DNA of 64,000 nucleotides, from positions 3,038,001 to 3,102,000 of the forward strand of contig ML978121.1 of the NCBI GenBank assembly GCA_010015805.1, written 5' to 3'. A model generated the notes under the pieces. That model was not told the DNA's origin. It saw nothing but the letters and a program-made list of their open reading frames with translations, and did no database searches. A program made the position numbers and the translations under genes. Positions 1-64,000 of the stretch are shown here, piece by piece. The stretch is from Rhizodiscina lignyota. Lineage: Eukaryota. The stretch's first letter is position 1; every line of letters begins with the position of its first letter.

Positions 1-201
1 GCGTATGAAATTACAGTACAAACTGATGTGGATGCGAGATTTGAATGCCTCGTCAATAGTGCCAACGCGATTGGTCGTCAGGAAGAGAATACCAGAGTAA
101 TATTCCAACATTCGCAAAAGGACTGACACCATGGCGTTACGCTTGAGGTCTTCGTTATTTCTCTTCAGGGGGAACACCTTGGTTTTATCGAGGAGAAGCA
201 G
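1..201 (-). pseudogene. 5'-truncated fragment of a fungal AAA+ ATPase, running off the window edge
   Basis: The minus strand from 201 reads LLLLDKTKVFPLKRNNEDLKRNAMVSVLLRMLEYYSGILFLTTNRVGTIDEAFKSRIHISLY. This is the Walker B to sensor-1/Arg-finger stretch of the common fungal AAA family. Walker B is degenerate (DK for DE), in-frame TAG stops lie immediately upstream, and no Walker A precedes it. Not in the ORF track. Confidence 0.75.
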
Positions 202-341
202 CTATATTGAGCTTTGCTTTTCCATTTTGCTAGCAATCTATTGAATGAAGTTGATACCTGGGATGCCTTGTGGCTGCCTTTCAACGAAGAACCACCATTT
301 GGCGCAGATCCTCCATGATGAAAGTGTTGCTGCCAGTCAAT

Positions 342-1767
342 TCACTTTGGGCGATAGTATTCGATAGTGATCCTGTTCCCCTCGAAAATAAGACCATCAA
401 GTTGATCAATGGCAGCCTGTGCCTCAGCCTCCGATGCAAGGGACACGAATGCAATCAGCCTCCGAGAGTAGAATGATGTTTTCATCTCAACCTGTCTGAC
501 GGTGAAGTTCTTGAAAAGTCTGTGCACTCTGTCTTGGTACACTGTCTCTGGGGTAACACCCATCCCTCCGGCCATGGAGACTCCGCGAACGAAAAGACGC
601 GACGTCGGAGCGGGGTAGGCCGACCCTTTTGTAGTTCGGCCTGAAGACAATGGCTCTAAAATAAATTATTAGTAGATCATAAAGATATGTGAGTGAAAAC
701 TTGCCAGGTTTGCGCGAATCGATATCAAGTTTGATGCGTCGCGCTTCCGGTTCCCTCTTGTCATCGTCGTCTCCCTCAGCATTGATGTCCAAGTTGGAAC
801 GCTTGAAGTACTGTATGTGACTCGTGCGGGCAGCGTCACCGGAGTGCACTGACAGCGCTGGGGTCGCTGGGGTCGCTGGGGTCGCCCGTGACAGTGTGGA
901 AGGATTGGAAGGAAGGAGTGACCACATTAACTCTTCCACCCTATCCCACACCATCCATTCTGCCATTGAACTGGCAAGCAATTCAAGCTTTCCGTTCTCC
1001 TTTACCTTTACCAGAGATGGCAACGCAATTTCGAGCCGTGTGGCACCGAATTCTTCAATTATCTGTCGATAGATTCCCTCTGGGGTGGACCGTGCATCGC
1101 TTGAGGAGATCTTTCCAACATGCTCAAGATGAGGTACCAAAGCTGAGGGGTGCTGACCGACTAGGTGTTGTACCTGGTCTATTATGCGGCTTCTCGAACG
1201 AAGAATGTCGCGACGATCCGGGATGGAGTCAAGCGTTCTTATGTCGGCAGCAGTGATGAGGGTATTACGAACGTCCATCGCATGTTTCAGATGGAGAAGG
1301 ACATCCCCGGAACAGTCTTGGGTTGCGGCATCAGATAATTGCTGAGGAGAACCTTCCGTAGATTGAAATCGAACACTTGTGCCGTCATCACCGTTTTGCA
1401 GAGAGTCGTTGGTCACTGACAGAGCCAGACTGCCTGCCCGCTGGATGTTTTCGACAGCGAAATTCTGTTCAGGGGAAGCTCGGCTGATAATATCTTCCTG
1501 ATCGGATTCCGTGGCAGTGTTTGTGATTGAAGTCTGACGGTCATCTTTGTCGCGCATGTTAGATGTTCGGAGTTGTACTGGAGTACCGGTACCCCTACCA
1601 TTGGTAGTCAGGCCAGTACCGAATAGATCCCTTAGAGCTTTCTGAAAGTCGGATGACTCTAAGCTCGCGTGAAATACAGCTCGCAGTCTGTTCTGGAGAC
1701 CTCGAAAGTGTCCATCCTCCTCTTCCAGTTCGACCGCCTTTGCAAGAGCCGATTGAAGGACATCCAT
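342..1767 (-). CDS. Hypothetical protein: N-terminal helical module, low-complexity middle, C-terminal RRM (2 exons)
   Basis: ATG at 1767 (MDVLQSALAKA). A 49-nt GC-AG intron at 656-704 joins ORF 487..1821 in frame to ORF 342..650. The latter has RNP2-like RLFVRGV, RNP1-like IAFVSL and AQAAIDQLDGLIFEGNRITIEY. Confidence 0.75.
856..885. repeat. 9-bp coding tandem repeat (CGCTGGGGT)x3, encoding ATPATPATP
   Basis: Read directly from the sequence. Confidence 0.9.
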
Positions 1768-2620
1768 CACCGGCGGACCTGACCAGTGTTCACTGTTTGT
1801 TAGGAAGGATGTGTGTATCAAAACTGTGGTAGTGGAGACATCAAGCAGACTGGTGCAACAAATCTCCGGTCACTCTAGGTTTTGCATTGTGTTGAGTGCA
1901 GCTGCCTGTTGTGATGTGTCTCGATGGACGCCCTTTCCATTCCATTTCGGAAGGCCAGCACGGCGGCGCGGGCTCCATTGTAGGCTGTCAATCAATTGTG
2001 TGATGAGAGATTATATACGATTTAAAAAGGAAGACCTTTCAGTTTTATCTTCGATATCCCTGTAGCTGGATTGCTTTCTATATGGTCATGGCATATGATT
2101 CCACGTTAGTGTTTGAAGGGTTCATAAGAAGTGGGCTACGGTGGCTACCCATGATCCTAGCACATTGGTACGGAGCACCCGCTTGTATGGCTTAAGCTTG
2201 TTAACTACCACGATATGAAACCAACAGAATTCTTTCTATATTTTAATTGATTACTTCATGGTCGAATTGGATTGCCCCTTATAAGTACTTACGAAAATTG
2301 CGTTCGATCACGTCCGGAATCCACTCGTTAAACCGACACTGACTTGGAGAGGACTTTGAGTTTGGCATAAGGTGCCCATTAAACACAAAATATAAAGGGT
2401 GATAAGGCACAGCAAAACCAAAATACGAGAGCTATGGAGGAGAGCCCGCATGCATGAGGAGATTTGGATGGATTATGCGCAGAGTCCATTCATCACGCTT
2501 GTACGGAGCTGCAAAAATATATGTATTTTTCTGAGTAACGCCTATTTACAGTAAAGTGCACTTCATCCGTATATCCTCCATCCCTCTCCACGAAGGTATT
2601 GGAGTCCTTCATCGTCTGAA

Positions 2621-3418
2621 CTATGCCGATTTGTTACGCGCAGTTTTACTCGCCCAGAAGGAAACATCAATCTCCTGGCCCTCTACCTCCACCCCATCCA
2701 TCGCCCACCTCGCACCCCTCGCCTCCGCGATTGTGGCAAAATGCACCTTCGCACCGACGATATTCCTCCGCTGCTCCCAGAACACCTCCACCTTCCGCAC
2801 CTCCCACCGATCGAAGAGCTTCTTGCAAATCAGGTGCTGCAGGTCGCGGTCCGACATTCTGTGCGGGAGCTCGCGCACGGCGAGGCAGGCTGACGGCGAG
2901 TTGTCGGTCGGTTTGCGTCGCTTGGGCGGCGGTTGGCGGCTGGTGAAAGGGTTTGCGCGCTTCCAGCTGGGGAGCTCGATGTAGGTACGTGTTGCTGCAG
3001 ATGGGTTTGATGCCCGCAAGTTCGCGGTCGAAGCGTGTGTGGCCGATGACATAGCCGTTCCACTCTTTATGCCAGCACCAGAAAGTTGTTGTGGCAAGCC
3101 AGTGAGGGGGGTACCCTCAGCAGTCGTGTGAGGGACTGAAGGAGGTCTGCCCACCCTGCTATTGGGGTGACCCTCGTGGTCGTTGGCGCTTTGTGGTGTG
3201 AGAGCTCCTGCCTGCCCAGCTTCGGTGCCGGACACGTCGGCGGATCGCTCGTTTGACCAGTCGTTGAACAGGCCCCTAAGCGAGATGCGGAACTCTTCAT
3301 CCTCGAGAGCAGCGCAGAATACCGAGCGTACTTTGTCCTCCAGGTCCTTGGAAAATGTGCTTCTATTCTGATCCTGGACCCTTCGAGCCTCCGAGAGGGC
3401 GGTGTTGAGGCGATTCAT
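2621..3418 (-). CDS. Hypothetical protein with C-terminal RRM; paralogue of the 342-1767 gene
   Basis: Single 265-aa ORF. RRM-like C-terminus (LAVRELP...GAKVHFATIAEARGARWAMDGVEVEGQEIDVSF) preceded by PPPKRRKP. The N-terminus resembles that of the neighbouring gene. Confidence 0.8.
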   Translation of the reverse strand: MNRLNTALSEARRVQDQNRSTFSKDLEDKVRSVFCAALEDEEFRISLRGLFNDWSNERSADVSGTEAGQAGALTPQSANDHEGHPNSRVGRPPSVPHTTAEGTPLTGLPQQLSGAGIKSGTAMSSATHASTANLRASNPSAATRTYIELPSWKRANPFTSRQPPPKRRKPTDNSPSACLAVRELPHRMSDRDLQHLICKKLFDRWEVRKVEVFWEQRRNIVGAKVHFATIAEARGARWAMDGVEVEGQEIDVSFWASKTARNKSA

Positions 3419-4590
3419 TGCGACGATGAGGTTGAGGTGTTTGGTTTACCTTGGTCAGCAGGGAAGCAGTAGAAAGGTAGAAGAGGCAAACGTGATTTGG
3501 AAAGTCAAATGTAGCGAGAAGCTAGCTTGAACGTGTTGCAAATGCTCTGGTGGCTCTGCGGTGAGGAAAAAAGAACGAGAAAGGAGACAGGTAAGAGAGA
3601 AGATATAGTGCGCGCCATGTGTTGTAGGTGTGGCGTGTTGACCAAGTTCTGCGAATTGTGACTTAGCCTGCAGATCACCGTGCATGCTGTGTCTATGAGA
3701 GTTTCAGGTGATGGAGTGTTGGTATCCTCAACTCTTGGTGCTGAAGTCACGAAATAGCGCTGAGCACAAAAACACAAAAAGGGATTCTGATGATTGTCAG
3801 GTACACTGAGGACTTTTTTCGAATATGCCTCCCTCGGCTGTACTACCCCGTCGATGTGATGCAGCACGCCTATGTCTTCTGAATTAGTCCCCAGGAGAAG
3901 AGTCCTTCAGCTTCGCACGTCGCAAGTTGAAAGCAAATTGGTAATCCATCCGCTTTTCGCACAAAGCTGTGTCCTCAATCTCACCACTGCCCTTTCCCCT
4001 CGCCCCCTTTTGTTATCCCCTGTGCACTTGCAAAAGGGACAACTGCCCTCAGATATACTCCTTACCATATGCCCATCCACCATTATGCAGAATGCCGCCG
4101 CGATACGCAGGACAAGAAAATGAGTGAAAAATCATCGTGACGTCGTCGGATAGCCGATGCGAATATTTGGATCTCTCTAAGTCGGTTTAGAAGGTGTGGT
4201 GTGCGGCCGTCTTCTTCATCGTCGTGTCGTCGGTCTTCATGTCGGTCAGGTTAAGTATGTAATGTGTATGATGTCTTCGTTCGCTTCGTGCTCCCTCGCG
4301 GGTTTTTGTAGAGTCTTCGAGTTTCGTGGTCGCTGGTCGTGGTGTTGAGGTCGCCGCCAAAATGTGTCAAGGTCTCGCTCGCATCGCTAAATGGCTATCC
4401 GGAAAAGTGTGGTCGAAAAGCAATTTTGATCGAAGTGGAGAGAAGTCGCAGACGGAAAGCATCAACAGCAGGATTATAAAAATGCTCGCTATAGCCCATG
4501 CTGACCCTTCGCTGATGCTGGTGAAACTCATATCCTCAAATCAAGTTCAACGCCGTCGTTACTCATGTGTTGTCCGTCGCAATCACTACC

Positions 4591-6965
4591 TCATGTAGAC
4601 GGCGCCGTGGATTTTCGTCTGGAGCGCTCGGTGGATACCTCGCTACCAGGAGTCCACTCCTCCGGCTGAAAGTCCGGGTTGTTAAAGTGAGCGGTGTTGA
4701 AGTGAGAATGCTTGAAGATATTCGTTTGGAAGCCATTGTCTCGCATGTTGGGACCACCGACCACAGTAGCCTCCCAACCGCTTTGATATTCCCAAATGCT
4801 CGGTCTAAAAGGTCCGCCGCCACGATCGAGAGCACCTATTTGCACGGCTGGGGCAACCACAGCTCCTGTGGGCGAGTGGTGCTGTTGGGGCATGGGAATC
4901 CCTGATACGAACATCTCCGCAGAGTTCGTCGGCGGTGGCGGGAGTGCCATGTAAGATGCAGATGTTGTGACTGGAGCAGGTGGAGCGTAATGCTGCTCTA
5001 CATGCGATGTGGCGATGCGCTGTACTGGCGCAGGCGGAGGTGGCTGAGACTGGATTGGCTGGTGCGCTGGCTGATAATCCCTTTGAATCAGCCCAGTAGC
5101 CTGTGGAACAAAGTCATAGCTCGAGCTTGCTGGATACAGTCCTGTTGGGGCTGGTGGAGAAGGCATCCAAAGGCTCTGCGTGCCAGAGATGCCTGGCGCA
5201 CTGATGCCGCTCATGCCAGGGATGATAGGCATAAGGCCCGCAAAGTCAATCTGCTGGTGAGGGGTTGCGTGCAGTCCCGTCGCAGGACCATCTTCGGTCG
5301 GAGAAGCGAGTGCCACAAAGACAGGTGCGTGTGGCGCGCCGTTAGGTGCCGATCCATTCATGGCATGGGAGACGATGGTGCTGGGAGGAGGAGTGTCCTC
5401 AAATGAATATAGTATGTCGTAGTGGCCAGGGCGATATAATAATCTCAGTGTGGGCGAATTTGGGAGTACCATTCCGGCATTGTCAGTCGGCTCCATGCGA
5501 TGCGGATACAATTCCGTGCCAGCAGAACGATCCAGGTACATCACCTCTAGGGCGAAGCCAGCTGGCTTCAGCAACACGTCGAATAATGCACTCAGGCCAA
5601 GGTGCTCAATTTCGCTCTGTGTCGCTTCGATGTTGCGAGAGACGTAGTCGTCGAAGTTTTGCCCTTGGATGAATGGCTCGTAGTCCTCACTGTGTGTCCG
5701 CATCCAAGCTCCGGTGAGGACCTTGCAAGGGCATTAGCAATCGGAATCTCATGGTATGCATTGCGTCGGGTAAGTACCTTGAGGTAAGTGATGATGTTCA
5801 TGGATCGCACAGTGTCGTTAAAGGCCGAGAGGAGTGCAGCACTGCTCTCCTCTACGGTCGCGCATGTCGGCAAAGTCCTCAGGAGATCGATGGCCTCGTC
5901 CTCCCAGTCCTCATAAATGTCCCTGCTGTGTCCCACTGCCTGCAGTAAATTCCCCAGAGAGCGGATGCGGGCTTGCTCTTCGAGGAACTTCTGTTTGTCG
6001 CCGAGACGGAGGAGGGTTTCGTAGTAGCAGAAGCCAATGGCTACATAGAACACGTCAGCACGGTGGCGCGCATGTGAAGCGATGAAAAGTTTTACCTCTC
6101 CATCCGCAGAAGCCATCGCCTTTGCAGGTTCGGTAATATGAGTATCGTTGCGGAATGGCCTGTCTCGAGGATGAGCTAGCGTTCCTTTCAAGTGATTTCA
6201 GATGGGATTATCGCGGCGTACAGCAGTCTTGGCCTGATACACAGGGTCTGCTCGAGCATACTCTGCTGTTATCGCGCTGGTCGGTATCCTCTCGCTCACC
6301 AAGGGGCCCTTTCACTCTCCCATTAGCACTCCGAGCCAATTCAGGTGTCCTAGCGAGGGAGGCTTCCGCGCCACGCTGTTCACGAGCGGTATACTCACAG
6401 ACACCTCCGGTACGTACTCGGCGCTCAGCTTCTGCAGCTGCGCCAGCTCCTCCTCGCTCGGGCCAAAGTCGGAAGCGCCCGCGCCATTGGCCGCCATTCT
6501 GTCGAACTCGCCCGGAGCAAAGGCGTGGTGGTCGCGATTTCGAAGGGGATTGTGCTGGAGAAGGTGTTGCTTGAAGGCGGGGGCGTTGAGTACTCTCGTG
6601 GCAGCAGCAATGCCGTGCTGGCGTGGGGGAGCAAGGAGCGCTGCTAATGCCTGCGATGCTGCGCTGGCGGGGCCGCTGCTCGAGTGGTGGTGTTGCTGAG
6701 GCACGAAGTTGGCGTTGGCGGCGGGAAGATCCGCGCTGCTGCCGCTAGCATTGGGTGGCCGGAGCGCCACGCCTCGCTGTTGGCCCAAGGGCTGCTGAGC
6801 CCTGAACGCCATCTGGGATGAATGGTAGCCATCGCCTAACGCGCTCGCTCTGCTGCTGCCGTGCCCATACCCTGCCGGCGATGCCAGCGGAGACTCGAAC
6901 TCGTAGCCATTGCCGGCGAATGGGAACGCCTGGTGCGGCGAGAGCAGCAGCGGAGGGCGACTCAT
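4591..6965 (-). CDS. Otubain-like deubiquitinase (peptidase C65), multi-exon, with Pro-rich C-terminal tail
   Basis: Catalytic motif RTCKGDGFCGWR near 6099-6135, AIGFCYYETL, EIEHLGLSAL and LLYRPGHYDILY. Start uncertain: 6965 or the downstream ATG at 6812. Confidence 0.85.
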
Positions 6966-9199
6966 CACGCCCGGCGATTTTCTTGCGTGAGTTGCAAGTG
7001 CAGTAGTGAGGTGTCGGCGAGGGGCCCAGCAGAAGGCTTCGAGAAGAGCTGGTGGAATTATTTGTCGCGCAGCTACCTCACAACCCCCGGTACGCACGGC
7101 AGACCCGATTGCTCACGGGGTCAGCAAATGGGCTCGATCTGATGACAGCCTGTACTCCTGTGCTCGCCGAAGACCTGGCCTGCGTTGTTTGGTCGCAACG
7201 CTTGGGCGAGGATGAGAGGTGATGTGAGCCAGGGGTCGTGGGTGGATCGAAGATGGTACGATTGTGTGCAAGCAAAGACAAGCAAGCCGCCCACTAGCAC
7301 ATTCCACGGCAGCAAACGATGCCCTTTAACAAGGCGAACTTAAGGATCACAGAAGCCGGACGACGAAGCAGAAGGGAAGAGAAGAGGACATAAGTTCGAT
7401 GAGGGGCAGCTGTCCGCTTTTGATCTGTCCTTCGACTCTCAGCAGCTTTAGTTACATGCAACAGCAGGCCTACAGATCGAGCAGACGCTCAGATCCAGCG
7501 GACGGACAAATACGGCAGTCGAGGCAAGCTGAACCTGCCTAGGTACGCTCCACGGCCAGCCATGATCCGCCCTGTGCGATTCTCTGCCCTCTGCTTGTCC
7601 GGTGTCACAGCGCTGGCGAGGGGTGGAGTAGCGCTCTCCTTTGTGTCTCCAGCACCAGCCAGGAACACAATGCTCTCACAATGGCCGTGAAAGCGGATCG
7701 GAAAGATCAAGTGCGGAGGCCTACAGTGAGCGCGTCGCTGACGCCCCATGACTCGAGGATTTGCGCTCTTCGTCTCATGTGAGCCGTGGGGTGAAGATGC
7801 CTTACTCCGCGCACTCTGGGGACGGATGAGCAAACTGAACGGCAGCCGCGCGGAGGCGTTTGCGCGTGTGATCGGACTTGGTGATCTTCATGATGCATTC
7901 AATGTGCCTTCCGTTACACATGATACTGCATCGAAGAGATCGTATCTTGGTTAAGGAACTATTGTTCAGCGTCCCGGTGCCCGACCAGAGACAGGCCCGG
8001 ATTACACGCGCCTTGTCCGGGCAGCAGAACTTGAGAGCACGGTGTTTGTGTCTGCAGCGCCGAGTGTGGCACAAAAGGAGCAGGATGTAGGCGTGAGAGG
8101 TAGGGTTACGGCGTGCGGTAGTGTGTGTGCATGTCTCTCGGTGCCAATGAAACATCGTGAATCGGAACATAGCACAGCAGTGAGGGCCAAGGAGCCTGGG
8201 AACGAACAGAGTTGGGCTTGTCCGCCGGCTGCAACAGCCTCAAGCTGCATATAGTAGATGGTGGGAATGCAGGAAGAGAATCGACGAGATTTGGAGCAGT
8301 TCGTGGATATGCAAGCCTCAACGCCTAGCGAACCGTCCATGTTCGTCATGCGTGATCGATTATCGATACGATAGCTCTCATGACCTCCGTCTGCATCTGG
8401 TCGCAGCGCCGCCTTTAGCGCACAAAGTGGTTGGACGAAACGGCATGGCTTACCGTTGCGCTGGAGCTTGCAGCAAGCGAAAGTTGAGACAGGGAGGTTG
8501 GTAGGAAGAAAGAGATTGATTCGGTGCGGCTTGATGAAGCTGCAGGATTGCGACTTTGAGAAGGTGGCTTGCCGCCATTGTTACACAGATTGACAAGGCT
8601 GGCGGAACGCTGCAAAATCACGAGAGGGGTTGTGTGGGAGGGAGGCAAGCGGAGCACAGGCAGCAAATGTGTGGAAGAGTTCCTCACACCAACAACTGAC
8701 AATTATCGATGCGCGTTGGAAGGTGGGTAGATGGATTGTGGCTGAAGTCGAATTGCAAAGGGACTGCGACGAAGTTCAGCTTGAGTATTGGAAACTTTTG
8801 CATCGGCATCGCTCCGGCCCATGCTGAAGATGTACGACCCGCGATAACATGCCGCAACCTGCCGAACAATGATCCTCATCGTGTTGGACAAGATCTGAAA
8901 CCAAATCTGCTTCGTCCATCCACCCGAGTATAATGGTCAGCCCGATCATGCAAGTGATACCAACTGCTGGAAGCGGATATCCATTATAGTCCGTGAACCG
9001 CCCCAACAGCCTTTATATCGAATAACTTCCTGCACCGACCACTGTAACATGCTCTCATGGTGCAACTCGCTCTCCGAGGTCCTCTTTCCACATGAGTTTG
9101 ATGAGCTCGCGGACGCGCTGCCCGGAACCCTATAGTCTCAAGATGGGCTGCGAACTACCAACCGCCAGTCAGTGCAACGTCCAAAATTGATGATGCACA

Positions 9200-10737
9200 T
9201 CACTTAAGCGACGGCTTCCCCGGGAGCCCTCTCTTCTGTCCTCCACGACTCTTGGGACCGCGGTCGCCACCATTCATCGACCCAAGGTCGGACAGCCCTC
9301 TGTTCAGCGCCCACTCACCGATAGCCATCTGAGACGCACTTTGCCCCGAGTCCGCGCCATCGTTCAAGACACTTGGCCACAGGCTCCCAACAGCGTTACT
9401 CCAATCCCTCATGGCGCTCGTCCTCTCGCTGTCAGCGTTGTTCTCGATCTCAACAGTGCCAGCCTCCTGGTTAATCTTGCCACGCAGCTTGTCCCCGACG
9501 ATCAAGTAGCCGAGGATGTCTTGGACCTCCACCAGACTAATGTCAAGCTGCTTGCAGATGAACCGCATCGAGAATCGGGTGTACGGGGCGACTAGCTTAA
9601 GGACCGCTTTCGTCCGCATGTTCCGAGTCACTTCGTCAATGTTCTCGGCAATGAACTGGTCAGCGAGAAGATCCTTGTTAGATTGAAGCACCTTCTCATA
9701 GCCGTGAATGTCGTCTCGCTGGTAGGCGTCGACAAGATCGGTCATGGCCGCTATGCGAGGGTCGTTCTTGTACGGCTTGGTCTCCGGAGACTCAAAGGGG
9801 TTGATATCGGAGCCCATGAGCATAGTTGTGAGCACAAGGTACTTGAGCACCTGAATGCGCTGCAATGATCCAGCTTCGTCGTAGTTGCGGAAGCTCTCGA
9901 AGAAGTCGCTCTGAGCTTCCTTCCAGCTCTCCTCACTCATATGCATCTTGCCGCCACACTCTCGGATGATGCCCATGATCTTGGGGTGAGGGACAGCAGA
10001 TTTGACTCTCAGCGCTCGCTGGTATAGCGCCTTCAGTCTCTTGCTGTTCCTCGTCTCCGCATACATGAGAATTTCCAGTGAATAGACTTCTAGCGCGTAT
10101 GTGCCTTTGCTCGGATCATCGGTGCCATCGTCCTTCTGACATGCTTTGTGCAGTTCTTGAAGCTTATCGGCAAGTTGTCGATATTCCTTCCTATCCAACC
10201 ACAACCTCGCCAGCTTGATGTTCGTCTTCAGCCATAACCGCTCGTTGTTGGTGCTCTGGAACGACTCGAGAGTCAGAGAATAGAACTTCTCCATGCACTG
10301 GTGGGCCTCCTCGTCCTCCGCGTGTTTTTCGATAAAGTCCAGCATGTTGTTGATTGACTTCTCGGAGTAGTTGCGGGTTACGGCGGACTTAACGTAGGTG
10401 AGGAGCGTCTGGTAATGTTCGATGGCTTTTGAGTATCGCTTGAGCTTAAACTCCAATTTTATGGCCTGTTTTAGGCCTTTGAAGCCCCAGTCGCCCTTTT
10501 CTGGCTCTAGGTCTGGTACACCGAGGAATTCATCGATTGCTTCCTCTGGATTGTCGGCTTTCATCTGCTTCGCGTTGTAGTATTTGTTCTCGATGTCGAC
10601 ATCCCCACCCTGCTCCTCATCGTCGTCCTCGTACTCGAAATCATAGCTAGAACACTATCAGATCTTTAACGCAATGTACTCACTTTCACTTACTCCTCCT
10701 CGCCGGAGTCTTGCATAAAATCATCGTCGTCCGACAT
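9200..10737 (-). CDS. CSN2: COP9 signalosome subunit 2
   Basis: MSDDDDFMQDSGEE first exon and intron 10647-10693, then ENKYYNAK, WGFKGLKQ, VTRNYSEKSINN, IPHP-like VPHPKIMGIIRECGGKMH and a PCI domain. Confidence 0.95.
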
Positions 10738-11219
10738 CGTGGGTAGGTAGAGAGTGTGTTAGGTTGGGCAAGGAATCAGTTGGAGAGGAAGGAGGTGGAA
10801 AAGTCAAGCTTTTATATATCTGCGACTGGTGTGGTGGGGAGATTTGAAGTTGTTGTGAAGCTCCAGGTGTAGTGCCCGCGTTCGGTGAATGGATAGCGTC
10901 TAAGCCTTATCGGTTGAACCCCGGCAAATCCAGGCTGCCGCTGCCAAGACTCTCGCGTGCCAGCCCAGGGATGCCAGCAATTCCGCCACCCTAAAAGCCG
11001 GCCAGGCCTTCATGTTTTCAACAACTTTCAACCAACCGTCAACAATTACGCTCTGACCGAGTGACACTGATATTACGACCCCGTCCTTCTGCTATATCTG
11101 AACGCCACACAGACTGCACTACCTACGCTTCTTATCACCCCGCGAGAGGACGGCACAACTGCCGATCCACAAATCAGTTTGAATCTTCCACCCGTCGACG
11201 ACCACGATAGACAGCAACA

Positions 11220-12332
11220 ATGGGTGGCGATCTCAATCTCAAGAAGTCATGGCACCCGGTGCTCATGAGCAACCAAAGGCGTGTCTGGGAAGAAGAAAAG
11301 AAAGCTCTCGACGAGCGGAAGCGCATCGACCAACTCCGCAAAGAGCGCGAAGAAGAGCGTACGATTCAAGAGCTCCAGGATATAGCTGCCAAAGATGGCT
11401 CCAAGCCGCGGCAGATCCGTGTAGACTGGATGTACAATGGCCCTGCGGCAGGACAGACGGGCACTACAGAGGAGATGGAGGGATACTTGCTCGGCAAGCG
11501 GAGAGTAGATCAGTTGCTCAGAAAGGATGAGGAGATGAAGGCAATGAGCAAGTCGCAGGCCACAGGCCTGGCTGCAGGAGGAGTTGCTGTCCAGGGTCCT
11601 GTATCATCTACCAGAGATGTGGCATCGAAAATCCGAGATGATCCGATGCTTCTGATGAAGAAGCAAGAGCAGATGGCATATGCGGCAGCTGTTGAGCGAC
11701 AGGCTCTGAAGGAGAAGGTTGACAAAGACCGCAATCGCGAAAAGGGACGTGATAAACGGTCAAGGCATTCAGATCATGGACACAAGAGGCGGAGACGAGA
11801 TGACGATTCCCGTTCAAGATCACGATCGCCTCGGAGAAGAGGGAGCGATAGAGAGAGGCGGCGGGATTACTCTGCTTCACGTTCGCGCTCTCCACCGCGC
11901 AGATACGAAGAGCGCAGACATGAGGAGCGCAAGCGCAGGCGCAACACTTCGTCTGCGTCAAGGTCTCGGAGTCCTCCTCGACGACACAGGGATAGGGAGA
12001 GTAGGCGCGACCGTTCTCGTTCCCGTTCACCACCTCGCCGTCATAGCGATAATGGTTACTCACGCAGCTATCGACGTCGCTCCCCTCCTCCTAGGAAACC
12101 GCAACGCAGAGAAGATGACCGCGAAGCAGAAGAGAAACGCAAGGAGGAGCAGCGTAGGAAGCTGGAAGCGATGCAGGCGGATGCAGGTGCTTTGGAGCAA
12201 GAAAGGCGAAAGCGAATTGAGGAGGAGGAGATGGTATTGGCTGAAGAAAGGAGGGAGCTGGAGTCTAGAAAGAGCGGAACAGGCAGAACTTTCACAAGTG
12301 GCATGTATAGGGAGGTCCTAAACAAAGTATGA
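11220..12332 (+). CDS. CWC25: Pre-mRNA splicing factor Cwc25
   Basis: [14 protein letters not shown]-terminus, [21 protein letters not shown] and an RS-rich C-terminal half. Confidence 0.95.
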
Positions 12333-13383
12333 GCCTCTTCGGCGCATTCGACGAGGTCAACTCATCCACTCTTCCGATCCTCGGATCGGACCAAGTGTGT
12401 CACTGAAAAGCTGGGGAACGCTGTCGTTGGATGCTTGGCATTAGCCTGAATTCCACGGTTCATAATCAAGCTCAGCACAGCAATTGAGGGTGTGGAATAA
12501 CGATTGATCAATGTGAGTGATGGAGGTCTCACAATACCGTATATACAATAATCAACCAGCAATATACCAGAAATGCGTTCCAGCTATTGAATTCCCCGTA
12601 AATGGTAACCTCCCGCGCCTGCCCTCGTACTCGCATTAAGTTTTCGGCTTTGGTCCGCAATTTGGAAGCGAAACTTCCAATCGGTCCAGCACGGCATAAA
12701 CGCCTGTTCCCCGTCCAATCGCACGGCCCGGAGGCTCCAAGGAGAGATTCTTAATATAAAGCCGTAAGCTTTTGCGTAGAGCGTGTGGATCGGCGCCACC
12801 GTGCGAGAAATTGAGTCAGGTGCAATAACGAGAGCTTTGTGGATTCAACATTCTGTGCTCAGCTCTTAATATTGTGACCCCAGTACGTAGTCTTCGTCTA
12901 AGTAAGATGATGGAGATGTAGGTACCCTCGCAGGCTGCATATCCTCCGACAAGCGCGGCGACTGAGCATTCCAAATTGACTGAAGAAGTGAGGAGGCATT
13001 ACCACAACATATTCCTAGCAATCATACGGAGTTTTCTCCAGGCCATTAATTCTGCGATTGCGATCAGCTGCCGCATTTATCTAGCGCGGGATCGCCTCCA
13101 CAGCCGCAGTGCAGACGCGAAGCTCAAGCGCAACGCCCAAGCCCAAGCTCGCTGCACTCGGCGTGTTCCCACTTTTCCGTGTGGTGAGCTCACCTGCAGC
13201 TAAGAAGCCATCGTCAGAGCGAACCCAAACTTCCCTCCAGTTTTCCCGGGCCTCGAACGCCCGAAGCGAGCCTTGCAACCGCCTCCGCATCATCAACCTC
13301 CATCACGGCCTCGACCATCTCTCTCACCCTCCAACCCACACGCTCATTCAGCCCTCCGCCCGCCACGGACAATCTCCCCCAAC

Positions 13384-14511
13384 ATGCCGCTGTGTGGTGG
13401 CTCGAAAACCGTGCAGCGGAAACTCGTGCTATTGTATGTTCACTCTGGAGGCATCGGCGGCGCCGAATTGGTTTTGCGCGCTGGCTTTGAGACACGCTGA
13501 CTGATGCTGTCGCAGAGGTGATGGTGCTTGCGGAAAGACGTCGCTCCTGAATGTTTTCACGAGAGGGTGAGTTTAACTACATTGACGCCGTGGATGCGCG
13601 GCTTCCACTTCTTCAATTGCGTATGGGCTGACAATGCTTGAATCGCAGATACTTCCCAACCGTATAGTGAGTAGCAACCCACGATGAATCTCCACGGCCC
13701 GTATCGCTAGCATGCGTAATAAGAGTATGGGCTAATCGCGATTCTCTTCTGCGATGCAGCGAACCTACAGTCTTCGGTATTTCGCCTTGACGCGCTTGGG
13801 TACTGATCGAATACACGCTAACGCTCGGCGGCAGAAAACTACGTACACGACATCTTCATCGACGGGACACATGTGGAATTGAGTCTCTGGGACACGGCAG
13901 GACAAGAGGAATTCGACCGGTTACGATCGTTAAGTTACGATGACACGCATGCGATAATGCTCTGCTTCAGCGTACGCCTCCCGATGCTGTGCCTCCTTTC
14001 CCGCAACTTCCCTATCAAAGTACACCATAGATATATTAGGATCCGCGCTGAAGGTTTTTGGTTGATATAGGTCGACTCACCCGACTCCCTCGAAAACATC
14101 GAAACAAAGTGGATGGGCGAGATTGAGGAGAACTGCCCCGGTGTCAAGATCGTGCTCGTCGCGCTGAAGTGTGATCTGCGCGAGCGACTTGGCGATGAGG
14201 AGGACGGCGAACAGCACGAGCCGAAACGACCGCTCATAGAGTACAAGCAAGGCTTACAGGTTGCACAGAAAATTAAGGCGCTAAGATACCTGGGTACGTG
14301 GATTATGCGGCGCAGCATTCTAATCGTAGCACGAGAGCGCGCAGTGCTGCTCATTTTGGGCCTTTGAATGATGCCATCGCTGACGACTATTCTAGAGTGC
14401 TCCGCGATGAAGAACCGCGGCGTCAACGAGGCATTCACCGAAGCTGCACGCGTTGCGCTCTCAGTCAAGGCGTCCAGCAAGGACAAGGACTCCAAATGCA
14501 TCGTCATGTAG
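13384..14511 (+). CDS. RHO3: Rho-family GTPase Rho3, multi-exon with micro-exons
   Basis: [69 protein letters not shown] and a C-terminal CAAX (KCIVM). Confidence 0.95.
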
Positions 14512-15333
14512 CGGAATCGCACGCCAACGCTCGCCATCAACCCCTCTACTTCATTCTCTCGAACTCGATCGATATCGTCACAGCCTCTCGCTCTTACATT
14601 CGGATTGTTCAAAAGTTTCGCATACCTCACCTCACCTCCCGCTACACTACACTACACGACCGTCACGCCTGTACCTCCCTTTACCACTCGACCCCTTATT
14701 AGTCATCATTTAATCTGCGGCTTCGCTTGACTTCTTGCGCGGCGTTCAGGTGGATTTGTGCTTTCACGGCAGACGGGTCGTCCCAGGCCTCGGAGACCGT
14801 TCTCAAACTACTATCTCTTTATTACTCCCGGCTATGGGACGAAGCGGTTTGACGGAGCGGATTAGAAGCGGCCCTCCAGAGGCTCGCTTTTCTTGGGTTC
14901 TTCGATGGGCATGGACATAGTGCGTTCTCATCCATCCCGCGGGATGCGGGTGAAAGCTAGAGTAGAAAACTCGATTCTTATTCAAACTCCCGTCTTCAAG
15001 TGGTCGTCTCGAGAATGTGCACAGTGCATCCAAGTGTCGCTGCATCACAGGAAATGGTTGGGGTCCAGGTAACTTTAATCTTCATGCATCGGAATTTCGT
15101 GTCTCAAATCATCGCTATTTACTCATTCACGCCGTGCCAGATGCCGCCGTGTCCATTAGAACTCCAAGAGGATACCAGAGTCCAAACATGTATTTGTCAC
15201 ACCATCAAGATGTGATAAAAATCCAAAACCGTCGTCCTTGTCGCCGTCGAAATGCAGCGTAGAAAGCCAATCCAATTTGCAATGCCACACATAAATCCAA
15301 TCTCGAGAACGCAAAGCTCTAGTGGAACGAAAT

Positions 15334-16199
15334 TCATGCATCCGTCATCTTCGCGTCGATTGGATTCTCCTTCTCCGACGTCGTAGTCGCCGGGCCCGAC
15401 GCGGCGCTGACAACACCAGTGAAGCCAGCATGTTCCGAGTGCTTCTTGTAGTAGTATGCGCTTTCCTTTGGAATCAGTTCCGGCGAGAGGCCATTCAGCA
15501 CAGTCTTGAGGATGTTCTGGATCCCGTCCTCGTGGTCGCCGTCGCGGTTCCAGATCGTGACAAGCGTGCTGGTAAAGCGAACAGAGAGAGAGATACCGCA
15601 GATGTCATCGCGGAACGCTGCATTGCATGTCAGTACTTGAACGATAAACTATAGAGAGTAGTGGGAGGGGAAGAAAACGTACTTGTCCTGTCAGTCTCCA
15701 CGGCCCTCTGCAGCTCGTCGCCAATGGCCATGACGCACGTCTCTTTCCAGAACTGCGGCGCCTTCTCCTTCGGCACGCGGAACGTCCAACTGCCTCCCCT
15801 CACATTCCTCGGGTCCTCCCACACCGGCTTCACGCCGTGGTGGAAGAGGTGCACGCTGTCCCGCAACGGCAGCGTCGTGACGTCGAAGTTGTTGAACAGC
15901 TCCCAGAACTGCTTGATGTCTGACACGGTGTGCAGATTGACGAGGCGGTCTTCATACGAGGGGCCAGTGGCCGCGCTGGAGTCGCTGTCGGGTGGGGACT
16001 CGGACCGCGCCTTGGGCTTGCGGTCCTGCCGGTCGTGCCAGAAGTCCCAGACGTGGCAGAGCGGGTAGCGGCCGGCGGTCTTCTGGCGGATGAAGGCGGC
16101 CATTTGCTTGCCGCGCGAGGGGGAAGAGGTTGCGGAGGCATCGGACTCGGAGATGCCGGGGAGGTGGGAGGTGAGGAGGTTGGGTAGACGGGTCGCCAT
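15334..16199 (-). CDS. Translation initiation factor eIF4E-family protein, non-class-I (2 exons)
   Basis: YPLCHVWDFWHD, FWELFNN, HLFHHGVKPVWEDPRNVRGGSW. Exon 2 reads DDICGISLSVRF...IWNRD...YYKKH. Confidence 0.9.
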
Positions 16200-17049
16200 T
16201 TTGTCGAATGTCGAGGATGTTTGGTAAGGAGAAGTGTACGTGATAATTGAGCCTGTGTAAGGTGATGTTAGTTTGTAAATGGTATGGAAGGAAAGTAAAG
16301 AAGATGTGAGGGGTAACGGTTAAATAGAAACAAGGTACAATAGGAAACAAACGCTATTGAAAGCGAGTCCGACTGAATAGATTGGAAACAACAGCCTGAG
16401 AAGCAAGCACGTCCCGAACATTCCCTGCAATCCTATTGTGTGGGAGGCTGGGAGCTCATTGCGGGACAATACCTAGCTTCCAACAATAGGCTTGATACAA
16501 GACACCCGTAGGCGATAGGGCGTGCTTCACCACAGAAACATATATGTGGTCCATGAGGGGCTTAATACCGTGCAGAAAGCAACGTTCAAAGCATGTAAAG
16601 CGCCTCTTCGAGTGGAATACTCGGTTTGAAACTGCAGCGAGACGTGTGGGCAAATGAGAGGATAGTCCACTCACCTGTTTCAGGAATGTAGATTCGAAGA
16701 CTCGAGGACAAGATGTCGCCAGGTGGAGCGTCGTGAATATGAGAAGACGAGAGAGAGCTGGAGGGACACTCGAGGCTTTAAAATGAGCGGAAGAGGTGAG
16801 ATTCACGACCTGAAGTGGCCAGTGGTGAAGTCAAAGGCTGTCTGTCACGCAGCGCCGCGTGCACCTCGCCCTATTTGGCTGCGAGGCGCGAGTTACGCGC
16901 CGATGCGGGAGGATCGCTAGCTGCAGCATGGCTCTGGTCCCTGCGCATGCTGTCACCGCCCGCCCAGTTCTGCCGCTTGGAGATCTCGCGACTTCAAGAC
17001 TCTAGTTCAAGAACATCACTGTCGACGGCGGAGAGAGGCTGATGTCGAC

Positions 17050-18261
17050 ATGGCGAACAAGGAACCTCCAACGCAGAAAGTCAGCGATGTCATTAGCGCT
17101 TTTCGCCCTACAAGAGTGAGTCCCCTCATATCTATCCGCCTCTGCACGCGAGTACTGACGCACTTTCAGCGATTCAAACCTGACGATCCCAAAGCACATG
17201 TCACATCTCTCGACTTTGACGACTCTGGTGAGCTGGCAATAGTCGCGCGGACCGATGATACACTTCAAATATACAATTGCAAAGAAGGCAAGCACGCAAA
17301 GGAGCTAAAGAGTCAGAAGTATGGGGTACACCTTGCGCGCTTCACTCACCATGCGCAAAGCATCTTGTACGCTAGTACGAAGGTCGATGGTACATTATAC
17401 CTTCCAATGCTGCAATAAATTGGCATTCCACTATCCTAGGTGTGAGATACGCTAATTTTGCTTACAGACACCATACGATATCTCTCCACACATGATAATT
17501 CCTACATCCGCTACTACCGTGGCCATGTCGCGCCAGTAACCAGCATCGCCCTCTGCCCATCAAACGACACGTTCCTTTCTTGCAGCCTCGACCATACCGT
17601 CCGCATTTGGTCTCTTAGTTCACCGAATCACACCGGAGTACTCAAACTCCATGCGCCATACCTCGCCTCCTACGATCCTTCTGCGTCCGTCATCGCCATT
17701 GCGTCTCCTCCCACCCAATCCATCCTCCTCTATGACCTCAGAAATTTCGACAAACCTCCATTCCAAACTTTTGACCTCCAGCCGTACGAAAGCAGACTCA
17801 ACCCTTCGGGACTAACCGCTCGGAGGCGCGGAGAGAGCAACTGGACAAAAATCGAATTTAGCAACGACGGGAAGCACATGCTGATCGGCACTGCTGGAGA
17901 CGGACACTATGTCCTAGACGCATTCGACGGTGATTTGAAGCATTACTGCGTCCGGCACAATGAATCGTTCGCATCATCTCGGCGAGCGCCTGGTTCATCA
18001 TCTTCGGCGCCGGTTGGACAAGGCGACGTGTGCTTCTCACCTGATGGCCGGTACTTGGTTGGGGGCAGTGGGACGGATGGCACCATGCTCGTGTGGGATA
18101 TCGAGACCGAAAGCTCGGACGATAAGGTCTTGGCAGCCTGTGCGCAGTTACCAGCATTGGGGAGACATGAGATTGTGGGATATAACCCACGCACAAATAT
18201 GTTATGCAGTGCTGACAGAGATGTCGTCATGTGGCTGCCGGACCCTGAGTTAGTTTCTTAA
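17050..18261 (+). CDS. SWD2: WD40 protein Swd2/WDR82 (COMPASS / CPF subunit)
   Basis: SQKYGVHLARFTH, STKVDD/TIRYLSTHDNSYIRYYRGH, LYDLRNFDKPPF and IEFSNDGK, with two introns. Confidence 0.92.
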
Positions 18262-18491
18262 ATGGGATCACCTGGACGAAGCAGATGGGCTGAAACGCAT
18301 TAGATACCCAGGAAATATCATGGAATCATTCATATTCGGGCATCATACACCACTCTCTGCTGAGATAATCATCACCGTCCTGCCTGTCCCTGGATATTTG
18401 GGTATCTTGAGCAAAATATCGAAGAGCCACCAACGCCACGCTAATAAAAGACACACTACTATCATGGACCACTGAATCGTCGTTATTCCCA

Positions 18492-19387
18492 TCAACCGAA
18501 CACTCCTGCTCTCTTCATCACGTTTTCGAACTCCTCAACCCCAACTCCTCTCTTCCATCCATCCTTTCCGCGGCCACCACTCTCTCCATTCGCCTCCAAG
18601 ATCATGTCTCTCAACACCTCGTCGCTAACCTCCTCTCTCAACTCTCTTGCCACTCTCCTCAGATGTGCCAGTGTGATAGGACCAGTCCCGCCCTTCGTGA
18701 ACAATTGGTATGCTGCAACGACTTCCTCCTCGTCTGTCACTACCTGCACGTTGCCTTTTCTCTTGCCTTTGCGCGTCGAGCCAGACTTCGCTTTCAATTT
18801 CGATGCAGACGCCGGAGCAGCGTAGTCGTCCTCTTCGCTAAGGTCTGCCGGGGGTGAGGAGACTGCGGAAGTAGATGGTGAGTCTGCGTTTGAGGAGTGG
18901 TCATCAAGGTATATAGCCGCAAGGCCTAGGAAAGGCCCGTAAGGCACGAAACCTGTGGATGTGGGGTCGAGGGTTTCGAGGATGCTGGGAAGGTCGGAAG
19001 ATGACGGCTGAATTCCAAGTGCTCTAAAAATACGCCAATCAGTTGTTGTCATCCCCAAAGGCTGTTTGGATGCGAAGATACATACATTAAACACCGCCGC
19101 ACGTCGTCGCGCTTCAGCACGCCCTCAACGCCGCTCTCGCCCACCTGGCCAACGAAGTCGGGATGTCGCACGGAGAACAGGGTGAACGCCTCGAGAATCT
19201 CAGATTCTTGTGCGGAGGAGATGTTGTGCTGCTTCGCCAGTTTTGAAGCGCGAGAAGGCTGTTGTGGCTCTTGTTGGCGAGCACCAGTGCGGGCTGTGGA
19301 AGCAGTCGCCGCAGCGCGACGTTTAGGCGCCTGTGGGACAACATTAGCAATTGAAGGACAGTGCAATCAGTGTCATGCACATACCAT
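18492..19387 (-). CDS. Centrin/calmodulin-like EF-hand protein with degenerate EF hands (3 exons)
   Basis: Exon 1 is ATG only (19385-19387), followed by GTATGT...CAG. Motifs: EILEAFTLF, LDPTSTGFV, AYQLFTKGGTGPITLAHLRRVARELREEVSDEVLRDMILEAN and EEFENVMKRAG. Confidence 0.8.
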
Positions 19388-20559
19388 TATCGCAGCGAAT
19401 TTCGACGAACGATTCGGACTTTGCGCTCTAATAGAAGACGCGCTCGCGTGACGTATTATGTAACAGTTGACGACGGGAAGTGCCGTCGACCAGGCCAGGT
19501 TCCGATATTTTCATTGGGACTTCACTTCAACCTCCCATCACGACCGTAGAGCAACATCATCAGTCTTAGCTCGTCAGCAGAGGAGTGCTGTACAGCAAAC
19601 TGCACACAATACATGACTTGAGAATCGTCATGTCGTTTGACCGGAAGGAGCAACAGCGTCTACCTACTCGATGAATATCCGGAGACGAAGACGTTTGTGT
19701 CCTGGCTCGAATTTTTTACAGCATGCCGTAGTGCATACTGGATTGTGAAGTCAGATGGTGGACCGTCCTTGTCCGCTTCATTCAAGTACTGGATATTCCC
19801 TCGTCCATAATACCGCAAATAGCCATCGCCGGAGACGAATTCTAAACGCACATGCCGCCGCCGGAGTTGTGCTCGACAATGGAACTCCTCCAAGTCACTG
19901 GCACATTGGCGTATTGAAGTCATCTTCTGACTATATTCTCCCTCTATCTTCACACTCATACGGAACCAAATGTGAAGATCTACCTCTTACGCTTCTAATA
20001 TGCTAGAGCTCACCATCGTCATTCAACCAGGATGCGTGAGTGTGGACAGAGAAGCAAGAACAAAATGTCCCCCTATTTCATTCACCGGGGGCTCTCCGCG
20101 CATTTCCGATTGCTCTTGCAACATCGAGAGTAACAGGTGTTCGGAGAGACATGATCTCCAATGGAACATCGTCATAACATGTCTCTCAAGGGGCGTTAGA
20201 AATCCTAGACTAGGTATCCCGCTGTAGCAGTTATGATTTCATATATAGCGAAAGTTGTCACCATGGAGCGTAGGTAGAGCATATGAATGGCGTGATGTTT
20301 GGGTAAAAGAGTACGAGATATACAATTTCAAGAGAAACGTACGCGGTACTACTTGTGATGCAAGACTCGGCAGATGATATCGAGATTTAGTCCGCGGATA
20401 CGTCGTTGTCATGGACGATGACCTCGAATTCAACACACGCCACGCTTCGAGCCGTGGAGCAATTTACATGCCAGATACGCGTTTCCACGGCGCAAGCAAC
20501 TGATGTCATCCGCAGTTGATACTGTCATTCTAATGACGTGCACGGAACAGTTGCGCAGA

Positions 20560-20566
20560 TATAAAA
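20560..20566 (+). promoter_or_regulatory. TATA box upstream of the secreted polyprotein gene
   Basis: TATAAAA about 95 bp before ATG 20656, followed by a CT-rich tract. Confidence 0.5.
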
Positions 20567-20655
20567 ACTCTTCAGATTCCAGATTCCACCTTCTTTCCTT
20601 CTCATCATCATCTTCGCAAATTCCTCCTCAGTACTGCTTACAATCCCACACCACC

Positions 20656-23598
20656 ATGAGGATCCGTCGGATCACAAGTCAAGTGCTCGCCCTTGGCACA
20701 CTAGCGCTCCTCATTTTCCTCCTATTCCCGACTTCTCGCACCCGTTCCTTTCTTTCCCATGATGAAGCTATTGTTCAGCGACATTCGTCTTTCGGCCCGA
20801 CGGGATTGAAAGAAAAGGACTTGGCGAGCCGTGAGGCAGGCGATCTTCCGGGTCTTAGCTCCGACATCACTCACACGGACGAATTGGATCATCATTCGCG
20901 GCAACTTGACTTGGACACGTTCTATCCCCAGGGCGAGAGTGAACATAATCCTCAGAGCCGGGCAAACCACGACAGCAACGAACAGGCTCCACAAGGCCAA
21001 GCTCAAGCAGGACCTGCGAATTCGAAGCCTTCTTCTCTCACCACACCTGACTCTGGCTCTCACAACTTGGACAACGACGCTTCCACAGATGAATCTCATT
21101 TGCAAGCTCGTGCTCCAGGATCAGTCTCGGACATCAGAAACTCTCTCTCTCTCGATACCACGGACGACTCGAACGTTCTCAACAAATCGCAACGCAATGT
21201 GGCTCTACAGAGAAGAGCTATTGACCTGCCCCATGATGCGAATATGCCGAAGGCGATGGGCCCTTGGGCTGAAAGAGGGTATATGCTCTTCATCCAGATC
21301 ATGCGTCCGAAGTCATCCAAAAACTATGGCGATGCGCCTTTCCAGCGTAGCTTTCACCTAACTACCGAGTTGAAGGACCACGGTTGGGTCAAGCAAGCTC
21401 CTGATCCAACATTAATACAGGGAGTTCATGATATGATGCCACACTATGCTCCAGCGTTCCACGACCTTGGAATTTCCACCCAATTTCCTCCAAATCGATT
21501 GGTGGACTGGACATATAAGCCTAGAGGAGAGGAGACGAGCTTTCGCCATTTGACCATGTACAACGTAGAAGACCGTGCTCTGATCAATTTACTTTCAAGT
21601 CAGCCGCATTTGGACTACGATAACCCCGCCCTAGCGGGGACTTGGAGTGACATTGTCTTCACGGAATGGTGCGACCTAAGCGGGCAGTACGTCACTGGTT
21701 TACGCAACGGACGTTGCGCGAACCCCACAAATATCATTCTACCTCGAGTGTCCGATGAGGGATCTCTTTGGGTGTTGAAGCATATTTTGCAGTTCTGGCC
21801 TCGTAGCCCCGAGGAGAAATTCGTCCCGGACTGGTCACACAGAATCACCATCACCTTTGATCTCGCGAATCCTACGGCGATGCTCAAGCTATTCTGTATC
21901 CTCGCTACTCCTGCAGGCTCCCAGGTCGCAGAATTCTTCTATACGCACAAGGCCAAGCTGCATAGGGCGGAGCTCAACTCTATAGTTATTTTCAAAGATG
22001 GCGTTTGTGCTATCGACCCAAAGGATTGCCCGCAGCCGTCCTGCAAAAAGGGGTTGAATAATAATTGGTACGATTGCGCGCCGTCTCTAATCTTCAACTT
22101 CAAAACGAGCGAAGGCACGGGCAGCGGCGCAAGTACCATCGGCCAAAACCAAGAATTCACATACCTGTTCAGGTGGGGAGGCGAACCGGAGGACCTCAGC
22201 TGTATCCCTCCAATGCCGAAGATTGACTCCTCTTTCCACACCCAGTACTTCGGCTACGAGATGCAGGACCCTGGTTACTATCGTGGCGGTCCACCTCAAA
22301 GTCCTCCAGGCGGCGACGCTGAAATGGCCGATGTTGGAGAACAGACAAAGCGGTCACTCTCGGAGACCAACAGCACACTCTCTCCCGACGCCACGGACGA
22401 CTCGAGCATTTTCGATGACGATACTCATAGCAATGTGACTTTGCAAAAAAGGTTACAAAATGTGGCCGAAATACCCCCGGCTATGGTTCAATATGCTGAG
22501 AGGGGAGAAAAGCTCCTCCGAAACTTGAGACGCCGTCTCAATTTCTTTGGTGTTGTAGCTCCCAATCAACGTCCTTGGTACCAATTGCCCAATCTGCAAC
22601 GTATGGGTTGGAATGTGGAGCATCCCCCACTCTTGGAGGAACCGTGGATCAATCAAGCTTCAGCTGAGTTAAAGCCTGATTTTACATCTGCGGCTGCCGG
22701 CTTGGGACTGAGCGACACATTCCCACCCAACAAATTCGCTAAGTGGACTTTGGGAGACCAAGACCTGGTTTATGGTATGAACATTGATGTACACCACGAA
22801 GGTATTTGGTTGGCCTGGATCGCTTACGGTAATGGCCAATACCAATTCCCGGAAGCCTGGAGGTGGTCTGACATCGCCCATACCGAATGGCTATCACAAA
22901 CCGGGGCCCCCCGCCAAAAGAAACCACCCAGAATAATTGTTAACTGTCGAATAATGGACCCTGAGACTCTTTTCGTAATCAAGCACATGTTACAGTATTG
23001 GCCAACGACCCATGCTCCGCCGCTTGAGCGTATACTCCAAAAATTTCCAAACAAAATGACATTCGCTCTGGACAACCCGGCAAGAACTGCTGGCTCACGA
23101 ATCCCAACTGGTCACGCGAATATTGTACAGCTTAATCAAGGCTACGCACTCCTTGGGACCCCTGTGGCAAATAGTGTTTATGAGTTCTTATATTCGCACA
23201 AAGAGACTTTGGGGAGCAACACCTATATCACGAAGGTGCATCTCTTCCGAGATGACACTTGCAGGGATGATGCAGGAGTATGTGCAGGGCCCATGTGCTT
23301 CCTTGTTCCAAAACTTTGGTGGTGGAATGATTGTCTACCATCACTCGCATTCGAAATCAAATTCCCTTCGGGCGGGTTCGGGCAGGGTGATCCAACCATT
23401 GCCGACCCAGATTATTTCACCATTCCTGATGTTTGCCCTCCCGACTATGATCAGTACTGGGCTTCTCAGGGGTTACATCCTCCTGCTGGAGCTGCTGGAC
23501 CCGTTGGAGCCGGCCCTGCTCACCAACAACGCTCGCCCTCGGAAACCAATAACACACTCTCTCCCAACAATTTGGACGACTCCGACGCCACAGACTGA
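20656..23598 (+). CDS. Uncharacterised secretory polyprotein with two homologous Cys/Trp-rich domains separated by dibasic-site propeptides
   Basis: Intronless ORF. The ATG in CACCATG context is followed by a basic then hydrophobic signal (MRIRRITSQVLALGTLALLIFLLFP). Internal duplication is visible by eye, with RR/KR sites at 21211-21216, 22348-22353 and 22447-22452. Confidence 0.85.
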   Translation: MRIRRITSQVLALGTLALLIFLLFPTSRTRSFLSHDEAIVQRHSSFGPTGLKEKDLASREAGDLPGLSSDITHTDELDHHSRQLDLDTFYPQGESEHNPQSRANHDSNEQAPQGQAQAGPANSKPSSLTTPDSGSHNLDNDASTDESHLQARAPGSVSDIRNSLSLDTTDDSNVLNKSQRNVALQRRAIDLPHDANMPKAMGPWAERGYMLFIQIMRPKSSKNYGDAPFQRSFHLTTELKDHGWVKQAPDPTLIQGVHDMMPHYAPAFHDLGISTQFPPNRLVDWTYKPRGEETSFRHLTMYNVEDRALINLLSSQPHLDYDNPALAGTWSDIVFTEWCDLSGQYVTGLRNGRCANPTNIILPRVSDEGSLWVLKHILQFWPRSPEEKFVPDWSHRITITFDLANPTAMLKLFCILATPAGSQVAEFFYTHKAKLHRAELNSIVIFKDGVCAIDPKDCPQPSCKKGLNNNWYDCAPSLIFNFKTSEGTGSGASTIGQNQEFTYLFRWGGEPEDLSCIPPMPKIDSSFHTQYFGYEMQDPGYYRGGPPQSPPGGDAEMADVGEQTKRSLSETNSTLSPDATDDSSIFDDDTHSNVTLQKRLQNVAEIPPAMVQYAERGEKLLRNLRRRLNFFGVVAPNQRPWYQLPNLQRMGWNVEHPPLLEEPWINQASAELKPDFTSAAAGLGLSDTFPPNKFAKWTLGDQDLVYGMNIDVHHEGIWLAWIAYGNGQYQFPEAWRWSDIAHTEWLSQTGAPRQKKPPRIIVNCRIMDPETLFVIKHMLQYWPTTHAPPLERILQKFPNKMTFALDNPARTAGSRIPTGHANIVQLNQGYALLGTPVANSVYEFLYSHKETLGSNTYITKVHLFRDDTCRDDAGVCAGPMCFLVPKLWWWNDCLPSLAFEIKFPSGGFGQGDPTIADPDYFTIPDVCPPDYDQYWASQGLHPPAGAAGPVGAGPAHQQRSPSETNNTLSPNNLDDSDATD

Positions 23599-24171
23599 GT
23601 GCTTTTGTCAAGAGCACAGGCAATTCCTTTGTTTCTTTTAGAGCTGTACTGGGTCGGCGAAATATTGTAGTGGGTGAATGATGAACTTAATGGGAGGCGG
23701 AGGCTTTGAATCGCTCTGAGACATGACTCTTATGAAGGGATGCCCTAATCATGTATCTTACACCCTCATACTAGAATTTCCTTGCACCAATGACACAGAT
23801 CTGCTCAGGCTTGTAGACTTTTGGTCCTTCTGCTATCATAATGAACATGCGCTAGAGCGGTCGTGCCCTTGTCATTCAGTTACCAAATGAATCCACGGAT
23901 GCGAGAGAACAGAAGTACACGAAGAGGTAAGAAATGATTTGACTGCTAAGATGGACAGAAGTCAAAAGATACAGTATGCTTTTCCGCAGATAAAGTACTG
24001 ATTTCTCTGCTTAGACGCTCAGTGAGCAGCTCGCTACCAAAACACGGTATCACTATCTCCTTAGTAACAGGAACAAGAAGACCCCAATTCGATGTGACAC
24101 ACACCAATCCAATGCCCAAGTTGTTTACTTGCTTTCAAACACACAAATCCACGCCTTTCCCATTACTCGTT

Positions 24172-26463
24172 CTACGCATCATCATCCTCATCCCACGACT
24201 CTGGCACCTCGGCCCAACCACAGCCCCATCTTCGACCCTCTACCTCTCCGCCCATTCTCAGTTCTCTCGCCTTCTCTCCTTCCTTCCACACTCTCACACT
24301 GTAATCGTCGCTTAGACTCACCAGGTCCCCTCGACTCGTCCAGGACACGCTCGTGACCTCTCTCTCGTGGCCGCGCACCAGCGGCGTGCCAAGCTCGTAG
24401 ATGGGGATCGTGTCGGCCGGACGCGTCTGCAAGCTGGTGCTGCTGAGCATGCGACGCATGGCGGGGCGGGAGGGCAGTGATTGGGAGACTTCGGAAATGG
24501 TTGAATTCAGGGACGGGAGGTCATCGTCGTCCTCGTCCTCGTCCTCCTGAGGTACGGGTCTGTTGAGGAACTTCTCGTCGGTGGGGAAGAGCACAGGGCA
24601 CGCATCGCTGCTGCCAACGGCGAGGAGCTCGGGCTGGGAATCAGTGGCTTTGCGGAGCGCGGCTTTGACATAGAAGGATGTGGCGTGGAAGCGGGGGTGG
24701 CGGAAGCCGTAGATTGGGCCGAGTCCTGTCTTTCCGGTGCTTCGGTATTGTGGTGTGGAACTAGGTGAGATGGATAGTTCAGGTGCACTGCCTAGGATGA
24801 GGTGGGATGTGGAGTACGCATAGATAGTGCTGTCTCTGCTGAGGGTGTAGAAGCGGGACTCGTCACTGTTCAAAAGAATGGAGTTGATACCGTAGTGCCG
24901 GTGGGCACTGTGGGCGTCGGGTAGAGCGGTATACGAGATAGGAGTGGGAACGTTGTACCGTGTACACCGGCCACGGATGTCCCAGAGTCGGACACTGGTT
25001 GATGCCTCAGAACCAGTCAAGAGCAGATGCTCTCTGCCCTGACCGAGGAATGCAATAGAAGTGATTGAAATGTCGCCACGTCGGCCAACCAGTATACCAG
25101 GGGGTGGAATGTCCCTGTCGAAGATTAGTTTAAGATTGATGACAAGCTCGAAAGGGGAATACCTTGATTTTGTTTGTGGAGGAAGTACTTGCTGAAGCGG
25201 CTTCACTTCCGCATGAGCGTCTGGGATGGTATTGTAAGTATTCAAGTGAAGCGGCTTCTCGAACCGGAGTAGCCCGCCCGTAGATGGGTCTCGAAGTTGG
25301 ATGACTTCTCGCCTGCCACTGCAGCGCAGGTCCCAGAATAACACATTCCCATCTCGACCCGAAGTCGCCAACACATTGTTGTTGCCCGGCTGGAAGCGGA
25401 CCTGTCTAACGGTGGAGATGTGCCCAGATAGAACGAACTTAATTTTTGACGTGGTTAAGTCTGTGATGTGCACTTGCTGGTCGCCTGATGCTGATGCTAA
25501 TAGGGCATCGTCGGGGGAGAAAGCAATATCCATGACAGCATTGCTGTGTGAATTCAGGTGAAGGGGCGTATGGACCTGGTTTTGCGAGTTGGTCATCGTT
25601 GAGTTTAGGCACATTATTCCTCCAAACTCGTCACCGACAGCAATGAGGTCATTGCCTAGTGTGGTAATTAGCGTATATTCATCTTCAGTTTATCTTGGAA
25701 ATTGGGAGAAGGTCCCTCACAATTACCGCTCGCAACGCAGAATGGAAGGTAAGGCGATTGAAACGGATAGCGATATCCTGGCTCAGAATAGAAGTTGGTT
25801 GTCTGATGTCCCCAGCCTGCTTCAGTTAGAGAGAGTAAAAATTAAGCGGCACACAGTGTACGTACCAGAACAATGATCCTGCTTCATCCCTCGACCAAGA
25901 GCACTTGCCCCGCCGAAAGAGCGGGATACAATACGTCCGTTGACCCCCAAGCATTTCGCCCTACGCACAGGCTTTGGGAATACAGGCTCGGATAAGAGAC
26001 TGTTCGAAATGATACGATTATCTGATCCTGCCTCTATTTCCTCCTCAATGTCCTCAAAGACACTGATGTCAGAGCCATTCGAACCTCTCCTTCTTAGCGG
26101 TGAGGACTGCAGCGGCGAGCTTTCTGGAGTCGCAAGGCCTTTCCTCCTCTTCCTCGAGCTAAGTTGTGGTGTCTGCACAGTATCCTGATTGGTGTCGATG
26201 TCCTCGAACAAAGTCCTCTTTCCCAATGCCGAACTATTGGACGCACCACTACCACTTCTTCGATTGGCACCGCTACGCGTGATATCTCGCAATTGGCGGC
26301 CTGATTTCCCCAAAGCTCTTGAGGACGACATGCTCGCACTCGTCCGCGGGGTGAAGAAGCGATTGAAGCGTTTCGGCGTGATAGGAGGCGGCTTTTTGGG
26401 CTTCCTGCTCGTCCTGCTGGCGGGCATGCTGGGAGGCGATGACGAGGCATGATTGGACGACAT
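24172..26463 (-). CDS. CDT2: WD40 DCAF Cdt2/DTL-like protein, multi-exon
   Basis: N-terminal PPITPKRFNRFFTP. WD repeats HSNAVMDIAFSPDDALLASASGDQ, LATSGRDGNVLFWDLR, VRLWDIR, SFYVKA, LAVGSSD and GHEREVTSVSW. Confidence 0.8.
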
Positions 26464-26776
26464 ATCGATATTCTCGTTAGCAGGGCATGGAGAGCATGCT
26501 GTAGGCTGCTTGTCCCCCATTGTTGATTGGAGTCTGGCTGAAGGTTAACTTGTCTAAGGTCATGTATAATGGAAAGGCTGGTAAGACGAGATTGTCGGGG
26601 ATGGCTCAGAAGGGAAGATGTATTGCTGCACGTCCACGTCGACGCGCACGCGAGCCGACGCGACACCCCTGCACCGCTGATTCAGCCACCCAAAGAAAAA
26701 TCCACTCTCACCTTGGCATGCCCCTCCACCAACCCCACCACAGGCACCATCGAGCATTTGTTGAAATATAACCAAA

Positions 26777-27378
26777 ATGCCATTTCTTCCGACCAGCCAG
26801 CAATGGCTGGAGCAGTCCTCCCTACTGCTGAAAGCGAGGCCGAGCACCGTAAGCACGTGCTCCAAGCCTTTCTCCGCAGACCGCTAATCCCCGTCATCGA
26901 TAGACGAAAATCACAACTCGCTATACTGTCGAAGACTCGAAATCAACAGGCTCAAAACGCAAGAGAAGGACTGCAGATGCGTCAGGGACCGACACGGACG
27001 CCCCAGCCGCGCCCAAGGCTGTGCTCATTCTCAAGACATTTGATCCTGCATCCGGCGTATGCTTGAAGTACCAGACGCAGAAGGCACAGGAAGTCGGAAG
27101 ATTAGTAGGAGCCTTGGGTCGATTGAGCAGGAACATGGCTGCGTTACCAGAAACTGCTGAAGGTATCATTGAATTTGAGATTTGCCAAGGATCATCGATG
27201 ATGCTGATGTTTCACAGAGCCAATGTTGGATGCGCCAACAGCGGAGCAAGGTACAGGCACCAGTACTCCAATACCAGAACCTGCAGCAAAGGACGGAAGG
27301 ACTGCTGCAGATCCGAAGGCCGGACAAGGCGCAGGTGGTGGTGGAGGAGGAAAGAAGAAGAAGAAAGGCAAGAAATGA
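26777..27378 (+). CDS. SRP21: Signal recognition particle Alu-domain subunit SRP9/Srp21 (3 exons)
   Basis: MPFLPTSQQWLEQSSLLLKARPST/TKITTRY, LILKTFDPASGVCLKYQTQKAQEVGRL and a C-terminal GGGGKKKKKGKK. Confidence 0.85.
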
Positions 27379-27851
27379 GCTCTCCCGAAAGCATTACAAT
27401 GTGTTTAAATATTTTCGAACAAGGTTTGCAGTGAATGCAACTATATTACATGCTGAGAATGCCGAATCCTCCAGAACGCCGTTTCCTCGTCGTATCTTAC
27501 ATCGTCTGAAAGCTTCATAATTTCGTCATGTGACCGCTTCATACTTTTATGCCTAACAGCGTCTCTTTGGAGAACAGCCACCGGGGCTCCTCCAATATAG
27601 ATCATTGAAGTAAGGCATCTGCTGCTATTCCCCCTGCAGCAATGTGGATGCCGCTTGCGGATCGTGAGTGTGGCGATCGTCCATGGATATTGATCCAACC
27701 CAAAGAGGGCTTATAGACGATGGGGCATTCGTAGGGACGATGAGTCCATCGTTATAGCCATATCCACCTGGAGATGAGCCCACTCGATGCTGACGCTTCT
27801 TTCCCCTTTTAAATTACGGATGTGCAGTAACACACTTGCCTGGCTCGCTCA

Positions 27852-28622
27852 TTATCCTTTCAACAACCCATTAACCCTCTCAATTCTCTTTACGGCGCTC
27901 TCCAGTCTTTCCAGTCTCTTCCGCTTATCCCCGTCTCTCTTCTCAAGGACCTCCACCCTCTCTTCCAGCTTAGCCCGGGCCTTCCGCTCCGTCGCAACCA
28001 TCTCATTCGCTTGCTGGAAGAGCTGCGCGCTTAACTCTTCCAGCTCGCCGCTCATCTGCGTGACCTTCGTCTCCGCCTGCTGCCGCGCCTCCAACTCACG
28101 CTGCAGTGCTTCCTGCAGCTCGACTTCACGGACTGATGTTGGTCGGGAGGAGGAATTGCCATTAGCCGGGGAGGCCTTGCGGGAGCCTAGGAGGGACGAG
28201 AAGCGGCTTTGTGTCGGAGGTCTCGAAGGCTCTTGAGCGCCATCGGCGTCTTGTCCCACTGAGCCAAGGAGATTTGTATCGGAGGAAGTGACGAGATTGT
28301 TGATGCTGCCGCGCGCCGATTGTTTGCTCTTCAGTCGCCGTAGCTCATCTTCGTAGTCGGCGAGCTTGTCCACTAAGGCACATTTTAGAATCATAGTTAC
28401 ATCAATGTCGCGCGATAGCAACGTACCAGCAGCAGTAGCTTTATCCGTGAGAATCTTCACCTGCGCCTCCAATTCCGCAATGCGCCGCTGCGCATCCTTC
28501 GGCAGCCGCTCTGGGGCCAGCGAATACGGCGCGCCGCAGTTGGAGCAGGCACTCGAGAGCGGCGGAGGGCTACCTGAGCTCACTTCGACAGGGCGAGCAT
28601 ACGCGGTTGTAACAGTCGACAT
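27852..28622 (-). CDS. Short coiled-coil protein with Sec2p (Rab GEF)-type domain
   Basis: ELEELSAQLFQQANEMVATERKAR is the Sec2/Rabin8 coiled-coil signature. One in-frame ~54-nt intron. Confidence 0.8.
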   Translation of the reverse strand: MSTVTTAYARPVEVSSGSPPPLSSACSNCGAPYSLAPERLPKDAQRRIAELEAQVKILTDKATAAGTLLSRDIDVTMILKCALVDKLADYEDELRRLKSKQSARGSINNLVTSSDTNLLGSVGQDADGAQEPSRPPTQSRFSSLLGSRKASPANGNSSSRPTSVREVELQEALQRELEARQQAETKVTQMSGELEELSAQLFQQANEMVATERKARAKLEERVEVLEKRDGDKRKRLERLESAVKRIERVNGLLKG

Positions 28623-28913
28623 TCCAGGCGCGAGATTTCTTGTGTGGTGCGAAGACGCCGTTGGGCAGTCATATGTGAGAGGCAGAGGGGAATAAAGGAG
28701 GCGTAGTCTTTAAGTCGAGGTGTCAATAATGTTCACATGCGCCTCCTCGCTACGAGGCCGCCGTGGCGTCAGTGTGGCTTGAACCCGGGATCGACAGTGC
28801 AGCGCATTGTCCGCTGCACCCCTGTCGAGAAAAGTTGAGATAGAATTGCGCGTTAGACAGTGTCAGTTCCAGCATCATCGAGCTCGCAAAGTGCTTGGAT
28901 CAGAACCTCGTCA

Positions 28914-31469
28914 ATGAATTCAATATGTATACTTTGCAGGCTCAAGCTCATCTCCTCCGCGGGCTCAATTCGCGCGAGTCAGCGATCCATTCAAGCCCTC
29001 GTGCCTCAGACGAGAAGCGCAGCACTCCGTATCCCTAGGCATGCGCGGTCTTTTGCCTCCAGGTCAGCGCGTCTCTCGAAGTCAAGAGTTACGGCACCGC
29101 CCGAAGATACATCTGGAGCAGACATACAGCAGAGCGATCAGCAGCCTGACACCCTACCGCACCAAACTGAAGCTACCGCGCGGCGAGCTCGACGGAAGTT
29201 CGGTGATGCATTACCAGAAGGACTCTTGAACAATGAAGAGCTGGGGGCCTATGAGAAGCTCTACGGGCCACCAGAGAGAATAGTCCTGGAGACGGAATCA
29301 GCGGGACAAGAGCCGAATGCACAGCAGGTGCAAGTGGAGGGCCGCACGACGCTTCATGTCGAGGGTTTGGATAGCACATTTGAAGAGGTAGAAACTATCT
29401 TCGAAACTCGAAGGAATGGGGTGGAAGACACAAGAGCTGCAAAGGTCGCAGGCTTACTGGATGAATTTGACCTCTCGGAGGCTGAGAAGAGCCTCCTTGC
29501 AGAGTACGCGGAGGTCGAAGAGCGTTTTGAGAATGGCCATCAATTGACAGCGGAAGACGAGACAGTCCTTCGTAACAGGGAAGCTCAAGAACTGATGAGA
29601 ACGGTGCAAGGGTATGAAGAGGATATGGATGGTGAAGACGACATCGAATACGATCCTGCAAGGCCACGGGATGAGGACGAGGACGATGCAGACATATGGC
29701 CAGGCGATGAAGAACGTCTCAGAACCCACCCATACACCAAGCTCGGCCGCTTTTGTACCAGCCCGACGACTATCCAATTCCCAAAGGCAACATTCCTTGA
29801 ACCGGTGAAACAGGCCATCGCTCCCGCAACAACGAGACAAATGCGTAACCACGCTGAGAGTATCTTTGATGGACCTGGGCTTCCGTACTCCCCATCCACA
29901 CCGCGAAGAAGCCGCACAATGGAGCAGAGGCCGATTCCACTCCAGGCAGGGCAGAGGAGCATGAGTGATATGGACAGCTATGTTTATTGTGCGACTGTCA
30001 TGCCGGGTGTCTACGCGAGCGCCCTAAGCGTTCTTACGGAGATTAGGAAAAGGTTAGGGAGTAGATGGCTCCGCGATATGATGGCACAAGATGGTGGACC
30101 CGTCGTACTCGACGCAGGAGCTGGAGGAGCTGGCGTGCTCGCTTGGAGAGACATCGTGAAGGCGGAATGGGAAGCAATGCAAGAGGAGGATGCACCAGAG
30201 CCTACTCTAGAATCACCAACTGGAGTTAGCACATCTAAACAAGGACAAGCTGGCAAAGCAACTGTTCTGACGGCTTCTGATGCTCTCCGACACCGAGTAA
30301 GCACACTTCTGGACAATACCACCTTCCTGCCTCGACTACCTGAAGCCGTCCATCTCGACGGTGCAGAGAAGCGAAAACGGTATGATATCATCATTGCCAC
30401 GCATACCCTCTGGCCCATCGACAAAGATTATATGCGAAAGACGCAGGTTGACACTCTTTGGAGCCTACTCAAGCCCAGCGGTGGTGTACTCGTGCTCATC
30501 GAGAAAGGAGTGCCGCGTGGTTTTGAAGTCATCGCTGGGGCCAGAGAGCATTTACTCAAGCGACACATCGCTGATCCTCTTGAGTCTGTCGACAAGAACG
30601 TGATGGATGAGAGGAGAATTCCGAAGGAAGAAGGCATGATCATCGCACCTTGCACAAATCACACCAAGTGTCCAATGTATCCTGTCCCTGGTGTCAGCAG
30701 GGCCAGGAAAGACTGGTGCCATTTCAGCCAACGCTTCATTCGGCCTCCGTTCTTGCAGCACATCCTCGGCGCGCGACAGATCAACCACGACGACGTGGAG
30801 TTCAGCTATCTCGCCGTATCTCGGGGCACAGATCTCCGTAACACTTCGTCAGAGGAGCAGAGCCCAATCCCATCGGAGGACGACGCGCTCGAAGGAGACT
30901 TTTTGCCGGTAGAGCAAGGGCCTGAAGCCACCAACCGCGCATACAACGGCTTCGAGCATCATAGCATAACTCTCAACTCCCCTGCGACGGCTTCTGGATT
31001 ACCAGCCGATACACTGCAGACTTCCGCTCTACATCACTCGCTCACCCTCCCTCGACTCATCCTGCCACCGCTCAAACGCCCGAAACATGTCATCCTTGAT
31101 GTGTGCACACCATCCGGCACTCTGGAACGATGGACAGTCACGAAGTCGTTCTCACGGCAGGCATATCGCGACGCGCGCAAGAGTGCCTGGGGCGACCTGT
31201 GGGCCCTGGGTGCGAAAAGCAGGGCGTGGAAGAGGGTGAATTTAGGGAAGAAAGTGAGTGGGATTATAACGGGCGATGACAAAAAGTCAGGCAAAAGCAT
31301 TGATATCGAGCGGTACTATGGTATCACGTCCGTAGCTGAGCTTGCGGAGAATAGCAGAGAGTCGATGCAGAGAGACGCAGTTGAGAAGGAGAAAGAAAAG
31401 CCGAAGTGGATGAAGAAGATAGAGAGGAGGAAAGAAATCAGAAGAACGAGAAAGATGATGGATATCTAG
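28914..31469 (+). CDS. RSM22: Mitochondrial small-subunit assembly factor Rsm22 (METTL17 family)
   Basis: Arg/Ser-rich presequence-like N-terminus, VLDAGAGG, GGVLVLIEKGVPRGFE, IIAPCTNHTKCPM, CHFSQRF, PRLILPPLKR, LDVCTPSG and YRDARKSAWGDLW. Confidence 0.92.
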   Translation: MNSICILCRLKLISSAGSIRASQRSIQALVPQTRSAALRIPRHARSFASRSARLSKSRVTAPPEDTSGADIQQSDQQPDTLPHQTEATARRARRKFGDALPEGLLNNEELGAYEKLYGPPERIVLETESAGQEPNAQQVQVEGRTTLHVEGLDSTFEEVETIFETRRNGVEDTRAAKVAGLLDEFDLSEAEKSLLAEYAEVEERFENGHQLTAEDETVLRNREAQELMRTVQGYEEDMDGEDDIEYDPARPRDEDEDDADIWPGDEERLRTHPYTKLGRFCTSPTTIQFPKATFLEPVKQAIAPATTRQMRNHAESIFDGPGLPYSPSTPRRSRTMEQRPIPLQAGQRSMSDMDSYVYCATVMPGVYASALSVLTEIRKRLGSRWLRDMMAQDGGPVVLDAGAGGAGVLAWRDIVKAEWEAMQEEDAPEPTLESPTGVSTSKQGQAGKATVLTASDALRHRVSTLLDNTTFLPRLPEAVHLDGAEKRKRYDIIIATHTLWPIDKDYMRKTQVDTLWSLLKPSGGVLVLIEKGVPRGFEVIAGAREHLLKRHIADPLESVDKNVMDERRIPKEEGMIIAPCTNHTKCPMYPVPGVSRARKDWCHFSQRFIRPPFLQHILGARQINHDDVEFSYLAVSRGTDLRNTSSEEQSPIPSEDDALEGDFLPVEQGPEATNRAYNGFEHHSITLNSPATASGLPADTLQTSALHHSLTLPRLILPPLKRPKHVILDVCTPSGTLERWTVTKSFSRQAYRDARKSAWGDLWALGAKSRAWKRVNLGKKVSGIITGDDKKSGKSIDIERYYGITSVAELAENSRESMQRDAVEKEKEKPKWMKKIERRKEIRRTRKMMDI

Positions 31470-32343
31470 TGGAGCGGAGGAGATATGACAGGAGAGATCA
31501 ATCATGACATTGTAAAATATATGTATTCGTAGAAAGTGTATAGAAAGGCAAACAAATAGTCTGCTCCGGGTTCAAAGTCACGAGAACACACTTCTAAAGT
31601 TTCCCACTTAGGGCCAATGGCGAGGAGCACAAAGATGAAGAGGTCCGTCGACATCTTGGTGAAGGCGGCCACATTTTCGCTCGACTTCGCCGTTAAATCT
31701 TTACGAAATCTGGCGCCGAGAGACTGAAAGTCAGAGAGTAACGGAGGTAAGTCGTAGTGCTGTGGTGTGAGCTTCGGAGATATTGCAAAGGCAAGACCAC
31801 ACACGGAGAGGTGATTTGCCTTGTTTGGCCCGATATACATTTCATTTCCTCTATCCTTTCATCCGCGCGAGCACAGGATTACAGTAGTGAAGTATGTAGA
31901 TATTCCGTGTCGGTATTTCAAATCCTTGTCAGGTCTTTGGTGGTCCCACGTCGGATGTCGTGCAGCGCGACTTACTGTAGTACTCTAAGTGCAACACTGA
32001 AGCCGTTATCTGGCCCTCTTCATCCCTTACTCTTATCACTAATGCTAACAATATTGGAATAGATCTGGAGAAATAAGGTTATTAAAAGCTACAATATATT
32101 TCGTGATTTTAAAAATATGGAACAAGTTCCTTAGTTTTACTATCTTGACTTCATCCGATTTACCCCTCCGTGATACTTAACCCCGCCCCGTTTACTCCGT
32201 ATCTCACTTCCTTTCTCACGAGCAACGTGTCAATTGATCGTTTTCTCTTGTCTTACACTTTACTACTTGAATTACAATTACCAGCCGAGTCTCTCAGAAT
32301 CATTCGAAACGCGTCCCCCGTTTTCGTGTCTTGATACGCCAAA

Positions 32344-32795
32344 ATGGTCTACCACGTCTCAGGTCTGTCCACACCTTGATATCAAAATGAGGCCCCACGT
32401 ACTCAGGCTGACTGTGAGAAGTCATTTATCCGAAGGACTCGGTACATGTTGCAACTTTTAGTTTAATTTATTCTGTTTAATATTCTGATTGTTAGAATTA
32501 GGACTCCACCTTCGACATGGATTACTATTTGAAGACACACATGCCGCTTGTCGCTAAATCTTGGGGTCAATATGGCTTTCAACAGTACCAGGTCATTCAG
32601 TACAACCCAAACCCGGTCGACAGCTCTGAGCCGGTGTTCAGCGTCAAGTGCGATCTGACCTTCAAGGACGCCGCTTCCTACAAGAAGGCGCTGGAGAGCC
32701 CCGAAGCCGGGGACGTTTTTGGTGATGTGCCGAAGTTCAGCAATAAGGGACCGCACCTTGTGGCCGGCGATGTCAAGGCAACTGTGCAGGTGTAA
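32344..32795 (+). CDS. EthD-family dimeric alpha-beta barrel protein (3 exons)
   Basis: Spliced product MVYHVSVIYPKDSDSTFDMDYYLKTHMPLV...DVPKFSNKGP is a typical EthD pattern. Confidence 0.85.
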
Positions 32796-33490
32796 GTGTA
32801 GGTTCTTCTCCAATTCGGTTTTGGTAGAGGAAAGGCAGGTGGATGTGAATGCTCGTAAAGCCTTGTGTGGATGCTAATTGTATAAAAGCAGGTCGCGACG
32901 ATGGTGGAAGTTGTGATTATTGAACGATACGAAATGAAACACAGGTCAAAGCTGTGTACGAGGTCGAACTGCAGTTATAGCCACCAATAGAGACCTGTCA
33001 TTTCCAGTTATCAAATTGCAGACATATCCCAAAATCGGTTTCACATATGCTTCAGATTGACAGCGTTCTCCGCAACGCTTTCAACTCTTTGAGATCGTCT
33101 GAATACCAAGGCTGGATCCACAAGAGAAGCGGCACTGGAGAACAAATTCTGCTGTATCTTGAGTCTTGCTGTGAGACATAATCAGTGGTGCCGTCACATG
33201 TCCGATTCTGCACCTTTGCGAGTTTCTACTAGAGTCGGGGAGTGACATTTCGATAGCCACCTGGGATTAGGGGAAGTCTGATTGGGTTGCGGGATTCACC
33301 CGACGTTTAGCCGTATTCCGGCCCGGTCTCCGGGGCGATTGCGATGACTTCACTTCGGCTGGATCCCGTCAACATCGCCGACAACTTTTCGCGCGTGCAA
33401 CTGCGACCTGTGCTACCACAAGCAATCCCCGAACTTACTGATCGGCCGCGTATCATGGCTGCGGATGGATGTTCTTCTGGATCCAAGAGC

Positions 33491-36265
33491 ATGCGAATTG
33501 TTCCACTTGATCAGCTAGGCGAAGTCCCTCAGCCCACGCTCCAATCACTCCCCGATGAGCTGTTCGATGTTGTGCTTGAGCTCTTACCTCGGCGTACGCT
33601 CTTCGATCTCAGTCTTACCTCGCGGTGGGGATACTCTCGTGCAGTCGGACATATATGGAAGGATGTCGAGCTTGTGGACAGAGGCTGTTGGCGACAAGCA
33701 CCACCTGGCCGAAATCCTCCAGCGACGTTGAATGGAGAGGATGATCAAGAGGACGACAAGGAGTGGAGTCACTTGCACCCTGGGCAAATTTACGATGACC
33801 ACGATGAAACCCCTATGCTGAAAAAACTCTTCGTTCTTGCCACCAATCCCTTCGTCGCCTCGAAAGTCCGATCCATCATTCACCGGTGCCACCTGCCTGC
33901 CCTCGAACTATTTCAAGACCTTCCTGCAATCTTGCAGGAGGGCTTGATTCACTCCCGAGACTTCCTACATGATCATCGGAGGAACACCCTCTCGAGGCTT
34001 ATTCTGCAGGCTGTCGCAAACATGGACAATGTGCATACCCTGAAGATTCTATCTGGGCATTGGGCTATTGTCGAGACACTACTATGGGGATTTTTTGGGC
34101 CCAGCCGAAAATCCAGTGCGCCTGTGGTCCCTGTGAGGAAATTGTGGCTCGAAAGCTGTTCTCTGGTGAGCTATCGCTATGAGGACCTTTGGCATCGCCT
34201 CGATTTTTCTCAATTGGAGAGCTTAAGGATGCGGCGAATGTGGTTACAGTATAACTTTTCCCTTGAATATGCAAGTCGGTGTCTTCTGGCAAGAGGCACA
34301 TCCAACAGAATGGATATGCGGAACCAAACCGCAGGCTTTTACACCGTCTCGTTCGTAAAACGTGATGAAGACAATGTTGATGAGCCAAACCGCACAGCCG
34401 AATTCTTTCTCGAACTCTCGTTTCGAGAGATCATGGGACAAGCGAATAGAGCGCCTCCAGTGTCTTGGATTGCCTTCACGCAGGGCCTCGCTGGTTCGAC
34501 TACTAAGAATGGAATTCCCACGGCTCAGTTACAGTCTTCACTGAACACTGCGTATGCTCTTCAGGCGTACGATTCCATTCTTCGTTTACTTGGTCTAAGA
34601 AAGATTGGCACGATTTACACCAGCGCGGATTGGCCGATCCCAGAAATGATTCAAAAGTATCAACATTCTCGCTGGTGGAAGATGGGGCCGTCCTCGTATC
34701 CTCCCGTCTTCCATACGCTCATGTCCTCTTCGGTAACACTCACGTCTCTTTGTCTGGATTGGCTGATGTGTGGGACATTCAGTATCACGTCACCTGCGCC
34801 AGCCGCAAAGGGAACCGAATCACATAATCTCATTCAATACCTAAACAAACAACGATTTCCCAACTTACGAGCATTCCAATTACGGAATGCAATATCGAAG
34901 TATGCAGCGCTTCAAGAAAGAATCTGGCTCCTTGATAGCGGGTGTACCGATGAGCAAGAGATCGAAGACTGGAAGAAGCGTGACATGGAACAACCTTTTC
35001 CACCTCCGCACCTTAACACGGGCATGCTTGATTTTATGGAGGCACATTCGAATCTTCGGTGTCTTGCATGGCCGATGGACGCCTTCTTTCCTCCTGAGCC
35101 GTCATCTCCCGCTATTGCAGATAGGATTCGCAATGTCATTACCAACCTAGGCCGGAGCCTCGTGGATTTGCGCGTGGATGCCTTTCTCACTACGCAAGGG
35201 GAGCCTATGACCGACGATCAACAGACTGCGGAGGGAGTGGAAAAACGCGTACAGCGGCGGCGATTCATATCAGAATTTGCTGCGGAGATGCGGGCCGTAC
35301 AAAGTATCAAGGTGGAAGGAGGCATTCCCCGCGACGAGAAACGTGAAATAGCTCGAGCGTTACGCCATTGTCCTCTTTCCAAGCTTGTTTTCATTGGGGC
35401 TTCCTTCCCTCTAGCGAATACATGGGGCCCAGAGGCAATCGATCTTCTGGCCGTTGACGATGGTGGCACGCCCTATCTTTCAAGACTAGATGCAGAGGAC
35501 GAAGCCGCCATCGAAGATGCCGTTAGATTAGATCCCACTTCTGCGACTACATCGACATCAAGGTTTAGGCCATCGTATGGCTGGACGCTCGACAGTCTCC
35601 CTATGCTCTATACGATTGCACAGCATCATTGCGACACCATCAGACTGCTAAAATTTTGCGGCTATAGTGGTTGTCCAGTGCTGCAAAGACCAACTCCAAT
35701 CACGCATCCGTTAATTCATCATCTGAAGTATTTCAAAGAGCTTCGAGAACTGGTCATGTCCTTCTGGCTCCTGACATTCTACGACCAAGCTCACAGAGAC
35801 GACAGCGTCATCAAATATTGGCTGGAGATGCGAAAACCTACATCCAAGGCTCTCGTGGCCCTGCCAGGCGCTGGAAACATCGAGGATGGAGCACATGGTC
35901 CGGACGAAGATACAGCTCACGCGGACGCGCCAGATGCCGCTTCCGATGACCTAGGCTTAGCAGCCCGCATAACTTCTCCCAGCCCAGATGGCGCATCTTG
36001 GCTCTACAACAGTTTCCATCCAGACAATCTTGCGAAACAAGTCGCCAAATTCATCGGGCCACATCTAGCAAAGGAAGCAAAAGAGCGACCAGGCGGCGTG
36101 CGTGTACGCGCAAGCTTCTGCCTCGGCATCTATTGCCAGGACATCTTTGACTTTGATGTTCGGATAGGCACAGATGACAAGGTCCTTGACTTTGTTGGGC
36201 CGAGAGAGGATAGCTGGGAAGGAGGGCGGTCAGAAGACAAGTTGAAGAGGCGCAGGTGGTTTTGA
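33491..36265 (+). CDS. F-box protein with LRR-like solenoid
   Basis: LQSLPDELFDVVLELLPRRTLFDLSLTSR is an F-box, followed by repeated LxxLxL units. Start uncertain (33455 or 33491); in-frame introns possible. Confidence 0.8.
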   Translation: MRIVPLDQLGEVPQPTLQSLPDELFDVVLELLPRRTLFDLSLTSRWGYSRAVGHIWKDVELVDRGCWRQAPPGRNPPATLNGEDDQEDDKEWSHLHPGQIYDDHDETPMLKKLFVLATNPFVASKVRSIIHRCHLPALELFQDLPAILQEGLIHSRDFLHDHRRNTLSRLILQAVANMDNVHTLKILSGHWAIVETLLWGFFGPSRKSSAPVVPVRKLWLESCSLVSYRYEDLWHRLDFSQLESLRMRRMWLQYNFSLEYASRCLLARGTSNRMDMRNQTAGFYTVSFVKRDEDNVDEPNRTAEFFLELSFREIMGQANRAPPVSWIAFTQGLAGSTTKNGIPTAQLQSSLNTAYALQAYDSILRLLGLRKIGTIYTSADWPIPEMIQKYQHSRWWKMGPSSYPPVFHTLMSSSVTLTSLCLDWLMCGTFSITSPAPAAKGTESHNLIQYLNKQRFPNLRAFQLRNAISKYAALQERIWLLDSGCTDEQEIEDWKKRDMEQPFPPPHLNTGMLDFMEAHSNLRCLAWPMDAFFPPEPSSPAIADRIRNVITNLGRSLVDLRVDAFLTTQGEPMTDDQQTAEGVEKRVQRRRFISEFAAEMRAVQSIKVEGGIPRDEKREIARALRHCPLSKLVFIGASFPLANTWGPEAIDLLAVDDGGTPYLSRLDAEDEAAIEDAVRLDPTSATTSTSRFRPSYGWTLDSLPMLYTIAQHHCDTIRLLKFCGYSGCPVLQRPTPITHPLIHHLKYFKELRELVMSFWLLTFYDQAHRDDSVIKYWLEMRKPTSKALVALPGAGNIEDGAHGPDEDTAHADAPDAASDDLGLAARITSPSPDGASWLYNSFHPDNLAKQVAKFIGPHLAKEAKERPGGVRVRASFCLGIYCQDIFDFDVRIGTDDKVLDFVGPREDSWEGGRSEDKLKRRRWF

Positions 36266-37385
36266 ATGAGTGGAAGGGTTCTAGAGGATACGGGTTAAGA
36301 TCTGCTTGCCTGGGAAAACTCTGGCTGGAACGATTTACGCAAGGGGTTGGACCTTTTTCTGCTGATGATGCTGGGCCTCCAGGTTCGTAGAGAATTTTGG
36401 AGTCCTCATACATCACCAGAAAGTCTTCAGGAATGTCTAGGCAAGTGATAGTACGAAAGAACAAACATACCGGCGACTCTGATGAACCGTCATAATTCGC
36501 CGGATGTTTTACTGTAATTCAGCTTCATACAGCACAAAAGATTAATTTGCACATCGACTTGGAGATGTTATTGGCCAAAATTGAGATATCGCCCAGCCAC
36601 TGAAGATTTGCGGCGCACCGCAATTCAGCTACGGCCGCTTCCAGGCCTTGCTTCATATGCGCTGATTCACTTGCGCAACCACTCTCGACCCCAAAGTCGT
36701 CCATCAGCCTTGTGAGACGCTCCGTGCCCCTCTTGGCCATTTCCGGCAGCTCCAAGTTTCCCATGTCGATCATCGTGGCTTTCGCAGTAGCTGTCTCGAA
36801 ACACCTGCCCTTTGGCGCGTGATTGGCCGCGGTCAAATGCATCTTTCTTGTTCCACACCCTGATCGACAAACCCTTGAAACCACTCGCTTCAATCCCAGC
36901 TGGGCACGTTCACTCTCCTTCACCTGCAAGTCATGGAGACCTTCTCTGTTGGACGAAGCGCGCAAGCAAACCTCCGGCTACCTACCTCTCTAGGCTTTGC
37001 TCCAGCCTTCTAGTCTCACTCGAGCTCTTCGCCAATGGCCCATAAGAGCGCGCTGGACAGAGCACGTTGCGCCTATTTGCTGTCTTCGGACCTGCCAGAA
37101 TCTCCTCGTCGTCATGGGCTGTCGTCTCCGGCAGTCCCTGACAGCGCGCTGGTGCATATTTCCTGCTTCGCTCCGTTCCGAGAGCGAATGACGGCGAGCA
37201 TGAGGCCGGAAGCAGCATAAACCCCCGCTGCAGGCAGAGTGATGATCTTAAGGTCTCAGAGCTTAGGTAGGTGAGTATGAAGCTATAAGACATGATATCC
37301 CATGCAATACTGTTTGCTCTCTTCCTTCGTTGTGATACCCCTCCGTCGCCGTTCGTTGTCCGTCATCATTTTCCTGGTCCCAAAA

Positions 37386-38697
37386 ATGGCGCTCATTTTG
37401 GACCTCTTGCTTCTTTTGGGCGCTGCAAGCTCAGCTTTGAGTGCGCCGGCTCTGGTAAAAAGAGCTGATGTGCCTCAATTTGTGAAGGATTATGGTAAGT
37501 CCGCGTCCGATTCTGGTGGTCTGCTACCTTGCAAATTTCAATGGCTCCTCTGAGATCATACCAAATCTATCTGAGCGGATGGTCCATAACGCGCATCGCT
37601 TGTTCTATTTCCAAGTTTAGCACGATTCTTGTGCGTTTTTGATCTTATCAAGAGAAGGCTCTGTGTATATGGCCGAAGATGAGCAAGTTTTGACTTTGGG
37701 CTTTACTTACACATTCCCAGCCCCAATGGTCTGGCTACATTCGGAAGACCCGTACAATCCGTCAGACCTCGCAACACACATCAGCCATACGCAGCCAGAA
37801 AACAATTTTACCGTCGTTGATGGCGCGCCGTCACCGCTAACCGTCGACAATCTCAATTCGCTTAATAACCTCGGCGGCACGAGCATTTATCTGACGTCAA
37901 AAGACGACGTTACAACGAACCCATCATGGCTGAATGGTCAGTCCCCAGACTCGAGTGGTAGTACTGGAAATGCCATCACTTGCGCCGTAATCGTCAACGA
38001 CAAGGGCGACGGCAATGTTGATGCATTTTACATGTACTTTTACTCGTACAACTGGGGAGGAGAAGTCGTGGTCTTGGGACTAAATGTCGGTAACTTCGGT
38101 ACGTTGACACCGCGATTCTGTTTCCTTCAAAGTTTTAACACAAAAATTATAGACGACCACGTTGGCGATTGGGAGCATAACATGATCCGCTTCGCAAATG
38201 GCACACCCACTTACGTGTGGTATTCTCAACATGCTAACGGCGAAGCATTCAAATACGATATCCTCGACAAGGACACAACGAACTCCCTTCGGCCCATCGT
38301 CTATTCTGCAAATGGTAGCCATGCCAATTACGCAATTAGCGGCACCCATGATCATACTATCCCGAATCTGAACCTTCCAGATAATGGTATACTTGATGAT
38401 TACACCGACCAAGGACGACTGTGGGATCCTATCGCCTCTGCTTGGTTCTACTCTTATACGCCGTCGCCTGAGACTTATACGGCCTACGATGGAAGCAGTC
38501 CAACGGGATGGCTTTATTTCAATGGTCAATGGGGCGACCAACAATATCCCGACAGTGACCCGAGGCAGACAGAGCTCTTCGGGCAAGCGAAATATTCGAG
38601 CGGGCCCACAGGGCCGAGAGACAAAGATCTGGACAGGACTAACGTGTGTCCGGACAACGGAAATGATTGTATTTTGAGGGACGTGCTGGGCCCGTGA
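37386..38697 (+). CDS. Secreted Vps62-like protein (3 exons)
   Basis: Signal peptide plus VKR, then VPQFVKDY/APMVWLHSED, DAFYMYFYSYNWG, HVGDWEHNMIRF, SANGSHANY, WLYFNGQWGD and GPTGP. Confidence 0.9.
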
Positions 38698-39849
38698 TGT
38701 CGGTCTTTTGGCCGGAAAGGCGTAGAGTTACTGTGATTCATTCTAATGACTATTGTGGGCTGCTCTGAAGTTGTATTGAACGCGGCGTGTGGGCGTCTGG
38801 AGACGGCTTGCAGGCTGTCGAGATTTTCTAGCTTGATCAAGTTGGGGAACGGGCTTTAATGGCTGCGGGAGTGTCGCTGTCGTCTAATCGGCAATGGAAG
38901 TCTGTGGTGTAACTTAATCTCATGCCGTAGTCCCAGGTCGGGCTCAATATTTGTGCACAGACATGGCAAGCAAGGAAAACAACCTCGATCTCAAAGCTAG
39001 CCGATCGACCCAGCGATCGCGAGGCTCGCTGGGCCGGCGAACTGCCTTGGCACGATATTCTAGACGCGACGGACATGAAGCGGCTTGCGGGAGAAGATCA
39101 AAGAGGTTAGCAGCTGTAAAGCCGTTTCTGATGGCCGCCAAGCCATCAAAACGCCACCCCTTGCCCACGCGAGCTGACTGACATGCGTCCTCCATCCAAG
39201 ATCCCTCTCCACTGTTTGCCTCGCTTGGTGGGCGTGTGGGCTCTCCAGCTTGCGCATGACACGCCAGGCGCACGCGGCGGCCCTCTGCGGCGTCTGATCG
39301 CACAGCTGAGCGTCTGCCGCAGCCGACTCAAATCCATGCTCCACACCCACAATCGCACTCAAAGATGCTGCCCCCACCGTTTGAGACTACTCTGATGGCG
39401 AGCTGGACGGTCTCGGACTTTGGTTCCAGCTTACCCTTTCCGGAGGCCAAAGATGTTGCCGATGACAGTCTGAGATCGCGCTCCAGACGCGATGCAATCG
39501 TCAAAAGTGATGCCTTGGATTATTGGCGGGCTTTCGAAGCCGACGCAAGCCTCTGCCGTCACGCGTCTCTTAATGCAATTCATACATACATACATATACG
39601 ACAGGTAGGCCACCCTCAGATCACCCGTTCATGCAGCTCCGGCCTCGAAATTCTTCGCAGGTATGGTTGATCATCCGACCCCAAGGAACTGACTCCGCCG
39701 TTGCATTGATTTCATTACGGAAAAGGTATTGCTCTAACTCTTTTCTCGTCGTACAAGTATCTAATATGACTAGGCCTGTTGCTGCAATCACCCACACTCT
39801 CTCATGTTTTGCAATTTGCTTTCTCCTTGGGCGATAGGTTTTCGAGAGC

Positions 39850-40434
39850 ATGCCGCCAGTTGTTCATGTGCTTGAGGGAAACGACTTTGGAGACTCCGGT
39901 GACCCAGCACTCGTCGAACGCTTTCTAAACATTCATTTATCGTTTCCCGCCGTCCTACTATTCATTGGAATTTTTGTCATATTCTCTGCTAAGCTTCTGT
40001 GTCTGAGGCTTCAAGGTCCGTGGAGATATCATTCGAGATTGCCGGATAGGAAAATACCAACATCCAAGTTGCCTGGAACCAGTCTCGACCATTATCCATC
40101 CTCATCAATGAGTACCAGCAAAGATCCAGCCCAAAACGGCTGCTGCTCGGGTGTCCGGACCGACTATGATTTGGGACCAAAGTGCCAGAAGCAGGAATTC
40201 TCCGTTCAGGACCTGTTGACACCAAGACCGCCAGCGCCTACCATTAGGAGGCACTCAGAACAACCAGACCTTCTCAGGAGTGATCAGCCGGGGAACCAAG
40301 TCATCACACACTCGACGTTTATTCGGAGAGAATCAGCACCTGCAGGTGGCGCTTTCCACGGCGAGATATGGACCGCCGATCCTTCCGGGACAAGAGCTGG
40401 TTGGCGTCGAAAGCAGTGGACAGTCATGGGCTGA
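39850..40434 (+). CDS. Hypothetical single-pass membrane protein
   Basis: 194-aa ATG ORF with one hydrophobic segment (FPAVLLFIGIFVIFSAKLL), a disordered tail and a terminal GWRRKQW. No family recognised. Confidence 0.5.
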   Translation: MPPVVHVLEGNDFGDSGDPALVERFLNIHLSFPAVLLFIGIFVIFSAKLLCLRLQGPWRYHSRLPDRKIPTSKLPGTSLDHYPSSSMSTSKDPAQNGCCSGVRTDYDLGPKCQKQEFSVQDLLTPRPPAPTIRRHSEQPDLLRSDQPGNQVITHSTFIRRESAPAGGAFHGEIWTADPSGTRAGWRRKQWTVMG

Positions 40435-41356
40435 GAGAAAGACTGGTCGAAAAGTTGGTTTTCTTTGGCATCAACCAGGGCTCTGCCAACCTTTGACGTC
40501 CTGTCGCAAGCCGATCAAAGCGTCTCTGACAGGAGGAGGCTTCCAGACTGCAAGGTGTACGCTGCTTTGCAACGACACGGCTAAGGCGACGCGAATGCGC
40601 GCAGAACGTTCCAAGGCGCAGCGAAGGAAGTCGTGGCGTTGCCACACAACGTGCGGGAGAGCGGAAATGGCGTGGCGTTGCGGCGTCATGCTTCACCTAA
40701 ACTTTAAAATGAGGGGCGCACGTGCTAACAACCCGGTCGAATTGCTGTCTCCGCGAGCTGGACCATGGCAATTTCAAAATCCCTGCAGGGTTCGTCGATT
40801 TTAGGCGGAACGGGGGCCTAAAAGAGGCTCGCCCACCCCTTTTCGGGAAAAAGGAATATCGCCTGGCGAGCGCACAGATTAACCAGCCGGCCGGATTGGG
40901 AATTTGGGTCGCGGGTCGCTTCAGCCCAGCAATTGCATGATGCTCGTAACCTCGGTTTCACTTTCCGCTTCCAATGCGCCTTTCCAAAAATGCCTTCAGG
41001 CTATCGGACGTGACAGGAGCACAGCCTCGAATTTATCGATGCGGCCTAGACTCCGAGCAATGCCAAACGAGTCATCTACATGGGTGCCACTTTAACCCCC
41101 ATCGGAGCATTCGCCTTAAAGATCCGTGGAGGATTCGTAACAACTGGGACTCAAGCTCCCATAACTCGCTTTTCTCTCCGATGGTTGTCGTCATGTGGCG
41201 CTTTGGGAATAAAACGGTGTGCATGTTTAGCCTGGAATTACTTGACATTTTAAGGGTTGCCTAGTGTACAATACTGTCTTCTCAAGTTCTCACTGTTCAC
41301 GTCCAGTTCAACTTCTGTTCCAGGCCGTGAACCGCATATTATGTTTCTTTAAGCAA

Positions 41357-42538
41357 TCATAGATTACTTCGCTGACGCTGCGGCTTGTTTGTCTCCTCCC
41401 ATTTCGAGCCCTCAGCAAACGCGGGAGGCTCTTTCTCTAATGGCTTTTGCAACCAATCCACCATTCGCTGCGCGCCTTTCAGGGGATTGAGCCCATCCAC
41501 GTACCCAATGAAGGGCCGGTGCACTCTGTATCCCATCATTTCCACAATCCGATCATCGATTTCGGCAAGGCGCCTCGGGTCGACGGCAAGCATCATGTTC
41601 TCAATTGGTCGAATCTGAGGATCCCGGTCAGGTGTGGACTGATCGCTTATATCAAGTGCCACGGCGACTCACATATGGCTGGCAGTATTGTACCGTCATG
41701 CTCATCCTAGGCACAGACGTTCTGTTGTTCCCGCCGCCGTGCCACACTAGGCCTATGAAGTAACTTGAACGTCTCGTCAGAGCGCCAGGAGATTTACCGA
41801 GAGGCACGTTTGCTCCGCTGAACAGAGTCACTTACACGACGCTGCCCGCTGGGCAAACCATCGGCTTTGTTTCCTCCTCAAGTGGACGGCGCGAATCGGG
41901 CCATTTGTGGCTCCCTGGTATTACTCGCGTTGCGCCATTCTCGGCCGTGAAGTCATCGAACGCTTTTAAATCAGCAAGCTGGCCGCTTTTCAGTGTTCAC
42001 TCCGTTAGTATACCCACCAACTAGAATAGCAGTCCCAAGAGGAGGTCGCGGCCTAGGTAGATGGCAATAGCCATCATCTGCACAGCAAGATCCACGCGTT
42101 AGCTCTCGAGTCCTCCTTCCTAGTTGCAAAGGAGACTGTACCATGATGCAACGCCTGCGCCTTCTCTCCAGGGTTGATCTGAATCGTATGCAGCACCGAG
42201 ACCTGGTACCCCGGGTCCAGGAAGTAATCGTTCAGCGCGAGCACCTCCGGGAGCATGCAGTACTTGTCGAACACGCGCGTCTTGTTCAGTAGCGAGTAGA
42301 TCCGGTTGGTGTCGAGCCCTTCAAATGGATTCCTGCCGGCCTTCGGGCCTTCGCCGCTCAGCCGTCGCATCTCTGCCTTGGCGGCGGCGGCATCCTGGAG
42401 AGAGAATGCATTGCGGATGATCACATAGCCGTGGTCGAGGACGTGCTGGATGTTTGCGCGAGTCTGGGCATCCGAGGGCATAGCATGCTCAGGCTTGTCG
42501 CCAGGGAAGATTCGCGATGCTGAGCTGGTTTGGGCCAT
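41357..42538 (-). CDS. Phytanoyl-CoA dioxygenase (PhyH) family Fe(II)/2-oxoglutarate oxygenase, multi-exon
   Basis: GYVIIRNA, GRNPFEGLDTNRIYSL, IQINPGEKAQALHH/DD, DDFTAENGATRVIPGSH, WHGGG, IRPIEN and MMGYRVHRPFIGYVDG. Confidence 0.9.
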
Positions 42539-43284
42539 TTTGGAAGTTGAATATAAATGGTTTAAGATATTCCGACGCGTCGATATAGATTGACTGCTTC
42601 TTTGTATGCCGACAGAGTTATGAATTAAACGTGGCGGGTTCTATGACAGTCAGCATGCGAGCAGACATTCGATTTATTAGATGTGTGAAAAGAGCATCGA
42701 CTAAGCGGACTTACACCACTGAGCCAATATCAGTATTCATCCCTATCGTCCACCGACTAAGTAAGGAAAGCAATTCGAAAGGTCCTACGTATTTCCCTTA
42801 AGTTCTTTTATACTATGAAGTTGGTGATTGTCCGGACATTTGTGTCAGCGTTGCTCAATGCGGGGAAATCTGGGCATAAGGCATGCATATTGTGGAGTAT
42901 GGGTCAGACTGCACAACTGGGGCAAGCCGAGGCACACTGTGAACGTCATTCACCATCAAGAGAACACAAAGTGAGAGTAATTTGGGAAAGAAGTTTTGAA
43001 TCCGAGCATGTGCTCATATTTTTGAAGGACTACCTTGAAGCGCCACGCATACATGCTCCGCTTGTCCTGAGGGTATCAATCGCCTTAAGAGTCCATTGAA
43101 AGAAAGTGTTGTGAACCCAGTTTCGCAATTAAACAATCGCAATCGCCCACAGAAACACCATCGTGATGCGCAATTTTCGTGAAATAAAGACCTGAGGTCG
43201 AGTATGAGGAGCGAGCCTATTTAGTTGCGGCTTTCCAAGTTTGGATAGTAAACGTGCAAAGCGCGCAACAGTCAGCCCGATCGC

Positions 43285-43936
43285 TTAGACTGTCGCGGCA
43301 CCATGGTTACCACGAGAGTCACGAGAGTCACGGTTGCGGAGCTTGTGGTAGATGTAGATGCCCTGTGGATTCCCAGAATCAGTTTCACGAGAAGTAATCA
43401 TTGTGTACGAGTTGAGACATACCAGCAAAAAGCTCGCGAGCCAGAGGCAAGCTGAGATGAAGCTGAACGCCTCAGCGGCCTTCCATTCCCCGCAGTATCC
43501 GCCATGCTGGATACCACCCCAGTGGAAGACGCCACCGCAGTTCTGGCCTCTGAGGTAGTTGACAAGGATGCCGAAGGCAGCGAACCAGGCAGCGGAGATG
43601 ATGAAGTCCATGGGGTAATGGAGCATGTGAGTAAGAGTGGGTATCATCCAGATGAGCGAGAGGATGAGGGCCAGGACGGCGACAACTAGGGTGTAGATCT
43701 CACGACCATCTGAAGGTATCAGTGATCTGTATGCGCTAGGAATGAGGAATTTCAACTTACGAGGACCGGAGTGAGTATGATGGTACTGCGAGAGGAAGTA
43801 CGCCATGATACCAAGCACAACCTTAACCGTGATGTTAGTAACTGCAATAGCTAGTATCAAAGGGCAAGCAACTTACAGCAGCGCACACAAACTCGCCGAA
43901 GCGAAGGATGAGCGAGCCAACACGAGCCAAATGCAT
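43285..43936 (-). CDS. MARVEL-domain integral membrane protein, multi-exon
   Basis: LILRFGEFVCAA/VVLGIMAYFL, four hydrophobic segments and CGEWKAAEAFSFISACLWLAS. Confidence 0.88.
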
Positions 43937-45068
43937 GATGCCTTGCTATTTAGCTATTGGTGTAACTTGCAGGGAGTTTTGGAGATGAGGGCTGGTGAGA
44001 AGAGTCGAGGTCGGCAATTTGGTGTTGAAGAGTGGAAGAAGAGAGGAAGAAGAACGTAGTTACCTTGGGCACTATTTATATCGGGTGCCGTCCTTGTTTG
44101 CGCGCGCTGCCTAACAAACTTTCGCGTAACACCAGTATGACGTCTTCCATTCGCAAGGCACCAAACTTTGATGACGCGCATTGAGCGCAAGGCGTGCTTA
44201 ATATTGCATGTGCAAATTACTCCATATTCGCGTCGTTGCGATGACTTCACCACGCACAGACCTTGCAATGGTGTCCAAAAGTGTTATCATTCGACATGTC
44301 AAATGTAACGAAACTATACCTCACAAACGTCGAAGACTACCAACAAGTGAAGCCTAGCTTCGACTTTTGGCAAGAAGAGTGATTCGATCGGCCGCACCGC
44401 TTGGGAAGGGCATTGCTTAGTCCTTGCATGAATTGCACGAATTGCACGACGTCGAAATGTCGTCCAGGCCATGGCTCTAGCTCTGCCTTTAAAGACCCAA
44501 GGTATATCACACAGCAAATCACCAGTGCTCTTTTAAAAGTGTGCTTGCATAATGTTCTCATGCATGCCCAATCCTGAGTGACCAGCACATGCCTCTAGGG
44601 GAAGGAGCAGCCCACGAGACCAACATCTTGACGTTAGAAGTCATAAGACTCCTCGAAATGTGTACAGCAGCGATTTGCAAGCGCTTGTGGTCGCGCAGAG
44701 ATAATGAGAGCCGAGTGGTTGGCACCACATGGACATCCTGAATGGAGTGAAGCGCTGAGAAAAACAGGAAATTGGGAGATGAGGTTGCTCGCGCGCTGGC
44801 TTCTCCACTTCTGAAACAGGCTAGCGGCTCCTCTCCCGATCCTGGCTTCCATATCGGAGAGGTAAGGCTTCAATTGTAGATCAACTTGGAATCCATCCAA
44901 CAAGAATTAATGCAAGAATTTTAATTTCGATTGTGCCGATGAAAGTCTAACTATTCGCCAGCGACGATGCCTGCCTTTTCCTTTCCCTCAAAGTCAGGAG
45001 GCATTCAAAGATTTGGTTTCGGTCCTGATTGAAGTCTTAGTGCTGGATTCTCATCTATCTGAAATAGT

Positions 45069-45707
45069 TTAATTCGGACCCGTTGAATTGGCCTCTCCGA
45101 CGTCGAGAGCGACCAGGAATCTGCTCACGCAGTTGTACGCGGCAATGGTCGCCGTGAGCTCAATCACTTCCCGCTCGGAGAACAAGCTCTTGATCTTGCT
45201 GAAGACGGCATCGGATACCTCTACGTCCTTTGTCATGGCATCTGCGTACGCCATGACCGCCGCGTGCTTCTCGTCCAAAGGCCCGCTGCCCAGAGGTTGG
45301 TTCTGTGTAGGTGGAGCAGTCTTGACGTAGTTGATGCCCTCGTCGTTGACCTCTCCCGCATCCTTCAATATCGGGGCATGAGCATTCCACTCGAACCACG
45401 CCTTGTTCAGTACGGCAACTCGGCTAATGGCAATTTCGCGGATTGAAGCATTGAGAGAATTCTTCGTTCGAACGGCACCTAGCAATGCGTTCCTGTCATT
45501 TCGTTAATTGAATTATCATGACACATGTCAATATACACATAGAAGCAGAGGTACATACCAACCACCTGCAATTGGAGGGGCGTGCAGGAGGGCAAGATCG
45601 AGAGCTATGAGTCCCCTCGGTCCACGTCTTGCCTTGACGGCCTCGAGAGTCGCCTTATCCTCCTCCGAGGTGAAGTTCGGTGGGTTGTCAGTGTACGGCA
45701 AACGCAT
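45069..45707 (-). CDS. Carboxymuconolactone decarboxylase / AhpD-like protein (2 exons)
   Basis: MRLPY...LDLALLHAPPIAGGW/NALLGAVR, REIAISRVAVLN, EWNAH and ELTATIAAYNCVSRFLVALDV. Confidence 0.9.
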
Positions 45708-45969
45708 GGCTGAGGCAGATTTTCTATTACAGAGTACTTTTGATCAATTTCTGAGATTCAACAAGAGGTTTCCGTCTTTAATCCGTCAGACTTCTTCTGG
45801 GAGGGGTAAGTATTTAACCTCTCTGCGTTATCGATAAAAGCTCTCCCATCGCTGTGGAGGGGCTCGGGCCGGAGAGCTTCGGTGCTGAATCAGTGCGCCT
45901 TCGAACGAAAACCAGCGGGAGTTGACTGTCCGCTGTTTTCTGATCTCCTTAACTCCTGCGAGATCGGCC

Positions 45970-47118
45970 ATGGCACCGCGGAAAGGAGGCAGTAAAACGA
46001 AGAACCCCGTTAAATCCAATAGTGCAAAATCAAAGAAAGGCGCTAGTGTTTCTGGTGAGAAGGAAGCGGAGAATTTGAAAAGAGTCCCGGTGGGCCTCCA
46101 GCAGCTTCTCCTGAATATTTTTCGAGACTCTTTCCCAGCAACAATCGGCTCAGACATCTCGACAACACTCCAGGAGATCAAGCAACATCTATACAATCGT
46201 GACTTCCAGAAGGCGTTTGGGCAGAAAGAGTATCTCGAGGCTTATGCTGTGCGATGGTCTCCAAGTCGGGCGCTCTGTTATGCCGAAATCTTCAAGGACA
46301 TTCTGCCATTGATAGACGGAGCTTGTGATGATAGTGAAAATGGAGGAACCATTGCGATCACCTGCTTGGGAGGAGGTGCAGGTGCCGAGATTGTGGGTCT
46401 TGCTGCAATTGTGAAGAATCTATCAGATTTGGTCAACGAAGGCCAGGATGCTGAACCCCAAGGAGAGCGATGCAAAAGCATGTATGTTCGCACAATTGAC
46501 ATTGCGGATTGGTCAGCCATTATAAACTCTCTTGTTTCGGGCATCACCACTCCTCCTCCTCTGTCTGCGTATGCATCAGCATCTGCCAAAGCTTCCAATG
46601 CGGCATTAGTCGAGGCTCCGCAATTCACAGTCTCCGCCATGCAGGCCGACTTGCTCTCCATGGATGCATCAGAGCTACAAAAGGCGCTATCTGGGGCTTC
46701 TCTCGTTACCCTCATGTTCACACTGAACGAGCTGTACACAACTTCGATACCTCTCGCCCAGAAGTTCCTGGCGAATCTCACCGCAGCTGTGCAGCCAGGA
46801 ACACTGCTACTCGTCGCAGACAGCCCTGGTAGTTATTCCACAGTAACTCTCAATGGGAAGGAGAAGAAGTACCCTATGCATTGGTTACTTGATCACACAC
46901 TGCTTAAAGCTGGGAAAGAGAAGAGGTCTGATACAGATCAAGACTCAGAGCAACAAGGTGTAACATCTGAGAGCAAAAGTACTGAGTCTACTTCTGAAAG
47001 AGCATGGGAGAAGCTCAAGACATGTGAATCTATCTGGTTCAGATTGCCCGAGGGATTGAAATACCCGATACCGCTGGAAAACATGCGTTATCAGCTCCAC
47101 CTGTATCGCAAGATATGA
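45970..47118 (+). CDS. BMT6: 25S rRNA m3U methyltransferase Bmt6-like (DUF3115 family)
   Basis: IKQHLYNRDF, AYAVRWSPSRALCY, CLGGGAGAE, DIADWS, TLMFTLNELY, DSPGSYS, KYPMHWLLD and LENMRY. Confidence 0.85.
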   Translation: MAPRKGGSKTKNPVKSNSAKSKKGASVSGEKEAENLKRVPVGLQQLLLNIFRDSFPATIGSDISTTLQEIKQHLYNRDFQKAFGQKEYLEAYAVRWSPSRALCYAEIFKDILPLIDGACDDSENGGTIAITCLGGGAGAEIVGLAAIVKNLSDLVNEGQDAEPQGERCKSMYVRTIDIADWSAIINSLVSGITTPPPLSAYASASAKASNAALVEAPQFTVSAMQADLLSMDASELQKALSGASLVTLMFTLNELYTTSIPLAQKFLANLTAAVQPGTLLLVADSPGSYSTVTLNGKEKKYPMHWLLDHTLLKAGKEKRSDTDQDSEQQGVTSESKSTESTSERAWEKLKTCESIWFRLPEGLKYPIPLENMRYQLHLYRKI

Positions 47119-47183
47119 GAAAACATTTCAGCAAATTGCAATTTCCCATAAGCAAGCGGGATGGCCTCGTTCAAAGGAAGTCT

Positions 47184-48786
47184 TCACGCATGGACTTCCC
47201 AAATGCAGAGTCGGCCTACGTTTCCTTCCGCTTCTTCCGCTGCCCAACCGAAGACAAGATTTACGCGGAGAAACAGCAGTCTCTGCTCGATAGTTCTCAG
47301 CTCTTCAGTTGAAGTAGCAACTAGCTCGCTTGTCGTACGCCCGAGGAGCTGCTCCCATGCTCGCGTACTGACAATGAGCTTTCCGCCGGTAGTAGTCCCG
47401 GTTTCATCGATCAGGGGGCCGAGCAAGCGTGGATTGATTCGGAGCGCGACCTGTTTCTCGCATTGCTTGCATTTTGTCGATACCAAGTTGGCGAAGAGGG
47501 GCACGCCACAGCATTCATTGCAGAGGAGCATATTTCTGCGCTCGTATTTCACAATGTTCAGCTCCATGATGATCGCGGAGAGATATCCCATGAATCGCTC
47601 TCCTGGAGCAGCCCTTGCGAACTCGTCAAGGTCACCGAGAGTCCAGAGGACCCGCTGAGGAGACATCAGTGCCGCTTCGAAATCGAAGATGTCTTGGGGA
47701 AACTCTGGATTGGTGTGCTCCCTGCGAGTAATGCGTTGCGCAAATCCTCGGAGCCACTCCGCATCCTCGATACTCGGATCAACATCAACGCATGTGCTGG
47801 CATTCAACGAAATCCACGCTTTGCGGTCGATGCGCCATCCTGGGCTTGTGAAGAGCAGGATAGTCTGCGAGGTTTTCCAAGCTGTCACAGAGACGGTGGT
47901 TGGGCCCCAGAGCGTGAACGTTGCCTCGGCAGTATGATCGAAGACTCCAACACTCACGACGTCATTCTCGAGACCTTTCTTGTTCGTCACTGCATAGCGT
48001 CAGAGAGAAACGTCTCCACGTATGAGTTGATGAGCGCAATTGACTGATCTTCACCTTTCTTCCGTCCTCCGATCCACTTCACAGCGACCAAAATTCTTGA
48101 GCCAACGATATCATATCCTCCATCAATGAAGTTCTTCAGGGTGATCAAGTCGCGTAATGGACGACCTGGCCGATATCCGAGCGGCGCTTTGCACAGGTTG
48201 CCATCGTCACTCGCCTCATGCAACATCAAATGGCACCCGCGATCACGTTCTGGGAAGATGGAGGTGAAAAGCGGCGCAGTTGATGACGTAAATGTACCAT
48301 GTTCACTGTTAGATATATGCGATGTCCATATCGTGACGAGGTGACCGAGTCGGAGCGCGGGCAGCGGGTTCGCGTACCAAAGGCGGATCTATTTCACGCC
48401 TCAGACGCGTTAATTACGCTATGAACAGAAAGACAACTCACTGTGAGTGCGCCAGTATCGTCTTTGATGATCATCTTGACGCATCCTTTCGCTGCACGAG
48501 GCCTTTTGCTCGGAGTCTGCTGGTCGAAGAAATTCACGATTCGGCCCATGAACGTGCGACAACCAGGGCCGGGGATGAGGTCACTTATATCGACATCATC
48601 GTACTCCTGCGGTGGGTTCCAAGTCTTTTCGATAGTGGAGGGGCGATGTACTTGCTTTTCGGCTTCAGTGAAGCCATCGCCAGGTTCTGGAGGCTGCTGG
48701 ACAGCAGCAGGACGTGCTTCATGCGCCGCTTTTGAAGGTGCAGCAGGCTGGAAGAACGACTGAATTGAAGGTGACTGAGGCGCCAT
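47184..48786 (-). CDS. MEIOB-like multi-OB-fold ssDNA-binding protein (3 exons)
   Basis: OB-fold signatures GRIVNF, IKDDTGALT/IRLW and VFDHTAEATFTLWG, then VDVDPSIEDAEWL, a Cys cluster CNECC...KCKQC and LIDETG. Confidence 0.7.
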
Positions 48787-49235
48787 AATTGATGGTTACA
48801 TAACACAAGGAGTTGCGTTGTGATGAATTAGTTGCTGGCTTGTGAGGTTGACGCGTTTGAAGGCAGGAGCGATGCGACTTTCTGCAGACTGCAGTAGTAC
48901 CTACCTAACTTCACTACGAGCGCAAAGCTACACATACGTGAGCAACAGATAATATTTTGAATTATGCATCTTCAGAAAGGACTGTATTGTCTTCGTTGTT
49001 ATGAAACGAGCGCATAATTATCGCAATTTGATTTTAGCTGCATCTCCTTTCAGTTCCAATTTCGATGAAAGGTCCTCATTGCATATTCTCCTCATACCGC
49101 AGTACCATTGAATCCATCAAGCGAACAAACCAAGACTGAAAACCATTTTCCTACCCATGTTGAAGAGAGCAGAATCCCCATCGAGGCACAACTGAAGTTG
49201 AATTCAAAGGTCAAGTCACTACATAAATTGTGGAA

Positions 49236-50941
49236 CTAGAAAAGCTTGTGCTCGAGGGTCATGTCGGATTCAGGCTCAAGTCCAACACAGGCGCGGAAGA
49301 TGTTCGTCAAGGCAGCACGCTGCTTGGCGAGAGCATTGACGACAGGAGTTCCCGGAGGCGTCAAGGGCGCCTGGTTTCAATCAGCAAGTTAACAAGAACA
49401 GGGCAGTGCAGCATAACTAACCTTGAGCATATAGCTGAGAACGCTCAGAACGCTGTGGAAGCCTGCATAATCCGCTTCCGACTGAGCCTTCCACTGGACG
49501 CGGGTCATCATCTCCGTAACCAGGACAAGGTCAATGATCAGGGGCGACGCAAGCAGAGAGTCCTCGCAGACGTTGAAGATCGAAATGGTCTGATGGCCAC
49601 CCATGAAGATCTCGGCATAGTATTCGTCCAAGGCACGCTTGTTATCGCCCACAGCAGGCATGTACTTGATGACGACAGTGTGATCGGGATGCTCGCCCTC
49701 CTTGTAGAGCACGGTGTTGGCGGCAACCATATCATCCACGACGTTGGACTTGGAGATCTCCTTGCTGCGGAATTGCTTGTAGGAGTTCAAGTTCAAGCCG
49801 TCATTGTTGCCAAGGTGGTTGTAGCTGGCAATGGAGGTGAGTTTGATACCTGCATTGATGAGGAAGTCCACAAGAGCAGATTTCATCTTGGTCTGGCCGG
49901 ACTTGAAGTCATCACCACCGATGAAGGCGCCATGCTTCTCCGCCAGCTTGACTGCACCAGGGACGAAGGTGTTCTGGGGCGAGCCGTTGATGAATGGGGT
50001 TCCTTCGAGAATACAGGCGACAGCAAAGACTGTAGAGGGAGAAATTTCCTCGTGGCCAGCCTCAATTGACTTCAAGAGGTTCTCATCGGTATCATTGACA
50101 CCTTCGATGATGTCGGCATAGCGCTCCGTATTTGCGGTCCACAGAACAATGACCTTGTCCAAGTCATTTGCGGCCTTGAAATCGCTTCACAGGAGGTCAG
50201 TTTCGTGACAGGAGAAGGGATTCGAGACACTCACCGGATATCTTTGCGAATGTGGTCCACATGATCCATGCAAGCCTTTGAACCCGGAATCAAGTTGTCG
50301 GCGCGGCCTTCTTGGTTGGCAGCAATGAAGTCAGGGTAGTAAATGCTGGGCAATGGCTTGATTGTAGCCATCTCCTTGCGCACGAGGCTCTTCAAGCTCG
50401 GTTCGAGCACCTGAGCACGATCCATGGCAGCAGCCAAGTCCAGTCCGCTGAGATCCCAGCCACCAATGACAAGGTCGTTAGGATGGACCATGGGGACCAA
50501 GTTGTGGAACGGAATGTTGATCTCCTTGTCGGTCTTCGCGTCGGTACCGAGTTTGACGGTGGACGCCATGATGACTGAGCCATAGTAGTTGGCAGCTTGA
50601 GTACCTTCACGAGTATCCCAGACCAGTCCACGGCGGTTGGCGAGAATACCAGCAGTTACAGTAGAACCGTTGTTACCACCCAAGCCTACGAGCATCACAC
50701 CGGTTTTTGGCAGCTTACGGTCGACCTTGAAGTCGTACACAGTCTCCTTTGGCGTGGCGACAAACTTACCGTTCTCTCCAGTTGAAATTGACGTGGTGCG
50801 GTAGGTGTACTTGCTCCTGATTTCTTCGTCCGTGTAGACGACATTGGGAGAGTTCACCACGAAGAGATCGTCACGAGCCTGGGAGACAACACCAGCTCCA
50901 TTTGCCCCATTTGGATAGCGTTCTTCAGCGTGAGGTGCCAT
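49236..50941 (-). CDS. INO1: Inositol-3-phosphate synthase (3 coding exons)
   Basis: [60 protein letters not shown] and [10 protein letters not shown]. Confidence 0.98.
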
Positions 50942-52019
50942 TTTTGCTGATCAGTAATTGCTCACTTCCTTTGTTGAAAAGGTCGTTTATTGCACTTCAG
51001 CTGCCTCCGTTGATCCACCTGCAGGAGGCGAAGTACGAAGGCCGGCGAAGGGGTGATGGACCCTGAGGAAGCATCAGAAACAATTCTCCAAAGACTGGAA
51101 TGGTCGCGAAAAGAGCAGTTCTGTGAACTTACGAGTTTAGGAGATTAGAAAACGTCTTGGCGACTGGGCAATGGCCCTGAAATTAATTTCGAGAGCGTTG
51201 AAGTAAATTGGCGCCTGGAACAGTTACGATCGTCAGAGTTGAGGTAAACTCAAAATACTGGTTGAGTATAGATTGAAGTTACCTGGTGAGAGAGTTTTCA
51301 AGCCGTGACGGTGGGTGATTCTGACAAGAAGAGATGGAGCGGTGGAAGGTGACCTTTATGTACCTATCGCGTATTTGTGGGCGGGAAACTGCGGACCCTT
51401 AGGCCACGGAGTCCCCGGCACGCGCATCTCAAGGGACCAACAACAAGCCAATGAGATTTATCCGTCAACCTAGAAGGTGCAGAATAGCGCAGGAACCGCG
51501 TGATTGGAAGCAAGAGGCTGAAAGATTTGCGCTTTTCTTACACGTCGACCTCGCGTAGAGAACGTTTTTTGCCTACTTCCGGCGATAAGGAGCCCTGAAC
51601 TCGCGCCATGCAGTGGAACGTGTACAAATCTCGGCATGTGATCGTGTGACCCCAATATTCGAGCAAATAATCATCGTCACTACTGCATGCAACGACCTAA
51701 ATTGTTGTTGAGAACTGCAGCTAGAGCGAGCGGGTTGTTCGCTTCAACATTGATAGTCCTCGGCGGTGAGATTGTCAGGCCCGCGTACCCGAAGCGGGCC
51801 GCTCAGGAATTCTCTTTCATCAAATTACTTGTCAAGAACGATTGGAAAAGATGCAGTTCAAATCCAACTGATTTGATTTGATCAGAGAGTAAATGTAAGA
51901 GTCGCCGATACCCACTGTCAAAGTACTGCTCCCGCAGCGGCTGTATTGGCGCCGTTAGAATTATCTCGTAAAAGAATCCGGACCCTGGTATCTCCAACGC
52001 TAAGAATATCAAGAGACAC

Positions 52020-53354
52020 TCAGTTGACTGCCGCTTGTGCAACTCCCTCGTTCGACGGTTCTTCGGATCTTGCCTCGCCGTTATCTTTTGCTTCTGTCGT
52101 TGCTGCCCAGCGGTCAAGGCTGGCTTCAACCTGAGGGGACCAGACCTCCTCCTCTTTGCCGATATCTTCATACTCGACCACGTTCTTGCCCAACTCGAAG
52201 TCGCCTTGTCTTGATCGTACAAGTGCGGCCATGAGACCGAGGCTTCCCACAGCGGCACCTAGATCATGCGCGAGGCTACGCACATAGAACCCAGACGAGA
52301 CCGTCATGCGAAGGCGTACAGCTGGCGCCGGACAGGGAGGTAGCGGTTCTACAGTCTCTGAAGTCTTAACCTCGTCGTTGCTAGTTGGTGCTGCAACTTC
52401 ATCGTTCTTTTCGGTTTCCTTAGGAGGTGGAAGTGCCCCTGACATCAGTGCCTCTGGCTCAGTTCTTTGTCTCTTCCGGGACGGCGATGTCGCCGTAATT
52501 AGATGGTCTGTGGAATCTTCTCGCTTTCTTCTCAGGCCCGGAGACGAGTCGGCGCTATTAGAGGGACCCTTGAGCGTGCTATCATCAATCGCCTTGTCTT
52601 CTACGGCCATGACCTTCTGTGCAGCTGCCTTCAACGCACTATCCGCTTCCTCTGTGGGAAATTGATATTGATGACTTCCACCGTCAAGCCATTCTAGCAG
52701 CTCTAATTCGTGGACTTTAACGGGACGTTCCTGTATTTCAATGGGCAGTTCTTCGCCCTTTCTGGCGTACTCGTACATTGGTTTGCCCTGGACCTTGAGT
52801 GCAGAAAAGATGGGTGGCTTCTGCATTATATTTCCTCTAAACTTGGCCAGCGCCTCCTCTACACTACTCCGTGTGATATGCTCGCACGGGGCTCTGGCAA
52901 CAATCTTCCCAACGGCATCGTAAGAGTCGGTTGCAGCTCCAAATAAGACGACGGTCTCGTAAGTTTTGGTGCATTCGAGAAACTGGTTGAGACACTTTGT
53001 GCCACTACCGACGCCTACAATCAGGACGCCTGTTGCCATGGGATCCAGCGTGCCCCCGTGTCCAAGCTTCACCTGGAGATTGCGGAATCGAGTCTTCTGT
53101 TTGTAGCTCCATTTCCTATTCTTTGGTCGATTATATTCGTCATTTAGACGGTCCTTCTCACGGGCAAGCCATGGCGCAAACGTCTTTGACGGGTTGAAGG
53201 CGGACTGGAGGTCTCGGAGAACTTGTGCGGAGGATATGCCTAGGGGTTTATGGACAGCTACAGCACGCAGGTGCGTTAGCTCTCGAATGCAATAGATCCA
53301 ATTCGCTAGGCACAAACCAAAGACACCCTCAATGATTTTTGATGATTGAGACAT
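52020..53354 (-). CDS. PUS4: tRNA pseudouridine-55 synthase (TruB family)
   Basis: AVHKPLGISSAQVL, KLGHGGTLDPMATGVL, QKPPIFSALKVQGK and SSGFYVRSLAHD. One in-frame intron near the 5' end. Confidence 0.95.
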   Translation of the reverse strand: MSQSSKIIEGVFGLCLANWIYCIRELTHLRAVAVHKPLGISSAQVLRDLQSAFNPSKTFAPWLAREKDRLNDEYNRPKNRKWSYKQKTRFRNLQVKLGHGGTLDPMATGVLIVGVGSGTKCLNQFLECTKTYETVVLFGAATDSYDAVGKIVARAPCEHITRSSVEEALAKFRGNIMQKPPIFSALKVQGKPMYEYARKGEELPIEIQERPVKVHELELLEWLDGGSHQYQFPTEEADSALKAAAQKVMAVEDKAIDDSTLKGPSNSADSSPGLRRKREDSTDHLITATSPSRKRQRTEPEALMSGALPPPKETEKNDEVAAPTSNDEVKTSETVEPLPPCPAPAVRLRMTVSSGFYVRSLAHDLGAAVGSLGLMAALVRSRQGDFELGKNVVEYEDIGKEEEVWSPQVEASLDRWAATTEAKDNGEARSEEPSNEGVAQAAVN

Positions 53355-53624
53355 GATTGCGCGGCCATTGGGCACTGTGCTATGCACCCGAGTGTTGTGC
53401 AGAAGGAAGATGGTTCAAGTTGGACTGCACTGAAACTTTCTTTGGCTGAACCCTGTGCGTCACTTCCCCACGCGCCGCCGACACCGCGACGCGCTGTCAA
53501 ATGACATTGCCGCTACTGAAGCGCCTCTCCTTCCATCCACTCTTCAAGAACTTTACATCCACAATCGTGCCAACAACACTTACGAGGCAGACATTATGCA
53601 AGCGAGCCTTCGCGCATATTCACT

Positions 53625-55866
53625 ATGGCGACCGCGGAGAATAAAGTGTTGAAGCCACGAGACCCCTCTATGCGCAGCGAGGACGACTGGCCTCAGATCT
53701 TCCTTAGCAACGCCGAGATCGTTGATAGCAAGCATGGACAGATTGCAAATCTGCTGGAAGCGGACACGAAGACTCCGGTGACAGTAACTGGTCGATTGGG
53801 CAATCTCAGAAAGGATCAACTCCATCTCTGTACGGCCAATACCTATCTCCTACCAACTTCGAAAGTCGTCAGTCACTGATCAAGGGATATAGTACTGAAC
53901 CCATCCTCAACCTCGCCCAAAATCGAAATTTCGAATGTGACGCGATACGCATACGGCCAATTCGACGATGGCGCCTACGCAATATGGGCACTCGGACAGG
54001 CTGGTTGGTTCGAAATACGCCCTGGCAAGAGTTACAAGCCGATGTACGACCACATGGTTGAGGCCGTCGACTTATTCTACTTCCTAAAGGACACCCACGG
54101 CTCTTCCGATGGCGAGCATCACAGTGCTAAGAAGTTATTTGCAATGGTGAGTCTAGCTTCCTTGTCTCCTGGCAGTAGCTGAACGTTTGCAGTACGCGAA
54201 AGATCATTCCCACCGAGCGAAAACTCCCACCGCAGCTGCGGAGCTGATGTATAAGCATCGATTTTTCCTCGCCAAAGCCATGGCGAAAGAGGATAGAGAG
54301 CAAAAGATGTCCTACTGGACGACGACACCTCTCCACACGCACTTGAAGGAAAAATTTCCTGTAAGTTGTCGAAAGTTCAACGATTTTGCGCAATCACTGA
54401 GCGTTACTCCTAGGAAATGTTCATAACCTCTCCAAAACCACGTCCGCGTACAGCATCGGTTAGAAGTGGTAGTGCCTCCGTTGCTAACGGGCGCACTGTT
54501 CGCACACGCTCAGTCAGGAGCGCATCTCAAAAGGACGACAACGTCGATAATGTATCAACCACCTCATCTCGACGACGTGCAGCACAATTGGCTATGCCTA
54601 CCGATGATGAAATTGATGCCAGGGCCCGTATGATCTGGAAGCAGATGTTATCATTTGGCGGCAACCTGTACAACAACGGTCGTACAAGCCAACCTCAAGC
54701 CAGCACGGTGGCCGAGTTTGCTTCCAACTTATGGATGGCATTCAATTTCGAGACCAAGGACGATGCCGCTGATTACATGATGGCAATTGCGTCACGTCTC
54801 ATAAACTTTATGAGCGAGACTAAGCAGCGCAACACGAATTGGCATGCATTATCAGTATACGAGGAGTTACTTAGCGCGAAGCTACCCGCCGTAACAAGAA
54901 AGAAAATGCTTCTCCATGAGCTGAAGAAGCTGTCGCGGCAGGAGATGGCAGACAAAGTCAAAGTAAATGCGGACGAGGATAGCAGTGAATCATCCGAAAG
55001 TGATGATTCCTCAGAAGCGGTGGTCGAGCCGAATAGTCCTCAACGGCCGAAGTCAGTGTTGCGCCCGAAGAGCGGCAAGTTCGTAGACAAAGGACGCAGA
55101 CAGCGTGGAAAATCTTACCGCCAGTCAGTGGAAGCGACACAAGAGAATGAGGGAAGCGAAGATGATGGGATCATGGAGATTACCAGCCCATCAAAGCGAA
55201 AGGGCGAGGACCTTGACGGCGATATCAGACCAAGGAAACGAGCTGCTAGCGAAAGCCGAGACATCGAAGATATTGCCTCTGAGGACGACCTATCTGCTGC
55301 ATCTGCCTTAGAATCGGAAATGAGGACCCAATTGCCCTTGAGACAGAAGACTGAGCCTCCAGCTCCTGTTTTGAACGGAGGACGCCACACGTCAAGGAGT
55401 GAGCCGCCGCATATGCGCAACACTCGGAATCATCCTCGCCTTCCTACACCGACATCACCTCCACCGATAGTGACGGAAGAGTTGCCAACTACGGAGCCTA
55501 ACGGCCCAGAAGAGATGTGGATGTGTGGCGTCGACGGATGCACGCACAAGGTGTATGGCGCCGAAAAAGATCTCGGCAAGCGACTGGTCAAGGAGCATAT
55601 TGCGGAGCACGAGCAGCAGAGGAAGTCGGGCGAGGCGAACAACGAAGATGCAGCAGAAGAAGGCGCTGAAGCGGACGCTATCGCACTGGTGCGAATGGAG
55701 GAAGAAATGTGTCATTTGCCCGTCAGGTGCGTACTGTTGTCCTCTCAGAGTTTGATTCTGAAGCTGACCTTTATTTTACAGTAATCTGATCAAACGTATC
55801 AGAGAAATGGCGGAGATGAAACAACAGTCGCCCGCTTTCCCGGCTTCGATACAGCAACGCTATTAA
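53625..55866 (+). CDS. RFTS (DNMT1 replication-foci-like) domain protein with C-terminal C2H2-like finger; DIM-7/Raf2-like, multi-exon
   Basis: EDDWPQIFLSNAEI, NLLEAD..PVTVTGRL, YAYGQ...IWALGQAGWFEIRP..Y..MY..M.EA, WMCGVDGC...EHIAEH and a last exon NLIKRIRE. Confidence 0.75.
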
Positions 55867-56697
55867 TGCTCCATACTGGACGGGGCATTGGTGCTTTCGG
55901 TGAATCAGTTTTGGTTTAAGCTATGGCGTTGGTATGGAGGGGAGGGTCAAATACCATGAATCTTAGGTTGACGGATGGGCGTTTGACTTTCGTTCTTGGG
56001 CTTTGCGACCTCTCTTATTATAGTCTCGAGCATGAAGACATCAGGTCAGCACAGTTTGCTAGCCTGAACGCAGAATCCGACATTGAAATGTCTAAATCGC
56101 TGCCAACGGGCCCGTCCTCTCATCAGTAATCTCACGCGTCATAGCCAATTTGCTCAGCTCCTCCATAGACATATTTGAGTAGTTATGACCTCGTCTGAAC
56201 GTCATTGCATCCCGCCTTCTCTGATCCGACTCGGACAGGGTACCAACCACGACGGAAGAAATTGGGAAAGTTGAACCTGTGTGTCTCCTTGTCGTTGTTT
56301 GCCTTTCTGAAAAGTGATCGCGGGGGTAGAGCCCTTAGCTTCGTTATGGTTGCCCGCAGTACTACGGCGGACCACTTCAGCTATTGCGCAGCCCGGGACG
56401 CCAAGCTCCATCGTCGACCTCATGATGCACTCGAGCGGCAGGCGACCAAGCTTCCAACAGTCTCCCAGGCACCCACAAAGGACATATATCGTCCTTTGTT
56501 ACGCGCGACAATCCTACCCCTCTGACGATAACGACTCCCTACGATCGACCTACTCGACTGACCTAGCCTTCATCCGCCCCGCCTTTCCATTGGACCATCC
56601 ACGACGCTCGCTTCATAACAGTAGCTTTATCGAAGCTTGCCTACGCAAATTCTCAAGGCTATAGGGAGTGGCCACTGCGCCTGGAGCTTGCAGTACC

Positions 56698-57644
56698 ATG
56701 GCGTCGAAGAGAAAGGTGCTCCTGAAGGTGCGCAATGCGTCCATGGGCACCGTATTGCGGCAGAGGTTCTAATTCGAGAGGCAGGTTATAATCCTTGGGG
56801 ATAGCGGCGTCGGCAAGACCAGTCTTATGAACCAATACGTATGGTACATCGATTCCTTTCTCATCCCGCTTATAATAACGCCATCGATCTGCTTTTAGGT
56901 CAATAAGAAGTTCAGCGCTAGCTACAAGGCCACGATAGGTGCAGATTTCCTCACGAAAGAGGTCTTGGTGGACGACCGGCTCGTTACGATGCAGGTACGT
57001 TGAGAGCCATAAAGCGCTGGAAGGCAATTTGGCTGATGTTAGGCTAGCTGTGGGACACGGCAGGACAGGAAAGGTTCCAGTCTTTAGGCGTTGCATTCTA
57101 TCGCGGTGCCGACTGCTGCGTGCTAGTATACGACGTTAATAATTCGAAGAGCTTTGATACTCTGGATAGCTGGAGGGATGAATTCCTAATCCAAGCGAGC
57201 CCAATGGACCCAGAGAGCTTTCCATTTGTAGGCTTCTTCGATTGTTCGGGGACGGGACGGAAGAACTTACTGTGTCTAGGTTGTCCTTGGTAACAAGATT
57301 GACGTGGAGGAGAGCAAGCGCATGGTGGGTATTCTATAACGATGATGGTATTCCAATTGCTAATTATCTGCGCAAAGGTATCGTCAAAACGTGCAATGGC
57401 ATTTTGCCAGTCGAAAGGTGGAATACCCTACTTTGAGACGAGCGCCAAAGAAGCTGTGAACGTCGAGCAGGCCTTCGAAGGTACGGTGCTCTTCTCCTGG
57501 AACATTGAGCTTGAGAAACTAACTGTCCATCTAGTTATTGCAAGACAAGCCCTGGCTCAGGAGGAAGCGGGCGACTTCAACTCCGACCTTCCAGAGACAA
57601 TACCCATAAATTTAGAAGGCGAGAACCAAGGGTGTGCATGCTAA
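56698..57644 (+). CDS. YPT7: Rab7/Ypt7 GTPase, multi-exon
   Basis: [68 protein letters not shown] and a C-terminal CAC. Confidence 0.97.
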
Positions 57645-58090
57645 GCTTGAAAATGTGCCGATCTGTTTCCATGATGGTACCGGCGTTTTTGGTCGTCTTG
57701 TTCTACGATATCATGGCGTGCGTGCACTTCGCCGCATTAAGGCTTGTTCCCTGTAGAGAGACTATCGAACTGTACATAATGGTGCACTGCTTGTGAACAA
57801 ATATACCAATAAATACGACATCCATTTGCTGCGGACTGGTCAAGATTCAAATGCTTTTGGGCACGCGAGCATAGCTGCGTGGGGGTTTTCTGGCTCTTGT
57901 GACGATTCCCGTCTCCAACCACGCATGTGCCTGATTACCTCTGACATACCGACGGGCTTATCGCATCGCGCCATGTCGCAGCTCCTTTGTATTTATTTCT
58001 ATCCCCAAAAATCCTTCCTACGACGTTCACATCTTTCGGGCTTTCCATGACGAACCGGCGGATATACTCTCCCTCTCGTGAGTCTTCACG

Positions 58091-59572
58091 ATGAGTCCGC
58101 CTGTTTCATCTCACGACGTAGACACCGAGGCTGTTGGCAATGCGACAGTGCAGGCGCACGATAGTCCCACTTCAGACGTAGATTCCCTGGGTCCGACAAG
58201 CATCAGACCAGCATGGATGAAAAGATATCATTTTGACTATGGCAGTTGGCGGCATGCGCTGGGAATATCTTGCCTGCTGTCTACGGTGTTTCTGTGGACG
58301 GCATCGAACTTCATGGCCAGTGTGCGTTCAGGCTACCCCAAGCCCTATAATTACTGTCGCTAACTTGACGCTTCCAGACAATTCTTGCGGACAATACTTT
58401 CTCCAAGCCATATCTCGTCACCTACATTAATACGGCCTGGTTCATCATACCTCTCTTTCCTATGCTCTTACGCGAGCTTTACAACAACCCTTCGAAGATA
58501 TCGAATATAAGATACTTGTTTCAGAAGAGGAGGAATCGCTATGTTCAGCTATCTCAAGAGGAGGAAGGTGAAGACACCCCGGGGCGTACTATCAAACCAG
58601 TTCGAGGAGCCAACGGCATCATATCCAGCGCTAACGGCGACTTCGAGGACGGAAGCAGCTCAGAAGGCTATCAATCAAAAGCTTTCGCGCATGCCAGCTC
58701 GTCAAAGCTCTCCTTTCGCGAAACCGCCCGGCTAGCGCTCGAATTCTGCTTCCTGTGGTTCGCGGCCAACTACTTCATGGCGCTATGCCTCGAGCGCACC
58801 ACCGTCGCCTCGTCGACCATCCTCACGAGCACCAGCGGCATCTGGACGCTGCTCTTCGGCTCCATGATCGGCGTCGAGCGCTTCACGCTGCGCAAGCTGC
58901 TCGGCGTGCTGGCGTCGCTGGTCGGCATCGTGCTGATCTCCGGCGTCGACCTCAGCGGCAAGACGGACGAGAACCGCGGCAGCTTCCCACACAAGTCGCC
59001 AGCGGAGCTGGCGATGGGCAACGCCATGGCTGTCATCAGCGCCGTGCTCTACGGGGTGTACGCGTCGCTCATCAAGAAGAGGATTGGGGACGAGTCGCGC
59101 GTGAGCGTGGCTCTGTTCTTTGGGCTGGTGGGCGTTTACAATGTCCTTCTGCTGTGGCCGGGCTTGGTCGCGCTGCATTTCTCGGGCGTGGAGCGATTCG
59201 AGCTGCCGCCGACGCCGAGAGTCACGGTGATCATATTAGTATGCCTTCTTCATTCTTTCCCCTCCAACTGGCGTAAGACGCTTACCAGTGTGCTAGACAA
59301 ACGCCACAGCCTCGCTCTTCTCCGACATCACCTGGGCACTCGCAATGCTCTTCACTTCACCCCTTCTTGTAACGGTGGGCCTGAGCCTTACCATTCCGCT
59401 GAGCTTAATCGGCCAGATCGTGCTCAAGGGCCAGTACACGTCCTGGGTGTACTGGCTGGGCGCATTCGTTGTGTTTCTGTCATTCGTCTTCATCAACCAC
59501 GAGGAGGGGAAGGAGGCTGGCCCGACGGAGGCGCCTCTTCTGGCACGAGCGGACGACGAAGATGTGGGATGA
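58091..59572 (+). CDS. DMT/EamA-family transporter, Thi74/SLC35F5-like (3 exons)
   Basis: VFLWTASNF, FSKPYLVTYINT, LWFAANYF, TTVASSTILTSTSG and TSPLLVTVGLSLTIPLS. Confidence 0.9.
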
Positions 59573-61002
59573 AGCCGCTCCAATTGTACGACTGTATGAC
59601 TTGACGCATCTGTACATTGTCACATTATGCGTGTGATCGATCCTGGGTGTACAAGAATGGGCATCTTTTGTATGATGGAGCGCATGTCCAACTTGTTTGG
59701 GAAAACAATCACGATCAGATTTGATAATAGACATAAACATAGAGCGAGAGCCTCAGGGCCTGGCGCCAGAGGCCTGTTATATAACCAAAGCCCAATACTG
59801 GTAACTCTACACAGCCGTGCCTGCATCTGCTACAACCTCACCGTCACTCGAAGCATGATTCGAATTAGAAGCTTCTCTGCTCCTCTTCGCGAGCAGTGCA
59901 GGTTCTGACATAGTGCGGAGCTGTATTTACGGGCACGACCTTCGAGGATGTGCTTACCTTAGTCCTTTCCACTCCACACAGGCATGAGGGTGACAAAATA
60001 GTTGAGTCCTATAAAGTTTGAACGTATTCAGCAGAAGCGAGGTTTCCTCTTTAACTCTAGCGAGAGCATCTCTGAAAGGTCAATGTATTATATACTAGAG
60101 TTTATTTATCTAAACTACGCAGCTTCAGCATGTATAACTTACGTTAACTATCGAGGATATACATACTCGCAGTCCTATATATTGCAGGCACGACTCAACT
60201 ATTTTGTCACCCACCAGACAGGCAATCCGGGATAGAGTGAGTAGAGCTTGGAACAATGGTCGGTGGCACAAAACGGTCATCGTCAAAGGTATTTAGAGGA
60301 AAGAGCCGTGGCATATCTCTACACAACTATTCACGGCTATCCACGGCGCTTTCGAGGGAAAAGAAAAGTGTTATCCAGACCTATGCTTTTTGCACCGCCT
60401 CGTCCATCATCAGCAGAAGAAGAAAAAAGAGCAGAAAAGATTACACAAGAACTATAGAGAAAAAGGACCGCCAGGGAAACAAAGAGAAGGAAAGCTTAAA
60501 AGTACCGATCTGCCGTTTTGGAAGAAAAGCACCTCGGTGCACAGTCGAAAAAAAAGAGAGGAAGAGAGAACAGTGTGTGGTATTCCCTTCTGCCGAAGTT
60601 TCCACGCAGCCGACGAGGGCAGCGAGAAACAGAAAGGCTTCAGCAGTAGCCAAAGTGCCGATGAGGCACAAAAACAAACAGAGGTGCATAAAGCAAAATC
60701 CACGCCGCATCTGAACGCCCATTCAATGACACACTGTGAGAAAGAAGCCAGAATGGGATTTTGGGGCCTAGGTACTAAAAGCACCGTTCGCTAAAAGCGT
60801 TCCCCTCCCGTTGGCCTCGCAGAAAAAGCTTCTAATGACCCGCCGACTTGGATGCTGCCGCAAAACAGGTATACACTGCCATATGCCTCCGCTGTGTAGA
60901 CCTCCAGACCCGCTATTCAACTTCAATCCGTTCACTGTTGAGAACCCTTATTCATATCGCAACATTCGGCTTCGACACGCGAGATTGGCTCGTAGGATGT
61001 GG

Positions 61003-62294
61003 CTATATTAAGCCGCACATGCGCAGATTCTCTTGGATGATGATGTCTGTAACGCTTTTTATTAGTACTGGTCATTTATGGGGCACTATTGGCAGACTTG
61101 AAGTGGGGCAGGTAACTTACCGTTGACAGCCGCCATGACGAATCGGATCTGCATGGTATCGGTGGCGCAGGTGAAGTGGGTGTAGATCTGCTTGGTCTCG
61201 TGCTGGTTGAGGGAAACGAAGCGGTTCAGGATGTAGTCGCATGCCGCAGCATAGTCTGGACCGCCTTCGTAATCGGGGAAGTAGTTCTTCATCGGGCTGA
61301 TGGGCAGCTTCTCCTTGAAGCGGTCGATCTTGTTGAGGAAGAGGATGATGCTGGTCTTGACGAACCAGCGGCTGTTGCAGATGGAGTCGAAGAGAGTGAG
61401 GGCCTCCTGCATGCGGTTGACGGTCTCATCCTCGAACAGCAGCTGATCGTACTCGGAGATGGCGACAAGGAAGAGGATGGTAGTGACGTTCTCGAAGCAG
61501 TGGATCCACTTCTTTCGCTCAGAACGCTGGCCACCGACATCGAACATGCGGTATGTGAGGTCACCGATGATGAAGGTGGTCTCGGTGATACCCGTGGTCT
61601 TGACACGAGAGCGGAGGACATCCTGGTCGTTGGGCACGTAGTCTGGGGCGGCAATGCGGTCGATTGAGTCGAAGTAGCTATGGTGCAATGTGTCAGTCGT
61701 GATCGGGGATGGTGGGGTAAACAAACTTCGGATATGGGACAAGGGCAAGGCGGTGTGAACTTACTACTTGGCGGAGTCGTTGAGCTGGTACTCTCTCGAC
61801 CTCTGGAAGCACTGCTGCACGCCAGGGTCCTTCCACAACACGGCGATGGCGTTGCCAACTTCCGTCGGTAGCTTGTCTCCCTCGATCTGTGATGGCTGCA
61901 TGAAGATGGTCTGGACGTGGTACTCGGAGCGGTGGTCATCGAGAGGGATCTCGAGGGACTCCATGGCCTCGAGGATGACGCGCATGGACTGGACGGTGTT
62001 GCTGTAGATGATTTCCTTGAACGATTCTCGCTCGTCGCGCGAGTAGCCGCCCTCGTGGATCAGCTTCATCTGCTTAAGGATGGTGGATTTGCCGGATTCA
62101 CCAGCTCCTAATAAGAGCACGGTCACTGAGCGGATGTAATTTTTTTTTTCTCAATAGGGTAGAGGAGTGAACTTACCGAGCAGCAGCATCTTGATCTCGT
62201 TTCGCTGCATCATGCGGTCCTTCTTGAGCTGGTTTTCGATCTCCTCATTGCGCTGCTTGCCCTCCTTCTCCTCTGTGCTCATACCACAACCCAT
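61003..62294 (-). CDS. Heterotrimeric G-protein alpha subunit, group I (FadA/GNA-1/MagB type), 4 exons
   Basis: [13 protein letters not shown] myristoylation start, [31 protein letters not shown] and C-terminal NLRMCGLI. Confidence 0.97.
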
Positions 62295-64000
62295 TGTTGC
62301 GAATGTGGTGGTCCAAGACCGGTGCGTGCGAGAAGTGAGAGGTGTTTGCGGAAGAGAAAGGGCGGGAGTGAGAGAAGGCGGTGTTGTGTGTTGCTTGTTG
62401 CTTGCTCCAGGGGGTTTCGGCGGATTCGGATTTGTCACCGGTCGGAGCTGTTCGAACACCTCTGCGCGCGAAAAATTCGGCGAGTACGGAAGGGCTGTCG
62501 CGAGTAGTTGTCGTTAGTGAGTGCGACAGAAGAATCCGAGAGGGAAGATGGTGGCTTTGAGGCCCGAGTGAAGGGTGGAGAGTGGGTGAAGGTGGAGGGC
62601 AGGAGCGCTGAGGCTGGTAGAGTGAAGTGAGACGTGCAGCGCGCCTCCGGGCCCGCTGATTGGCGGGTAGGCGGCGTGCCAAGCGGCAAGCTCCGTGCGG
62701 GCTGCCTGCTGCGAGCGAGAGAGGGCGACGGCGAACTCACCTGCTGTTCGATTGCGCGTTGCGGCGATGCTTGAGCAGCGAAAGAGCAGAGTGTTTGGCA
62801 GATGCAGCGCGTGGACGGGAGAGCAGTGCAAGCTGGAGGTAGAGACAGACTGCTCCGGACGGGCACAGGCGCGCTACGCCCGATGTGGAGCTGGAGAGCA
62901 GTGGCTGTCTGCTGCTCGCTGCAAGGATGCGCCAGCACGCAGGTCTCAAATCTATATGCCCGACCTCACCACCCCTACAGCCTACCACAGCTACGCTTGC
63001 AAACGGCCCGCACCCAGCGTGAGCTTGACGCATTTAATTCACCGGAATTTGCAGGAGAGACGACGAGGTGTGACGAATGCTGATAAGCCGGGAGTCCGGA
63101 GCAGTCGAGCGCTCCAGCTGGGCATTGGAAGTGCGCTCGCGGTCACACACGATACTGATCGCCGCCGCCGCAAGATGGCATTGACGAGAGCGCTCTCATG
63201 CTGCACTGCACCAGCGCATCATTTCCCCATCCTGCCCTGCGCCGTTCGCCTGTTTCTACTGCCTTAGCCGCAATCGGCCATTAGGTGAAGCTACGCCTCT
63301 CCAGAAAGTCTTTTTCAGCGCCGTGCCGGGGTCTTTGCCCTGTCGCCCGCAATGCTCATTTCCCTCCGCTTCCTTCAATGCGCTCCCGTGCGTAGGGACG
63401 CGAGCCAGCCCAGACACGTCTTCTAGAGCTTCTAGAAAAGGGGGTCGTCTATCCATGATCCAGCATCGTACGACCAATCCAGCTCCACCGCTTTTGCAAA
63501 ATTGGTCCCTTGAGCGTTTGAGCGAGCTCGGCTCTGCCGACGTTGCAAGCCATCCATCGCCCACCTTGCACCATCGCACCTTGCAGAAAGCCAACATCGG
63601 CCCTCTCCAGCTCTGCAGCTGGATTTCAAATCGCCCATCTGCTATATTAGGTGCCTTTGGAATCTCTAAAGGCGGGTACGTATGTACATGATTCGCACCA
63701 ATATCTACTTCTGGCGGCATATACAGCGTGCACCATGCCTCCGAATCCGTCAGCGCTCATTTCAATCATCGCATCCTTTTGGAATCAAACTCAGACGATC
63801 GATCATCGAACAATGCCGGGTAAAACGCGTCTTCGGCTCTCCGCGCCGTCTGTTAAAGATGAGAATGATCACCACCAGGATCTTCCCCGGTAACCGTCCT
63901 ATATCAGACAGCACTATTAGATCACGGGGCACGGGGTGCGCTCGCTTCCGCTTTCGCCATACATAACGCTTCGATAGATCATGCTAGATGAACGATCTCC

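What the first reader, a model, noticed from the sequence alone, without database searches (positions are those of the whole stretch)
20656..23598. Secretory polyprotein: two homologous ~370-aa domains released by Kex2-type sites
Seen: after a signal/anchor segment and an acidic prodomain, the ORF has LQRR (21205-21216), domain 1 (21217-22347, 377 aa), KR + acidic spacer + LQKR (22348-22452) and domain 2 (22453-~23532, ~360 aa). The two domains align by eye throughout: PKAMGPWAERG/PPAMVQYAERG, LGISTQFPPN/LGLSDTFPPN, WSDIVFTEW/WSDIAHTEW, VLKHILQFWP/VIKHMLQYWP, ILATPAGSQVAEFFYTHKAKL/LLGTPVANSVYEFLYSHKETL. Each has a four-Cys knot C-x6-C-x4-C...W.DC.PSL.F. Established: Kex2 cleaves after KR/RR, and LxxR-type sites flank many fungal effector prodomains. 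The repeat precursors I know of mostly release short peptides. Inference: one transcript may deliver two diverged, full-size folded proteins in 1:1 ratio, such as a two-component effector/toxin or paired enzymes. I recognise no family for the domain. The gene is intronless and sits among conserved, mostly intron-containing genes, consistent with an accessory insertion.
Basis: partly seen in the sequence, partly recalled or inferred. Interest (0 to 1): 0.8.

Follow-up and report, generated by a model that had tools for sequence, protein, structure and literature searches.

The report
Orphan fungal two-domain secretory precursor
A fungal gene with no detectable relatives encodes a probable secretory precursor in which two distantly related 40-kDa domains each follow a repeated spacer ending in a protease-cleavage motif, so one gene may yield two proteins, but nothing yet shows that it is expressed or cut.

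Summary
ORF 20656-23598 (+) encodes 980 aa. It has an N-terminal hydrophobic signal/anchor and a 127-aa acidic region. Two ~370-aa domains follow, alike at 29% identity over 337 aa (BLASTP E=3e-30).

New here: the repeat unit includes the spacer. A 32-33-aa acidic spacer ending NVxLQ[KR]R precedes each domain, and a truncated third copy ends the protein. L-x-[KR]-R occurs 3 times against 0.31 expected (P=0.003). All 4 N-glycosylation sequons lie outside the domains.

No relative was found anywhere: Pfam, PDB sequences, 1.84 billion representative proteins, and metagenome, viral and prokaryote contigs. The gap is not in the databases, because a neighbouring gene's product is present under the name Rhizodiscina lignyota.

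AlphaFold2 failed (pLDDT 41 and 32), so the fold is unknown. A language-model hint of a tyrosine-recombinase fold failed every test.

Best reading (0.45): a kexin-processed precursor built like killer preprotoxins or KEPs, with unusually large, paralogous products. Expression, processing, dimerisation and function are all untested. Interest is moderate.

The parts
20560..20566 (+). TATAAAA box-like sequence, followed by a CT-rich tract, about 90 nt upstream of the favoured start
   Evidence: Read directly. There is no ATG between it and 20656. It lies inside the upstream in-frame extension that begins at ATG 20503.
20656..23598 (+). Intronless ORF of 980 codons plus stop: the precursor
   Evidence: No in-frame intron-like segment was found. 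Single copy at >=80% likeness in the one run that holds it.
20656..20739 (+). Residues 1-28: basic n-region (R2, R4, R5), 15-residue hydrophobic core V10-F24, then PTSR. Either a signal peptide or a type II signal anchor.
   Evidence: hydropathy maximum 2.26. The choice between peptide and anchor is unresolved because no SignalP-type tool was on hand.
20740..21120 (+). Residues 29-155: unique acidic, low-complexity pro-region
   Evidence: residues 29-187 are 64% disorder-promoting, with D+E 25 against K+R 14.
21121..21216 (+). Spacer copy S1 (residues 156-187), ending NVALQRR. Predicted kexin cleavage after R187.
   Evidence: Smith-Waterman S1 vs S2: 0 of 2000 shuffles reach the score. DNA repeat reference copy.
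21217..22347 (+). Domain 1 with its Pro/Gly-rich tail (residues 188-564); 8 Cys
22006..22077 (+). Four-Cys cluster of domain 1 (C451, C458, C463, C474)
   Evidence: All four are invariant between the domains.
22348..22353 (+). K565-R566, a dibasic site at the upstream edge of spacer S2. It is not conserved in the other copies (QQR before S3, none before S1).
22354..22452 (+). Spacer copy S2 (residues 567-599), with sequons NST and NVT, ending NVTLQKR. Predicted kexin cleavage after R599.
22453..23532 (+). Domain 2 with its Pro/Gly/Ala-rich tail (residues 600-959); 6 Cys
23260..23334 (+). Four-Cys cluster of domain 2 (C869, C876, C881, C893)
23533..23595 (+). Truncated third spacer copy S3 (residues 960-980, sequon NNT), which is the C-terminus
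   Evidence: S2 vs S3: 0 of 2000 shuffles reach the score; 13 of 19 aa and 42 of 57 nt identical from the preceding Arg; third copy of the DNA repeat.

Best explanation
[quoted passage not shown] Its luminal part is a tandem array of the unit [acidic spacer ending NVxLQ(K/R)R + ~365-aa disulfide-containing domain], present twice and followed by a truncated third spacer. In the late Golgi the kexin (Kex2 homologue) cuts after R187 and R599, and probably after R566. That frees the array from the anchor and pro-region. The predicted products are two paralogous proteins of about 41 and 39-42 kDa (each about 110 Da per residue) and a 33-aa spacer carrying two N-glycosylation sequons. The layout pre - pro - A - spacer - B is that of yeast and smut killer preprotoxins, and the repeated unit recalls KEX2-processed repeat proteins, but the products here are large and homologous to each other. 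Shown: the ORF, the duplication, the repeated spacer and the motifs. Inferred: secretion, cleavage, glycosylation and disulfides. Guessed: an extracellular role, such as an antagonistic protein or a wall- or substrate-active protein of a wood saprobe.
For: Duplication: E=3e-30. A single N-terminal hydrophobic segment with basic residues before it. Cys counts are even, 8 in D1 and 6 in D2. Four Cys are invariant, and C339/C354 occur together in a loop that D2 lacks entirely. L-x-[KR]-R occurs 3 times against 0.31 expected (P=0.003). Two of these sites sit 10 and 7 residues before the first conserved block (P.AM) of each domain. Between the copies, NVxLQ[KR]R differs in 5 of 7 codons: 3 synonymous only (Leu CTA/TTG, Gln CAG/CAA, Arg AGA/AGG), one Ala/Thr and one conservative Arg/Lys. 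This suggests selection on the peptide motif, though on very few sites. There are no N-x-S/T sequons in 654 domain residues (3.27 expected, P=0.03) and 4 in 298 spacer and tail residues. The spacer is repeated three times. Kex2 preference for P1 Arg, P2 Lys/Arg and P4 Leu/aliphatic is from PMC8528282 (passages). The K28 preprotoxin has a pro-region, alpha, an N-glycosylated gamma spacer and beta, with pro and gamma removed by Kex2p (PMC5666379, passages). KP6 is two polypeptides from one Kex2p-processed preprotoxin (PMC11119588, passages).
Against: No transcript, protein or cleavage data exist. The total number of [KR]R sites is not above chance. The sequon and motif statistics rest on small numbers. 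A third L-x-R-R (LRRR 624-627) lies inside domain 2, so the motif alone does not mark a cleavage site. The 60-nt spacer heads differ evenly across codon positions: 5/5/4 for S1-S2, with 11 of 12 differing codons changing the residue. Their likeness therefore looks like later DNA homogenisation or a nucleotide-level constraint rather than selection on a peptide. No protein matching this ORF is in the collections that do hold the neighbour's deposited protein, so the public annotation may have no model for it. The fold is unknown.
Confidence: 0.45

Rival explanations
1. The protein is an unprocessed, or only N-terminally shed, tandem-domain protein. It would be a type II membrane or secreted protein whose two paralogous domains stay on one chain as a pseudo-dimer. 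The spacers would be flexible, glycosylated linkers, and the dibasic sites would be unused or used only for shedding.
For: The [KR]R count equals chance. The hydrophobic core plus uncharged flanks spans 22 residues (I6-S27), long enough for a Golgi-type anchor, and no good -3/-1 cleavage site lies close to it (judged by recalled rules). Tandem paralogous domains on one chain are common.
Against: Linkers are usually the least conserved part of a protein. Here the LQ[KR]R end of the linker is kept through synonymous change, and P4 Leu + P2 K/R + P1 R in an acidic, disordered context is a close match to the kexin preference (PMC8528282, passages).
Confidence: 0.3
2. The ORF is silent or decaying and makes no functional product. 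It may be unannotated because it has no transcript support.
For: No matching protein is in the collections although the neighbour's deposited protein is. There are no homologues anywhere.
Against: Both copies keep open frames and blocks of identical residues, including all four knot Cys, although their DNA has diverged to 46% identity. That requires long purifying selection after the duplication. A 980-codon open frame in about 51% GC DNA is not expected by chance (inference, about (61/64)^980).
Confidence: 0.08
3. The functional products are the spacer peptides, as in KEX2-processed repeat proteins, and the large domains are carriers.
For: At DNA level the spacers are the best conserved part of the repeat: 77% and 62% against 46% for the domains. 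S2 is flanked by KR and LQKR.
Against: Only S2 has dibasic sites on both sides. Differences between the spacer heads mostly change residues and are spread evenly over codon positions, which argues against a conserved bioactive peptide. The domains show conserved blocks.
Confidence: 0.05
4. The domains are derived from a tyrosine recombinase (Crypton/DUF3435-like), the protein is intracellular, and the four Cys bind zinc.
For: In the ESM Atlas feature search with D1 residues 1-320, 21 of the 30 hits belong to clusters with no common Pfam family. Every listed hit set that does carry a Pfam family belongs to families I recall as having the tyrosine-recombinase fold: PF16684, PF11917, PF00589, PF16787 and PF12012. 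Scores were 0.90-0.94.
Against: Shared features were 94-146 of 256, below the 170 typical of true family hits. D2 gave nothing similar (best 0.81). Pfam hmmscan gave no hit at E<=10. A profile of 15 recombinases scored at best -3.3 bits with all filters off, and hhalign gave a probability of 0.5% over 7 columns. No H-x-x-R is conserved in both domains. The domains are acidic (net -11 and -5). The N-terminus is a secretory-type hydrophobic segment.
Confidence: 0.04

Closest known systems
Killer preprotoxins processed by Kex2 (K28 and K1 of Saccharomyces, KP6 of Ustilago maydis virus)
   Same: One ORF with the order pre - pro - subunit - spacer - subunit. Dibasic sites mark the junctions. The spacer carries N-glycosylation sequons, like the N-glycosylated gamma of K28. 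Two mature polypeptides arise from one precursor (PMC5666379 and PMC11119588, passages read). From recall, not from a call: the two KP6 subunits share a fold, as D1 and D2 share ancestry.
   Different: The subunits here are about 40 kDa rather than 8-11 kDa. No sequence relation was found (no Pfam hit). The gene is chromosomal rather than on a dsRNA satellite. Toxicity, immunity, an inter-subunit disulfide and processing are all untested.
KEX2-processed repeat proteins (KEPs; Le Marquer et al. 2019, PMC6339444)
   Same: A secretory precursor whose repeated unit includes a Kex2 site. The survey reports motif sizes from 3 to 352 aa, so large units are within its catalogue (section 6 read).
   Different: The KEP pipeline requires at least three repeats interspaced by Kex2 sites, and here there are two full units. 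The copies are only about 30% identical, whereas KEP motifs are identical or nearly so. The products would be folded proteins rather than peptides.
Kex2-processed pro-domain (K2PP) proteins (Outram et al. 2021, PMC8528282)
   Same: An N-terminal pro-domain rich in disorder-promoting residues that ends in a KR/RR/LxxR motif with Leu at P4.
   Different: K2PP proteins have one pro-domain and one mature effector, and were defined in plant pathogens. Here the pro-domain end and cleavage motif are repeated internally, and the pro-region is long (159 aa).
Zymocin alpha-beta precursor of Kluyveromyces lactis
   Same: From recall, not from a call: two large subunits are cut from one precursor by a kexin. 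The passages read in PMC11119588 give only the three subunits and their roles.
   Different: The zymocin subunits are unrelated to each other (a chitinase and a hydrophobic subunit) and belong to known families. Zymocin is plasmid-encoded.

Membership tests
KEX2-processed repeat proteins (KEPs) | [quoted passage not shown] | tested here: not met
   There are two full domain units. The spacer has three copies, but only S2 is flanked by dibasic sites on both sides.
KEX2-processed repeat proteins (KEPs) | Repeats occupy at least 15% of the protein | tested here: met
   Units S1+D1 and S2+D2 cover residues 156-959 of 980.
KEX2-processed repeat proteins (KEPs) | Predicted secreted protein | tested here: inconclusive
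   An N-terminal hydrophobic segment with a basic n-region is present. No signal-peptide predictor was available, so cleaved peptide and anchor cannot be told apart.
K2PP (Kex2-processed pro-domain) proteins | Disorder-rich N-terminal pro-domain ending in KR, RR or LxxR in the first half of the protein | tested here: met
   Residues 29-187 are 64% disorder-promoting and end in LQRR at 184-187.
K2PP (Kex2-processed pro-domain) proteins | Pro-domain removed by Kex2 | not testable with these tools
   Needs protein chemistry.
Killer preprotoxins (K1/K28/KP6) | Order pre-pro-alpha-gamma-beta with Kex2 sites at the junctions and an N-glycosylated gamma | tested here: met
   Met at sequence level only: LQRR187, KR566 and LQKR599, with sequons NST572 and NVT593 in the spacer.
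Killer preprotoxins (K1/K28/KP6) | Sequence or fold relation to a known toxin family | tested here: not met
   No Pfam family at E<=10 and no relevant PDB sequence match. The models are too poor for fold comparison.
Killer preprotoxins (K1/K28/KP6) | Toxicity to other fungi and a self-immunity mechanism | not testable with these tools
   Needs bioassays.
Tyrosine recombinase fold (PF00589, PF11917 DUF3435, PF12012, PF16684, PF16787) | Profile match to a family model | tested here: not met
   hmmscan against Pfam gave none at E<=10. My own 15-sequence profile gave -3.3 bits with --max, and hhalign gave a probability of 0.5%.
Tyrosine recombinase fold (PF00589, PF11917 DUF3435, PF12012, PF16684, PF16787) | Catalytic R...K...H-x-x-R...H/W...Y (recalled definition) | tested here: not met
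   No H-x-x-R is conserved in both domains. The K-H-x-L-Q and Y-[TS]-H-K motifs only resemble it by eye.

The most novel reading that the evidence does not exclude
One chromosomal ORF yields, through kexin cleavage and removal of a glycosylated spacer, two paralogous 40-kDa subunits of a previously unseen fold. The subunits assemble into a heterodimeric secreted toxin or antagonistic protein. This would be a four-fold larger analogue of KP6/K28 that arose by tandem duplication of a [pro-peptide + domain] unit in an isolated lineage of wood-inhabiting Dothideomycetes.
Probability: 0.12. Interest if true: 0.7.

Novelty: new variant of a known kind. Interest (0 to 1): 0.4.

Why it matters
If the processing is real, this would be a clear natural case of a fungal kexin-processed precursor that delivers two full-size, mutually homologous folded proteins in fixed 1:1 ratio. 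It would bridge peptide-releasing KEPs and small killer preprotoxins. It would also show how tandem duplication of a 'pro-peptide + domain' cassette can create a two-subunit secreted product. The domain has no relative in 1.84 billion representative proteins and could not be folded by AlphaFold2, and ESMFold2 gave at least the D2 chain pLDDT under 50. It is therefore a candidate new fold. Against this, it is a single gene in a single genome of an obscure saprobe, with no evidence of expression or function, so its present value is as a lead.

Tried and rejected
Homologue searches, all blank:
- The search for homologous proteins on residues 188-940 (8000 candidates scored, none).
- The search for homologous proteins on D2 at near lengths (3117 candidates, none at E<=0.01).
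- phmmer of D1 against 1,835,955,588 representatives (0 at E<=0.001).
- Pattern scans with tblastn confirmation: metagenome contigs (313 pattern matches, 0 confirmed; 26 matches, 0 confirmed), viral contigs (87, 0), prokaryote genome contigs (62, 0).
- tblastn within the window found no further copy. Weak hits at 52-53 kb lie in a TruB-like pseudouridine-synthase ORF (my reading of its translation; no family search was run on it) and are chance matches.

Family and structure searches:
- Pfam: 0 families at E<=1 and at E<=10.
- PDB sequences: only chance rows, at E 0.26 and 0.9.
- AlphaFold2 with the two-sequence alignment: pLDDT 41.3 for D1 and 32.3 for D2.
- Foldseek on the D1 model: best E 0.019, TM about 0.1, meaningless.
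- ESM Atlas with D2: best 0.81, unrelated families.

Tyrosine-recombinase lead: rejected after (8 phage records, none an integrase).

Other:
- Complex prediction D1+D2: no verdict, ipSAE 0.00 in both runs, partner pLDDT under 50.
- Sequencing runs: one DNA holder only and no RNA holder listed. Laying that run's contigs showed one contig, one copy, no differences.
- No flanking terminal repeats of note.
- Codon usage gave no sign of foreign origin: GC3 0.54 against 0.52-0.70, RSCU correlation 0.42 against 0.42-0.63 for the neighbours. D2 alone was -0.01, on a small sample.

Closed or unavailable: own-genome search, earlier findings, cluster look-up.

Literature searches were by topic. No search can show that this protein is unpublished.
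Full report
**1. The observation**

An ATG-to-stop ORF runs 20503-23598 on the + strand (1031 aa).

The 20656 start is the more likely one by sequence. TATAAAA lies at 20560-20566, inside the upstream extension. A CT-rich tract follows, with no ATG before 20656, and that ATG sits in CACCATGA with an A at -3. This is an inference, because no transcript data exist.

The two domains are homologous:
- BLASTP gives 98/337 identities (29%), E=3e-30.
- MAFFT gives 32% identity with blocks of invariant residues.
- tblastn of D2 against the window aligns it to 21238-22416, that is through D1 and into the following spacer (E=5e-32).

**2. Anatomy**

Residues 1-28 carry three Arg, a 15-residue hydrophobic core (V10-F24) and then PTSR. 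The eight highest 19-residue hydropathy windows all lie here. Whether this is a cleaved signal peptide or a type II anchor cannot be decided without a predictor. By recalled rules the core is long for a signal peptide, and the nearest small-residue -3/-1 site is poor.

Residues 29-155 are acidic and of low complexity.

A 32-33-aa acidic spacer precedes each domain: S1 at residues 156-187 and S2 at 567-599. A truncated copy, S3 (960-980), forms the C-terminus.
- Smith-Waterman scores against 2000 shuffles: S1-S2 reached by 0, S2-S3 by 0, S1-S3 by 24.
- At DNA level there are three copies of a 60-nt element at 21121, 22354 (77%) and 23533 (62%), spaced 1233 and 1179 nt apart.

The protein is therefore signal/anchor + pro-region + [spacer-LQ(K/R)R + domain] x 2 + partial spacer.

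**3. Signs of the secretory pathway and of kexin processing**

Cys counts are 8 in D1 and 6 in D2. Four Cys are invariant (C-x6-C-x4-C-x10/11-C). C339 and C354 occur together in a loop that D2 lacks, as expected for a disulfide pair.

[KR]R dipeptides are not more frequent than chance (5 against 3.67 +/- 1.78). L-x-[KR]-R, however, occurs 3 times against 0.31 expected (P=0.003). LQRR and LQKR lie 10 and 7 residues before the first conserved block (P.AM) of each domain. The third site, LRRR 624-627, is inside D2, so the motif alone is not proof of cleavage.

Published Kex2 preferences are P1 Arg, P2 Lys/Arg and P4 Leu or another aliphatic residue (PMC8528282, passages read).

The heptapeptide NVxLQ[KR]R differs in 5 of 7 codons between S1 and S2:
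- 3 differ only synonymously (CTA/TTG, CAG/CAA, AGA/AGG);
- one is Ala/Thr;
- one is a conservative Arg/Lys change.

This fits selection on the peptide, though the sample is tiny.

All four N-x-S/T sequons are in spacers or tails. None is in the 654 domain residues, where 3.27 are expected (P=0.03).

**4. A result that cuts the other way**

The 60-nt spacer heads are much more alike than the domains. Nucleotide identity is 77% and 62%, against 46% for the domains. Third-position identity is 16/20 for S1-S2, against 44% at identical residues in the domains.

Their differences, however, are spread evenly over codon positions (5/5/4 for S1-S2), and 11 of 12 differing codons change the residue. 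That is not the mark of purifying selection on a peptide. It points to later homogenisation by gene conversion, or to a nucleotide-level constraint. I therefore do not count the heads' likeness as evidence for a bioactive spacer peptide.

**5. What the domain is**

No family was found:
- Pfam: 0 hits at E<=1 and at E<=10.
- PDB sequences: only chance rows.
- phmmer of D1 against 1.84 billion representatives: 0 hits.
- Word-indexed searches with residues 188-940 and with D2: none.
- Pattern scans of metagenome, viral and prokaryote contigs: 0 confirmed of 313, 26, 87 and 62 pattern matches.

AlphaFold2 on the two-row alignment gave pLDDT 41.3 (D1) and 32.3 (D2). ESMFold2, run inside complex prediction, also gave pLDDT under 50 for the D2 chain. 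Foldseek on the D1 model was meaningless. Both poor models show a similar mixed alpha/beta order of elements, which is only a hint.

**6. The tyrosine-recombinase lead**

In the ESM Atlas feature search with D1 residues 1-320, 21 of the 30 hits belong to clusters with no common Pfam family. The listed hit sets that do carry a Pfam family were all families I recall as having the tyrosine-recombinase fold (PF16684, PF11917, PF00589, PF16787, PF12012), at scores of 0.90-0.94. Shared features were only 94-146 of 256.

I tested this lead:
- hmmscan gives none of these families even at E<=10.
- tblastn against 50,697 phage records gave 8 weak records, none an integrase.
- A profile of lambda Int, Cre and 13 E. 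coli K-12 recombinases, run with all filters off, scored at best -3.3 bits. hhalign gave a probability of 0.5% over 7 columns.
- No H-x-x-R is conserved in both domains.
- The domains are acidic.

The lead is not supported. Comparison with eukaryotic Crypton/DUF3435 alignments beyond the Pfam models was not possible.

**7. Context and origin**

The neighbours are housekeeping genes: PCI, CWC25, eIF4E, two WD40 proteins and Rsm22.

The Rsm22 ORF is letter-identical to a protein that NCBI names as from Rhizodiscina lignyota, apart from 19 residues that the deposited model removes (832/851). This species is a Dothideomycete of the order Aulographales. The order is described as saprobic on leaves and wood (PMC7082219, passages). 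The next best Rsm22 relative is only 50% identical, so the lineage is poorly sampled.

Even so, a relative as distant as D1 is from D2 (106 bits) should have been detected. The family appears confined to this lineage, or it evolves very fast.

The collections hold the neighbour's deposited protein but nothing matching this ORF. The public annotation may therefore lack a model here.

The locus is single-copy at >=80% likeness in the one run that holds it. Codon usage is within the neighbours' range. No flanking repeats suggest a mobile element. 'Accessory insertion' remains untested.

**8. Mechanism and comparison**

The best reading (0.45) is a kexin-processed precursor that releases two paralogous ~40-kDa proteins and a glycosylated spacer.

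The layout matches killer preprotoxins. K28 has pro, alpha, an N-glycosylated gamma and beta, with Kex2p removing pro and gamma (PMC5666379). KP6 is two polypeptides from one Kex2p-processed precursor (PMC11119588).

The repeated cassette recalls KEPs, whose catalogue includes motifs of up to 352 aa but requires at least three repeats (PMC6339444).

This protein is not a member of any of these families by sequence. It works like them only by inference.

The main rival (0.30) is an uncut tandem-domain protein. Function is unknown. An extracellular antagonistic or wall- or substrate-active role is a guess.

**9. Verdict**

It is a new variant of a known kind of precursor, built on an orphan domain of unknown fold. 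Interest is 0.4.

Noticed in passing
window 20656-23598 versus public protein collections: The collections hold the deposited protein of the neighbouring Rsm22 gene from the same genome but nothing matching this 980-aa ORF. The ORF may be unannotated in the public record.
   Followed up: partly
window 30838-30894: The deposited Rsm22 model lacks 19 residues that the window's ORF reads through in frame. The skipped 57 nt begin with GT and end with AG and lie in an acidic low-complexity stretch. This is either a real short intron or an annotation choice.
   Followed up: partly
window 33311-36265 (+): A 984-codon open frame with no Pfam family at E<=0.001. It is a second large uncharacterised ORF in the window and is unrelated to the target (only a chance tblastn row).
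   Followed up: no
window 21121-21180, 22354-22413, 23533-23592: The 60-nt spacer heads are 62-77% identical at DNA level, while the domains between them are 46% identical. Their differences are spread evenly over codon positions, which suggests gene conversion between spacers after the duplication.
   Followed up: yes
window 20503-20655: An in-frame upstream ATG would add 51 residues and turn the hydrophobic segment into an internal anchor. A TATA-like box lies inside this extension, so it is probably untranslated leader or promoter.
   Followed up: partly
window 21217-22176 (D1 residues 1-320): The protein language-model search put D1 near tyrosine-recombinase-fold families, including fungal DUF3435, although every alignment-based test failed. 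The reason for this placement is unexplained.
   Followed up: yes
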